A DNA stretch of 63,515 nucleotides, the filler included, from Lenisia limosa (taxonomy: Eukaryota; Protista; Breviatea): NCBI GenBank assembly GCA_001655205.1. It is 13 parts of 13 records of this genome, joined end to end, with 100 filler letters (N's around TTAATTAATTAA, not from the genome) between each part and the next. Parts side by side here need not be neighbours in the genome. Positions count along the whole stretch, not along the records: positions 1 to 15,010 come from LPNZ01003953.1; 12 more parts are not named here. One strand, written 5' to 3'. Position numbers and translations under genes: made by a program. The notes under the pieces are model-generated. The model saw only the letters and a list, made by a program, of their open reading frames with translations, was not told where the DNA came from and ran no database searches. Position 1 is the first letter of the stretch, and each line of letters begins with the position of its first letter. This document shows positions 1 through 63,515 of this stretch, one piece after another.

Positions 1-1
1 G

Positions 2-882
2 GCGTTGGATGACAGTATCACAACCGGACACGAACTTAACGCGCTTCTCTTTGCGGAAGACGATCTTCGGATCAAAAGTCTCAACGTCACGGCTACAACC
101 TGCAGTGTCGCGTGTGCTGCAATCCAAGATTGCAACCACTGCACACAGGTCTGCTGGTGCTAATTCATTACCATACAATTATATAGTGTACTTATTATGA
201 AGGGACGGAGAGGAATTAGTTATTCAAATGACATAATATTCATTTTCTGTGGTGTTGAAGGCTCATTGTTTGTTTTTTTTCGCATTGGCGTTTCTTTTTC
301 TGAGTGAGATATCACCTCTTTTCAGGAGCTATACTGCGGTTGGTGTACAGATGGTGAAGGTGGAGGAAGCTGTGTTGCCGGGGATGACACGTNNNNNNNN
401 NNNNNNNNNNNNNNNNNNNNNNNNNNNNNNNNNNNNNNNNNNNNNNNNNNNNNNNNNNNNNNNNNNNNNNNNNNNNNNNNNNNNNNNNNNNNNNNNNNNN
501 NNNNNNNNNNNNNNNNNNNNNNNNNNNNNNNNNNNNNNNNNNNNNNATGGTTTAGTATTGATAAAATTGTATCTGAGAGTGGAATCTCACACCTTGGATT
601 TTGGGTAGACAAGAGCTTCCCTAAATGCGTGGATAAATGTGAATAAAATTGGGCCATCCTAGGCAATTTTGAGATCATGTTGACACCCAAAACTCTACTA
701 ATGAGCAGAGTATTAACACTATGCATACGTATTGATCACATCAAAATGCTGTGATTCTAGCAATTTTTCATTTTTAAGGTGGATTGCATTGCCAATACAT
801 GTACACCCTAGAAGCTTGTGTTGCCGACCAATCCTGTGGATGGTGTGACGACACGTTATGTATTCCCGTTCAGTCTTATCAA
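2..882 (+). other. Tandem PSI (plexin/semaphorin/integrin)-like Cys-rich modules at the 5' end of the giant gene
   Basis: Spliced reading gives CSVACAAIQDCNHCTQ|ELYCGWCTDGEGGGSCVAGDD and LHCQYMYTLEACVADQSCGWCDDTLC, matching the C-x-C-x-C-x-CGWC-x-C pattern of PSI domains; junctions are in phase. Confidence 0.7.
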
Positions 883-3800
883 GTATGTCCAACTGCAATT
901 ATTTGAGAGCCAGGTTCCAAATACAACATAATGGGATAAAAGACATATAGTATATCACATTCACTTCTATTCCCATTGTTCTACTTCTATACGCGCTACA
1001 GAAGTAGCTTAGATCCAGGACTAATCACCAGAGTTCTCCAGAGTTGACTGTTGTGCACGCATGTGGTCAAGACATAACTTACTTCTCGAGTATGCTGGGA
1101 AGATGGTCTTTCTGGAGAGACGCGATTAAAAGATAACTAATATCGAAACAATATCAATGGGATAATGACGTTGAAGGCTTTTCTTCTTTATCTCAGGCTG
1201 ATTTGTTTAGTTCCGCCAGTGGTGCATGATGAGGTCATTTGGGTCAACCAGGACCCCGGGAGTCTTGTCATTTCCGTACCTTATTACGATGTTGACGGTA
1301 GCGGGTCCAGTAAAGACACCGTATCTCTTGAGATTACAAGCGTGATGGCAGCCTTTCCCTTTGCTCTTAACCTCAATACGACAGTACCATCTAATGGAAC
1401 CCTGGACTTCCCTCTGAACCTTCCATCTGGCTTCACGGGCACCGCACTTGTCATCAACGCTGCTCTAAACGATGACGTGTCTACCCGCCAGTTCAGTATC
1501 ACTGTCCACGTCCGACCTGTGGCATCTGCGCCAACATACGCCAGTTTTAACGTGAGCGTTCCCTTTGAGCCTCTTAAGACCGCGCATACCGTTGCCCTTG
1601 GTGCATCTTCTCCGAACGCTGCTCTTGTTCAATGTCAAATTTTGAGCCTCCCACTCAATGGCAAGTTGTACCAGAGTGTTGATGGTACAACTGGAGCTGA
1701 AATTGCCGTGAATGACACCGTGCATTCTCTGTCTCTTGAGGTGAGCTTTCCCCACATGCCTGGACTTAATAAGGATAAGTAGAACATATCATAATTGCAC
1801 ATTAATGGGAGTTATTTTTTAGATATTTCAGGAACTTGAAATGTGCACTCTTCTATATTCGTTCTATCTGACCAACCGCGGTGTCTCTAACAACCCAGGT
1901 GAAATACGAGTCTGCTTCCGGTCTCTCGGCATCCTCGTGGTTCTTTTTCGATTTCCAGTGCTCTTCATCCGACGTTTCTGGCCCCCCAGCTACCGCCAAT
2001 ATTCTCACTGTTGTAAGCAACAGAGCGCCGGAAGCCAAAGCCCAGCATGGTGCTGTTGAAGCCGGCGGTGTAGTAGAGTTGGAGCTCGGAGCAAGTGATT
2101 TGGATCTTGACGTCCTGGTGTTTTCTATCGAGTCCTTACCCAATGACGGGCAATTGTACGCCATCAATTCCAACGGGTCTCTCAGTGAGGAAATCACAGC
2201 ACCTGGTGTGCTTGTCAGTTCACGAGTTCTGTTTGCTTCCCCCAGCGGATCTCCACCTCCATACGGGCTTGCTTTTGCGAATTTTACCTTCACTGCTTCG
2301 GACGGCCTGGTTACATCTCCTTCAACAACAGTAATGATTACTGTTACTCCTGCCGATATGCCGACTGCAGCAACAGACCAAGTTCTCACCGTTCTTGAGG
2401 ACAATGTGGCGCGTTTTGACATTAAGAACTGCTTCTCTGACCCGGACACTGCAGCCTTGAACTTTACCCTGGTCCAGGCCCCGCTTTTCGGCTCGGTCTT
2501 TGCTTCCGATGTTGGACAGTTGAGCGGATCAAAAATTGAACCTGGACCGCTGCCAGCAAGTGTCATCTACTTCGCTCCGCCTCGCAACTCCAATGGCGCC
2601 AACGCCACTTCCTTTACTGTGGGCGTTGAAGGTAGTAATGCAACTGCCATTGTGACTGTTGACATTGTGGCCGTTCCAGATGCTCCAATTGCAGTTTCGG
2701 GGTCACTTGTGGCCAAGGCAAATACAACATTTACATGGACCGTAACGGCATTTGATGCAGACGCTGACACTATGACAGCTGAACTCGTTTCTCTTCCGCT
2801 CTTGGCCAACACCACGCTTTCGGGCGTGCCGGTGACTGTTGGTGACGTCATCGCTATTCCATCGGATCTTGAGATCGCAGTTGCAGCAAATATTTTTTCA
2901 GCAGTCACAACGAGCCTACTGGCAACAATCATGGACAGCACGAATCTCACTACCTCATATGAAGCAAGTTTTACCTTTGTTGATATTGTCCCACCCGCTG
3001 TTCGTCCTTCTCTAACAACAAGTTCACTTAATGTTACTTCAGGCGTCATAGCGTGTTTTGAGTTCCTCGTAGAAGACCCAGACTCCCTCACTGCCAATCT
3101 GCGCCTCCAGGTGATTACTATTCCGGCCAGCCTGTCCATCTTTGATCTATCATCAGACGGAGTTGAGCTTCAGCCTTCTGACGTGTCATCTTCTCTGAGC
3201 CTCTGTGTTCTTGCTGATGTTGGTGTGACCACCGTTGGTTCAGCGCTGGTTTTGCAGCCTAAGGACGAAGTCGGCTTTGGGGAGGCAAAGAATGTCACTT
3301 TTGTGATCACTCCGAGCCAACAGCCCCCAGTGGCACACGACCAAGATATCTTTGCTGAAGGACCTGGTGATGTTTCAATTACACTTTCGGGGCTGCATCC
3401 TTTTGATCTTCCGATCACATTCAACATCACCAGCGTGAGTGGAGAAGGTTCTTTGTACCAGTGCAGTCTTGGCGTGAGAGGAGATGCGATAGACAGTCTC
3501 GGAGCGGTCATTGATCCCGCGGCTGAAGTTTGCTTCGTCCCAAGCCCCATGTCGGAAGCCAAACCTGCCATGACAGTCACATATGTTGCTATTGACGGTA
3601 ATGGAATGGTCTCATCCGAAGCGTCGGTGTTCATTGCGACTCTCCGCAGTTTAGAAGCACCATTGGCCTTCAGCAACGCTGTGAGTATTAACGAGGATTC
3701 ACACTTCACGAAAGTCCTCCTTGAGGGGTCGGACCCAAACGCCGACCTCATCAAAGCCAAAATCACAAGCTTACCAGAGCCTTCCGTTGCCTTGTTCAGT

Positions 3801-6800
3801 GTTGTTGTAGATGGTTCTGTCGGACCTGCTGTTCAAGAAAACGCTACCCTCTCGTCGAACTCCATTTTCATCAAGCCAGCTGTGGGCTATTCAGGGTCGG
3901 TTTTAGTGACGTTTGTTATGGAGAACCAAGCCAATTTACTGTCCGCTCCGGCTAATCTATCCGTCTCTGTCCTTCCCGTTCAGCATATTTCAGTTGCTCT
4001 CCCTGCGAACATCGTGTTAAATGATATGTCTGAGGTGGCTATTCCACTGTCTTTTTCCGGGAGCGATTGCAATCTCACCAGCATTGTGGTTGAGAGTGTT
4101 CAATCTGGAACTTCATACGGCTCTTTTCATGAGACTGGTGGCCAAGAGCTGATGGGAAACAATACGCTTTCCGGCTCTGTAAGTAACGTTTTATTTGTGC
4201 CTTTCTTCAGCCATGGTGTACAAGAGCTGACTTTCTTCGCTATTGACGAGTTAAACCGAACAACCAACACTGCTGTTGTGAGGGTTGAACTCCCGTTTTC
4301 CAATGTCGCTCCCAGTATGACTGCGTCCACCTTTGCCGCTTTCGAGGACGTCGCCATTGAGCTTCAGATCGACTATGCTGACCCAGATACGTCGTACAGT
4401 AACATCCAGATCTGCTTGGACCGAGAGCCTTCTGAGGGTACTTTATCTCGACTGATACCACTCGCTGCTGGTGACTGTGTGACTGAGCCCTATTTGGAGT
4501 ACCTGTCATCTCCGGGATTCTCCGGTCTTGTCAGCTTCGACTGCCATCTTTTTGACGGGTACAATTCTTCTGCTGTAACGGAGATCTTCATCAACATCCA
4601 GCCTGTCAATAACAGACCAGTTGTCAACGACTCTCTCATTGTCATCGATGAGGTATGCTCCTTCAAGGGGAGGGGAGGCATTTCAATTAATCAGGATATA
4701 TGACATGTACATAAGATACAAACCCTTGTTTTATTGTCTCTACTGGTTTAAGAGTTTTTTATCCTCTTTTTAGGATACAGAAGTTGTAGTAGCCCCCTTG
4801 TCGTCAGATGTGGACGGACCATCCGATCCCGTGATCACTCTTCTTAGCTTGCCGTCTCTCGGCCTGGTGTACCAGGTTGGTTTGGCTGTGGGTATTTATT
4901 TTCAAGATAATGGTGTGTATCTGTTTTTTTTTGAGGGTTTTGCTCCATTTGCTCATCCGAACAGGTCAATAACAGAGGAGTTCGTCAGGACAGGATTACC
5001 TCTGTTCCCTGTGACCTCACCAGTGTACCCCCGAGGTTCGCCACTTGATGAAGCTATTTCTTTTTTCTCTCCAATCAATTGACATCACTCTCTATTTTGT
5101 TTTTTTGCTTTCCGCTACCATATTTTCTATATGTTGCAGTTTTGGTCTCCTCTAGCACATTCCAGGCCATTATTTCCCACTTTTAGAAGTGTCATCTTAT
5201 ACCTATAATCTCCCAGGTTCCGCTACCTTCCCCCACAAAACCAATTCTCCGAACCTGGGCAGAACTTCACTTCACTGACCTTCGATGCTACTGACTCTAT
5301 TCGAAGGGCTCTCCCAGGCACCATTATATTCCAGGTAGGTCTCAATTGTATAATGAAGGATTCTCTATTATACCGTGCTTTTCTATCAAATGCTATTGTT
5401 TGACCACCATTTTCACTCTGCTCTATTTTCCTTGTTACTTTATGGTTCTGCTCTTTGTTTTCCCTTTTCTTTGGTTTCATCTACCTCTACTCTGGATATC
5501 ATCCTCATACTTTAGGTCACGGCCGTTAATGATGCACCAACCCTGGTGATTGCTTCTGAAATAGTGGGAACCGAGGACGTCTCCCTTCCCATTGACGCTG
5601 AAATGGTCGATATCGACAATGACGTTTCCACCCTCTCCGTCATCTGCACCAACATCACGTTGAATGGCCAGCTATGTCTCTCTGGGGGCTTTAACAGCAC
5701 AGTTTGTGTCACCCCGCTGACAGTATTCCCGACTGGACCTATTCAACCCCATCTGGTCTATCTCCCCCTCGACAATGAAAACGAAGTGGTTGGGACCGTA
5801 TCCATGAAGACGATCGACCCTGAGGGACTTGAAAGTGGCGGATCTGTCACCACCATTCGCCTGTCCGCTGTTAACGACCCGCCTACTGTTCCCAATGTTA
5901 CTGTTGTCAATGTGATTGAGGACATCATGACGGACTTCACACTTGAGGGATTTGATGTAGAAGACGACCTTTTTAGTTGGACTGTTGTGAGTCTTCCAGA
6001 CAAGGGCACTCTCTATCAAGGTAAGCTCCATAAGAGATATCATATTTGTGTAGGTAGTATTGTCATTTCAAGCATTAATGGTCAATTCAACGGCTTATGT
6101 TGTTACTCGTGTAGTGACAATGGAAGCGATAGTGGCCCCGAACACTGCTGTGGTGTCGTTTGGCGGATCTCTTAAGTACCAAGGAGCTCTGAACGGCTTC
6201 GGCATGAACTACACACAATTCACTGTGATGGCCACTGACATACACGGAGACTCCAGCTACAGTAACGTGTCTATTAACGTCATCAATGTGGACGACCCTC
6301 CGGTTGCCCTTACCAAGGCCATTTCCATTCTGGAAGACCAGCCTGTGATCGTCGATCTGTTGGAGTGCACTCGTGATATTGAAACTGGCGAGACCATGAG
6401 TTTTGAAGTGTGAAGGCTGTTCTTTGAAATGTTATCAAATAACTAGTAATATTATTTCACATTGATTTGCTCATTATTTGAAAATTCAGACTGTTTTTAC
6501 TTTCTCTAGATCACCATGCTTCCAAGTCCCTCCATGCTTTATCAGTATGTTGACACACCACCCCATAAAGGAGCAGCCATAACGACTACACCGATCTTGG
6601 TCACGCACCCCGACAACCTTGTGGTGTTCCATCCCTTCCCCAATGGCAACGGAGACCCTTTCACCGCCTTTGAGGCGTCAGTGTGGGACGGCAAGGCGTA
6701 CTCAGAAGACCCTGCTCGGATGGTTGTTAGTGTTACACCTGTCTCGGATGCGCCCTTCCCGCAACTTTCCTTATTAGGGAGTCTTGTGGAAGATGTCAAG

Positions 6801-9800
6801 GTCTCGCTCATGATTACCGGCACGGATCCCGATGGTGATGAGTGCTACCCCTCAGTTGTCAGGCTTCCGTCGACAGGCACGCTATATCTGGCAGATCAAG
6901 AAGGCAAAGTTGACCGCGAGTTGCTTCAGGCTGAAATCCCGTACAAGTCCGCCAACCAAAAGTTGCTGCTCCACTTCTACCCTCCGTCAAATGCCAATGG
7001 AAACATCACGTCATTTGAATATAGTGTTACTGACACAGGGGGGCTTGAGTCAGCCGCTGAGGAGTACTGGTTTGTCTTAGAACCACGCAACGACTCTCCT
7101 CTGTCTTATTCGTCATCAGTTGTGGTTCAGGACGGACACAGTGCCACAATCGAGGTTAATGGAACTGACGTTGAAGGTGACCCCTACCGTGCTAAAATCC
7201 TCAGTTTGCCATACTACGGTGCCCTGCGCCAGGTGCCAAGCAACGGCGCTATTGCTATTGGGGACTTCTTGGATGCGGGTACGACATTGACGTTTTACTC
7301 CAACATGGAGAATACTTGGAACCTCTATTCGTCTTTCACCTTCGAGCTGCACGCGTCTGACGGCTCAAATGGAACTTCCTTCCCTTCAGCCATTTATCTT
7401 CAGATTGAGCCCAACCCTGATCCACCTATTAACAATAATGGCACATCTAACAACGGAACAAACTGGGGAGACCCTGGAGACGGTACCGGCTCTGTGCCTG
7501 ATGTGCAGAATGGCGAACAATCCGTGACTACTGCAGAGGACGTTTCGCTGACGATGAACCTTTTCGACATGTGGTTTGATTTCGCAGGAGCCCGTCGTGA
7601 GGCAAGAAGCGAACGCTCCACTGAACTTTTCATTCAGTTTACTATTCTGCCTGACCGCGGTGAGCTCTCCTTTGTCAACCCTGATGAGAGCATTGTTCTG
7701 AACGACCGCTATTCAGACCAGTCGAGGAATGTGTCCTACCTACCGCCTCGAGACCAGAGCGGGCCGTCTTTTACTGTGTTTTACATTCACGTTATAGAAG
7801 TTAGTGGATCTGAAACCACTGTCGGAACTTTGCGCGTTGAAATTGCTGTTGACGCCGTAACTGACCCTGCGGAGGCCCAGGACTTCATCCAGGAAGGTCA
7901 AGAAGACATGCCCCTTCCTGTCCTGCTCATCAACAACATCCATAACCCGGACTCCCTGGGTAAGCTGTCGTGTAACATCACTTCTCTCCCGTCGAATGGA
8001 CGCCTCTTTACAACCACGCCGGAGTATAACATGGAAAATCCAATCACGGTTTCTGGGACTGTGGCTCCGGGTTGTGTGGTCATTTTCGAACCCGAGCAAA
8101 ACGTGCATAACAATGGCCAACAGAACTTAACGTCTTTCACCTGGTTTGCCTTCTCCAATTTGGAGGCCATCACGTCTGAACCTATTGTTGCCACTGCGAC
8201 CATTTCAATTACCAACGTCAACGACGCACCAGAGCAAGTTTTCAACAAAATCACCATCAACGAGGGTGAGCTCACACGCATTCCAGTTAAAGGCTACGAT
8301 GTTGATGGTGACGCAATGGTTGCATCAATGACGGACTTGCTCACCGAAGAACGTTTGAATATGTATGAGGACGTTGAAGGAGTGGTGGGAGATCTCATCT
8401 CCTTGCCGTTCAACTTGAGCATTCCTGAAAGTGGCACGGCGTACATTTGGATTGAGACGGCAGCGGATCTTAACGGTGACCCAGTTGGCAGCTTCTCGTA
8501 CCTCACAGAGGACATCTATGGGGCTCAAAGCTCGACAGGGAGCGTTGTTATGATTGCTGTAACCGGTGTTAACACACACCCTGTCACATCCAGCCTTAAC
8601 GTCACAACAATTGAGGACACTGCCTCTATCATTCATTTAATTGGCTCGGATACTGAAGGCCCGGTAACACACTTTGTTATTGTTGTCCCTCCAACCACTG
8701 GTTTGATGTTCCACACGACCGGCGGAACAGCAGACTTGTCTCGGCCAATCACTGAATTCCCTGCCACTCTAGACTTGTCTGTTTATCTCGTGGCCTTCAG
8801 GGGTGCCGTGAACGTTTTCGGTGATGATATTGAGTCGTTCACTTACATAGCTCTGGACAAGCATAACGCCACATCGGTGCCTTCCCTTGTTACTATTTCC
8901 ATTATTCCTATCAACGATCTGCCAAGTAGTGACGACGGCAGTTTCACCGTTACAGAAGACACTGTACACGCCTTCAATGTCACTGGTGCTGATCCTGATT
9001 CTGACCCTGCTGACATTCTGGTCGAGTTTATTTCTTTCCCTCTCAACGGAAAACTCTACTTAGATCAAAACTGCACCATTGCAGTTTTACCAGGTCAAGA
9101 ATTCAGCTTTGTAACCGAGTTCTTCTATATGCCGAATCTCAACCTATTCTCTCCTCGTGATGACGTGTCAGTTGGTCAGTTCGATCGGTTTTCTTTCGTC
9201 TCAAAAGACACCCCGGGCGGCTCAACCCTCCTCCCGGCCCGATTTGATGTTCTTCAAAGCATAGGCGTCAACGACCCCCCTGTTTCTCTCCCAGTTGTAA
9301 TCAACATTGACGAGGACGAGGTCATCACCCTTGACTTGCCATATGAAGACCCAGACGACGATTTGCCCTCAGCAATCGTCATCACCGTTCCAACACTCGG
9401 CACGCTTTCCTTTGTCAACGGGACCATTATTTCCAACAACAATACAGTGGTCAGCAGTCCGACTCGCGTGACGTACACTCCTCCCCCCGACGAGAGTGGA
9501 ACGGGTGTTGATACGTTCTCTATTTACTTCACGGATGGCGAGTACAACTCAACTATCCAAACAGCCACTATTACAATTTCTGAGGTATGCTGGAGAGGTG
9601 CTGAGGTAAAACGAGGTTAATGAAAACAATAATGTTTTTAAAAAAATGTTTGAAAAGCAGATTCTCATATGATATAACTATCTAATGTGAAATTATTTTA
9701 AAGAACTGGCGATTGATTTCTGATTGCTATTAGGTAAACGATGCTCCAACCGCTACAGCCGAGACCATCTCCTTGAATGAGGACGAATACGCGTTCTTCA

Positions 9801-12800
9801 CTCTCAATATCACAGACGTTGATGACCTCCTTACCTCCGTTAAGGCCATTATCACAAGGCTTCCGTTTAGTGGTGCTCTCTACAAGGTTTGTGCCTTTCA
9901 TTGTTTCAAATCATACCATCATATTAATGAGTAATTTTGGACCCAAAGAAGAAACGAAAGTACTAGTATTATATCATGCTACGTAGACTATTCTCATTTC
10001 CCTTTGCTCATCCGCATTCTGCCCGATTTTGATATTCTAGGTTCTTCCAGGAGATGTTGTGAGTTCAGAGATCACTTCAAAGAATTTCGAGCTCTCTTTC
10101 CCTCATCGAGTGGCCTTCCTTCCCCTTCGTGACGAGTTTGGTGCACCGTACGACACCATGCAGTTCAAGGCCAGTGATGGGGATAAGGCCTCGTCGGTCG
10201 TGACGGTGGCCTTCGACGTCATTTCGGTCAATGATGCACCATCTGCAAACAACGATGTTATCAAGCTTAAGGAAGATTCTTCTATCTTAGTAGCTCCCAC
10301 TGCCTATGATGAAACACCTTCCGTGTCTCTGACTATTCTCATTGAAGCGATTCCTCCCGATGCTGACCTCTTCCAAGCCAACCCCGATGGATCGCAAGGG
10401 GCTGCTATCACTGAGAACTCCACTGTGCTGACCAACCCCTCTAATCTCTTCATTTATGTACCCAATGCTGACCTTTGTGGTGTTCTCACAAGTGTCCAGT
10501 TTTCAACACAGGATTATGAATACCCGGATCAAACGATTGGACTGATTAAGGTGATTTTGGACGTTATTGTACATTTTGAAAATAGTTAAATATATCTTGC
10601 ATACTACGTTATCTATCATTTTGATTACATCCTCTTCTTACCATCCAGCCCAAGGTGGAATGTGTTAATGACCCACCCGTTTCCACTAGTGTCACCGTCA
10701 ACGCAACAGAAGACACGGTCCTCACCTTGGGCCTTCCTGCTTATGACGTGGACGAGGACAAAACACCCAGTGTGTTCCAAGGCAAAACCTGTGCCATTAA
10801 GTCCCTACCTTCTGGCACTTTATCGGTTTGTGGGGGTAATGGACCGAGTTTTCCGGGTTCGGACTCAAGAATTTTCATATTTTTTATTAATAGTACTATG
10901 ATACAATGTGATTTTATATGAAACATAGTGAGTGATAAAATTTTACAAACCAACCAATAGTGTTGAGACATTTCTCTGACGCACTCAGGCGAACGGCACC
11001 ATTTTGGCGATCGACGACGTTGTGGATGACTGCATGGTTCAATACCTACCACCAGACAACCTCTACGGCACGGCACAAGACGCCATGAGCTATCTGGTCC
11101 AAGATCATCGGTTGTCCAGTGCCGTGTCCGTTGTGACCTTTGATATTCTCCCCATCAACGACGTCGTCACTATCATATGGCCGTCTGCAGCGGATGCCAC
11201 TGAGGACTCAACCAAGCGTCTCTTCCAGGACTCAGACTGGTCCTTCTTCGACTTTGATGACGAGGGTAATGACCTCGAGGCAACTGTTACCATTCCTTCC
11301 AACGTTGGCACACTTCAAGCCCCTGTTTCTTCCTGTGCTGTTACGGCCATTACAAATGGCATGACTGTTAATTGCCCGACTCCTGATCTTGGAACCTTCT
11401 TTGACCAAATGATTCTGGTTCCTGTCCCTGACTATTACGGTGCCGCAGTGCTCAACACTTCAGTTGTAGACTCGCACACAGGTCCACCCGTTCATACCGT
11501 CAATGGGACCGTCCTCTTCATTGTTGAAGCAGTTAATGATGCTCCCGACCTGACCAATGTGGCAGCCGGCCACTCCGGTCTGAACGGTGTTGAAGATACC
11601 ATTCTCAGTGTTACAGCCCCCTTTGTGGTGTTCGATCGTGATGCAGAAGGGCAAAACATGTTGGTCACAGTAGAATGTGGTGATTGCAAGTTAGCTTTGA
11701 GTGGAAGTCCGGTTGGAGTAACAATGCTCACTGGGACAAACACCAAGACGCTTTCTTTCCAAGCCAGCCCTGCTGACGCTACTACTGTCCTGGCCTCCAA
11801 TATCCAGGCTACGCCAGACCACCAGTTCAACGGTAACACAACGCTAACAATTACTGTCAATGACCAAGCCAACACGGGAACTGTTGCACAGGAAAGCGTT
11901 ATGTCCACATTGTTGTTCTTTGATGCTGTTGCCGATGTCCCGATTCTCTCTGTTCAGGACGCTACAGGAAACGAAGATACGGACATCACGGCGCTCTCAA
12001 CCGCCTCAACCGCTCTCGGTGCTTCTTCAGAATCACTTGTTAAGCAAGTCGTAACCCTTGGTCAGACAGGTTCAATTGTGGTCGGAGGCACGGTTGTCGG
12101 TCCGCTTCAGTTCTCAGTGGGACCGATGGAAGACATTGTTGTGCGCGGACCGCTTCACTGGGCTGGAGACATTGCAATCAGTGTTGAGCTCTTCACATCC
12201 GAGCCGAGGAATGGCGATGAGGCTTCGGTGGTGGATAACTGCACCGTCACGATTCTCCCTGTTGCCACAACACCAACCATTAACCTTATTCCAACAACGG
12301 TGAATGTCAATGAGGATCAAGGCAAAACGTTTGCGATTGACGCTGTTTTGGAGGATGTTGACGGTTCTGAGATTCTCTATGCCATTCTCAGTGGAGTGGA
12401 GGGTGTCATCACTGGAGCCACATCGCTTGGCGGCGGTGTATGGAGAGTCGAGTCTGCTAATTTCGCATCAATAGAGCTGATACCTGTTCTGGACAGTGGC
12501 AGAGAGTTCAATGTCACAGTCACGATTGCTGCAGAAGAGACGGAAACAAATGAAAAAGCCACCGTTGCTCAGGATATCAGTTTCAGTATTTTCGCTATTG
12601 CTGATCCTGCCCTTCTTACCACTGGAAATATCACTATTGATGAAGGTTAGCTGTGGTTATGTTTTTTTTTTTTTTTTTTGNNNNNNNNNNNNNNNNNNNN
12701 NNNNNNNNNNNNNNNNNNNNNTCATAGTTCTCTCCCTTTTCAATGGTTTCCAAAGTTCCTTTGTGACTCTGCAGATACCTCGGTGTCTTTCCTTCGCATT

Positions 12801-15010
12801 GCTGATGTCGACGAATCCGAAACAGCCACGTTGGTGGTCTCAGGGGTACCCGTGGGGTCCTCACTCAACGCTGGTACTGACATGGGCTCTGGAGTCTGGA
12901 ATGTCAGCGAAAGTCAATTCGATTTCGTATTGAAGGTTTGTTTTCACTTTTTTTTTAAAATCTATGAAACATTCTCCTTTACTAAATTCTTTTTTTTTTT
13001 TTTCAAGCTCACCCTCTAGGATCTTCGGTTCCAGCCAGGGCTTCACTGGGACGGCATTGCCAACCTTACTATCGGCCCAGGTTTCGTAATCGAATATGAG
13101 AACGACAACTCTTGGGCCATTTTGCCGGTTGAGCTCAACGTCACTGTGTTACCAATCCCCGATGTTCCGAGTATTGTAGTTGCTTCTGTTTCTGGTGATG
13201 AGGACACTAACCTTGCTTTGAGCGTTTCTGTTGCCCTTGTGGACCCCTCAGAAGTTCTTCTTGACGTGCGCCTTGAAGGCCTTCCTCTTGGGACAACTCT
13301 CAATGGGGGAATTGAGGTATCAGAAGGAGTCCACACCATACCTGCCGCTAACCTTCCGGCCGCGTATGTCCGCCTCCCGGAACATCTCCACGGTTTATGG
13401 ACTATCACCGTCGTTGCGTACTCTAAGGAACAAGAAGGGGGCACGGCACAAAACACTGACTCTTTTGACTTGACCAGTGTTGCAGTAGCCGACCAGCCGA
13501 CCTTGGCACTTCCTGGCCCCGCGATGGGTGACGAGGATGTCGACCTTCCCTTCCCTATCACTTCGGCCTTAGTGGATACTGATGGATCAGAATCGTTGAA
13601 AGTTGTTATTTCTGGACTTCCCACTGGATCCTCAGCGAACCTTGGCTCTATTGGCCCGGGTGATGGCGTCATCACAGTATCAAACTCCGACACTTCTTCT
13701 CTTGCCACCTTTTCTCTAACCTTGACCGAGCATTGGTCGGGTGATTCAACCTTGACGATAACCGCTATTTCTACTGATGATGGTGGTGTTGAAAGCTCGA
13801 ACTTCGGTACTGTTGATATTTCTATCAATCCAGTGACAGACATGCCAAACTTGTCAGTTGTCACCACGCCTGAAGGGGATGAAGACACTTGGATCACTTT
13901 CGTAGTGGACGCTTCTCTTGTTGATACTGATGGGTCAGAGGTTCTCTCTGACGTCAGGATTCTCAATGTTCCTGAATTTGCTTCCTTATCCAAAGGTACT
14001 GACCAAGGTGGTGGGGAATGGCACCTAGGGCCTCTTGAATACAGCTTTGCTATTAAACCGGAGTACCGCAATGGTGACAGCTTTACTGTCGACATAGAGG
14101 TGAATGCTACTGAAAATGGCATGCCGGAAACCAAGCAACTCAGCCAAGAAGTCAAGGTTCATCCTGTCGCCAATGCCGCTATCGTTTCCCTTGACAGCCC
14201 CGTCTCTGGTGATGAAGATACAGTTTTGGCGTTCTCAGTCACCGCCGACCTGGATGATCTTGATGGTTCTGAAACTATGACTGCGATCATTTTTGATGTC
14301 CCCACTGGTGCTATTCTGTGCTGTTCAGTCACAGCCACGGCTACTCCTGGTGAATACACTGTGGATGACCTTATGGCACTGACTGCAATGAGCATCCAGC
14401 CACCGCCAAACAGTGATGTTGACTTTTCCTTGACCCTCCGTGTCACGTCTACAGAAGCTGGAAACTCAGATTCGACCTTTGTGGATCTCCCTATTCCCGT
14501 CGAAGTCATTGCTGTTCCTGATGCGCCTAATCTTGCCACTGGTCCCTTCGTTATGGATGAAAACAACGAAACTGAAATCGCTACTTCACTTGTGGATACT
14601 GATGGTTCTGAAAGACTTTCCTTAGTTGTTACAATGGATCTTAGTGCAAGCCTTACGTGTGGCACACATCAAGGTGGTGGCATTTGGCATGTCTCCCACT
14701 CTCAGCTTTCTGTATGCGCCAACCTTGCTGTAACACCTGAGGACTACAATGCTGACAACCTTTCTGTACATATAGTCGCCACAGCTACTGAGCAAAACGA
14801 CCTTTCGCCTACTGCTGACACCATTGCCAATATTGCTATCACAGTTAATCCGAAAGCCACCCCACCATCTGTTGTTCTTACTCCTTCTCTAGGCAGGCCT
14901 AACGTGCCTATTCCCCTTTTGGCAGTTGTCGGCTTAGTCGATACTGACGGATCGGAATTCTTGCATGATGTCACCATTTCTGGTATAGGCACAGGTGTGC
15001 TCAACCTTCC
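2..15010 (+). CDS. Giant (about 4,250 aa, partial at both ends) spliced extracellular repeat protein: PSI-like Cys modules followed by roughly 30 or more bacterial-type Ig/cadherin-like repeats
   Basis: Phase-compatible GT-AG exons: 2-148, 326-638 (spans an N gap), 779-882, ~1032-1089, 1211-1740, 1899-4652, 4774-4875, 4965-5035, 5217-5334, 5516-6020, ~6073-6407, 6510-9584, 9734-9886, 10041-10550, ~10655-10825, 10989-12645, 12775-12935, 13020-15010; total about 12.75 kb. Splicing rebuilds intact motifs across junctions (IFQ|VTAVNDAP, ISE|VNDAP, IDE|DTSV). Recurrent motifs: VNDAP/VNDPP, ED, DxDGD, SLPxxGxLY, YxP, DxDGSE. A few acceptors (1032, 6073, 10655) have equally in-phase alternatives. 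Confidence 0.9.
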
Positions 15011-15110
15011 NNNNNNNNNNNNNNNNNNNNNNNNNNNNNNNNNNNNNNNNNNNNTTAATTAATTAANNNNNNNNNNNNNNNNNNNNNNNNNNNNNNNNNN
15101 NNNNNNNNNN
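15011..15110. other. Artificial contig-joining spacer (44 N + TTAATTAATTAA + 44 N), first of 12
   Basis: Identical 100-nt construct with stops in all six frames; the 12-mer starts at 15055, 23530, 28844, 34194, 35593, 37590, 45299, 47210, 49308, 50731, 53732 and 59634. Confidence 0.97.
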
Positions 15111-15180
15111 ATATGACATTATTTGCACAGACCAAACGGAAAGGTCTGTTTCCAGCCTTTTCTCATTTTACATCCCAAAC

Positions 15181-18100
15181 CTGGCTGATATAGTGTTGAC
15201 ACTGGATACTGCAAAGGCATAGAAAACGAATGAGAAAAGCGCCAGTGCAGCGCTAATAAAGAATTCACTGGGAAGGGGCACAAACACAACGATGACACCG
15301 TATACAGCGCAGCCGATTATACCTTCAAAAAGTAAGGGGCCTGTTATGAGGTATAATATTATATATTATACCATCAACATGTATTATATCGATCTGCATA
15401 TCAATGTATATGCATAATATCTACATAAGTTATATACACATGTTTACGAGATGAGAAATCAAACAAGTTTGATTCTGGACGAAGCCGTCCACCATCACGC
15501 TTATAAGCGAGATTGGAATCTTTTAATAAATACGCTACAAAACCGCATACATGTTCCGTGTTTGCCAATTCTCCGAATGGATATCCGATAAATTGTAGTC
15601 TGGAGAGTAAAAACAAGATAATTTCTAAATCAAAAAAAAAAACGTACAATCAACTCTGTTGGTTAAATTGTTTTTTTGATCCACGAGGGTTAATAAAAGA
15701 CCAGGGAAGTCGTGTCAAGAGTAATATGAAACAAAGGAAAATTCAACAAAGACTATTCACACAGGAGTAGAGGGCAAGCGAAGAGCAAGTTTCACATTAG
15801 CAATAAGGTATATTAGTAGAACGGAGCGTCCCCATAGATACCTGTGAAATGACATATATAATGCCGGTCCCGGTGTAAAGCAAACCCAGCGCTAGGGTAC
15901 CCATGCCATATCGGTCCCTGGTGTGAATAAGGAATGTGTATAATATCAATATGTGAAGACGACACTTAATATGGTTTTTGCGGGGCCAAGGGAGATACTC
16001 ATGGTGTTGGATGGTTGTGAAGAGTTACTCACTTGATCAGTAGCCCATAAGTAGACATGAAGCACATGAAGGCAATCATAAACACCAATGTGGTGACACA
16101 GACAAGCCGCATGATCTGAGAGTGAGGATTGTTTAATACCTCGTGTAATTAGTTTTTTGAAGAAATTAAATTACTAAATTATAAAAATAAGAGTCCAAAA
16201 TGGCTTTTTCGCTATATTATGGCCCACTGTAAATTTAGAAATTAACTGTTCAATTAATAGCACGGCGTCAAGGATTGTTTTGATTGAACACAAGCCCCAT
16301 TGAAAGAGACGTTTTGCAAGAAGCCAAGGACAGAAAATACTTAAAATTAAACTATTAACCATACAAGAGAAGATTATGTGGGAAATAACATTTGTTTATC
16401 GCAAAAAATATGACATGAAATCAATGTAATATTACATAGAGAGGAGAAATACCCCGTACATAAATCTAGTAAAGATTCTCACCTTCACAGGGTATCCAGG
16501 TTTCATGCATTTCGCAAATCCTCGTTTGCGCTTTTCAGGTTCTAAAGCAACAGGAGCAGCACCGATGCCTATAATATGAGAATAATGGTTAACTTCCTGA
16601 ACCACAAGAGGCATAAAAGCACTTTCAAATCAGCTCTGGTATATAGTTCAAGGTAGAATTAGGTGTCCATCGATCGATATCTTCCCTCAATAGAGGAAGG
16701 GCCAAGGTAAGATGCCGGAATACTAGCTCAATGGGAGTGGTAGCCTCATAAAATGTATCCCCCTTTCCTCCACACCCGAGACATACTTTACTATGGAAAC
16801 GATCACTACCCTTCTCAGCCCCCCCCCCCNNNNNNNNNNNNNNNNNNNNNNNNNNNNNNNNNNNNNNNNNNNNNNNNNNNNNNNNNNNNNNNNNNNNNNN
16901 NNNNNNNNNNNNNNNNNNNNNNNNNNNNNNNATTAGTTGTACTGGCACTCTAAAACAAAATAAGGCCTTTTTGGGACTCCTCCATTTGACCATGAAATAT
17001 AACCAGGGGTTCCCTACAGTCCGAAAAAGACCATTTAAATATCGACAGTTATCGAGGATTTATCGAGAGATTCGGTCTTTTTTGGGACCGTAGGGAATCC
17101 CTAGATATAATACACCTTATATCATCCCATGACCCTCATCCCATAAATCTCTAAACGAGGTACAGTATACCTGCATAACAAATCATACTCACTCTCAATC
17201 TTCTTAGGGTGGTCGTCCAAAAAATACATTTTTTTTTGTATGCATATACTTTAATCTTCATAATTGGTATATTATATATATAGTATATAATATGATATAT
17301 ATATACATATGATATATTAATGTGTCCAAAGCTCTGGACATCATTCAAAAATCACCGGACACATCAAAACTCCCCGACAGCTTGAGTTTTTCAATAAAAT
17401 CATCATAAACCCTATTTCCCTTTTGTTTTTGAAAGTAATTTCAATCTTAATCAAAGGATAAAACGCCAATTTTAACTAACAGTGGCCTAGACAAGGTGTC
17501 AACTTCAAGCTGTCCGGAAGTTTTGATGTGTCCGGTGAATTATGAATGATAATGGCCTGGCTCCATACCCCATTATACAAGTGTATACCTAGCATCTGAG
17601 TCCCCCCTCACCCCCCTTTTAAGGTATACCATCTATCTATCTATATTGAACGACCTAAATACTATGAAGACTATTGAAACATATTAAGATCCATTTTGCC
17701 AGTCAGCCAGTTATTCCAGAAAAATCATCATTAATGCTATGTATGTTGGACTTCACTTCGGTCCGAAAAAGACAGGATATTTCCAATGGTTAATCCAGAA
17801 ATTCAGTCTTTTTCATACCGAAGTGAAGCCCTATTGCAAGTAATGATAAAATGAAATAGTTATCTAATAAATCATAAAAAGCTACAGCAGTGATGGTGAG
17901 ATTTGTTCAAATAATAAATTAACATTACGCAGCCATCCCAGTCACAGAAACAAAAGGCCCAATCAAGCCCCAAGCCTCCCTTTGCTCACAAAGCCTCTCA
18001 GCACACAGTTTCCTCCCCCTTACAATATGGCGCATGGACTTGGGGTTCCCTTGTAGGATTTGGTAATCCCATAAAATTTTTTCGAATTTCCATAAAATTC

Positions 18101-21100
18101 CATGGAATTCCTATGTAAATATGGGAATGCCCAAGTTTTTCACAAGAATTCCAAGTCGATGCGCCGTAGTGTACTAACCTCCAGCATACAGTTTCCTCCT
18201 CATTCCCTTCATTGCCACTGACAGGGGCCAGCTGTACTTGATCTGAAGCGTGCTGAATTTTCTTTGACTCTTTCAGGAGCTTCAGTGACACCAGAAACGT
18301 GATAAAGGAAAATCCTGGAGAGTAAATCAACACAAAATATTTTATCATCTTGAGTGTTGATAAGTTCACAGCTTATATCATCTTGAAAGTTTAATAGACC
18401 ACAATTTCTTGAATTTGACTTATTGTTTCAAAATGGTATATTTGTGATTAATAAAAGGCCCATTCAAATGCATAGCCAAAAGAGTTATTTATTGGGCGGT
18501 TTGTTTCACATATTTTACTTATTAACCCCCCCCCCTCCGCCGTCCCCCTATTATTCAGTTAATGCTTAGAACCATTACGTCATTCTTCATCAAAATATCC
18601 TTGTTTTTTTGGGGGGGTTTTTTTTATTTCATAATTTTTTCAAATTTATCTCCACCCCCCCTCCCACCACAAGCGGCGTACAAAGGCGCCTCAAGGGACA
18701 CCATCGCTAGAAAGGCGCCGATAACAGGACCGATTATATAGGCTATTCCGATGAACATCCCAACTTTTGCCATAGCCATGGTTTGCTCAATCTGAGGGAG
18801 GAGTGAATTGGAAAAGAAAAACGACACCCATAATCAATTAGGCTGTATCCTTATTAACCTCTCGCATACATGCCCCTCTCACCCCCGTTAGAACGTCAGA
18901 TATGTAGGCATGCGCTACAGTCGGAGAGCCTGGAATGTCAAAAAAAGTAACACAAGACAAGCCATTGAGAATATTCTTGAAAGCCATCCGCAAATTGACA
19001 GTTGTGAAAAGCTCAAATATTGAATATATTCCCACCTTCGAAAAATCAAACAACCATATCACTATCATTAACCAGCAGGGCTACACTTTGGTTCATAAAA
19101 AGACGGAATTTTTAGATAAATCCTCAAAAACTATCAATATTTACCCGAACCGAAGTGAAGCCGTACATATCAGCATACACACCGCCAACAACACCTTCCC
19201 CCAAACACAACTTCAAACACAAGTCGTTTCCCCGCTGAATTACTTTGGAATGTTTCAGAACTAAGGCTTAACTTCGATTCGAAAAAAACCAGTAAAATAC
19301 GTATATATTATCGATAGTTTACGAGGATTTATCGAGATTTTCAGTCTTGTTTCGAACCGAAGTGAGCCCCGTTCACAACACCTTTCTGACTCGACAGTGT
19401 GTATAGCAGTAACGTCCAACGCCTTGCGTTGTTTGACGGACGTGCCCATTACCCCCACCCATCATGCTCCCAATATTCAATATCAACAAGCAAATAATTA
19501 ACAAAGTCTCGTAATAAAAGCATCAACATTAAGATTCTCCCAAATCCCGTCAACATACCAGCAAACATGCCACCAATGGCACGGCCTACGAAGAGCTGCC
19601 AATATTCCGTAGCAAGTGCCTGGATTTTTGAAAATAAGATAACAAAAGCTCACATTGTTGCATTGAAATGAGAAACGATCAAGTCAATACTCTTGACTGC
19701 GAAATATAATGTAACTTGTTTGTCATCTTACATTGAAATGCTCCCCCTCCATCCCACAAAAAAACTTCCTCACTAGGGCTTCACTTCGGTTCGAAAAAAG
19801 ACTGATCTTCTCGATAAATCCTCGAAAACTATCGATATTTTACCGATATTTTCCGAACCGAAGTGAAGCCTTATACCTTACATTTACCCCCTCCAACCTG
19901 GATAAGGAACGAGAACGACGAGCCGATCATCAACGTCAAAAACACAGGCCTTCTGCCTTTTCGATCACTCAGTCTTCCCACTACCGAGTTAGTACAGCTT
20001 TCGCAAGACATATTATCAAGGCTTCACTTCAGTTCAAAAAAGACCGGTAAAATATCGATAGTTTTCTAGGATTTATCTAGAAATTCAGTCTTTTTTCGAA
20101 ACGAAGTGAAGCCAAAATCAGTACACCTTTCTCTAAGACATATTTGTTATTGGTATATAGATATATACAGTGACCGGGATGAGCCTTGTTCTCTAATGAA
20201 GTCATAGAGCAAATCGGCCAAGACTTATCCCGGTCACTATATATGTTCAGTGATCCAGGTATCTGATTATCAGTCAGGATTTCCTACTAAGTAGTAGTGT
20301 ACAACACCAAGGGCTTCACTCCAATCCAGAAAATGAAAATCACTGTGCTGATTGTTCCCCCCCTTACTTATGAGTCCTGAGAACAACATGAAAAAGCCGT
20401 AGACGGAGAACAAGAGCCCGAGCATTGTGGCATTTGCCCCAAGCCTGTGGGGTGGGTGAATAAGAGTTCAAGATATTGATTTTGTCAAAGTGAGCTCGAG
20501 CATTTATTTGGCTACGAGCTCGGAAGGGTAATATACGAAAAGATGGTAATATTATATAGTTTTTTATTTCTCATCTCTTTTTGTATAATATCTCCACCCA
20601 CTCTTCGGCGTAAAACGGCAAAATCGGTCCGATCAAGGCATTACCCATGCCATCAATGAAGCAGCCAAGGTACACCATAACAAATGAAGAGCTTGCAGGG
20701 GATGCACTGGAGAAGTCAAGGAAAGAATGCCATCTTTATGGTACCCCTGTGGATGTATATGTCTAGAACGTTGAGAAATAGTTAGTAAACTCAATAGATA
20801 TTTGCGTGTCGGTCCATGATCATAAGAGCAGAAATGAGATCATATGTTCCGTTGTAACAGGTTTACACATAAATACCCACAAAGTGACATGAATTAGCAG
20901 AATGACCAGAGTATTAAGTTATTAAAACAATGTCTAGTATCCAAAAGGGCCTCACTCCGATCCAGAAAATGACTGAAGATCTCGATAAATCATCGAGATA
21001 TTTGATTCGTACCTGAGTGAAGCCCTACTACCCACGCATAGACAAAAAATAATATGTTGAAATGCGAAAGAAAGCAAGGTTGTATCTCACCGAAGCCATC

Positions 21101-21849
21101 CACACCATCACGCTTATAAGAGCAAAAACATAAAAGTCATCATTTGAAAGGTGTGTTTCCTGACTATGCTCTCCCCCATGTATCCATTATTTTTAGCACT
21201 TGTATTTTAGAATACAGATCTCCTGGAATATATGGGTGCGGGCATACTCAATCATCCCCACCTTTTTTCCCGAGGATTGGTCAAATGATCAGTTGAGGAG
21301 CTTTGTGGAATAGCTGCAGTAACAGGTTAAAATAGTTGTGATGAATTCCGAGTTTTTTTTTATCATTACCCTCCCCCCAAACATATAGCATGCATTGGAA
21401 GAGGTTGTATGTAATTATGGGGGGGGGGATTACAGGATATCAGCATAACCCCATGCAGTTCTGAAATTGGAAATAGAATGGGAGTACGCATTTACAAATA
21501 TTATCTGAGTCAGAATTCCCCTCAGGGGAAGATAAATAAATAAAAAACAAGGTTGTATCCCGTCGAAGCCGTCAAAACAATCATTCCAATAAGAATTGGA
21601 TATAGTGTAACATGGACTGATATATTCAGCTACATACTCTCCCTGAATTTATTTGTTTTCCATAATTTTCAATCAAAGTACCTCCAACTCACTGAGAGGA
21701 CTTGGAAGAGATTCAGGTGAAGGTTGGGCGTCACTGGCTTCCAACCCATCATCACCAGTATTATTGGAGGAAGGACTGTCATCGCTTAATGACGGGTTAT
21801 TTTCCGTTGTGGGTGTACTGACATTGGCTTCATCTTGCTGCTGTGACAT
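15181..21849 (-). CDS. Major facilitator superfamily transporter, TetA/DHA1-like (3' end truncated by piece end)
   Basis: Exons 21849-21693 (MSQQQDE...), 21313-21262, 20706-20602 (VYLGCFIDGMGNALIGPILPFYAE), 20444-20368 (LGANATMLGLLFSVYG), 19980-19898 (motif A, GRLSDRKGRRPV), 19619-19559 (LFVGRAIGG), 18929-18883 (VAHAYISD), 18791-18668 (GIAYIIGPVIGAFL), 18314-~18219, 16568-16483, 16115-16033, 15917-15842, 15599-15551 (RRIGKH), 15322-15181. Junctions are phase-compatible; the donor near 18218 is the least certain. Confidence 0.92.
17007..17101. mobile_element. About 95-bp MITE, variant subfamily (GGGTTCCCTACAGTCC...GGACCGTAGGGAATCCC)
   Basis: Terminal inverted repeats; internal core (ATCGA...GAGGATTTATCGAGA) shared with the GGGCTTCAC family; related copy near 28058-28140. 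Confidence 0.7.
17322..17548. mobile_element. Short copy of the CCGGACA-subrepeat foldback/TIR family, in an MFS intron
   Basis: Both ends match the long TIR (CAAAGCTCYGGACATCATTCAAAA...GACAGCTTGA) seen at 40392-42452. Confidence 0.7.
19776..19871. mobile_element. About 95-bp MITE, GGGCTTCACTTCGGTTCGAAAAAAGAC TIR family (representative copy)
   Basis: TIRs of about 25 bp, mostly TA/AA-flanked. Further copies at about 17748-17830, 19078-19165, 19264-19369, 20019-20113, 20946-21026, 23782-23865, 24392-24485, 24765-24860, 35285-35379, 48597-48692, 50918-51010, 51681-51774, 54765-54848, 60281-60376, plus several fragments. Confidence 0.88.
20168..20239. mobile_element. About 75-bp hairpin MITE (CAGTGACCGGGAT...ATCCCGGTCAC), Tc1/mariner-like ends
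   Basis: Inverted termini preceded by TA; related copies at 38825-38902, 49127-49204, ~53355-53424 and half copies near 24240 and 56965. Confidence 0.7.
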
Positions 21850-22097
21850 AGCTGATGATGCTGTTTTGGGTAATATATTGAAGCTTTGAGGAAAGGAGTA
21901 GAATGGAAAATATACACGGATTAGAAATAAAACAAGGATTGTCCACCCCATCATGCTTAGAAGAGATATTGAATGCAATAAAATAATGGGACATAACAAG
22001 AGGGTGTACCACAAGCGCGGTATTGTTCATTCACCATATCATTTGAATTAAAACTCTGTATACATACGTACTTGGGTAAATATGAGAAATAAAAAAA

Positions 22098-22205
22098 AAG
22101 GTTGTATCTGGCCAAAGCCGTCCACATCATCACGCTTATTAATAAATAATAATAATAATTCACCCCATCATTTGCCTTATAAATCTGTACACATAGCTTG
22201 CTAGG
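22098..22205 (+). repeat. Dispersed non-palindromic repeat (AAGGTTGTATCTGGCCGAAGCCGTCC...CATCACGCTTATAAG, often followed by CATTTGCCTTACAACTCTGTGCACACAGCTTTCTGCGTGCC)
   Basis: Recognisable copies or parts near 15465, 21076, 21550, 21935, 27105, 34810, 38335, 55580, 58180-58300, 59185, 59870, 62840; reversed near 40310 and 56350-56445. Confidence 0.7.
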
Positions 22206-22644
22206 ATAACTAATTATGAGAGCTTCACTTCAACTTGTACAAAAAAGGATATATTTTTGTGTGCCATATGAGTGTGAAATGGAAAAATGATGAACAGGAT
22301 AGGGCTGGGAATAGATTTGGAATATCTATAAAAGGCGGTTGATGCTAGCCAACACAAACAGACACAGCTTGGTGGGGTATGTATATTCTAACGAAGTATA
22401 TATTATGCCTTCTTGCTCTAAAAGTCACCAACAGAAAAGCACAGGAGCAAAGACAACGGAAGAGACATACCTAGGAGGCATAGGACATAATACAACTTAC
22501 TTCATGGATCAAATTGAGAAACAATGTAACTCTCACCTCTTGAATCTGTGTTGATGCACTTCTGAAAAGCTTCTGATAGATGTCCAAGAGAGAGTCCGAG
22601 ACCAGATGGAGGCTAACCGACGGTTCGGATGAATGGATGGTGTG

Positions 22645-22748
22645 GAGAGGAGTTTCTTCTTCTCTTCAGAGCTTCAGAGAGGAGTTTCTTCTTCTCTTCA
22701 GAGCTTCAGAGGGGAGTTTCTTCTTCTCAGAGCTTCAGAGGGGAGTTG
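22645..22748. repeat. Tandem repeat, 32-bp unit GAGAGGAGTTTCTTCTTCTCTTCAGAGCTTCA, about 3 copies
   Basis: Two near-identical units, a third with a 3-bp deletion, then a partial unit; about 800 bp upstream of the MFS start codon. Confidence 0.9.
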
Positions 22749-23585
22749 GATTGCTGGTGTGGGGGGTGGATGGAAAGAGAGAGAGAGAGAAGGGGAAATC
22801 ACACCTTACCCACCCCCCTACCCGGCCCGACCCGACGCCAGTCTAAGCCGACGGGGTTTTATGGTGTTATATGTTTGGCACTTTGACCCCGTTGGCACAT
22901 TGTTTAAACTCTCTCGACCTCTCGACACACACTCCACTGATGCTAGTGAAATAGTGAAATAATGAACTACTTAACAGCTATGTGCACGATTACAGTAGCC
23001 AGGGGCACAACAATTATGAAATACGGAACTGAATAAAGAGTATGGTCACAATACGCATCGATTGGAACTACCATGGTGTGAAGGAGTCGGATACATTTCT
23101 TCAGCTTTTCATATAATCCCATGGTCCTCCCATGTAGATAATGAGAATCCCATCAATGCGTATAAACAATATCCCAAGATACAAATCAGTTGCCGTTTTG
23201 TTTCTTGATAATCCAAGATACATAATCGTATTTTATCCATATATTATCTATTCCTCCAAGATTGGAATGAATATCAATATCTACATTACACCCTATTATC
23301 TGTAGCGTCTGTCCCTATCGCGGCGCTCATAGCGGTCATCCCTGCCAAAGTCATTATTGTTTGGGCAAATAATTGGGAATAAGCAAGGAAAAAGCTTCAA
23401 AAACAATACACACCACCACCAACCCAAGCATTCAGTATTTTTTATTATACCTATCATTATCAATTTTTTTTTTTTTTTTTTTTTTNNNNNNNNNNNNNNN
23501 NNNNNNNNNNNNNNNNNNNNNNNNNNNNNTTAATTAATTAANNNNNNNNNNNNNNNNNNNNNNNNNNNNNNNNNNNNNNNNNNNN

Positions 23586-25712
23586 CAGCATTCGGCCATA
23601 TCGCGACACTTCGGCTCGGAGCTGCTGGTTCTCACTCTACATATTATTCTGGTTTTAACTTTCATGGATTATTCTGGATTTTACTTGGAATGGATTATTC
23701 TGGTATTCTGTCTGGATTACTCTGGATGAATTACTTATTAATGAACTCTAAATGTATCATTCCCCCGCGGGGAGACAGCTAGAGCTTCACTTTGGTTCGG
23801 AAAAGACCGGTAAAACAAATAGCTTTATCGAGAATTTCAGTCTTATTTCGAACCGAAGTGAGCCCTAGGCAGCCATTCATCGCGGAAAGAAACTCCCACT
23901 AGTAGGTTCTTGTTTGCTTGAGCTAGCTGGACGAGTTGGCTCTCGAGATTGTCAACGTACGCTTTCTTGCGCGCACGCGAGAGGGCCGCTGACTCTCTGG
24001 GGGGGAGTTAAATTAGAAAATTTGTACAGCGCCGCATCCCATCACTCCAGCGTTGAGAAATGGTGGGGGAGTGGAGTGTTATAACAATAGCCTCTAACCT
24101 GTTACGAATAAGGCGTTTTACTCTGGACGCTTCTTTGGAAGATACCTGCGGGTGAAAAGACTACTTTGGAAATTCACTTGGTGCTCTTAGTATAGAGATG
24201 TAATGCGAAAAGTCCTGAGACGATTTGACCAAAATATCGATATCAGGACTTATAGCGGTCAGTGTATAATAGTATAAGGCCGAACCAATAACGCAATTAA
24301 TGAGGTATTGGGTTATGTCATTTGACATATCAGAAAAATTTCGATTGTTGTCTGATGAAACATGTATCGGAAATGTTTTATTTCGCAATCAGCGCTCTAT
24401 TCCAGTTCAAAAAAAAATCCGAATTTCTCAATAAATCTTCGAAAACTATCGATTTTTCTATTTGTTTCGGAGCGAAGTGAAGCCCTACTTGCAACAGAAC
24501 AATGCTTGAAATCTCGCGCTGTTGTGAAACTAAATTCAATTCTGACACACCGACACGCCCCGCCCAGGTTACCTTAGAAAGGTCCGGGAGTTCCTTTTTT
24601 CGCGACGGGCGGTGAGTTTCAACAGGACGGGACGGGATGTCGGGCTGGCTTGATGTTTCCGATAATACCGACGGCAGGGAATCGACTGGAGGAATTATTT
24701 CGGAATTTGAGAACAAGCAAACACATAAAAATAAATGGGATGTCATAAACAAGAAGTCATCATGTGGATACACTTTGGTTCAAAAAAAGACTGAATTTTT
24801 CGATAAATCCTCGTAAACTATCGATATTTTCCCGGTTTTTTTCGAACCGAAGTGAAGCCCTAATAAGGACGGGTTCATACAATGCTACTTTCAGGGCACA
24901 CTGCCGAGCATACATATATCACCATCCTATTGTCCTATAAATCTTCTGAAATTACCTGGTAGTTCTGGGTCAATACTCTTATTCTATTACTTTTGTATTT
25001 CTAGATGTGACTGTCTGTGGATTTTTCAAAACAAAAATAATGAGAACAGAAAACGAGGGGATTTATAGCTGAGAGGGGGTAAATATGGAAAGGTATAGTA
25101 TCTCCTGTGTGTGGGGGGGGGGGGNNNNNNNNNNNNNNNNNNNNNNNNNNNNNNNNNNNNNNNNNNNNNNNNNNNNNATGCAACATTGACAAGCATGTTA
25201 AGGTTCATAAGTAGAGATGAGAAACAAAATCAGGAAACACGCTAAGATTGCTAAAGACAATTCTGACTTCGAGTACAAACGAAATCTTTATTTCTCGCCT
25301 ATATTAATGTGTGTGGTTGTGGGACGAAGGATTAATTTGTCTTTTGATTGGGGACTATTTTTACTTTTTGAAGGGATCAGTGGAATGAAGATGTAATGAA
25401 AAATAGAGAAATGTGCCGCCATCACTAACTTTAGAGGAAATCAGAGATTCAGCCCTTTTACAAACAGAAAATGCCACAACAACAAATAATAAGTTGAATA
25501 ACAATCCCCCAACCCTCAGTTGGCTGTGGCAGGTGGAATACTAAGCTAAACGTTTCGCCTTCAAATTCAGAGTTCACCCTCTCAGCAAAGCGATTGTTGT
25601 CAAGAGAGCCGATTTCGCAAGACGGTGAGTCCGCACCCCAAAAAGGTGAATGAGATGTTTCAATTGAGTCATTATCTGAGCGCTCCTCGCCGTTCCCTGT
25701 TGGAGAGTTCAT
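23586..25712 (-). CDS. bZIP transcription factor (3' end truncated by piece end)
   Basis: Exons 25712-25514, 24685-24573, 24145-24099, 23996-23900, 23636-23586 splice in phase to ...KEASRVKRLIRN|RESAALSRARKKAYVDNLESQLVQLAQANKNLL|SENQQLRAEVSRYGRML: canonical N-x7-R basic region plus leucine heptads. Confidence 0.92.
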
Positions 25713-27616
25713 GGGATAAGAGATTCAAGTGGTGACACTGAATATAATGAAAATTACTCTTATATTTTGAATGTGTAGATATTATAAACTTGAATTTAAA
25801 CAGTAGATAAGTAAAAGAGGCCTTAGTCCGCGAAAACTGTCACCTTAGCCAAAAAACACGTGGGTGTACCTCAATAAGTTTATTAATATAAAATCCCTTA
25901 ATTTATAATTCTAATATACTCATATCATTAATTAATCACTGGTATTTAAAGACTTTCTTTGATAACAGAATTAAGATTCAGTCAATATTTCTAGTTTACA
26001 ATTTTTGTATTGTCTTCTGATTTTTCTTTTCCCATCCCTGTTCCATCGTTCAGCCATCGTTTTTGTATTGTTGTTGAAAAGGATTAACAGATATACAGAT
26101 ATCGATATCTAAGTTGTAGAGAAGTGTTTATATTGACTTGAAGGTCGTGATGGATTCACCGAATCCAGAAACGGATCAAGGCAATGCCGAAGCCGTTGTT
26201 CAACGTGCGGAGCTCACGTTTCATAATGTAGACTATATTTTAACGGTAAGGCCTTCACTATATTATTCACTAATTGTACTTACTTTATCTAGGTTACATC
26301 TACTGACTCATCTCTTTTAATTGATGTGGAAGAGCGCCTTACAGGGGCCAGATGGCAAGGGGAATTTTCTGAGCAATGTTGGTCTTCAGAGGGGTCTTCT
26401 TGTTATTTCAAGAGCTTGTGTTAACATTAATATAGATATTGAAGAGGTTACACGAAAGACAGGATCGTTTAAGCGAGCCTCCGTGTTCATCAAGGTTGGT
26501 GTAACGATCTCCTATTATCGTTATCTCGTCAGATGCTGTCTACAGGGCTCCAAGGCAGGTCGCAGGCTGTCTTCGTGGACCTATTAACATGTGGGAAACA
26601 GGTGGTTGTTGGGTGTCTTTGCCGGAGATCTCTTTGGGATGCAGGGCGTTTCAACCGTTTTTCAGCTCTGATAGCTGCTAGATACCGACCTTGAGAAGGT
26701 CAAACAGCGGCGGCAGAACCCTGACGACAGCGTGGCCAAACCCCAGCCCAGCCCAGCCCTTCTCTCGAAACGATATCTCATCCTCACTTATGCTGCTGAG
26801 TTGGCGGGGTGGAGAGTGGGGTACTTGATTAATGAAACCACATCACATGTTGAAATAGAATGTTTTTTCTTTGTGGACAGCCAACCGCCGGATCTCTATG
26901 ATCCTAGTTTCAATAGAAACTTTACTGCAAAAAAGAATATTTAATAGGGTGCCATGAATTTTACTTGAATTTTAAGGTCATGATATCACTTTTGCCGTTG
27001 AGAAGGCATGTGGATTGTATTTTGCTGAAGAAATGAGAATATTTAATGATCTCACCCAACTTTATTCTTTATAATATGTAGAAACGAGGGGAAATGAATG
27101 GGGATCTGGTTGAAGCCTTACACACCATCACGCTTCTAAGGTTGATTAATTTAAATCAGTCCACTCCATCATGTGCCTTGCATAACGGAAATGTCACAAT
27201 AGAATAGTCATGATTTCATGCGAATAGTTTCAGCGTGAAATAAGATGATGGGCTCTTTTGGCATCTATTATTGAGCGACACAAAAGCTGATTTATTTGAA
27301 CAAGGCACACCGATAGCGCTCATGTAGTATTTGAACCAGGGATACGACAAAGATCATACTAGGATTAATCTAAAAAGCGATATTTACTTTTTGGAGAGAA
27401 CACTTACTCCCCTCTCTCTTCCTTTTTACTGGGTGCGGTGCTGCAGAAGCGACCGGTCCTGGGCTTTGTTTGTTTTNNNNNNNNNNNNNNNNNNNNNNNN
27501 NNNNNNNNNNNNNNNNNNNNNNNNNNNNNNNNNNNNNNNNNNNNNNNNNNNNNNNNNNNNNNNNNNNNNNNNNNNNNNNNNNNNNNNNNNNNNNNNNNNN
27601 NNNNNNNNNNNNNNNN

Positions 27617-28738
27617 TCCGCACCCCATGCTCCTTCGCGAGACCATTCAGCGCCTCGGCCATGAGCTGAGAATGGCCCTGTCAGCATCAGCTAGCAAGGG
27701 CGAGCCGAATGTGGGGAGGGAGGTGAAGGGGTAATTTGTGTGTATGTGTGTGGGGTAAGTAAAGGGCTAAAGTGTATGTGTGTCTACATTGAGTAGGTGA
27801 TGTTATGATTAAGTCTCTGGGAGTTATACTTTGCCTGTGGGGGTGGGAGGTAGAAAAAGGGCGACTTCCCGATGAATATCTGTGTGAGTGCACTTGGTGC
27901 ATTTTTTTTTTGTTTGAGTGAAAGATCGCTGTTACGGGATTTGGAAAATGGTGGAAAATACTGAAAATAAGGAACAATCTACTGAAAATGGAATATTTAT
28001 GAAGCAAGCAAGAAGGGGTGTGATAGGGTCCCCAGGATAAAGAACATTGGCACAATTAGGGATTCCCTACTGTACAAAATAGACCTGTAAAATATCTGAT
28101 TTATTGAGAAATTCAGTCCTTTTTTGGACATTTGGGAAGCCGATGACACAAACAATCCTTTGATTTGTTATTAGTTCGGATTCCTTGTAATTAATTAAGA
28201 AATAAATTGTATAATCTGAAGTGAGGCATATTATAAGCAGATCTCCATTTCAGACACTTGTATGTGCTAGTTAATAATACAGTTGTATTTTGTTCTAATA
28301 AACATAGACCACCATGCCCCCTTTGCAGAACCATGTGGAAACTCACAAACTGCGGAAAGAGCTTGAAATCACGAAGAGAGAGGTTGAGGTAGGCGTTGAG
28401 TTAGATCACCTGATCAAAATGAAAATGATCTTGTCATGGCTCTTAATGTCAAACTACCATGTCACCTTTCCATGCATGCAAACTGTCATTATTGATATTA
28501 TCCATCCAACTCGTATAACTCCCCCTTGTTGTAGCTTATTCTGTTCGTTTTGCCTTGTTCTTCTTAGGCCCCCTTTAATCCGCCTTTTCCGTTCTAATTT
28601 GGTCATTTTTCCCTCACCTTAGCCCCCCTCCCCCCTTCCCTTAATTCTGGTCACTTTCCAGTGTTTTCCTCTCATTTTTTATTTTTATTTTCTGGTCATT
28701 TTCCAGGTTCTGTCAGCGCAGTTGGCTCAAGCTTCAAG
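27617..28738 (+). CDS. Exons of an unidentified, probably coiled-coil protein (fragment)
   Basis: Phase-0 junctions 27722|28308 and 28388|28707 give MLLRETIQRLGHELRMALSASASKGEPNVGRE|TTMPPLQNHVETHKLRKELEITKREVE|VLSAQLAQAS. The gene may start at ATG 26150 (exon 26150-26245 with GTAAG donor), but that link is not demonstrated. Confidence 0.5.
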
Positions 28739-31569
28739 GTAGGATGTGGCAAGGGGGGAAATCTTGAACAGAAGGGTTTTGTGTGTGTGTGTGTGTGTGN
28801 NNNNNNNNNNNNNNNNNNNNNNNNNNNNNNNNNNNNNNNNNNNTTAATTAATTAANNNNNNNNNNNNNNNNNNNNNNNNNNNNNNNNNNNNNNNNNNNNA
28901 CATCACTGGCTAGATGTGTGCAACTTAAATCTGTGTATTTGTTCCGTTTTTTGAAAAGCGAATATTCAGTGGGCAATGTGAACTTAAGGAGGGAACTGAT
29001 TTCAACAAAAACCTCAAGTGATAAACCAAAGGAAACTAATAGATAGTGAAAAAAAAAAAAATCTACAGAGCAAAAGCAATATAATAATTGGTATAAACAA
29101 TCCATACGTTTAGGTCACTTGAAGGCTCCGGCTGTGAAAGACACGATTTTGTNNNNNNNNNNNNNNNNNNNNNNNNNNNNNNNNNNNNNNNNNNNNNNNN
29201 NNNNNNNNNNNNNNNNNNNNNNNNNNNNNNNNNNNNNNNNNNNNNNNNNNNNNNNNNNNNNNNNNNNNNNNNNNNNNNNNNNNNNNNNNNNNNNNNNNNN
29301 NNNNNNNNNNNNNNNNNNNNNNNNNNNNNNNNNNNNNNNNNNNNNNNNATGGGTCAGCTGACCTTATTCTATCATAATTCTATCGACCTCAGATAGATCT
29401 AACCATAAGTCAGCATTGCTGTTCTCTTCAGCTACAATTACGATCACCTTACTACTGTATCACATTGAAAGAAGTTCAATATTTGTGTGCAATAACAAAA
29501 AAAGCAAAGCGCGATTTCGCAGCAAAATTTGTCAAATGAATCTTCCCTCTCTTTCCCCGTGTATTTTTACGTCCAATAGCCATTTGAATTACTCACATAC
29601 TCCACTCTTCCCCAAAATTTTTAAAGGGACTGAACAACCTTCAAAGTAACTCATGGAAGATATGATGTAAATATTGTTATTGTTTCTGTTTTCCATTTGA
29701 GTTGTATGATTGCTCATAATATTTTTGTGTAGCAAATTTCACCATCTCTAGGCAAACTTTTTGTCAAACGGCAATTCCTTGTCTCTATTGTCTTTTGGAA
29801 GAACCAGTCCATCAAATGACCGGCTTCTTAAGCGATGTGTTAGCTTCACTAAAAAATCAAGTTGGTCAAAGAGTTTTCTGAAGCATTTTAGAATGTATAA
29901 TAAAATGATGCCTTCATATGTTTTTCATCTCTTAAACCTGTTATTATATTCTAAGATCCTATTGCAGTGTAAATAATCTACATCATATTCTCTCAATTGC
30001 AGTTTTGATGAAAATGACCGAAGTTTAAAAACCTTTTCGAATCGATGAAACATGGCTTGAATTTTCTACCTCATATTTATTTTAACTTTGGATTTCATGA
30101 AGAAACCCTCTTATTTTATTTTTCATTTCAAACACAATTGTCATGTAATTTGAATATAAAAAAAAAACGTGAATGAAGGAGCATTAAAGATAAAATGGAT
30201 CACCCTTCTATTTCTTTTCTCTGTTCTTTTTTCAGAATTGTCTATCGTTTAACCCGTATCCAAACAAACACTTACAACTTTTATTAAGCTGTTTGAATTA
30301 GAAACAAGCCGAAAGATGCTTTATCCTTTTCTTTTTTTTTTTTTGCTTCTCTTTTGATGTTTATTAACATCTTTAGTCCAGTGATGTGATGGGATTTGAA
30401 GAAAATTTCCTGACAGTTGCCATTGAGCAGACTCCCGCTTTATATGGTTTTGGATACGAAAATGCTGTTTTTATTTCTACTTTTAAAAACTTGTTTTTAT
30501 TAGGCAAGTATACAACTTCCTGGAACATTTGGGTCCTTTTTCGCATTGGAGGAAATAACTGCATTAAAGGGGAGTGAGGAAAATGAGTAGGTTATTAAAC
30601 ACCCGCAGAGACACAAAATCCCCAACATATACATGTGCAATGACGATGTTTGCATAGATCTCAAGTAGAAAAAAAAGGTCCTATTGATTGATGTATGCAA
30701 GCTTTTGGAAAGCTAGCCGTAATACAGCTCGTGAAACGAGATGTTAAACAAAGAAAACTTTTCAAAACATTTCATTTTTTGGCAAGATCAGCTAACTTGA
30801 TCTCGAAAATTTTAAGTTGTGCGCTACACTCGCGCATTTTTTTTNNNNNNNNNNNNNNNNNNNNNNNNNNNNNNNNNNNNNNNNNNNNNNNNNNNNNNNN
30901 NNNNNNNNNNNNNNNNNNNNNNNNNNNNNNNNNNNNNNNNNNNNNNNNNNNNNNNNNNNNNAATTGACTTAACGACAATAATTCGCATTAACGAAATAAT
31001 TTAGGCCCTTGAGATATACGAGAGGCATAGCTCCCCCAGGAAAAATACATCCCTACTTCTTTATGAATTAATAAATTTTATTTTCGCTTATATTTTGTGA
31101 AAACCGTCCTTAATCATTGTAAAAGCATGTTTCACAGTAAGCCCGTAAAAAAAAAAGTACAAACACGTTTTGAGCAATTTATTCTTCACTGAAATAATTG
31201 AATATAATGACTAAAAGAGCTCGAAGAGCATCGCAACGAGCTGAAGAGGCTAATCCGGAAAGGAACAAGGCTAGTGCAGACAAAGACGAGATCGTACAAT
31301 GTGGCGGGTGAATGTGCAAGAGTAGCCAACTCTTGCTGCTTTCCCTTTGACAGGCTTTTAGTTCTTATTNNNNNNNNNNNNNNNNNNNNNNNNNNNNNNN
31401 NNNNNNNNNNNNNNNNNNNNNACCCCTCTGTTTTTTTTTCAAAAAAAAAAAAACCAAACTTGTGCAAAACTCGAACCCAAAAAGCTCGATGCACACGGGA
31501 GTCTGCTAAAATTTTCTCAACAATTTTATACAATTATTGTTTTGGGGTGGACAAATATATAATTTTGAG

Positions 31570-31700
31570 AGTAATCGTTTCTGTGAGATGATTAGCTGAA
31601 TACCTTTAGGGCACAGTAATGTCTCTGTTTTACACCACTTTGTGAAATCATCTAAATTCAAGGAATTTAGCACTTTCTATGGGTGATTTTAGACTTGAAA
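31570..31700 (+). repeat. Dispersed repeat shared with 57660-57790
   Basis: Near-identical TTTCTGTGAGAT..TTAGCTGAAT..AGGGCACAGTAATGTCTCTGTTTTACACCACTTT..CATCTAAATT..GCACTTTCTAT on two unrelated pieces. Confidence 0.8.
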
Positions 31701-34700
31701 ACAATACGAGCAACAGGTTCGGTGCCAGCTCTCTTCTTGTCCTTTACTTCCTTAAACAAAAAAAAAGCAAAGAAGCAGTATGAATTCGTCCTGGCATACC
31801 AGTAGGCCAAGGTTGTTTCCCTTTCTCGTCTCATCATAGAGCGGTACAAACTGCCCGTCGACGAACTTGCCATTGGTGGTCTACTTGCTCTTGACTATTT
31901 GCTTTTCGCGCTCATTTAAGTAGTTGTCAGTAAAAAGTGGCTGTTTTTTTATTTGTATTTTTCACTTACCTAATATGGAAAGTGTGAACCGCACTTAAAA
32001 ACTTTTAATGCAGAATGTCTTATTTTTTTTTGAGTAAAAACAAATAAAATTGTGACAAAGTTCCAAAAAAAAAATCTATTTGCCAATACTAATCTAACCA
32101 TTTATAACGTGTATCTTATATAGTTTCGTCAGTGTACATGTATACATAAAATTACATATCATATTATATATATTTTTTCATTAAATAATAAGTGTTCACT
32201 TGATGTTGAATGGATTTTGTTGTTGATGTTGTTTTAGCTTTGGTATGTTCTGCGTTTCTTGTTAATCTCAAACCTATGATTGATAAAGCCAGAAGACAGT
32301 TTCTAACAGCTGCTAACAGGAGAAAGGGAAAAGAAAGTAACAAAACAAACAAACTGATGACCCCTTTTTGAGACTTGAGTGACCCCTTTTTTTTGAGACT
32401 GAAGGACCATTCTCGATGCTAACAGCTTGGTGGAACCAACTTTCTTTCCGCAAAAAGGAATTTCAGTGAAGCAAGAAAGAGCAGATTTTGTGGATTTATT
32501 GGTCCAGGTGCTATTTCGTGATAACAAAAACAAAGTAATCAAGAAAATAGTAGCACCCTACATACATGAACAACTCGCTTGTTGCGCTCTTTCACACTCT
32601 CTCAACTTGTTCGGGAGTTGGGGTCTCATCAATCATAAACCTTGTTCAATTTCATGTCTTCAGGCTTGTTGAAGAGGGTTTCCAACTCTTCGATAAGAGC
32701 ATCTAAAAAAAGATCAAAGCATGAAGGATCGAGAAAACAGTGGATCGAAAAAATGCCTAAAATGTTCAATTGTACCTCATGAAATAGTTTGTTGATGCAA
32801 TAAACGGTAATCATTCAATAGAAGGAGAAGGTGTACACACAGGATTAACCCCTGCCTTTCCAAGTTCGTTTTCACATTTATGTGTTTCCTTTTACCCAAT
32901 GCTGCTTATTAGCGCCCCCCTCCTCGGTGCTACCGGGGAGCTACTCTTCATAACCCAGGAATTAAACCACCTGTTCTCTAAAGAGAGCCTGTCAAAGGGC
33001 AAGCAGCGAGTTGGCTACTTGCGCATGCACCCATCACATTGCACGATTTCGTCTTTGTTTGCACTAGCCATGTTCCTTGTCGGATTCACATTTATGTGTT
33101 TCCTTTTACCCAATGGTGCTTGTTAGCGCCCCCCCCCCCAACTAAAAATGGGTTTCAGATTAATTCATTCTGGGGGGGACTGCTCTCGTTTTTATTTATT
33201 TGGGTGACCGCAAAAACATTCCTGATCTCTATCCTTTGGTTTCTAAATTGATAGTTATTGAAAGATAGAATCATTTGAAAAGAGAAAAGAGTAAGAGATG
33301 CATTGAACCTCGAGAAATCAGGAATTTGCCCAAGAAAGTATCCAAATCTCCAAATCCATCCAATCCTGGCTTTCTCTGAAACAGAGGGTCTTCGTACTCT
33401 CTCGAGCCTTCCTTCTCGGGAATGCAAGTTTTATTCAATTGAACAGTTTTTTACGGGGGGTAGAGAGGTTAGTGGTACACATCTCGCTTTAAATTGGCCT
33501 AAATTCTTCATCCATATTACTCATTGTGGAAAACTGAAGAAATTGAGCTATAGTTTATTATCAAAATATATTTGGTCAAAAGGAAGGATTTTTTTGAATT
33601 TGAACCAATACTTTTATAGTCTTTGTACTCAAGTGAGAAATACTGTTTTAATGACTTCTTTTAAATTTATTATTTATTATTTAATTTAGCAATCAATTTA
33701 CATTAATTGCCAATTATTTGGTCCAATAAATTTGAAAGAGCTCTAATGTAGATATTTCGACCAAATTGTGTAATGGTGTAGACAATCATATTTTTGAATT
33801 AGTGCATTTGGAATTAATTCGAAAAAAAATTCTCAAAAACAATAATTTTAATTAAAAAAATATATGCTAGGCAACCTAAACTCCGTATTTTATTCAAAAC
33901 TCCGTATTCTATTTTTATANNNNNNNNNNNNNNNNNNNNNNNNNNNNNNNNNNNNNNNNNNNNNNNNNNNNNNNNNNNNNNNNNNNNNNNNNNNNNNNNN
34001 NNNNNNNNNNNNNNNNNNNNNNNNNNNNNNNNNNNNNNNNNNNNNNNNNNNNNNNNNNNNNNNNNNNNNNNNNNNTCACCCTTTTTTTGTTTTTATTCTG
34101 AATTTTGGACTTTTGGCCGGTATAATAATTATATTTATTTGATAATCTTNNNNNNNNNNNNNNNNNNNNNNNNNNNNNNNNNNNNNNNNNNNNTTAATTA
34201 ATTAANNNNNNNNNNNNNNNNNNNNNNNNNNNNNNNNNNNNNNNNNNNNTAGTATGCATGTATTGTTAGGGATAAAAACAAATGTTTTGAGTGAACAAAT
34301 ACTCTATCATCGCCCACCCCCAAATCACTCAATACCCACCTTCAAGTCCGCCGGCTGCGTATCTTTGGTTCATAGCAGCCAAGAGGTCCAAAACGGTGGC
34401 GCTGGAACAAAGACTGCAAGGGGAGTAAAGAAAAATATATGAAAAAAAAGCCCAAATCAACTCNNNNNNNNNNNNNNNNNNNNNNNNNNNNNNNNNNNNN
34501 NNNNNNNNNNNNNNNNNNNNNNNNNNNNNNNNNNNNNNAAACAAAACAAATAAAGCCCAGGCCAGTCGCTTCTAAAGCATGGGACAATATAAGAAACAAA
34601 GAAAAGAACAAAAAGCCCAACGTCTCTGTTGGCAATACACGAGGGTTGAGAATAACAAAACTTTGTAAGGTGGGTAATTGTCTAGTTCAGTACCATTTGC

Positions 34701-35688
34701 ATCGCCTAGTAATACGAATTGAGTGATAAGGACACACCCCTCAAATCAACATTACCCCTCATTACTCCCCTATTATGGTATAATTACAGCAATGAGAAAT
34801 AAAAAAATAAAGTTGTATCTGGCCGAAGCCGTCCATGCCATCACGCTTTTAAGCCAATGAAAGTGCTTAGACTAATATACACAAACCACCCCCAACCGGT
34901 GATAGGGTTTGGACATAAGGTTGGCTATGAGATCCTCAACAATTTTCGGGCAATCTGGTCGTTTCAGTGACACTTCTACTATAGTTAGCGCTACTAATTG
35001 GGAGGGTTACTTATTGCTGAAATCAATCGTAACTATAGTTTGTTCACAACGGGTATTGATTGGCAATTACTTTTCAGCCAGCGAAGGGGGGGGGGGGCTA
35101 GCAACACACACAAGTTGAAAAATTACAAAACAAAGCCAAGGCGAGTAGCTTCTATAGCACCGCATCCTCTCATTCCAGCGCCATCAACGTTATGAGATTA
35201 CAAACCACTCCAATAACCAAACACAAATACAATTTAGCTGCAAGTGTGGTTAGCATCGCTTTTTTCCAGATACGGTAACAACAAGGGCTTCACTTCGGTT
35301 TGAAAAAATACCAGTAAAATATCGATAGTTTTCGAGGATATATCTAGAAATTCAGTCTTTTTTTAAACGAAGTGCAGCCGTTGGAACAACAAATACAACG
35401 TTTTGTGTGTTATAAGAATAAAAGAATGCTTTCAATATCAGTTCCAGAACAACCGCATACTTGGTGGTGTGGCGTTCGTGATTTGGTGCATCAAAGTCTC
35501 TGGGGTGGTAAAGAAAGAGTGTCATTGTGGGCCTATAGACAGTTTATGNNNNNNNNNNNNNNNNNNNNNNNNNNNNNNNNNNNNNNNNNNNNTTAATTAA
35601 TTAANNNNNNNNNNNNNNNNNNNNNNNNNNNNNNNNNNNNNNNNNNNNTTTCATAATTTTTTTAATTTTACCCCCCCCCCCCTTTCAG

Positions 35689-36641
35689 TCGCTGCATGGA
35701 AACCACCTCCTTGTGGCAAGCAACGACTATGTGAGTCGAATGTCCCTTTACCATGTCCAAGCTCTTGACCTTGTGGAGGTGGGAGAGAGGGTATCTTTGT
35801 TTGCTTTTGTTGTTTTAAAATTATTTTTTTTGCACATGTTGAGCCAGCAGAGTTTACATAGTGTTCTTATATTTACCCCCCCCCTCCTACACTGGAGTGT
35901 TGCGGAAGCGACTGGCCTGGGCTTTGTATGTTTTGTTTTTTTCAACCCTCATGTGTTGTCAGCCAACAGTGTTGACTTTGGGAATTTTTGTTTTTATTTA
36001 AATATTTTCCAGGTTTACCCCCCAAAAAAAAAATAATCAACTCTGTAGCCAATTTGGTTTCATAAATTTTCCAATTTTACTCTCNNNNNNNNNNNNNNNN
36101 NNNNNNNNNNNNNNNNNNNNNNNNNNNNNNNNNNNNNNNNNNNNNNNNNNNNNNNNNNNNNNNNNNNNNNNNNNNNNNNNNNNNNNNNNNNNNNNNNNNN
36201 NNNNNNNNNNNNNNNNNNNNNNNNNNNNNNNNNNNNNNNNNNNNNNNNNNNNNNNNNNNNNNNNNNNNNNNNNNNNNNNNNNNNNNNNNNNNNNNNNNNN
36301 NNNNNNNNNNNNNNNNNNNNNNNNNNNNNNNTTATCCCATTACATGCAACACACCAAGCGGTGGGGGGAAGGGATACACACAGATTTGTAGCAATTCATT
36401 ACTCCAAAAAAACTGATCGATTAGCGTTCATTGGTGGGGGGGTGCTGGAGACTGTTGGTCATGGTGTTTTAGAGCGGGAGAGGTTAGTATATCATATATT
36501 CACCACTTTGACACGTATGAATGCCACTTTCTGATAGTTCACAGGTCTGCAATGGAGAGTGTTTACCAACTTACTGGGGCATTGAGCCGTTTACATCTCC
36601 CTTGAATTGCGGACAATGCGGCACTGAGTGCCCCCAGGAAA
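35689..36641 (+). CDS. Two exons of an unidentified protein, the second with a Stig1-like NCGxCGxxC motif (fragment)
   Basis: Exon 35689-35778 SLHGNHLLVASNDYVSRMSLYHVQALDLVE and exon 36545-36641 VCNGECLPTYWGIEPFTSPLNCGQCGTECPQE, both with AG/GT borders; an N gap lies between them. Confidence 0.5.
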
Positions 36642-36663
36642 GTAGGCTGTTTTACCATGGATA

Positions 36664-37285
36664 CAATTTCACACAAATTGCAGGAAAATTGGCACTCCGG
36701 GCCGGGCGCCCGGGGTCATTTTCGAAATAATCAGTTCAAAAATCTTGCTCTTTTTGTTATTTTGGGCTGTTCTCAAATTTGGAATTAAGTTTGTGGAAGT
36801 TTTATAACTTTTGCGATATTTTTGTGATTCGGACCCCGAAAGTTCCAGAAAGTTCCTTATTTGCCTAATTAGGAAAATAGGGCTTTGAAAGTCTAAAAAA
36901 CAGCCTTTTCTCTTCTGACANNNNNNNNNNNNNNNNNNNNNNNNNNNNNNNNNNNNNNNNNNNNNNNNNNNNNNNNNNNNNNNNNNNNNNNNNNNNNNNN
37001 NNNNNNNNNNNNNNNNNNNNNNNNNNNNNNNNNNNNNNNNNNNNNNNNNNNNNNNNNNNNNNNNNNNNNNNNNNNNNNNNNNNNNNNNNNNNNNNNNNAT
37101 AATTTCAGTCAAAATGTCAGGCTTCATATCTGGAGCCTACTAACGTCATTTTAAAAACTNNNNNNNNNNNNNNNNNNNNNNNNNNNNNNNNNNNNNAAAC
37201 TTAATTCCAAATATGAGAACATCCTAAAGTAACAAAAAGAGCATTTGCCCGGAGTGCCAATTTTCCTGCAATTTGTGTGAAATTT
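36664..37285. mobile_element. About 620-bp non-autonomous TIR element, TA-flanked (Tc1/mariner-like)
   Basis: Perfect 38-bp inverted repeat AATTTCACACAAATTGCAGGAAAATTGGCACTCCGGGC (36665-36702 / 37247-37284), TA on both sides one base further out; interior partly N. Confidence 0.8.
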
Positions 37286-37940
37286 TACATTCGGTCATTA
37301 TTTCGTATTTCTATTGGTTTTTATTGATGTCCAAGTTTTTTTGAGGGAAATTATTCAAAAAGTTTATAAAAATATCGGGATTTATAGGGTTTATAGGGTT
37401 TAGCCGTTCATGCATATGCATATTTCTCTGTTTGCCGATACGGCAGCAAAGACCGTATAAATATCGATGTTTGTTAAAGATTTATCGAGAGATTCGGACT
37501 TTTTTTGGAACCCCTAACCCTCAGCTCCGCTTTGCGAATTTGGTGNNNNNNNNNNNNNNNNNNNNNNNNNNNNNNNNNNNNNNNNNNNNTTAATTAATTA
37601 ANNNNNNNNNNNNNNNNNNNNNNNNNNNNNNNNNNNNNNNNNNNNTGGCGGCGCAGCGCAGGCCTAGATCTGGGGGAAATTACAAACATGTTACAAAAAA
37701 TTGGACATTATACACCACACCTCCTAGGTTAGCGATTGACTGACGCATTTAAGAAGAAGTTCACTGGAAGTTCGTTTCTTGTGAGAAATCTCTCAACCTA
37801 TCTACCCTACTCCAGCACAACATGAACAATATCAACATGTCTGGGGGAATGAGTTAATTGGTCCGCAGGCCAGGGTTAAAATAAACATTCCTCCGCCAAG
37901 ATTATCTCACTTTTGTTCCTCACCCCACCAAGCTTATGAT

Positions 37941-38032
37941 GGGGGATTCTCGGCGCGCATCTTTACTCATTCTTGTGCTTTGTACGCGAAATTTTTCGTA
38001 AAGGTACTGAAGGTGCGTGCCGAGAATCCCCC
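37941..38032. mobile_element. 92-bp hairpin element with GGGGGATTCTCGGC termini and apparent 3-bp TSD (GAT)
   Basis: GGGGGATTCTCGGCGCGCA ... TGCGTGCCGAGAATCCCCC, with GAT at 37938-37940 and 38033-38035. Confidence 0.7.
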
Positions 38033-39032
38033 GATCTGTCTCTTGTGTGTTCGTGAATCGTGAAGTCCTCCTTTTTTTTTCTGTCGTTTTATGTTAGTGT
38101 GTTTTCTATCATATAGTTAACCGCCGGATCTTTATGATCCTAGTTTCAAGATACTGTAAAAAAATCTTGGAAGGCCTTTATTGCTTTAGGTATCGGAGGA
38201 ACCGATTTGAAAAGTAGGAGGTTTAACTAGGGGGCGGCTGAAACCTATATATTATCAACAAAGGTTAAAATATATATTGTATATTTTCTTGGTTATGGTA
38301 TACAATTAATTCACCTAACCTTTTGCCTGAAAACTCTGTGCACACAGCTTTCTGCTTGCCTCCCTAGCAATATATATATATATGTATATGTATCTAACAT
38401 GTAATTATATGGTATATATATGGTATATGGTATACTATATGCATTCATATATCATATGTACATATATTATATGAATATGCATACTATATGGAGATTTGAG
38501 CTGGTCCCTAGAAACCAGGTTTTGTTTATTTGTTTGTTTTGATCTGTTGACCACCATCAAAAAAATTGTCATGAATTCGATTAATACAAAATTAGAAGTT
38601 GGACGTGTGACCTGAAAGGCTGCAATGACACTTCTGTGATAAAGGTTATCTCCAATAGGGCTGAATTGGCTTCCCAATTCATTCCCTTGAACCCTCCCGA
38701 TAGAATGTTTAATTATGTAATTTTTCTACTATAATATATAATATCTTATCGATATACAGTAATTTACATGTATTGTTATAATACATATCATAGTATTATA
38801 ATATATATATATGTATTATACATACAGTGACCGCGATTTGTCCTGACACGATTGACTAAAGATAAAGCTCAGTATTCATGTCAGGACTTATCACGGTCAG
38901 TGTATATCATACTATACTATATCATATATATATATATATATATTATATATCTTATACTATATCGATATCTGATATATGATATATCATATGCATATATATA
39001 CTATATGTATGTACCTGTATGTTGTCCCATAT

Positions 39033-39183
39033 CCACTAGTGATATGATGATATGGCCGGCTTTCGAATCAAAATGATGAACGAAGATAACACTATTGGTT
39101 CACCCCGATTGTGTCAGAGTATCATTGAGACTTGTCAGTCAATTATCACACGAGTGGATATGAGGTGTCATATCACTGCGTGG
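39033..39183. repeat. About 150-bp inverted-repeat-bounded dispersed element; second copy 63085-63234
   Basis: CCACTAGTGATATG ... CATATCACTGCGTGG ends, colinear interior in both copies; similarity extends about 35 bp beyond the right arm, so true ends are uncertain. Confidence 0.75.
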
Positions 39184-40391
39184 AAAATGGTTGTTAACAC
39201 ATGGGAAAAGGATCCAAAAATAAGNNNNNNNNNNNNNNNNNNNNNNNNNNNNNNNNNNNNNNNNNNNNNNNNNNNNNNNNNNNNNNNNNNNNNNNNNNNN
39301 NNNNNNNNNNNNNNNNNNNNNNNNNNNNNNNNNNNNNNNNNNNNNNNNNNNNNNNNNNNNNNNNNNNNNNNNNNNNNNNNNNNNNNNNNNNNNNNNNNNN
39401 NNNNNNNTCCCCAGGCTTTCAACATCTCTTCCGAAGAAATAGTAAGAGAGTTTCTCTAAATCAACAAATATTATTTTCTTGATGTAAATATGACTGTTGA
39501 CAGTTTCGTGCAAATATCCCTTTGATGATGGATTTGGTCAGATTGTGTTTTTTTTTGTAATGACACATTATTCTTCTAGCAAAGATTACCCGAGTTCATC
39601 AAGAAATCTGGATGTATTGATCACGCTGGTGAGGGTGGGGAGTACTTCTTGGAGTAGAGAATAACAATACCCCTAACCATCAGATCACTTTTAAGGTAAT
39701 TAATCTCACATATGTTGAAAATCCTTTTGTTTTTGATGCAGTGATATGTCCCTAATATTCTGGTTCTAGGGTAAATCCTTTTGTCTCTTTTTTTACCGCA
39801 AATTCAAACATACTGCACGAACATGTAAATACATGATATGATATGTATTTCTCGAGGATATGGGACAAAGTTGACTTTTTAAAATGTATTCACTTCACCT
39901 TCCTTATTTGAACTGCCTTCTGCTTCTTATTATTCTAGAGTGCAACCACTCTTGCAATAAAGCAGCGGAGAAGAATTCTTTCTTTTGTACACAACATGGT
40001 GGTAAAGAAGCTGAAATAGCCCCCAAGTACTCAATCTCGATCAGATCAAATTGTGAGATGAACGGCATTATATCATATGGTTCCAAGTGATACGCCTATC
40101 GGTATTAGATTGTCTTTTTTATTTATGAACGAATTCAACACCTGTATTGTATGTTATGAACGAAAAACGTGGGGGGGGGGGNNNNNNNNNNNNNNNNNNN
40201 NNNNNNNNNNNNNNNNNNNNNNNNNNNNNNNNNNNNNNNNNNNNAAGACTATTTTTCTCGATAGGCATCACTTGGAACTATATAATAGATGAAAAAAAAA
40301 AACACACAGAAAGTTGTGTGCACAGAGTTTTGTATTATGATATGAAGTAATTAATATATTATTACATAGTATATCATAATATGTATAATAT

Positions 40392-42452
40392 AGTCACAGC
40401 TCCTGACATCATTCAAAACTCCCGGACACATCAAAACTCCCGGACAGCTTGAATTATTTCTCTAAAATCCCCAATAACCTTACTTCCCACATTTTCATTC
40501 TAAATCACAGGATGGAACGCCAATATAACACATTCTCGACTCAAACCCAAAATAAGACCCATAAATTGCCAAAACTGCCCAAAACCGTTATAAAAGGCCA
40601 CATTCAAGTAATAAATGGCCAATTATCCTGGAAAGTTTGCTATTTCGAGCATTTTTCTCTCAAAGTTCACCATTACATAACCAAAGCACAGGGGAATTCG
40701 TAACCAATTACTCCGAGGGGTGCAAATTTTGGTTTCTTAGAACTAAAAGAGGGATAGATTTAGAAAAAAAATCCGCGAAAAGGCAAAGGGGGGGACCCCC
40801 GGGAGACCAAATTCACGGGGGACATTCAGAGGGAATTTTCTCTATAATATACATATAGTATACATATTATATACATATGTATATACATATATAATACTAC
40901 ATGTATCTGTCGAACCAGCTTTCCAGAAAACACTCATATTGGCCAATACAAGAGGTCAACTTCAAGCTGTCCCGGAATTTTGATGTGTCCGGTGAATTTT
41001 GAATGCTGTCCGGAGCTTTGAGGACCCATATATATATATATATATATATATCATCACATCAAAACTCCCGGACAGCTTGAAGTTGACACCTTGTATAGGC
41101 CATTGTTAGTGTTTTTTGAAAAACTGCTTCAACAGATACATAGAGAAATGGGCCTCCTGATGTTCCCTTTTTCAATTTTGAGCAAATGTCAAAAATCCGT
41201 GATTTTGGTCTCCCGGGGGGGGGGGGGTTCCCCATTTGCCTTTNNNNNNNNNNGTTTGAGCTCTTTTTTAACTTTGCTTGCTCTCTTTTCCCCCCTGTTT
41301 TGTCGGTTGATTAGTTAGCAGATATATATATGTGGGACCTCAAAGCTCCGGACATCATTCAAAATTCCCGGACACATCAAAACTCCGCACAGCTTGAAGT
41401 TGACACCTTGTATAGGCCATTGCTAGTGTTTTTTGAAAAAATGCTTCGNNNNNNNNNNCTTGCCATTTATTCCTTGAATGTGGCCTTTTATAACGGTTTT
41501 TGATTGTTTTTGACCGTTTTTGGACCGTAAATAGAGAGCTTAGGGACTTAATTTGGTTTTGACNNNNNNNNNNATGTCAAAAATCGGTGAATTTGGTCTC
41601 CCGGGGGTCCCCTTTTGCCTTTTCACAGGATTTTTTTCTGAATCTTACCCTCTTTTAGTGTAAAGAAACAAAAATTTGTACCCCTCGGAGTAATTGGTTC
41701 CGGGTTCCCATTTGCTTTGGCTATGTAATGGTGAATTTTGAGAAAAAAAAAGGTTAAAAATAGCACTGCCTACAGGGGTAAACTTTTGCTTGAATGTGGC
41801 CTTTTATAACGGTTTTTGCTTGTTTTTGACAGTATTTGGACCGTAAATNNNNNNNNNNCGAAAACTCAAGCTGTCCGGGAGTTTTGATGTGTCCGGGAAT
41901 TTTGAATGATGCCCGGACAGCTTGAATTTTCCCTCTAAAAGTACTATTAACTTCATTTTCTTGTTATTTTCGAAAGTAATTTCAGTCATAATTGGATAGA
42001 ATGCGATTTTTACATATTCTTGGCTCAAACCCAAATTAAGTCACTTGGCTACCNNNNNNNNNNTCCTTAAACTGCCACAAACAACCAAAACCGTTATAGT
42101 CGGCCACATTCAAGGAATAAATGGCAACGGGGGAATCCATAACCAATTACTCCGAGGGGTACAATTTTTTTGTTTCTTAACACGAAAAGAGGGATAGATT
42201 TAGAAAAAAATCCCGTGAAAAGGCAAAAGGGGCCACCCCCGGGAGACCAAATTCACGGATTTTTGACACTTGCTCAAAATTGGAAAAAAAAAGTTGGGAA
42301 CATTAAGAGGTCATTTTCTATATAGTATATCTGTCGAACCAGTTTTGTATTAAACACTACCGTTGACCCATACAAGGGGTCAACTTCAAGCTGTCCTGGG
42401 AGTTTTGATGTGTCCGGTGAATTTTGAATGCTGTCCGGAGCTTTGAGGACCC
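40392..42452. mobile_element. Cluster of 3-4 copies of an about 600-bp foldback/TIR element with CCGGACA/TCAAAA subrepeats, in alternating orientation
   Basis: Copy A ~40392-41027; reversed partial ~41055-41310; reversed copy from 41334 fused near 41910 to a forward copy ending 42452. TIR GGG(T/A)CCTCAAAGCTCCGGACA...; shared interior AACCAATTACTCCGAGGGGT...GGGAGACCAAATTCAC. Confidence 0.85.
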
Positions 42453-42959
42453 ACATACATATATGATATCTACATGTATTTATAATACCATATTGTTAAG
42501 TAAATAGATATATATAGTATATATAGTATATATATGTATATATGATACCTACATGTATTTATACTACATATTGTTAAGTAAATGATACAATTATTGGTAT
42601 AGTTGGTGTTTAAAACCGCGAACATGATTAAAACTGCGAACAAACCAAAAATCGAAAAAAAAATCCCTTCAGAAGCACCCTTTTTAGTGGGATAGTCGAC
42701 AGTTTCGAACTTTTGACACGGTTTCTTCAAGAATTTTCTATGTTCAGCCAATATAATGAAACTAATGGAGGAAAAAATCTTCAAATCGAAGTATCCAACA
42801 TTAGGGCCCATATTCCGTGTTTTGGATGTATTTTGAAGGTAATAAGAAAGGTTATGCCCGAAAGGGGTTAAAGATGTTTTTTTCCCGGACTGCGGATATT
42901 GAGATACAGGACCAATACGGTGTAGAAATTTACGGATACGGATACGAATAGGGGGATAG

Positions 42960-44794
42960 GGTTAATAAAACAGATGAGGCAGTACCCTCAATCAGGCTCA
43001 AACAAATTCGAGACCCCATATTCCATGTACCTGGGAAATTAGAGGAAATAAACATCATACCCTCGGGTCCAGAATTATACCCTGAACCTTATTTGCACCT
43101 GAAAAGGTTAATCAAAGGTATTTCAAACTATCTCCATTCCAGAGATTTAAAGGAAATGAAAGAGCACAGATCTCTGCGATCTCAATTCACGGTTCCTAGG
43201 AATAATCAATATTTCCATGAATTGACAAGTTCAGTTCATTCAGTTTAAAAGAAAAAGATACGTTTAAAAAGTTCCTCCGAATGGAGTTCAGTACACTTCA
43301 TGGAGGATATTCAGAGACTACGCTTCCCTGACAAAGAATTGGTATCACCGGTTAAATTTGTTTCTAACTACTGCAGATTCTTACCCTATCTCGAAATTGG
43401 CCTGTTGTGAACAACCATAAGAGCATCCTGCACTACAAGGAGCTTGCTGCTAACTAGATTATCGTATTGCAACCTCCAGGCTGCACGAAACCACAGAACT
43501 TCAATCAACTGCCCATTGGTCTTATCAGTATTCAAAAGGAGGATGGTTCAATCAAATACAGACACATACAAGATGCCTCCACTCTGACTCCGTACTCCCT
43601 TCACATCCCATTCAAATTACCCCAGATCTCCCTCCTCCAAAAGATCTGCAAAGCTGATGATAATCGACTTCATGAACGCCTTCTTTATTCTCTCTGTACA
43701 TTCAGACATACACCACTTACTTGGTTTCACCCTCCCCTCAGGCCACTGGTGCAATTACCAACGCCTCTCCATGGGTCATGGAGTCTCCTCTGCTTATTTT
43801 GACAGATTCTCCAGCGCAGTCAGATTTTTATGGAAGGATCATAGACATTATTTGGAAGCGGCTTCTCTAATGCACGAAGAGAAGGTATACATTCGCGAGC
43901 TGCTCCCCCTGGAGACTCCAGAACAGTTTGTAATCATGTTTTACTTGGACGATCGCATTGCAAGTGGGGGGGAGGGGATCCTATTATTGCTGACTATGTA
44001 TTCCAGTCAGGGTTATTGGTTTTCAAGGAGTATCAGTTTAAATATGCCCAGAAGAAATGCCAACCCCCCACCACACGTTAGATATGGCCATATCGTTGCC
44101 TACTCAAAAACTCACTCAATACTATGACCTCTTCTCCAATGCTATTGAATCTACATTATATCTCGAAATTCTAGTTGGTTACCTAAATTGGGCTTGGTTT
44201 ATTCTTCCACAGGTTAGACCATGACATCAAGAATGGACAATAAGAACGTCATCTCATGGTTCCAGAAGGGACGGACAGGGCAAGACCAGGAGTCAACCGG
44301 CTGATCTAGATGAGTAAAAAAAAAAAACCCCCTTCATATTTCACCCCCTTAGAACCAAGTGAAGAAGGCTGTCAAAAGTAACACCGCAATCCATCTCGCT
44401 TACATCGCAAGCCGCCACGACCAGCTACCTTATAGAAATGGACAGACTAAAGCAGAAAAAGGCACAGCTAAGGGAGGATCAAGTCAGAGAATCCGCCCTG
44501 AGAACTTATAAGACGACAAAGAATCATTACGACAAATTCTGTGACAACATACGATTACAAAAGAGACACCTACAGCCAGACGAAATTAAAAGACTTTATC
44601 GGTTACCTATCAGAGAGACAAATCACCCGGGTACCTTGAAATCATATGCATCGGCAATTATACATGCCACGACAGCCCAGCAGGGCTCCACACTGAAAAT
44701 AGTAAAAGAAGGGTTAACAGGGAATCTCTTGTATCCAAAATTGAGGGAAAACCCGCAGTTTTTGTTGGCTGTTAAAATATGTTCGCGGTTTTAG
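42960..44794 (+). mobile_element. Decayed DIRS/Ngaro-type (tyrosine-recombinase) retrotransposon: RT, RNase H remnants and YR N-terminus
   Basis: RT motifs KYRHIQDAS (ORF 43467), IIDFMNAFF, YQRLSMGHGVS and YLDD (43942-43953; ORF 43657); LEILVGYLNWAWFILPQVRP near 44160; RNase H-like MDNKNVISWFQKGR near 44233 and IHLAYIAS near 44390; YR SAM-like region ESALRTYKTTKNHYDKFC...GTLKSYASAIIH (44438-44794). Frameshifts and stops separate the pieces; the 5' boundary is approximate. Confidence 0.8.
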
Positions 44795-46235
44795 CCATTT
44801 CGTATAGTATATCGTTGTCCTAAAGTAAGTCATTACTTCAATTGTTTTTTTTTTGTTTTTTTTTGATACTTTTCATTATAAATAACCCTAAAAAAAATAT
44901 ATTCAAAAACATGCCCTTTTCATATCAAATCGTATATTTTTTCAAAAACCTAGCCTAACCACACACAACATAAAGGCACCATACAACATATCCGACGTAG
45001 CATAGAGGTCATTGAAACCCTATATAGGTCCTCCATGAAGTACTTTGGTGATCGGCTTTGGGGGATATTCTGTTTAGCTTGGCTTCACCACCTATCAAAA
45101 AAAAAGACTTTCCAGCTTCCCCACTGTTGATAAACACTTATTTAAAAAGCATAAAGTCGCTCACCTTGTAATGGAATAGTGCGGTAATGTTTCCTAATAT
45201 ATTGCCTTGACACTCGCCACAAATACCAAGAGGTTAAAAATGAAACAACACCAGNNNNNNNNNNNNNNNNNNNNNNNNNNNNNNNNNNNNNNNNNNNNTT
45301 AATTAATTAANNNNNNNNNNNNNNNNNNNNNNNNNNNNNNNNNNNNNNNNNNNNAAAAAAAAAAGTATAGTATACACACACACACACACACAAACACAAC
45401 CTAATCCCGCCCAGACCAAACAAGAAGCCGCCATGACGCATCAAGCCGAGGCCCTCCGAAGCCACCATCTGCATCTCAGGGTCCTGAGAGCATTGGAGCG
45501 CCATGCGGCCTGGGCCCAACGTCTCAGATACCAGTCCTTACAGGTGGGGGTTTGGGCAAGAGTAAGTAACATAGAGATATCTATTACCCACGGTCCCAAA
45601 ATAACGGGGGAATAGCCTTTTTAATCGAAGATTTATCAATAAAAAAAAATAAAAAAAAAACTGCCCAATAGCCCTCCCCTCATCCAACCAGATCAAGACG
45701 CTTCGTGACAANNNNNNNNNNNNNNNNNNNNNNNNNNNNNNNNNNNNNNNNNNNNNNNNNNNNNNNNNNNNNNNNNNNNNNNNNNNNNNNNNNNNNNNNN
45801 NNNNNNNNNNNNNNNNNNNNNNNNNNNNNNNNNNNNNNNNNNNNNNNNNNNNNNNNNNNNNNNNNNNNNNNNNNNNNNNNNNNNNNNNNNNNNNNNNNNN
45901 NNNNNNNNNNNNNNNNNNNNNNNNNNNNNNNNNNNNNNNNNNNNNNNNNNNNNNNNNNNNNNNNNNNNNNNNNNNNNNNNNNNNNNNNNNNNNNNNNNNN
46001 NNNNNNNNNNNNNNNCTAGAGATGCCAGTATCTTTTTTTTTTTACTAGTTCTGTATGATATTGTAGTATATACTAAACATATTACACCCCAGGACATACC
46101 TCACACATCGGCGGCAGCGGCGTGTCGCCAACACCCTGGCGANNNNNNNNNNNNNNNNNNNNNNNNNNNNNNNNNNNNNNNNNNNNNNNNNNNNNNNNNN
46201 NNNTATAACGCGTGGGGGCGGGGTAATTATGTAGT

Positions 46236-46610
46236 ATATGCTCGAGGTCCTAAACTATGTCGTTAATTCAATTTTCTGTAACTGTCTCTTTGTCATGTTA
46301 CGGTCAACTTCACAACAATTTAACTCGTAAAAAAGGACATATGAGAAAAAATACGAGCATAAACTGAAAAAAAAAATGCGCAAGCGTGGCGCTAAAATAA
46401 TTAAATTTTCGCGATAAAGTTTGCCGATTTTGCAAAAAAAAAATTGAAAGGTTTTTTTTTTTTCTCTCTTTGTTTCCCTTCGTAAACAAATAAAGTGTGT
46501 ACATCCCAGAAATATTTTTTACAGTTGAAGGGGAATAGCTGATTTGGCGACGATAAATAATTAACGACATTAATTCGAATTAACGACATAATGTTGGACC
46601 TTGAGCATAT
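46236..46610. mobile_element. About 370-bp TIR element (ATATGCTCGAGGTCC...GGACCTTGAGCATAT); copies at 61692-62039 and partial reversed at ~30770-31010
   Basis: About 40-bp imperfect TIRs and colinear interiors on three unrelated pieces; no ORF. Confidence 0.82.
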
Positions 46611-48377
46611 GGTCATAATATATATTATAACGTACTATNNNNNNNNNNNNNNNNNNNNNNNNNNNNNNNNNNNNNNNNNNNNNNNNNNNNCCACATGCGA
46701 GCCCTGAAACACCAGAACTTTATCTCGAAAAGAGTGGAGACGGCACAACTTCGTCTCAGTAACGTCAGAAATGTTCTAAACCAAGTACGCTCATCATCTT
46801 ATTTATAAAAACTAGCTACATATATATTATATCATATATTATATATTAATCCCAATGTAGTACATGTATGAGAGAGAGAGAGAGAAAAAGAAATATCTTC
46901 GATATGTGCAAAAATGGAGTATACAGAATATCATATAATATAAAGGAAATGCATCATCTGACAGATATCTTTGTGTAATATTGTGTGACTAATTTATTTT
47001 TTAGGTATTTGACCGTACTTTGGGAAGAGACGTGTTTAGGGCTTGGAAGGAGGAAGCGGAATCGTCTGCAAGCCGAATGAGGTGGGGCTCTTCTTGTTCT
47101 TCTTGCGATTGTTTTTTTTTGTTTGTTCTTTTTTTGTTTGTTTTTTTTTTGTTTTTTTTTTTGTTNNNNNNNNNNNNNNNNNNNNNNNNNNNNNNNNNNN
47201 NNNNNNNNNTTAATTAATTAANNNNNNNNNNNNNNNNNNNNNNNNNNNNNNNNNNNNNNNNNNNNCTTAGTCAAACTTAGTTGATAAGAAGTGGGAAGGG
47301 GTGGGTTGTATGGGTATTGAGAAGAGAGAGAAAAGGACTATTTTGGTGAATTTTCAAATGTTTGATCATAAAGTTATTTGTATTTTCTATTTTCACCATA
47401 AAATAGCTATTTCCCATTTTTACTCCCCGCATCCCCCTTTACATCAAAATTCTTCATTGAACTTTCCTATTTTTTACCCCCCCCCCAGACCTTAGGCTCC
47501 TTCTACACGCGTCCCTTTCCCCTCGACCTAGACAGGGCCTTCAGTGACTCCGCTGCAACATCCCCCCTAGTTTTCCTCTTAACTTCTACAGCAAATCCGC
47601 TGCCAAGGTAAGAAGTTGTAAGATTTTTTTAACAAGACTATTCACTCTACCTATTCTTTTGATCACTTTGTTGCATTGACGTGTAATTCTTTTGCTATTC
47701 ACTCTACCTACTCTTCATTTTTCATCACCAACCAGTATTTTCGCTCTGGCTGCTAGACGGTCCATGGTTGACATGGTGACAGTTGTCAATTTATCCCGGG
47801 ATAGGTGGGGGGGGGGGGGNNNNNNNNNNNNNNNNNNNNNNNNNNNNNNNNNNNNNNNNNNNNNNNNNNNNNNNNNNNNNNNNNNNNNNNNNNNNNNNNN
47901 NNNNNNNNNNNNNNNNNNNNNNNACACACACTTTTTTTTCCTTAAAGCTGGCCGCTAAACCAGAATGAAACCTCGGAATAAGGATTGTCCCATGGATTTG
48001 GGGCTCGGAAGGAGTTATATTTTGGCAATTTTGACCATGGATTTGGGGCTTGTAGTGCTTCAAGTATAGTCAATTGCGCAGTTAGAGCTTGATAAACCTT
48101 GTTGCTTTAAAATTGCACAATTTGTACGCTGTAGTGATNNNNNNNNNNNNNNNNNNNNNNNNNNNNNNNNNNNNNNNNNNNNNNNNNNGTGGTTGGATCG
48201 TAGCCCCGAACGCACATTCAGCGGCCGACCTTCTTCCCAAGCTCCACCGCTTGATAGTGGCCATGCCGCTCAATACCGTTAACTCAAGGTGGGCCAAGGA
48301 CGTTTTGTTTTTTACATTTTATTGAATTTTTCTGGTCGTTTTTTTTTATTGGTAAACTCATTGTTTTGCTTTATTCC

Positions 48378-48485
48378 CGTGATGGGATGTGGTGCTGCAG
48401 AAGTGACTAGCCTGGGCTTTTTTGTTTTGTTGTTATCAACCCTCGTGTGTTGTCAGGAAACAAAGAGTTGATTTGGGTTTTTTTT
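48378..48485 (-). repeat. Dispersed repeat family (AAAGCCCAAATCAACTCTGTTGGCTGACAACACACGAGGG...AAAGCCCAGGCCAGTCGCTTCTGCAGCACCGCATCCCATCAC)
   Basis: Copies or fragments near 24030, 27425-27476, 34445, 34540-34660, 35125-35180, 35890-35985, 48780, 55915, 60160-60260, 62395-62435, 63445; often next to N gaps. Confidence 0.72.
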
Positions 48486-49496
48486 GTTTCATACATTTTC
48501 CAATTTTACTCCCCCCTCGCCAATCATCCTGGGCTTTTTGTTTTCCTTTTTCACCCCTCATCCCACCCTCAGTTTATAACGTATGTATTTTATATAGGGC
48601 TTCACTTCGGTTCGGAAGACACCGGTAACATATCGATAGTTTTCGGGGATTTATCGAGAAATTCAGTCTTTTTTCGAACCGAAGTGAAGCCCAAATTATA
48701 TATCATGTCATATGGTTTGTTATCGGACTTTGTTGTTGTTGTTATTGTTATTGTTAGTGTTTGTTTCCTTTATTTTCCATTTTACTCAGCCAACAGAGTT
48801 GGTTTGGTTTTTTTTTTTTTTNNNNNNNNNNNNNNNNNNNNNNNNNNNNNNNNNNNNNNNNNNNNNNNNNNNNNNNNNNNNNNNNNNNNNNNNNNNNNNN
48901 NNNNNNNNNNNNNNNNNNNNNNNNNNNNNNNNNNNNNNNNNNNNNNNNNNNNNNNNNNNNNNNNNNNNNNNNNNNNNNNNNNNNNNNNNNNNNNNNNNNN
49001 NNNNNNNNNNNNNNNNNNNNNNNNNNNNNNNNNNNNNNNNNNNNNNNNNNNNNNNCAGCTTTCTGCGTGTATATAGCTAATATCCTATACATATACATGT
49101 ACATAGTATATGATATACTGTATGCACAGTGACCGGGATAAGTGTTGACCGATTTGCTAAAGGATTTCCCAAGGAAAATCGGTCAAGACTTATTCCGGTC
49201 AGTGTACATGTTTTTCTATATATAATATTATATAATACACCTAGGGTATGGCGGCGGCGGGGGNNNNNNNNNNNNNNNNNNNNNNNNNNNNNNNNNNNNN
49301 NNNNNNNTTAATTAATTAANNNNNNNNNNNNNNNNNNNNNNNNNNNNNNNNNNNNNNNNNNNNGCATCTACCTATAGATCAGCGGGATCCTTTAATACTA
49401 GTCTTGAGTACTTGCTTTTTTTTTTTTTTCAGCTACCCGCCATCTAGAGCCCTTATAATATGTTAAGTGGTACTATTTGCATTCCTAATTCCTCAG

Positions 49497-50630
49497 TTGC
49501 ACCGGAGCTAATGACCTCGGCTTTGATTGCTCATACGATCTTGTCAACCAGACTTGTGTTGACCGCATTGATTCTGCTGACGTGGCCAACTACCATTACC
49601 AGTGCAGAGATTGCCACGTATGTTGGGGACTTGTTTGATATTTAGCTATCTCTAGAAAGATCTTTCTTTTCCCCTCTTTTTATCTTTCACTGTTCTTAGT
49701 CGCACCAAACCTGCAGCGATTGTGTCAGCGATGCCACTCTGTCCTGTGTGTACCACCTCCAGGGCTTCAGCTGCATGTCTGTTGAAGATGCCGCGGCCGA
49801 GCTCATCAGCAACCCCGAGAACTTTGCCAATGCCACCTCCGGTACTTGCGGTGCTCCCAAGTGCGATATGTACCACGAGTGCACCACTTGCACGGTGAGC
49901 GTGAATGCCCACTCTTTCGAGAAGTAATTAATAGAGATCATGAAGCTCAATCCGTATCCAGTATCATCTCATCAACTCCTAGGCCAATGGTTGCTTCTTC
50001 GACAAGATGGAGCACAAGTGTAGCAACGTGACTCTTTCCGACAGCTATGCCACCAGCCGCTACGAGTGCAGCATCCAGCAGCCAGACCAGTGCTTCCGCA
50101 TGTACGGTGTCGACTGCTCCGCCTGTATCATGGACGTCGACGTGGGTTGGGGACAGGGAAGGCAGTTCTCTGAATACCAATGGCATTTCTCACCCGTTTT
50201 AGTGCGGAATGCTTGACGGATTCTGTGCCAACCTCACCACCGGAGCTATGCAGGAATGCCAAATGGGACAGACCCCAGGTGGGAATTATCGTGAATACGC
50301 TCAACAATATTTTAATTACACAGCGAGAATTATCATGAAATTTCTCCCATGATAGAGACAACTNNNNNNNNNNNNNNNNNNNNNNNNNNNNNNNNNNNNN
50401 NNNNNNNNNNNNNNNNNNNNNNNNNNNNNNNNNNNNNNNNNNNNNNNNNNNNNNNNNNNNATGCGCCCTCGGCAAGATCGTTAATGTTGAAGACCGCACG
50501 GAGCTTATCCAGTGCGCTTTTGATGACGTCAGCAAGCAGTGCTTCCCCCTGTACAGCTACGACATGGGCTCTCGCTCTTTGATCTACTCTGCCAGCGCTG
50601 AGATGTCTGACATGTGTCTCCAGGCTGAAG
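49497..50630 (+). CDS. Cys-rich tandem PSI-like repeat protein (fragment)
   Basis: Exons 49497-49617, 49700-49894, 49983-50141 (phase-0 junctions) and 50461-50630 after a gap: CTGANDLGFDCSYDLVNQTCVD...CRDCH|SHQTCSDCVSDATLSCVYHLQGFSC...KCDMYHECTTCT|ANGCFFDKMEHKC...DQCFRMYGVDCSACIMD. Strong preference for C-ending codons. Confidence 0.8.
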
Positions 50631-51039
50631 GTATTTTCTGGGATTGATCTTGTTTCAGGGCGCAGTTTTTTTTTTTTTTTTTTTTTNNNNNNNNNNNNNN
50701 NNNNNNNNNNNNNNNNNNNNNNNNNNNNNNTTAATTAATTAANNNNNNNNNNNNNNNNNNNNNNNNNNNNNNNNNNNNNNNNNNNNAAACAATTTCAGTT
50801 AAAAAATCGGGTAAAATCGGGTTTAGTGTCGGTAGCATATATATATATTTCACAATACACACCGCATGTTTGAACACTAGACAAAATCTCAAACACACAC
50901 ATTACAGTATATGATATGATCACTTCGGTTCGAAAAAAGATTGAAATTTTCAATAAATCTTCGAAAGCTATCGATATTTTACCAGTCTTTTTCGAACCGA
51001 AGTGAAGCCCTATATATCGCTTATATCGCCCATACCCAC

Positions 51040-53612
51040 CAGTTTGCCCCTGAACATCGAGCAGAATCGTCCCGGCTTCTGTGGTACCCGGTACCGCATT
51101 ATCATTGGAGGACAGTGTGTTTTCTGTCCATCTGTAAGCGTGAAAAATAGAACCCATTTGCTTCGGCTTGACGAGTGACTGTATTTGTCGATCAGTCCTC
51201 AAAATTTATCGATAATTCTCCATAGTAAAGTTAAATATACAGATTTGTAACTCACATGCTTTCCACGGACAATAAATGGCCAAATACAAAATATTGGTTT
51301 TTTTGGCAAGAGGAAGTGAATCTTAATATATATTATTGAACTGAATACCAACAATAAAAACAAAAACAGAAATAAAAAAGAACACAGCAAACCTCCCGAG
51401 ATAAGTGGGCTGTCCAATGGGAACTGAGCGAATCATTGCAACACCTGGGGTTACGGTGAAGGAGTGCGGTAAGAAAAAAAATTGTTTTTTATGAAACAAA
51501 ACAATCCCCAGAATTCATTAATAAAAACAATACTATTTGAAGGTCTTTTTCGACCTGAGGGAAGCCCTAGTATTAAGAGTGGTGGATGACATCGCAGCTG
51601 TAATAAACTATTTGAAAGAAAAGGGTTAACAGGGAGCCAGATGACACAATAAACAGCGGAGATGAGCCCAGTTGACATTAGGGCTTCACTTTGGTTCAAA
51701 ATAACTGAATTTCTCCATAAATCCCCGAAAACTATCGATATTTTACCGGTATTTTTCGAACCAAAGTGAAGCCCAATTCATAAGGTCCAAAATACTCAAT
51801 CACGAACCTTGTGTCATCCCAGAGGTAATGGGGTCGAAAATCTCGATCTGGAGTGTCAAAGAATAATAACCAAAGAGCAGTATTTTTTAATGAATCACGT
51901 TTAATGTCCAGGATAGATTTGCCCACTTTGACCCCCGAATCGAAGGTGTTGAAAAGCGTTCTCCCTGATGAGAGAGATGCCGACACAATGTTAAGGTAAA
52001 CGGACTCGGACGTTGGGGTGTATGAGCCATCAGAGCTGCTGGATTTATCGAAGAACTCCCCGTAGCTGAATACGGTCATAATATACTACAATAATTATAT
52101 GATATGTAGCTAGCTTTGTATACTAGCTAGTATATCATATACTTGATTAATTACATATTATTGGCGTTTTAGGTGAAATAATTATGTGAATTTTTACCCA
52201 AGATGATACCTAGAAGAATTGCCATTTAAAGGGTCCTGATCCTCATACAGAGTGGGTAAGCTTGGGATCATGTACTTGTACGCTGTCATGATGATATTAC
52301 TCCCATCAACAGGCTTGCCAAAGGATGCATGGTCTACAGCAGGGTTAGATAAACATCATACCATATGCAGGTACATATATGAGGATTGTATACAATGCTC
52401 ATTGTGGTATAATATATTATATAAATTAATGATACAACAGTAACATCAGGATTATCAATAATGCAAGACTTTCAAAAAAAATCTTTAATGAAAGCCAGCC
52501 TACCGGATGGAAAAGCACCCGGGGTGTCTCGCAACCTGATGATCCCGATGGAGACCTGGGGTTGTAATTATACAACTCAAAGTAGTATAGGAACCAGGGT
52601 TGCGCAAAGTAGATAGCGCAAAGTGGAATAGAAACCAGGGTTGGGTGAGGGGGGGAAGATACAGCACTAAAAAAAAGGAAGGCAATTTTATACTACAAAC
52701 TACTACATCATTCCAGCATCCTCTTCTTCACTATTCGAAGCCCTAACTCCTTCGCTCAAAAATTAAGCCCTCAATGAACCCTCCAGAAGTCTGTTAGACG
52801 AATACAATAACACCAACAAACCACCCTCACCTCCGCAATAGTGCTGCTATCAGGGACGTCGAACCTGAAGAGTCAAGAATGGGGGAAGTATAGGGTAATT
52901 TTCGAAAAATTTTGAAAAACAAAAACTCATAATCACCTCTTTGGCTAATATTCTTACACAATATGACTTACTTTGCATCACTATAGAAATGGATACCTCT
53001 TCCAACCTAAGAGTTCTTTGCCCCTCAGTTGTCGTCGACAGAATTTGGACAACCTAAATCGATAAGCCGGTCCAAAACAAAACAGCTTTTCAACCAACAT
53101 TTGTATTATTTCTAATATTTAAAAACATTGGTGGTTGTACGGGAGGAGGGATAAATCCTCGAAAAATACCACTATTTTACAAAACAAAAACAATTCCTCA
53201 CCGAAGGTCTTGACCCCGTGGTCCTTCTGCCAGCCACTGCTGACGAGGTCATAAGGAACGGCTCTGAAATCCGGGAGTTATCGCGGGTTAGGAACACGGA
53301 TGCATCCGTTCTGGAGTGTTAACGTCTTGTATCCAGTTAGATTTCACACAAACACCGGGATAAGTCTTGATCGATTTTCCTTGGGAATTCATATCAAATC
53401 GGTCAAGACTTACCCGGTCACGGTAGATTTGGTACCGAACAAATAAAGCTTCTTTATTTTGAAAATAGGTACTATTTATTACACAATGTATTTCCCCTCC
53501 CAACGTGAGAGAAGTGTTTGTGTTGGCGTAAATCATGTAGATGCCCCTAGCGTTTATGGTAATTGAACCGTCAGCTGCGACGACCACCCCGCTTTCAACG
53601 TACGTTCCTAGT
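51040..53612 (-). CDS. Multi-exon protein with a TNF/C1q-like beta-rich segment (fragment)
   Basis: Exons 53612-53505, 53263-~53215, 53053-53007, 52864-52831, 52555-52504, 52333-52210, 52065-~51800 and probably 51178-51040. Junctions are phase-compatible if the weak donor at 53214 is used; the stronger donor at 53201 would need another small exon. Family assignment is by eye only. Confidence 0.6.
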
Positions 53613-53890
53613 CTGCAGGGGAGGATAGTAAGAGGGAAAATTTATGAAGCAAAAAAGAAAACCCAGAATTTACTCCCACACCTCGAGNNNNNNNNNNNNN
53701 NNNNNNNNNNNNNNNNNNNNNNNNNNNNNNNTTAATTAATTAANNNNNNNNNNNNNNNNNNNNNNNNNNNNNNNNNNNNNNNNNNNNCAACAAAACCCAA
53801 TTTAATCATCTTTTTGAGACTATCCACACGTGTAAAAAACAAATATATTACGATACACTAAATACATCATCTATGATATAGCTTGCTTAC

Positions 53891-56800
53891 ATCGCGCGGG
53901 TTTCTCCTCTGATGGGGGTACGACCTAACAGAATCTGGGGTCAGAGCCGCCGCACCCATATCTCGGATCATGGTAGACAGACCAGCCTCAGCCGATTGGC
54001 ACGCCAGATCCACTACCGACTCGCCCTATATGGTAAGTATGTTGACAGGACTTTCCTTATATGGTATTATGTTGGTAGAATTTTTATATTCTCGATAAAT
54101 CCTCAATTAACAGCCATATTTTGCACGATTTTTGAACCGAAAGAAGCTGTGTATTTTTCTCACCGAGACCCGCCAATTTTGATATTTAAATCAACTTTTT
54201 TTCGTTTGAGTGAAAGATCGCTGGAATTCCACTGATATTAGGAAAAAGTTCGAGTAGATGAGTTCAATTGGCTCACCGTTAGGTTATGTGATCAACATCC
54301 AATAATTTCGGTTCCATATTATATTGGAGGATGCAAACCCCACGAATTTGACAATATTGTCCATCTCATCTGATTCCGATCTGCATAATCTCTCGGTCTG
54401 AGAAGTGGAGCTTAGGTTTTTTGACCGGCATCACAAGTTTTTTTTTTGTTTTTTTTGCGGGGGGGGGGGGGNNNNNNNNNNNNNNNNNNNNNNNNNNNNN
54501 NNNNNNNNNNNNNNNNNNNCATTGATATGTATTTGTTGTTAATTTGTTGTGGTATTTGTAACTCTGAGTAATCCTTATTGAAGTTTTTTGACCAGAATTT
54601 TCTCGATAAATAGCCATATTTTGCACGTTTTTTGAACCGAAAGAAGCTGTATATTCTTCCCACTTTGGTTACAAGAAAGAATTCTCAAAAAAGTCTCGAA
54701 ATATATTGATATGTTTTGGTCTTTTTCGAACCGGAGTGAAACCCTGACCTTGACCCACTGCTAGAACATACTTCGGTTCAAAAATAGACTGAATTTCTCG
54801 ACAAATCCTCAAAAATAGTCGATTTTTTCCCGAATCTAAGTGAAGCCCTACCCACCGCATAGTTTGTGGCGTCCAACGGAGCTCCGGCACGGATTAGAAT
54901 TTTGCAGCACTCCACGTGTCCTTTGTGGGCGGCCACGTGCAGGGGGTGGTTTCCCTGGAAGGTGACAAATATGGGGTGAGTGATATGACGGGGGGACAGC
55001 ATCACTATATTTTTTGCTGACAGAATAACCAAATCGAAATAACAGAAGATCATGGAGAGCCTCCCCAACATCCTGAAGGGAAATCTAGTTTGTTCGATCA
55101 TAATATGACTCGACATAAAGAGAATAACACCACTCATGTTTATGTATAATTATGTGCGAAAAAGAACGGTAAAATTTCCATATTTATCGAGGATTTACCG
55201 ATAAATTCAGACTTATTTGGGACCGTAAGCCATACCAACAATAATACACATCGGTATTATTCACAAAAGATTCAAGAACTTATCATGAATATTGGAATTA
55301 TTAAATAGTATATTACTGCAACCAAACAAGGCAGCCCCTTACATTTTCCGTATGTTCTGACTTGTTTACCCCATTGGTTAACCATTCTTATTGATATGAT
55401 GAAATATTATTCACAACAGCCTCAATAAGTTATCGTGACTTTTAGCTTTGTAAAACGGTTTACTTCAGCCAAAAAAAGACTTCATATGTGCCTATTATAA
55501 TATCTATGAGATACAATATAGTACATTGAACAATGACGATTGCCTTAATACAATCGTATCCCCCAATTCACCATTTACCGTATGTGTACACAGCTTTCTG
55601 CGTGCCTCTCCAGGTAATCCTCACTTACATCTGCATTTCGTTCTGACTTGTTTGCGCCGGCATCAACCAGGAGCTGGATGACCCTTGAATTGCCCTTAAT
55701 AGCCGCGGTGTGGAGGGCTGTTTCTTCCTGGTGGGGATGTGAATCGTAAAAAGTAATAAATAGAAAACAATCAAAAATTATTGTTTTAGAACCAGAGAAA
55801 TAATATATTACATTAAAAATCTAGGGAAACAGATTGATACATATACCATTAACAAATTACCACATTTTTTAATTACTGGAGTGAAAATGAGGGTTGAAAT
55901 AAAACAAAAAACAAACCAAACACATGTCAGTCGCTACTGCTCCAGTGGTAAGGGAGGGGGGGGGCGGGNNNNNNNNNNNNNNNNNNNNNNNNNNNNNNNN
56001 NNNNNNNNNNNNNNNNNNNNNNNNNNNNNNNNNNNNNNNNNNNNNATTGGGAAACAAACAAAGAGAATCCCATCCCATTAAAATTAACAGGTTACTTCAT
56101 ACTCACTCCCACTTTCAACTTATGATATTTTCATGTACACATACGGATAAAAACCTGTGTTATATTACTCCATGTTCACGGTGCTAACATCATATATGTT
56201 GACCCCCCCCCCCATNNNNNNNNNNNNNNNNNNNNNNNNNNNNNNNNNNNNNNNNNNNNNNNNNNNNNNNNNNNNNNNCCCATTATCCGCTGATTGCCAG
56301 TGAAAGCAGCCACATGAACTGCGGTATTGCCCTAATTAATGAGCATGATGGGGAGGTGTGCGCACAGAGTTGTAAGGAAAATGTGGGTGAAATAATATTA
56401 TATACTGTCATTATTTAAATATCTTTTAAAGCGTGATGGTATTGACAGTTAGCTTGTTTATATTTCTTACTTATACGTACGCAGATATCATAATGAGTGT
56501 GGCTGACGACTTATAACGATTTATCAGACCAAAGCCAGCTTTTATAATGTCAAGAGAAACAGCTTAACTAACAGACGATAATTGTACCATATGCATATCA
56601 TACGATATGATGTCTCTACGTAAAACTCCATCAGATACAAAACATACTATTTTACAATCTGATTCTATTCAACATATAACTTGCCAAGAAGGAAGCTTCG
56701 ACTAATTAGGCTTGATATTCAACCCTCCACCCACCAGTAAGCCTTTGACATTCAATTGTGGCTGCGACGACCCCAGTAACCTCCGAACTTCTGCTGCCCT

Positions 56801-57259
56801 CCCACTTCGGACCTGACAAATGAAAACTATCAAAGACCACTTCGGACCTAATGATAACAATTATAGATATTTTTGGTGGTTTACTTGTAAATGAAAACAA
56901 CTATTATTGATATTCATTTATCATCTCTATTAATTGACCTTTATGTTATTTTTTAGAAAATGAAACTGACCGTGATAAGTCCTAACACGATTAACTAAAA
57001 AGATAAAGTTGGAACACAAAATCACAAAACCGCACACGTAATAAACTAGATGTTTTGCTGTATCCCCCCAAAAGAATGGCTGTATCTCTCAAAATAAAGG
57101 GCTGAATCCCTCAAAAAAAGGGGTGGATCCCTTTTTTATTAGCTACTTTGAAATTCCACTTACCAATTATTGTTTTAATAACAGATGGCAACCCACATCT
57201 TGTTCTAAAAATAATTACATCCCTCCTCTTACCGCATTAATCAGAGGCGTGTCAGGCAT
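53891..57259 (-). CDS. Ankyrin-repeat protein (3' end truncated by piece end)
   Basis: Exons 57259-57233 (MPDTPLINA), 56812-56735 (VRSGRAAEVRRLL...NVKGLL), 56331-gap (GNTAVHVAAFTGN), 55727-55629 (EETALHTAAIKGNSRVIQLLVDAGAN), 54954-54856 (GNHPLHVAAHKGHVECCKILIRAGA), 54025-53891 (GESVVDLA...); all visible junctions are phase 0. Confidence 0.93.
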
Positions 57260-59497
57260 TGCTAAGCTGGAACAATCGAACACAAAGTTCTATCTAAAGA
57301 TATGAAGACCCACTTTTTGAAAGGGGTATAACGATCGTCAATAAAAACAGCACATTAAAGAGAAATAACAGGAACAAAGTATACATATCAGTACTGCACA
57401 ACACTAATTTTCCTTCACTGCGGATCAAAAAGACCGAAATAATATAGTATATAATATTTCTTTTGCAGTAAAGTCTCTATTGAAACTAGGATATCAAGGC
57501 TTTGAGAGAGTTAATGTTAAAAGAATATTCGTATAACCAGCCGCTTAAATTTTCACTTTAAATATTTCAAAAAACACATTATTAAAGCGGGAGTCCAATC
57601 AAAATTTTGTAACCTAGTTTATACGATTTGGGGCCTGGGGTGGACAAATGATTCAATAGTTTCTGTGAGATTATTAGCTGAATTCCTTTATAGGGCACAG
57701 TAATGTCTCTGTTTTACACCACTTTCTGAAATAATCATCTAAATTAATGGAATTTGGCACTTTCTATATGTGACTTTAGACTTAAAAACTTACAATTTGA
57801 CCAATATTTCAAGAAAACGACAAAATATTAATGTTTTTCAATTCTCTTGGAGTTGACTCAGAAGTGCATATTTAAAAGCGGGCGAAATTCCAAAAAAAAA
57901 CAGTGTTTTCACAATTTAATTGGACTCCCGCTTTAATATCGTATAGCCAGCCGCTTAAATATTCATGTTTAACAAAACACTCCCCCAAAATTGTACATTT
58001 AAGTCGGTTTGAGAGGTACAAACGTGAGTAGAAACGTAACTCCAAAAATTGAACGTGATTACATACCATGTACAACATCACGTTAATCAAAGATATTGAT
58101 ATTGATTACATAATTGTTACTTGCCTTTATAAACAATTGGTGTTTGTATCATATTGTATATAATATGAAAAAAAATAAAAAAGGTTTTATTTGGCCGAAG
58201 CCGTCTCCACAATCTTATAAGAGATGTTGAATTATTTCAATGCACCCAATCATTTGCCTTACAACTATGTGCACACTTGCTTCTGCGTGCTTCCCCGGCA
58301 TACCTACAAAGTTAGATTCGTGAATAAGGACAGATACAATTGATATTAATGAAGCTATTTGGTTGATTTGAATAAGATAAATAAAAACAAAGATCACCAG
58401 CTCACCTTTTGAAAGCGGCGGTTTCAATTGCGAGATAGATCAACATGAATTATATCAGAGCTATCTCGGAGAATCTGAAGGATCTTCTTGGGGGAAAGCC
58501 TCCGATGTAATAAACAACAACAACCTGCAACAACAACGTAATTATATCTCAATATACAGCCGCAGAAGAAAGAGGCAAGAAAAGGCAAGAAAAATATATT
58601 TCAGCAAAACATAGGGGTACGACCAGTCTCAACTGGAACTATAAAACCCCTTTATCCACTTTATCGCTTTTTCTTGCCCTCTATTGTTGATTTGTTGTTT
58701 TTTTTTTGATATATATTCCCAAAAAGAAGGGATAAAGTAAAACTCCCTTTAATAAGCTTCTTCCCGTCATCCCCTTGATCGATCATCATCCATCCCTTCT
58801 CAACATTGTCTTACATGACCAGATGAGCAATTAAATGAATAATGAAGAGTAGTGGTGACATGGTCCCCTTCACTACGGCCTTTGCTTTTCAAGGAGGAAG
58901 CTAGATCAAGGTCTGTTGAGGGTTTCATTTTGTGACGTATCATATGCATTTGTAGGAAAATCTAAAAAATAAACTGTGATAGTTCTCACTCAAAATACTA
59001 ATAATTTTTTTAATTATTTATTTATGAGCTAAAGTGTTTTATTTTCTACAACAGTCTGGTTTACATCAATCGCACCCTCAAGGCACGATTTATTTTTGTT
59101 TTTTAGGAGGCAGATAAGAAAATTTTAAAATTTTAAAATTATTTTTTTCAAATAACACTTTGACTTATTTAAAGAGCCAAAATGGGTTGTATTTGGCCGA
59201 AGTCGTCAAACGTCACAGTTAAAAGAGACGCTGGTCTTTTTACCCAATATTTCACCTCCGTGTAAACAGTTTTCTGCGTTGTAACTGATTTTCCTAAATC
59301 ACCCCGGGTTTACAGAGAAATTCATCTTTTTTTTGGGGAAGTTTTAATGACCTGAGGTTAAAAAGCGTTTTCTTTTTTTCATTTGTCAATATCCCTAGGG
59401 TTCGAATATGGATAGTTTTTGGGGATTGTTTGAGAAACTTTTTTTTGGACCCACCATAGAGTCAACCATTCTTTTGAGCACTAATCGAGAGCAGACA

Positions 59498-59589
59498 ATG
59501 GATTTGGTACCATTCTCCACCGCGTCAACGCTCACCACGGACTCCGACTTATCCTACGGACTGACCTCCACTGAAGACATTATCGTTCC
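59498..59589 (+). CDS. Possible first coding exon of an unidentified gene, cut by the piece end
   Basis: ATG-initiated GC-richer stretch MDLVPFSTASTLTTDSDLSYGLTSTEDIIV in AT-rich surroundings, divergent from the ankyrin gene; no family motif. Confidence 0.3.
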
Positions 59590-60439
59590 NNNNNNNNNNN
59601 NNNNNNNNNNNNNNNNNNNNNNNNNNNNNNNNNTTAATTAATTAANNNNNNNNNNNNNNNNNNNNNNNNNNNNNNNNNNNNNNNNNNNNCCCCCCCCCCC
59701 CACCAGAATTTCGTTGTTGTTCGAAGAGGCAAAAGTAGACCCGTTGATGAGCTGAAGAGTTAGTGCTATTATTATTGTCTTTGTTATTATAATAATATTA
59801 ATAGTAGAATAATTTGTCAATAGAGAATAGAATAACAACAAAAAATAATCTAATAAATGATGTATCTAATCATTTGCCTTACAACTCTGTGCACACAGCT
59901 TTCTGCGTGCCTTAATTATGTAGTATATACTTTAATAATACACAATATAGAATGATGTATTACGAACATGTGAGTATCATATTATAGACATGTAATTATA
60001 CCCCCCCCCCCCGNNNNNNNNNNNNNNNNNNNNNNNNNNNNNNNNNNNNNNNNNNNNNNNNNNNNNNNNNNNNNNNNNNNNNNNNNNNNNNNNNNNNNNN
60101 NNNGGGCATCCTTCAGGGTCATACTGGACCTGGGGAGTAAAACTGGAAAAATTTTGAAACAAACAAAAAAGCACAACTCTGTTGGCTGACAAAACACGAG
60201 GGGATAGCATCTAAAACAGGCCAGTTGCTTCTGCAGCACCGCATCCCATCACTTCAGCGTACATTTATATGATATTAGTAAGGCTTCATTTCGGTTCAAA
60301 AAAATACCGAATTTCTCGATAAATCCTCGAAAACAATCGATATTTTCCAGAGTGTTTTGAAACCGAAGTGAAGCCCAAAGTATAAGTCAACCTGAGAAGT
60401 CACCCTTTCATATCAGAACGAGATTATCTGGTTCGTGAT

Positions 60440-63404
60440 TAATACCTTTACTCCAATATTCTTCCCTCACCTGTCAGCAAGAACAACTCCACCCGGGAAG
60501 GAAACACCAATCATAGTAACGTTGGACTGGAAAAGTCAGAAATTTTCATGTTGAAAATGGCTATAATTAATCTAAAAACGTTGGATATGATTAAATCATA
60601 ATTGTCTTTTGTCGAACCGAAGTGAAGCCTTGCTATACCCCCCATTACCTCTGAGAAGTAAAAGAGGGACGAAATATCGCTGAAATACTCAGACACAACA
60701 GTATCCAACACAACCTCAGCTCCAATAAACCTGAAAGGTCAAAAGGATTCAATAATTCTGAAACAAATATATCTTGTCATTATTTTCATAGTTACCAAAA
60801 CACACCTAAAACAGTTTTAATAACCATCAGCTTCCCCCCCCCCCATTCCATTTTCATCTTTACCCCTCAAACTTAGAGGGGGCCTTCTCGTGGGTGAGCT
60901 TGCAGTTTTTGATAGTGGCCCGCTTGCCTAATATGGTAAGTACAGACAAAAACTCTCTCGCTAATTTCATTATATCAAAAAATAGGCATTTTCCTGACCA
61001 TACATTCCCCCCCCCCCCCNNNNNNNNNNNNNNNNNNNNNNNNNNNNNNNNNNNNNNNNNNNNNNNNNNNNNNNNNNNNNNNNNNNNNNNNNNNNNNNNN
61101 NNNNNNNNNNNNNNNNNNNNNNNNNNNNNNNNNNNNNNNNNNNNNNNNNNNNNNNNNNNNNNNNNNNNNNNNNNNNNNNNNNNNNNNNNNNGGGAAATAT
61201 GGATTTATCGAGAAATTCAGTCTTTTATGGAACCCACCGTTAGTTGAAACACCGCCGATGATGGAGTCGACGGCTGAGAATTCGGCCTCGGGATGGGTCA
61301 AGGAAGCAAAGTATCCACCAATGTGACGAAGATTCTGAGGAGAGCGGGTCAATAGAGGGATATCATATAACAGATTTTATATTATATTGTATATCATGCG
61401 GCAGTTCAAAATTCTGGTTTTTTCGGTAATTCTGGTTATCACCAAGAAGATGAAGTGTAACCAAAGTCAAGATCATTTTACTTCTGATTTTGCGAAATAA
61501 ACACAATATATCGATATATGATATGATATGATATTCTATCATATATTATACCTATTTTAGACTGGTTTATCTCAAAAAGTCGGAATCTCGCAAAAAGCAG
61601 AATTGTACTTGAGAACAATAACCAGATTTTTGAAGCAGTAAATGATATAGTACATAGTGACCCCCTCCCCCCCATATAAATCCACACTATATATATTCGA
61701 GGTCCTAAACTATGTCATTAATTCAATTTTCTGTGACTGTCTCTTTTCATGTTACGGTCAACTTCACAACAATAACTCAAAAAAGACATAAACCGAAAAA
61801 AAAATTGCGCGAACGTGGCGCTAAAAAATAAATTTTCGCGATCAAGTTTGCTGATCTTGCAAAAAATTTTTTTTTGAAAGGTTATTTTTTCTCTTTGTTT
61901 CCTTCCCTTCATAGACAAATAAAGTGTGTATATCTCAGAAACATATTACTGTTTTGAAGGGGAATAGCTGATTTGGCGATCGTAAATAATTAACGACATT
62001 AATTCGAATTAATGACATAATTTTGGACCTTGAGCATATGTATAAACACCCCAGACATCCCCGTACCGAGTTAGAAGCCGTAATTTTGACTGGAGCGTCG
62101 GAAACGATGCTTGCGTCTGAGTGGCAGTTCAGCTCCGTGTTCTGGGTGGGGGGTTNNNNNNNNNNNNNNNNNNNNNNNNNNNNNNNNNNNNNNNNNNNNN
62201 NNNNNNNNNNNNNNNNNNNNNNNNNNNNNNNNNNNNNNNNNNNNNNNNNNNNNNNNNNNNNNNNNNNNNNNNNNNNNNNNNNNNNNNNNNNNNNNNNNNN
62301 NNNNNNNNNNNNNNNNNNNNNNNNNNNNNNNNNNNNNNNNNNNNNNNNNNNNNNNNNNNNNNNNNNNNNNNNNNNNNNTGGTTAACACTTGGGAAATACA
62401 CGAGGGTAACAAACAAACAAAGCCCAGGCAGGCCATATTCACTCCCCCCCTCCAACCGAGAAAATGAGTTCACCAGATTTGAGAGTGATGCATTGAGGGT
62501 CCTTGTCCTGTGGGGGATTTAAACGAAGGAAATTTAGATGAAGAATATTGCCGTAAAGGTACTAATCACCAATTGAATAATATGAAACTCAAAACTAACA
62601 AAAAACCAAAAACAAGCAATAACAAACACGANNNNNNNNNNNNNNNNNNNNNNNNNNNNNNNNNNNNNNNNNNNNNNNNNNNNNNNNNNNNNNNNNNNNN
62701 NNNNNNNNNNNNNNNNNNNNNNNNNNNNNNNNNNNNNNNNNNNNNNNNNNNNNNNNNNNNNNNGGAAATTTATGAAACAAAAAAATGCAAAATATTGTCC
62801 TGGGGGTAAGAGTGCCATATGTAGAGATAAGAAGTAATCAAGGTTTTATCTGGCAAAAGCCGTCCATTTATCAGAGATATTGAATTAGAGCATAATAGTA
62901 ATTCACCGAAACATTTGCCTTACAACATGAGTTAGAAACACAGAGACAGACACAGACACCCCGTGATATCGCCCCTCTCCCTTCTTACTTTAGATATACA
63001 ACAGCTCCCACCCCCCACACACAAACACAGACACACACACAAACAAACACACACAGACACACAAAAACATATGTTAACCCATATCCACTAGTGATATGCT
63101 CATATGACCGACTTTAGAGTCGAAATGATGAACGAAGATAATACGAGGGTTCATCCCGAGTGTATCAAAGTATCATTGAGACTTGTCGGTCAATTATCAT
63201 ACGAGTAGATATGAGGTATCATATCACTGCGTGGAAAATGATAGTTCACAAGTGTGAAAATGATCCAAAAAGTGATATGATAATCGCCCCCTTCCTACTA
63301 AAGACATAGACAGCCCTCCCCCCTTACAGAAGCCAGAAGGAAGTTGAGGTTGGCGAAGGTGACAGAGGACTTCGCATCGACGATGATCTGAGGGCTGGTT
63401 CCAT
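60440..63404 (-). CDS. Multi-exon protein with probable right-handed beta-helix (pectin-lyase-like) character (fragment)
   Basis: Exons 63404-63328 (DGTSPQIIVDAKSSVTFANLNFLLAS), 62507-62474, 62141-62067, 61334-61238, 60927-60864 (GKRATIKNCKLTHE), 60730-60649 and 60470 onward. Five consecutive junctions are in phase; an exon is probably missing in the 62632-62763 gap. Confidence 0.6.
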
Positions 63405-63515
63405 CTGGGGGAGGGGGGAGTAAAACGAAGGATTTAGGAAACAAAAAAGCCCAAAATCAACTCCTAGAAATGAGAAGGTAAGTTGTGGTGGTTGTGGGCT
63501 ATGGGGGGGGGGGGG

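Follow-up and report, generated by a model that had tools for sequence, protein, structure and literature searches.

The locus analysed here raises the question of how repeats of a kind familiar from giant bacterial adhesins come to stand in a gene of the breviate Lenisia limosa, and what the protein that carries them might do. The window, 63,515 nucleotides of assembly GCA_001655205.1 joined from 13 parts with filler between them, begins with a piece of record LPNZ01003953.1 (positions 2-15010), which an earlier note had described as an intron-containing gene for a domesticated bacterial repeat array. Our reading, to which we give a probability of roughly 0.6, is that a single nuclear gene, of which this piece holds the central 15 kb, encodes a giant protein of PSI-PSI/A/B order, an adhesive, calcium-stiffened surface rod whose B-type repeat array was probably captured.

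The gene model (Table 1) consists of stop-free stretches of the plus strand linked via canonical GT..AG introns. Removal of the 13 introns that separate exons 5-18 (1197-15010) leaves a stop-free frame of 4,053 aa, to which four short upstream exons contribute about 116 aa, giving 18 exons, 17 introns and about 4,170 aa in all, with the reading frame open at position 2 and again at position 15010. This agrees closely with the first estimate of 18 spliceosomal exons, about 4,250 aa and two open ends, and the 13 introns, AT-rich segments of 37-181 nt (GC 0.25-0.39, with exon GC of about 0.5), bear out that the gene is eukaryotic. The splice junctions are those predicted from the DNA; two run searches returned no RNA holding the locus, and the metatranscriptome of the same study contained no contig there. 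A weak point of the model is its shortest intron, of only 37 nt (6021-6057). At the junction of exons 4 and 5, the best donor (883) and the best acceptor (1196/1197) are out of phase, and a phase table of candidate donors in exon 4 places 855 and 873 in phase with exon 5. Intron sites cluster at five recurring positions of the repeat unit (12 close pairs vs 3.0 expected, P = 0.0006). GC is uniform at about 0.49 over the A-type and B-type parts of the gene, and the encoded protein is strongly acidic, with 519 Asp and Glu residues to 125 Lys and Arg. Positions 2-15010 contain neither Rfam families nor tRNAs nor tandem repeats at the DNA level, and minus-strand ORFs (up to 370 aa) gave no match in a family search.

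Two assembly gaps lie within the gene. Gap 1 (393-546) interrupts exon 2. A single 12.7-kb contig that Logan provides for the source run, and that reaches 42 nt upstream of the piece, bridges it and places 118 letters between the flanks; what is established across gap 1 is therefore continuity of the DNA, not of the frame. Gap 2 (12681-12721) falls within an intron whose flanking exons fit in phase, and joining them makes the third B unit whole, in register. The source assembly (ENA ERZ3820729) totals about 71 Mb, and the contig has a coverage of about 32x.

Table 1. Features of the gene in positions 2-15010 of the window
Feature	Position	Strand	Basis or remark
Exon 1	2-148	+	frame-2 translation; donor GTCTGC at 149; open at edge
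PSI-like module 1	end of exon 1 and exon 2	+	C-x3-C-x5-C-x2-C, then CGWC core
Exon 2	326-392	+	acceptor TTTTCAG at 325; enters assembly gap 1
PSI-like module 2	609-882 (exons 3 and 4)	+	Pfam PSI E 0.012; aligns with PSI domain of P0055
Exon 3	609-638	+	splice context; PSI-like module 2 with exon 4
Intron between exons 3 and 4	639-778	+	splice contexts
Exon 4	779-882	+	donor ambiguous: 883 or 855/873
Exons 5-7	1197-1740, 1899-4652, 4774-4875	+	stop-free gene model
About 26 A-type repeats, 105-125 aa each	1197-11912 (exon 5 to first part of exon 16)	+	repeat HMM, residues 104-3092
Exons 8-10	4965-5035, 5217-5334, 5516-6020	+	stop-free gene model
Exons 11-13	6058-6407, 6510-9584, 9734-9886	+	stop-free gene model
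Low-complexity Pro/Asn/Gly linker breaking the A-type array	7407-7511 (exon 12)	+	repeat-HMM gap, residues 1781-1810
Intron	9887-10040	+	lies between LPxxGxLYK and VLPGD; position common to paralogue on L003
Exons 14-16	10041-10550, 10655-10825, 10989-12645	+	stop-free gene model
At least 9 B-type repeats, about 115 aa each	11913-15010 (rest of exon 16, exons 17 and 18)	+	B-unit HMM
Intron with assembly gap 2	12646-12774	+	GTTAGC..CTGCAG; phases compatible; T run before gap
Exons 17 and 18	12775-12935, 13020-15010	+	stop-free gene model; exon 18 open at edge

The domains follow one another in the order PSI-PSI, A-type array, B-type array, the two arrays together counting about 35 cadherin-like repeats. 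For the N-terminal pair, single-exon pieces match the PSI family (PF01437) with E values of 0.012-0.022 (exon 2 alone, 0.022), which is under the gathering score, and gap 1 interrupts module 1. When the exons are joined and aligned, they match the cysteine spacing and CGWC core of the PSI domain in a protein of Cavostelium (P0055). The eukaryotic N-terminal modules that had been proposed would be these PSI-like cysteine knots, at least two in number, with scores under the family cut-off. Only 314 nt of non-coding-looking DNA separate the second module from the first repeat, and profile searches matched no VWA or Integrin_beta domain in any exon of the piece, the region upstream of position 1 lying outside it.

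The A-type units carry their motifs in the order VNDAP..EDT..DxDGD..LPxxGxLY..YxP, and with the later DxDGSE all of the motifs listed in the earlier note are present. In exon 12, the array matches Pfam Cadherin_4 (E 3e-31), Big_9 (about 7e-18) and Ig_SibA (7e-14), with further matches to Pfam Cadherin_3/5 and NCBIfam tandem-95, while Pfam Cadherin (PF00028) fails to match the protein even at E<=10. Bacterial giant adhesins stand at the top of the matches, in keeping with a repeat class typical of T1SS/RTX adhesins, and the named best matches include a Pseudomonas 'retention module-containing protein' and Ig-like or tandem-95 proteins of Mycolicibacterium and Thalassospira.

The same repeat class is also found in eukaryotes. 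The repeats of the Sib proteins resemble bacterial proteins, and the Ig_SibA family (PF24619) that the array matches is built on these adhesion receptors of Dictyostelium, so that the belief that no described eukaryotic family has such an architecture does not hold. Nor do the Sib proteins stand alone, since A-type repeats occur in the Cavostelium protein and in two RasGAP-domain proteins. The Cavostelium protein, from C. apophysatum, begins with a signal peptide, LamG3, vWD, EGF, PSI and an integrin-beta VWA, continues with at least 17 A-type repeats, and closes with a TM segment plus an NPLF tail; it is of the 'type II ITGB' kind described from Variosea (bioRxiv 10.1101/2020.04.29.069435). 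The two RasGAP-domain proteins (P0097 and P0138) are eukaryotic and combine Reelin/LamG, an array of Big_9/Cadherin_4/Ig_SibA repeats and RasGAP, the gene for P0097 having PCNA, Arv1 and SHMT as neighbours. The same assembly further contains a collinear paralogue (P0130, NODE_5012) at 27% identity and similar coverage, in which an intron (2756-2824 on L003), lying between LPKKGQLFE and VLPGD, matches the position of intron 9887-10040.

How closely the A repeats are tied to these eukaryotic proteins depends on the comparison. In a domain tree that sets the gene beside 140 rows from bacteria and 53 from other eukaryotes, the nearest neighbour is eukaryotic for 16 of 19 A repeats of the gene. This result is weakened to an enrichment when 4,074 bacterial domains are used, although eukaryotic domains then still show an excess of about 5-fold among the top 10 neighbours. 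For a segment of three A units, the paralogue ranks first and the Cavostelium protein third among 154 matches. Trees built on single domains, whether of the A or the B type, resolve little, with 120 of 201 forks open.

The B-type units follow a different pattern, P-x-L..G-x-EDT..L-x-DTDGSE..G-x-P-x-G, and the B-unit HMM gives nine consecutive matches (residues 3093-4053), the last of which is cut by the edge. Over three units they are 35-40% identical to bacterial T1SS/RTX proteins, with E values down to 3e-125. All named matches are bacterial, many of them from Alphaproteobacteria (Azospirillum, Rhodospirillales, Thalassospira), many carry HemolysinCabind, and one relative (P0195) adjoins T1SS ABC and HlyD-type genes. 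The B-unit HMM finds no such units in the Cavostelium protein or in either RasGAP protein, and no B-type array was seen among the few eukaryotic proteins inspected, the databases being dominated by bacteria. Of the candidates for eukaryotic B-type proteins picked out by a low-GC amino-acid signature, the two checked, P0273 and P0269, were rejected as belonging to phage-like contigs. The gene has no close relative above 38% identity in 5.8 billion clusters, and a JGI metagenome scan with exon 16 found none; neither search gave a relative on a longer contig.

AlphaFold models of three A-type units (8556-9584) and three B-type units (13467-14519) have pLDDT values of 91.4 and 94.4. The three-domain models align with cadherin and protocadherin EC arrays over 275-300 residues at Z 10-11.4 and 11-16% identity, the highest value being that of the A-type model with EC triples of cadherin-23 (Z 11.4), and with the RTX adhesins 6xi1, 5irb and 4p99 at Z 9.3-9.8. 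In the A and the B alignments alike, hardly any variation is seen at the E-D of EDT, the acidic DxDGD/DxDGSE or the N-D of VNDAP. A calcium-dependent stalk that acts like cadherins is plausible, given the Z of about 11 at which the predicted fold matches cadherin EC arrays.

Where, then, did the repeats come from? The earlier note held that a bacterial array was horizontally acquired and domesticated, and the two arrays bear on this differently. For the B-type array the proposal is plausible, given its likeness to RTX proteins and the lack of a match among the eukaryotic proteins inspected. As to the A-type array, since A arrays occur in described eukaryotic receptors, and since the paralogue, at 27% identity, has an intron in common with the gene, any transfer must be old and not gene-specific. 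Uniform GC over the A and B parts, together with the lack of DNA tandem repeats, likewise indicates that the array is old, and with the age of the paralogue that shares the intron makes a recent, gene-specific transfer unlikely. Glycosylation sites, which had been offered as evidence of domestication, do not help; N-glycosylation sequons number 63 in the protein vs 38.8 expected, and were rejected as a sign of eukaryotic secretion, N-x-S/T being equally over-represented in many bacterial homologues. An ancient bacterial origin of the A-type array is neither shown nor excluded, and the most plausible candidate for bacterial capture is the B-type array. Tentatively, and at something short of an even chance, we suggest that the B array is an extender captured from an alphaproteobacterial-type RTX/T1SS adhesin and joined to an older eukaryotic cadherin-like stalk, which would make these the first such repeats in a eukaryote.

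A history in the sense of the earlier note, in which the whole A and B array came from one proteobacterial T1SS/RTX adhesin and then gained introns and was fused to eukaryotic N-terminal modules, we judge unlikely. The highest total scores do belong to bacterial giant adhesins, yet several eukaryotic receptor architectures, unrelated to one another, contain A-type arrays. For 20 of 22 A repeats BLAST with single domains finds its best partner in bacteria, by small margins, but nearest neighbours are enriched for eukaryotic domains. A and B units are mixed in one chain in three bacterial proteins (P0034, P0111 and P0212), but no bacterial protein in the local set runs from a long A block into a long B block. 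Each B unit of the gene is 39-45% identical to bacterial units and on average 32% identical to its sister units, as would be expected if a homogeneous bacterial array had diverged, while the base composition is fully host-like, the shared intron of the paralogue points the other way, and the direction of such a transfer cannot be rooted.

Returning to our main reading, the protein would work as follows. Calcium ions bound at the conserved acidic residues of the domain junctions would stiffen the chain into a rod of probably more than 100 nm, which may stand out from the cell surface or reach through it, serving in adhesion or in attachment to a matrix or cell cover; surface location and adhesion are modelled on the amoebal Sib and type II integrin-beta-like receptors and on bacterial RTX adhesins, the piece, open at both ends, showing no signal peptide, TM segment, GPI signal or RTX tail. 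The A-type array represents a repeat class that eukaryotes have long possessed, and the B-type array was probably captured long ago from an RTX adhesin of alphaproteobacterial type, later gaining introns and host base composition. That the protein is no adhesin at all, but supplies the ectodomain of a signalling receptor, as in P0097 and P0138 with their RasGAP tails, or a structural part of a cell covering or of the extracellular matrix, seems rather improbable to us: A-type repeats precede RasGAP in those two proteins, and the C-terminus of the gene lies outside the piece so that a signalling tail is possible, but no feature of the piece speaks for signalling, and the characterised array proteins are adhesive (Sib proteins, RTX adhesins, and the CLP of Trichomonas vaginalis; PMC6520450).

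An artefact, either an error-broken bacterial adhesin gene or a chimeric eukaryotic/bacterial scaffold, is scarcely credible, even though the scaffold is of metagenome type, comes from SPAdes and contains two N gaps, and even though long-read bacterial homologues (L004, L006) do look like strings of broken ORFs, because the interruptions here are 37-181 nt AT-rich GT..AG segments whose excision puts the repeat units back in register, the switch from A to B occurs inside a single uninterrupted exon (10989-12645) on the one 12.7-kb contig, GC is 0.49 throughout vs 0.62-0.67 in the two homologue contigs, and the third B unit is in register on either side of gap 2. The L004 and L006 contigs were themselves tried as multi-exon loci and rejected as GC-rich bacterial genes broken by long-read errors.

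The gene shows that giant surface proteins of eukaryotes have made repeated use of a 'bacterial' cadherin-like repeat class, and in one protist presents a new order of PSI-PSI, A array and B array. Should the B array be a bacterial capture, the gene would offer a clean, intron-dated, domain-level transfer into a eukaryotic adhesion molecule, with parts of bacterial adhesins serving again as modules in the surface proteins of protists, and would bear on the origin of cell-surface adhesion toolkits outside animals. The principle has already been established by the Sib and type II integrin-beta-like proteins, and this gene alone overturns nothing.

Among known systems, the CLP of T. vaginalis likewise has a cadherin-like fold and sits at the surface of a protist, where it has been implicated in adherence, but it is a small protein according to the literature (PMC6520450), from whose description the likeness is drawn. 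Metazoan cadherins and protocadherins (cadherin-23, CELSR1, Fat4) resemble the gene product in the EC-triple fold and in acidic motifs at the domain junctions, where VNDAP would take the place of the cadherin DxNDNxP; with 11-16% identity and PF00028 unmatched, fold and tandem geometry alone are in common. Bacterial T1SS/RTX fibrillar adhesins, for which the comparison set comprised LapA-like retention module-containing proteins, Marinomonas MpIBP (4p99/5irb), the Aeromonas RTX adhesin 6xi1 and alphaproteobacterial 'beta strand repeat-containing' RTX proteins, share the repeat families, with 35-40% identity over three units for the B type, and are likewise predicted to form a rod of beta-sandwich beads of the Ca type. 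They differ from this gene, in which there are 17 spliceosomal introns and PSI-like modules and the composition is eukaryotic, and the piece, beyond which the true C-terminus lies, contains no retention module, RTX nonapeptide (GGxGxD count 0), T1SS signal or HemolysinCabind. P0097 and P0138 have A-type arrays of 15-18 units and are frequent nearest neighbours of the gene's repeats, but their N-terminal part is different, with no PSI found in it, and they carry RasGAP and lack B units. A close likeness in architecture is to the Sib proteins (SibA-E of Dictyostelium; Pfam Ig_SibA and vWA_SIBA-E, PF24909) and type II ITGB, eukaryotic giants in which PSI lies upstream of a long Cadherin_4/Big_9/Ig_SibA array, and the 31.6% identity of the Cavostelium protein is the highest among the matches listed for the three-unit A segment. 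Compared with that protein, the present gene has two tandem PSI-like modules with no VWA/beta-I domain between them and the repeats, about 26 A units where P0055 has 17-18, and, where P0055 has none, at least nine B units.

On the + strand, long stop-free stretches switch frames across short, AT-rich segments that start with GT and end in a pyrimidine run and AG. When 13 such introns are taken out, exons 5-18 read as a single stop-free frame of 4,053 aa, by which residues are numbered here. GC content is 0.25-0.39 in the introns and about 0.5 in the exons, and every removal brings a repeat unit back in register, as at IDE^DTEVV, ISE^VNDAP and LYK^VLPGD (^, junction). The 18 exons and the frame open at both edges that the earlier note had proposed are borne out by this splice model, which gives a protein of about 4,170 aa. 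Two joins have alternatives. Of the sites that could join exon 4 to exon 5, the strongest donor (GTATGT at 883, phase 0) and the strongest acceptor (poly-Y CAG at 1196/1197) differ in phase; donors at 855 and 873 match that acceptor, the alternative to either being a micro-exon inside 883-1196. Between exons 10 and 11, the sole frame-consistent solution is a 37-nt intron (6021-6057, GTAAGC..GTAG), the other twelve measuring 84-181 nt, and here the alternative is an assembly indel. The one poly-A metatranscriptome listed from the same study contains no contig on the locus.

Exons of the gene model. The short exons 1-4 specify a pair of PSI-like cysteine modules that contain a CGWC core; exons 5-18 form the stop-free frame with GT..AG joins.
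Exon	Position	Strand
1	2-148	+
2	326-392+	+
3	609-638	+
4	779-882	+
5	1197-1740	+
6	1899-4652	+
7	4774-4875	+
8	4965-5035	+
9	5217-5334	+
10	5516-6020	+
11	6058-6407	+
12	6510-9584	+
13	9734-9886	+
14	10041-10550	+
15	10655-10825	+
16	10989-12645	+
17	12775-12935	+
18	13020-15010	+

The piece is the complete 15,009-nt SPAdes scaffold NODE_993 (ENA ERZ3820729; coverage 32), probably derived from sequencing run X1 (71 Mb of contigs, longest 178 kb), the only public run found with it. Gap 1 (393-546) interrupts exon 2. One 12,697-nt Logan contig of X1 covers 1-392 and 547-2000 with 118 other letters between; the DNA is continuous across this gap, while exon 2 is unread at its end, donor site included. 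The X1 contig reaches 42 nt upstream of position 1 and ends near 12680, and further gene sequence may be recoverable from the raw run. Gap 2 (12681-12721) lies after a T run within the intron at 12646-12774. Because the donor and acceptor phases agree and the third B-type unit (residues 3316-3435) is matched full length across the junction, both sides belong together. Long T runs occur within introns at 12661-12680 and 12990-13005; the first adjoins gap 2 and probably caused it. The transition between the two repeat arrays of the protein is not an assembly chimera, since it lies within one exon, on one contig, with uniform GC.

The PSI-like modules match Pfam PSI weakly as single exons (E 0.01-0.02), and with the exons joined, their cysteine spacing is that of the PSI domain in P0055, a protein from the Cavostelium apophysatum transcriptome. 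About 26 A-type units, degenerate ones counted, were located at residues 104-3092 with a repeat HMM made from the piece, their array interrupted by one Pro/Asn/Gly-rich linker, and nine B-type units with a DxDGSE motif run from residue 3093 to the edge. Pfam matches in the protein are to Cadherin_4, Big_9, Ig_SibA and Cadherin_3/5, with tandem-95 in NCBIfam, while the animal Cadherin profile PF00028 has no match even at E<=10. The arrays are old, because units of one array are only about 29-32% identical and the piece holds no DNA-level tandem repeat. The protein is strongly acidic (D+E 519 vs K+R 125). N-x-S/T sequons occur more often than expected (z about 4), and to the same degree in many bacterial homologues; they are uninformative on glycosylation, and the earlier suggestion of secretory glycosylation sites as a sign of domestication falls. 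The 13 introns map to five recurring repeat-unit positions (12 close pairs vs 3.0 expected, P=0.0006): three before VNDAP, two within E^DT, four after LPxxGxLYQ/K, three near model position 66 and one at position 42. Either the units duplicated with their introns in a eukaryote, or conserved Q/K/E-V codons (MAG^GT) were favoured insertion sites; as the phases differ in a few cases, both may apply.

Searched exhaustively with HMMER, exon 12 has 3,844 matches, whose named top scorers, on scores that sum over many repeats, are giant bacterial proteins: a Mycolicibacterium Ig-like protein, a Pseudomonas 'retention module-containing protein', and planctomycete and Thalassospira tandem-95 proteins. 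Several matches are eukaryotic (P0130, P0055, P0097 and P0138), and the claim that no eukaryotic family of such design exists was wrong. P0130 is encoded by a paralogous gene fragment of three or more exons (L003 271-2985, on NODE_5012 of ERZ3820729; coverage 27.9, GC 0.43). It aligns collinearly, at 27% identity, with residues 1800-2558 of the protein described here, and its Pro-rich linker occupies the equivalent place. Both genes have an intron after LPxxGxL[YF][KE]^VLPGD; the intron at 9585 is missing from P0130, which carries another that is absent from the present gene. P0055 combines a signal peptide, LamG3, vWD, EGF, PSI, integrin-beta VWA, at least 17 repeats, TM and an NPLF tail, an architecture known from Variosea as 'type II ITGB' and akin to Dictyostelium Sib proteins. 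P0097 (L007 8001-20603) and P0138 (L008 23-12073) are single-ORF eukaryotic proteins of 4,000-4,200 aa; each combines Reelin/LamG modules and 15-18 Big_9/Cadherin_4/Ig_SibA repeats with a RasGAP domain, a receptor-like architecture of which we know no description. P0097 lies in a compact genome, beside PCNA, Arv1, SHMT, a COG8-like gene and other eukaryotic genes. Two further loci, L004 and L006, were rejected as multi-exon: they hold GC-rich bacterial genes in which long-read frameshifts give an apparent multi-ORF look. Among 212 repeat units placed in one tree (113 columns, most forks open), 16 of 19 window units have a eukaryotic nearest neighbour, with 73% of the other rows bacterial, and the bacterial label changes 10 times vs 59 in shuffles. 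Set against the full collection of 4,074 bacterial and 55 eukaryotic units, window A-type units find their best single partner in bacteria in 20 of 22 cases, by a margin of a few bits, and eukaryotic units are over-represented about 5-fold among the ten best. When a segment of three units is compared, the paralogue ranks first and Cavostelium third of 154. These comparisons give a modest signal that the A-type array may belong to a common eukaryotic lineage.

The B-type array has different relatives. Exon 18 yields 127 protein matches (E down to 3e-125) at 34-38% identity over >90% of its length, three-unit segments reach 40%, and all named matches are bacterial, many from Alphaproteobacteria and many with HemolysinCabind. 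B-type units are absent from three eukaryotic relatives. The best homologue, P0195, is encoded on a low-GC (0.35) bacterial contig (L005 3526-12799); just upstream are genes for two ABC transporters and an HlyD/AprE-type fusion protein, separated from it by a response-regulator gene, which suggests a T1SS substrate. P0269 (L009 6001-8793, L010 530-3322) and P0273, proteins of 922-930 aa with DxDGSE-like repeats and a low-GC signature, were rejected as eukaryotic, both being on phage-like contigs. These contigs (to 317 kb) carry many small genes, RtcB, a GIY-YIG/NUMOD3 endonuclease and a YadA-stalk-like gene, and the two proteins may be jumbo phage fibre or adhesin proteins. Each window B unit is 39-45% identical to bacterial units vs a mean of 32% to its sisters, and the window units form long branches among bacterial ones. 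This pattern, unrooted and thinly sampled among eukaryotes, fits the view that a homogeneous bacterial array was captured long ago and diverged independently from then on.

The piece is well supported as a real part of a giant protist gene encoding a cadherin-like rod, whose extracellular location and function we infer. The part of interest is its B-type array, which may be an adhesin module that a eukaryote took over from bacteria; the overall gene design is already of a known kind. AlphaFold predicts a chain of beta-sandwich domains for three B units (pLDDT 94.4) and likewise for three A units (pLDDT 91.4). Both models superpose on cadherin/protocadherin EC triples (275-300 residues, Z 10-11.4) and on RTX adhesin extender repeats from Aeromonas (6xi1) and Marinomonas (4p99 and 5irb; Z 9.3-9.8). 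Near-invariant in both unit alignments are the acidic residues of EDT and of DxDGD or DxDGSE, plus N-D-x-P. A and B units would bind Ca by analogy with solved relatives, in which such acidic residues hold Ca2+ at domain junctions.
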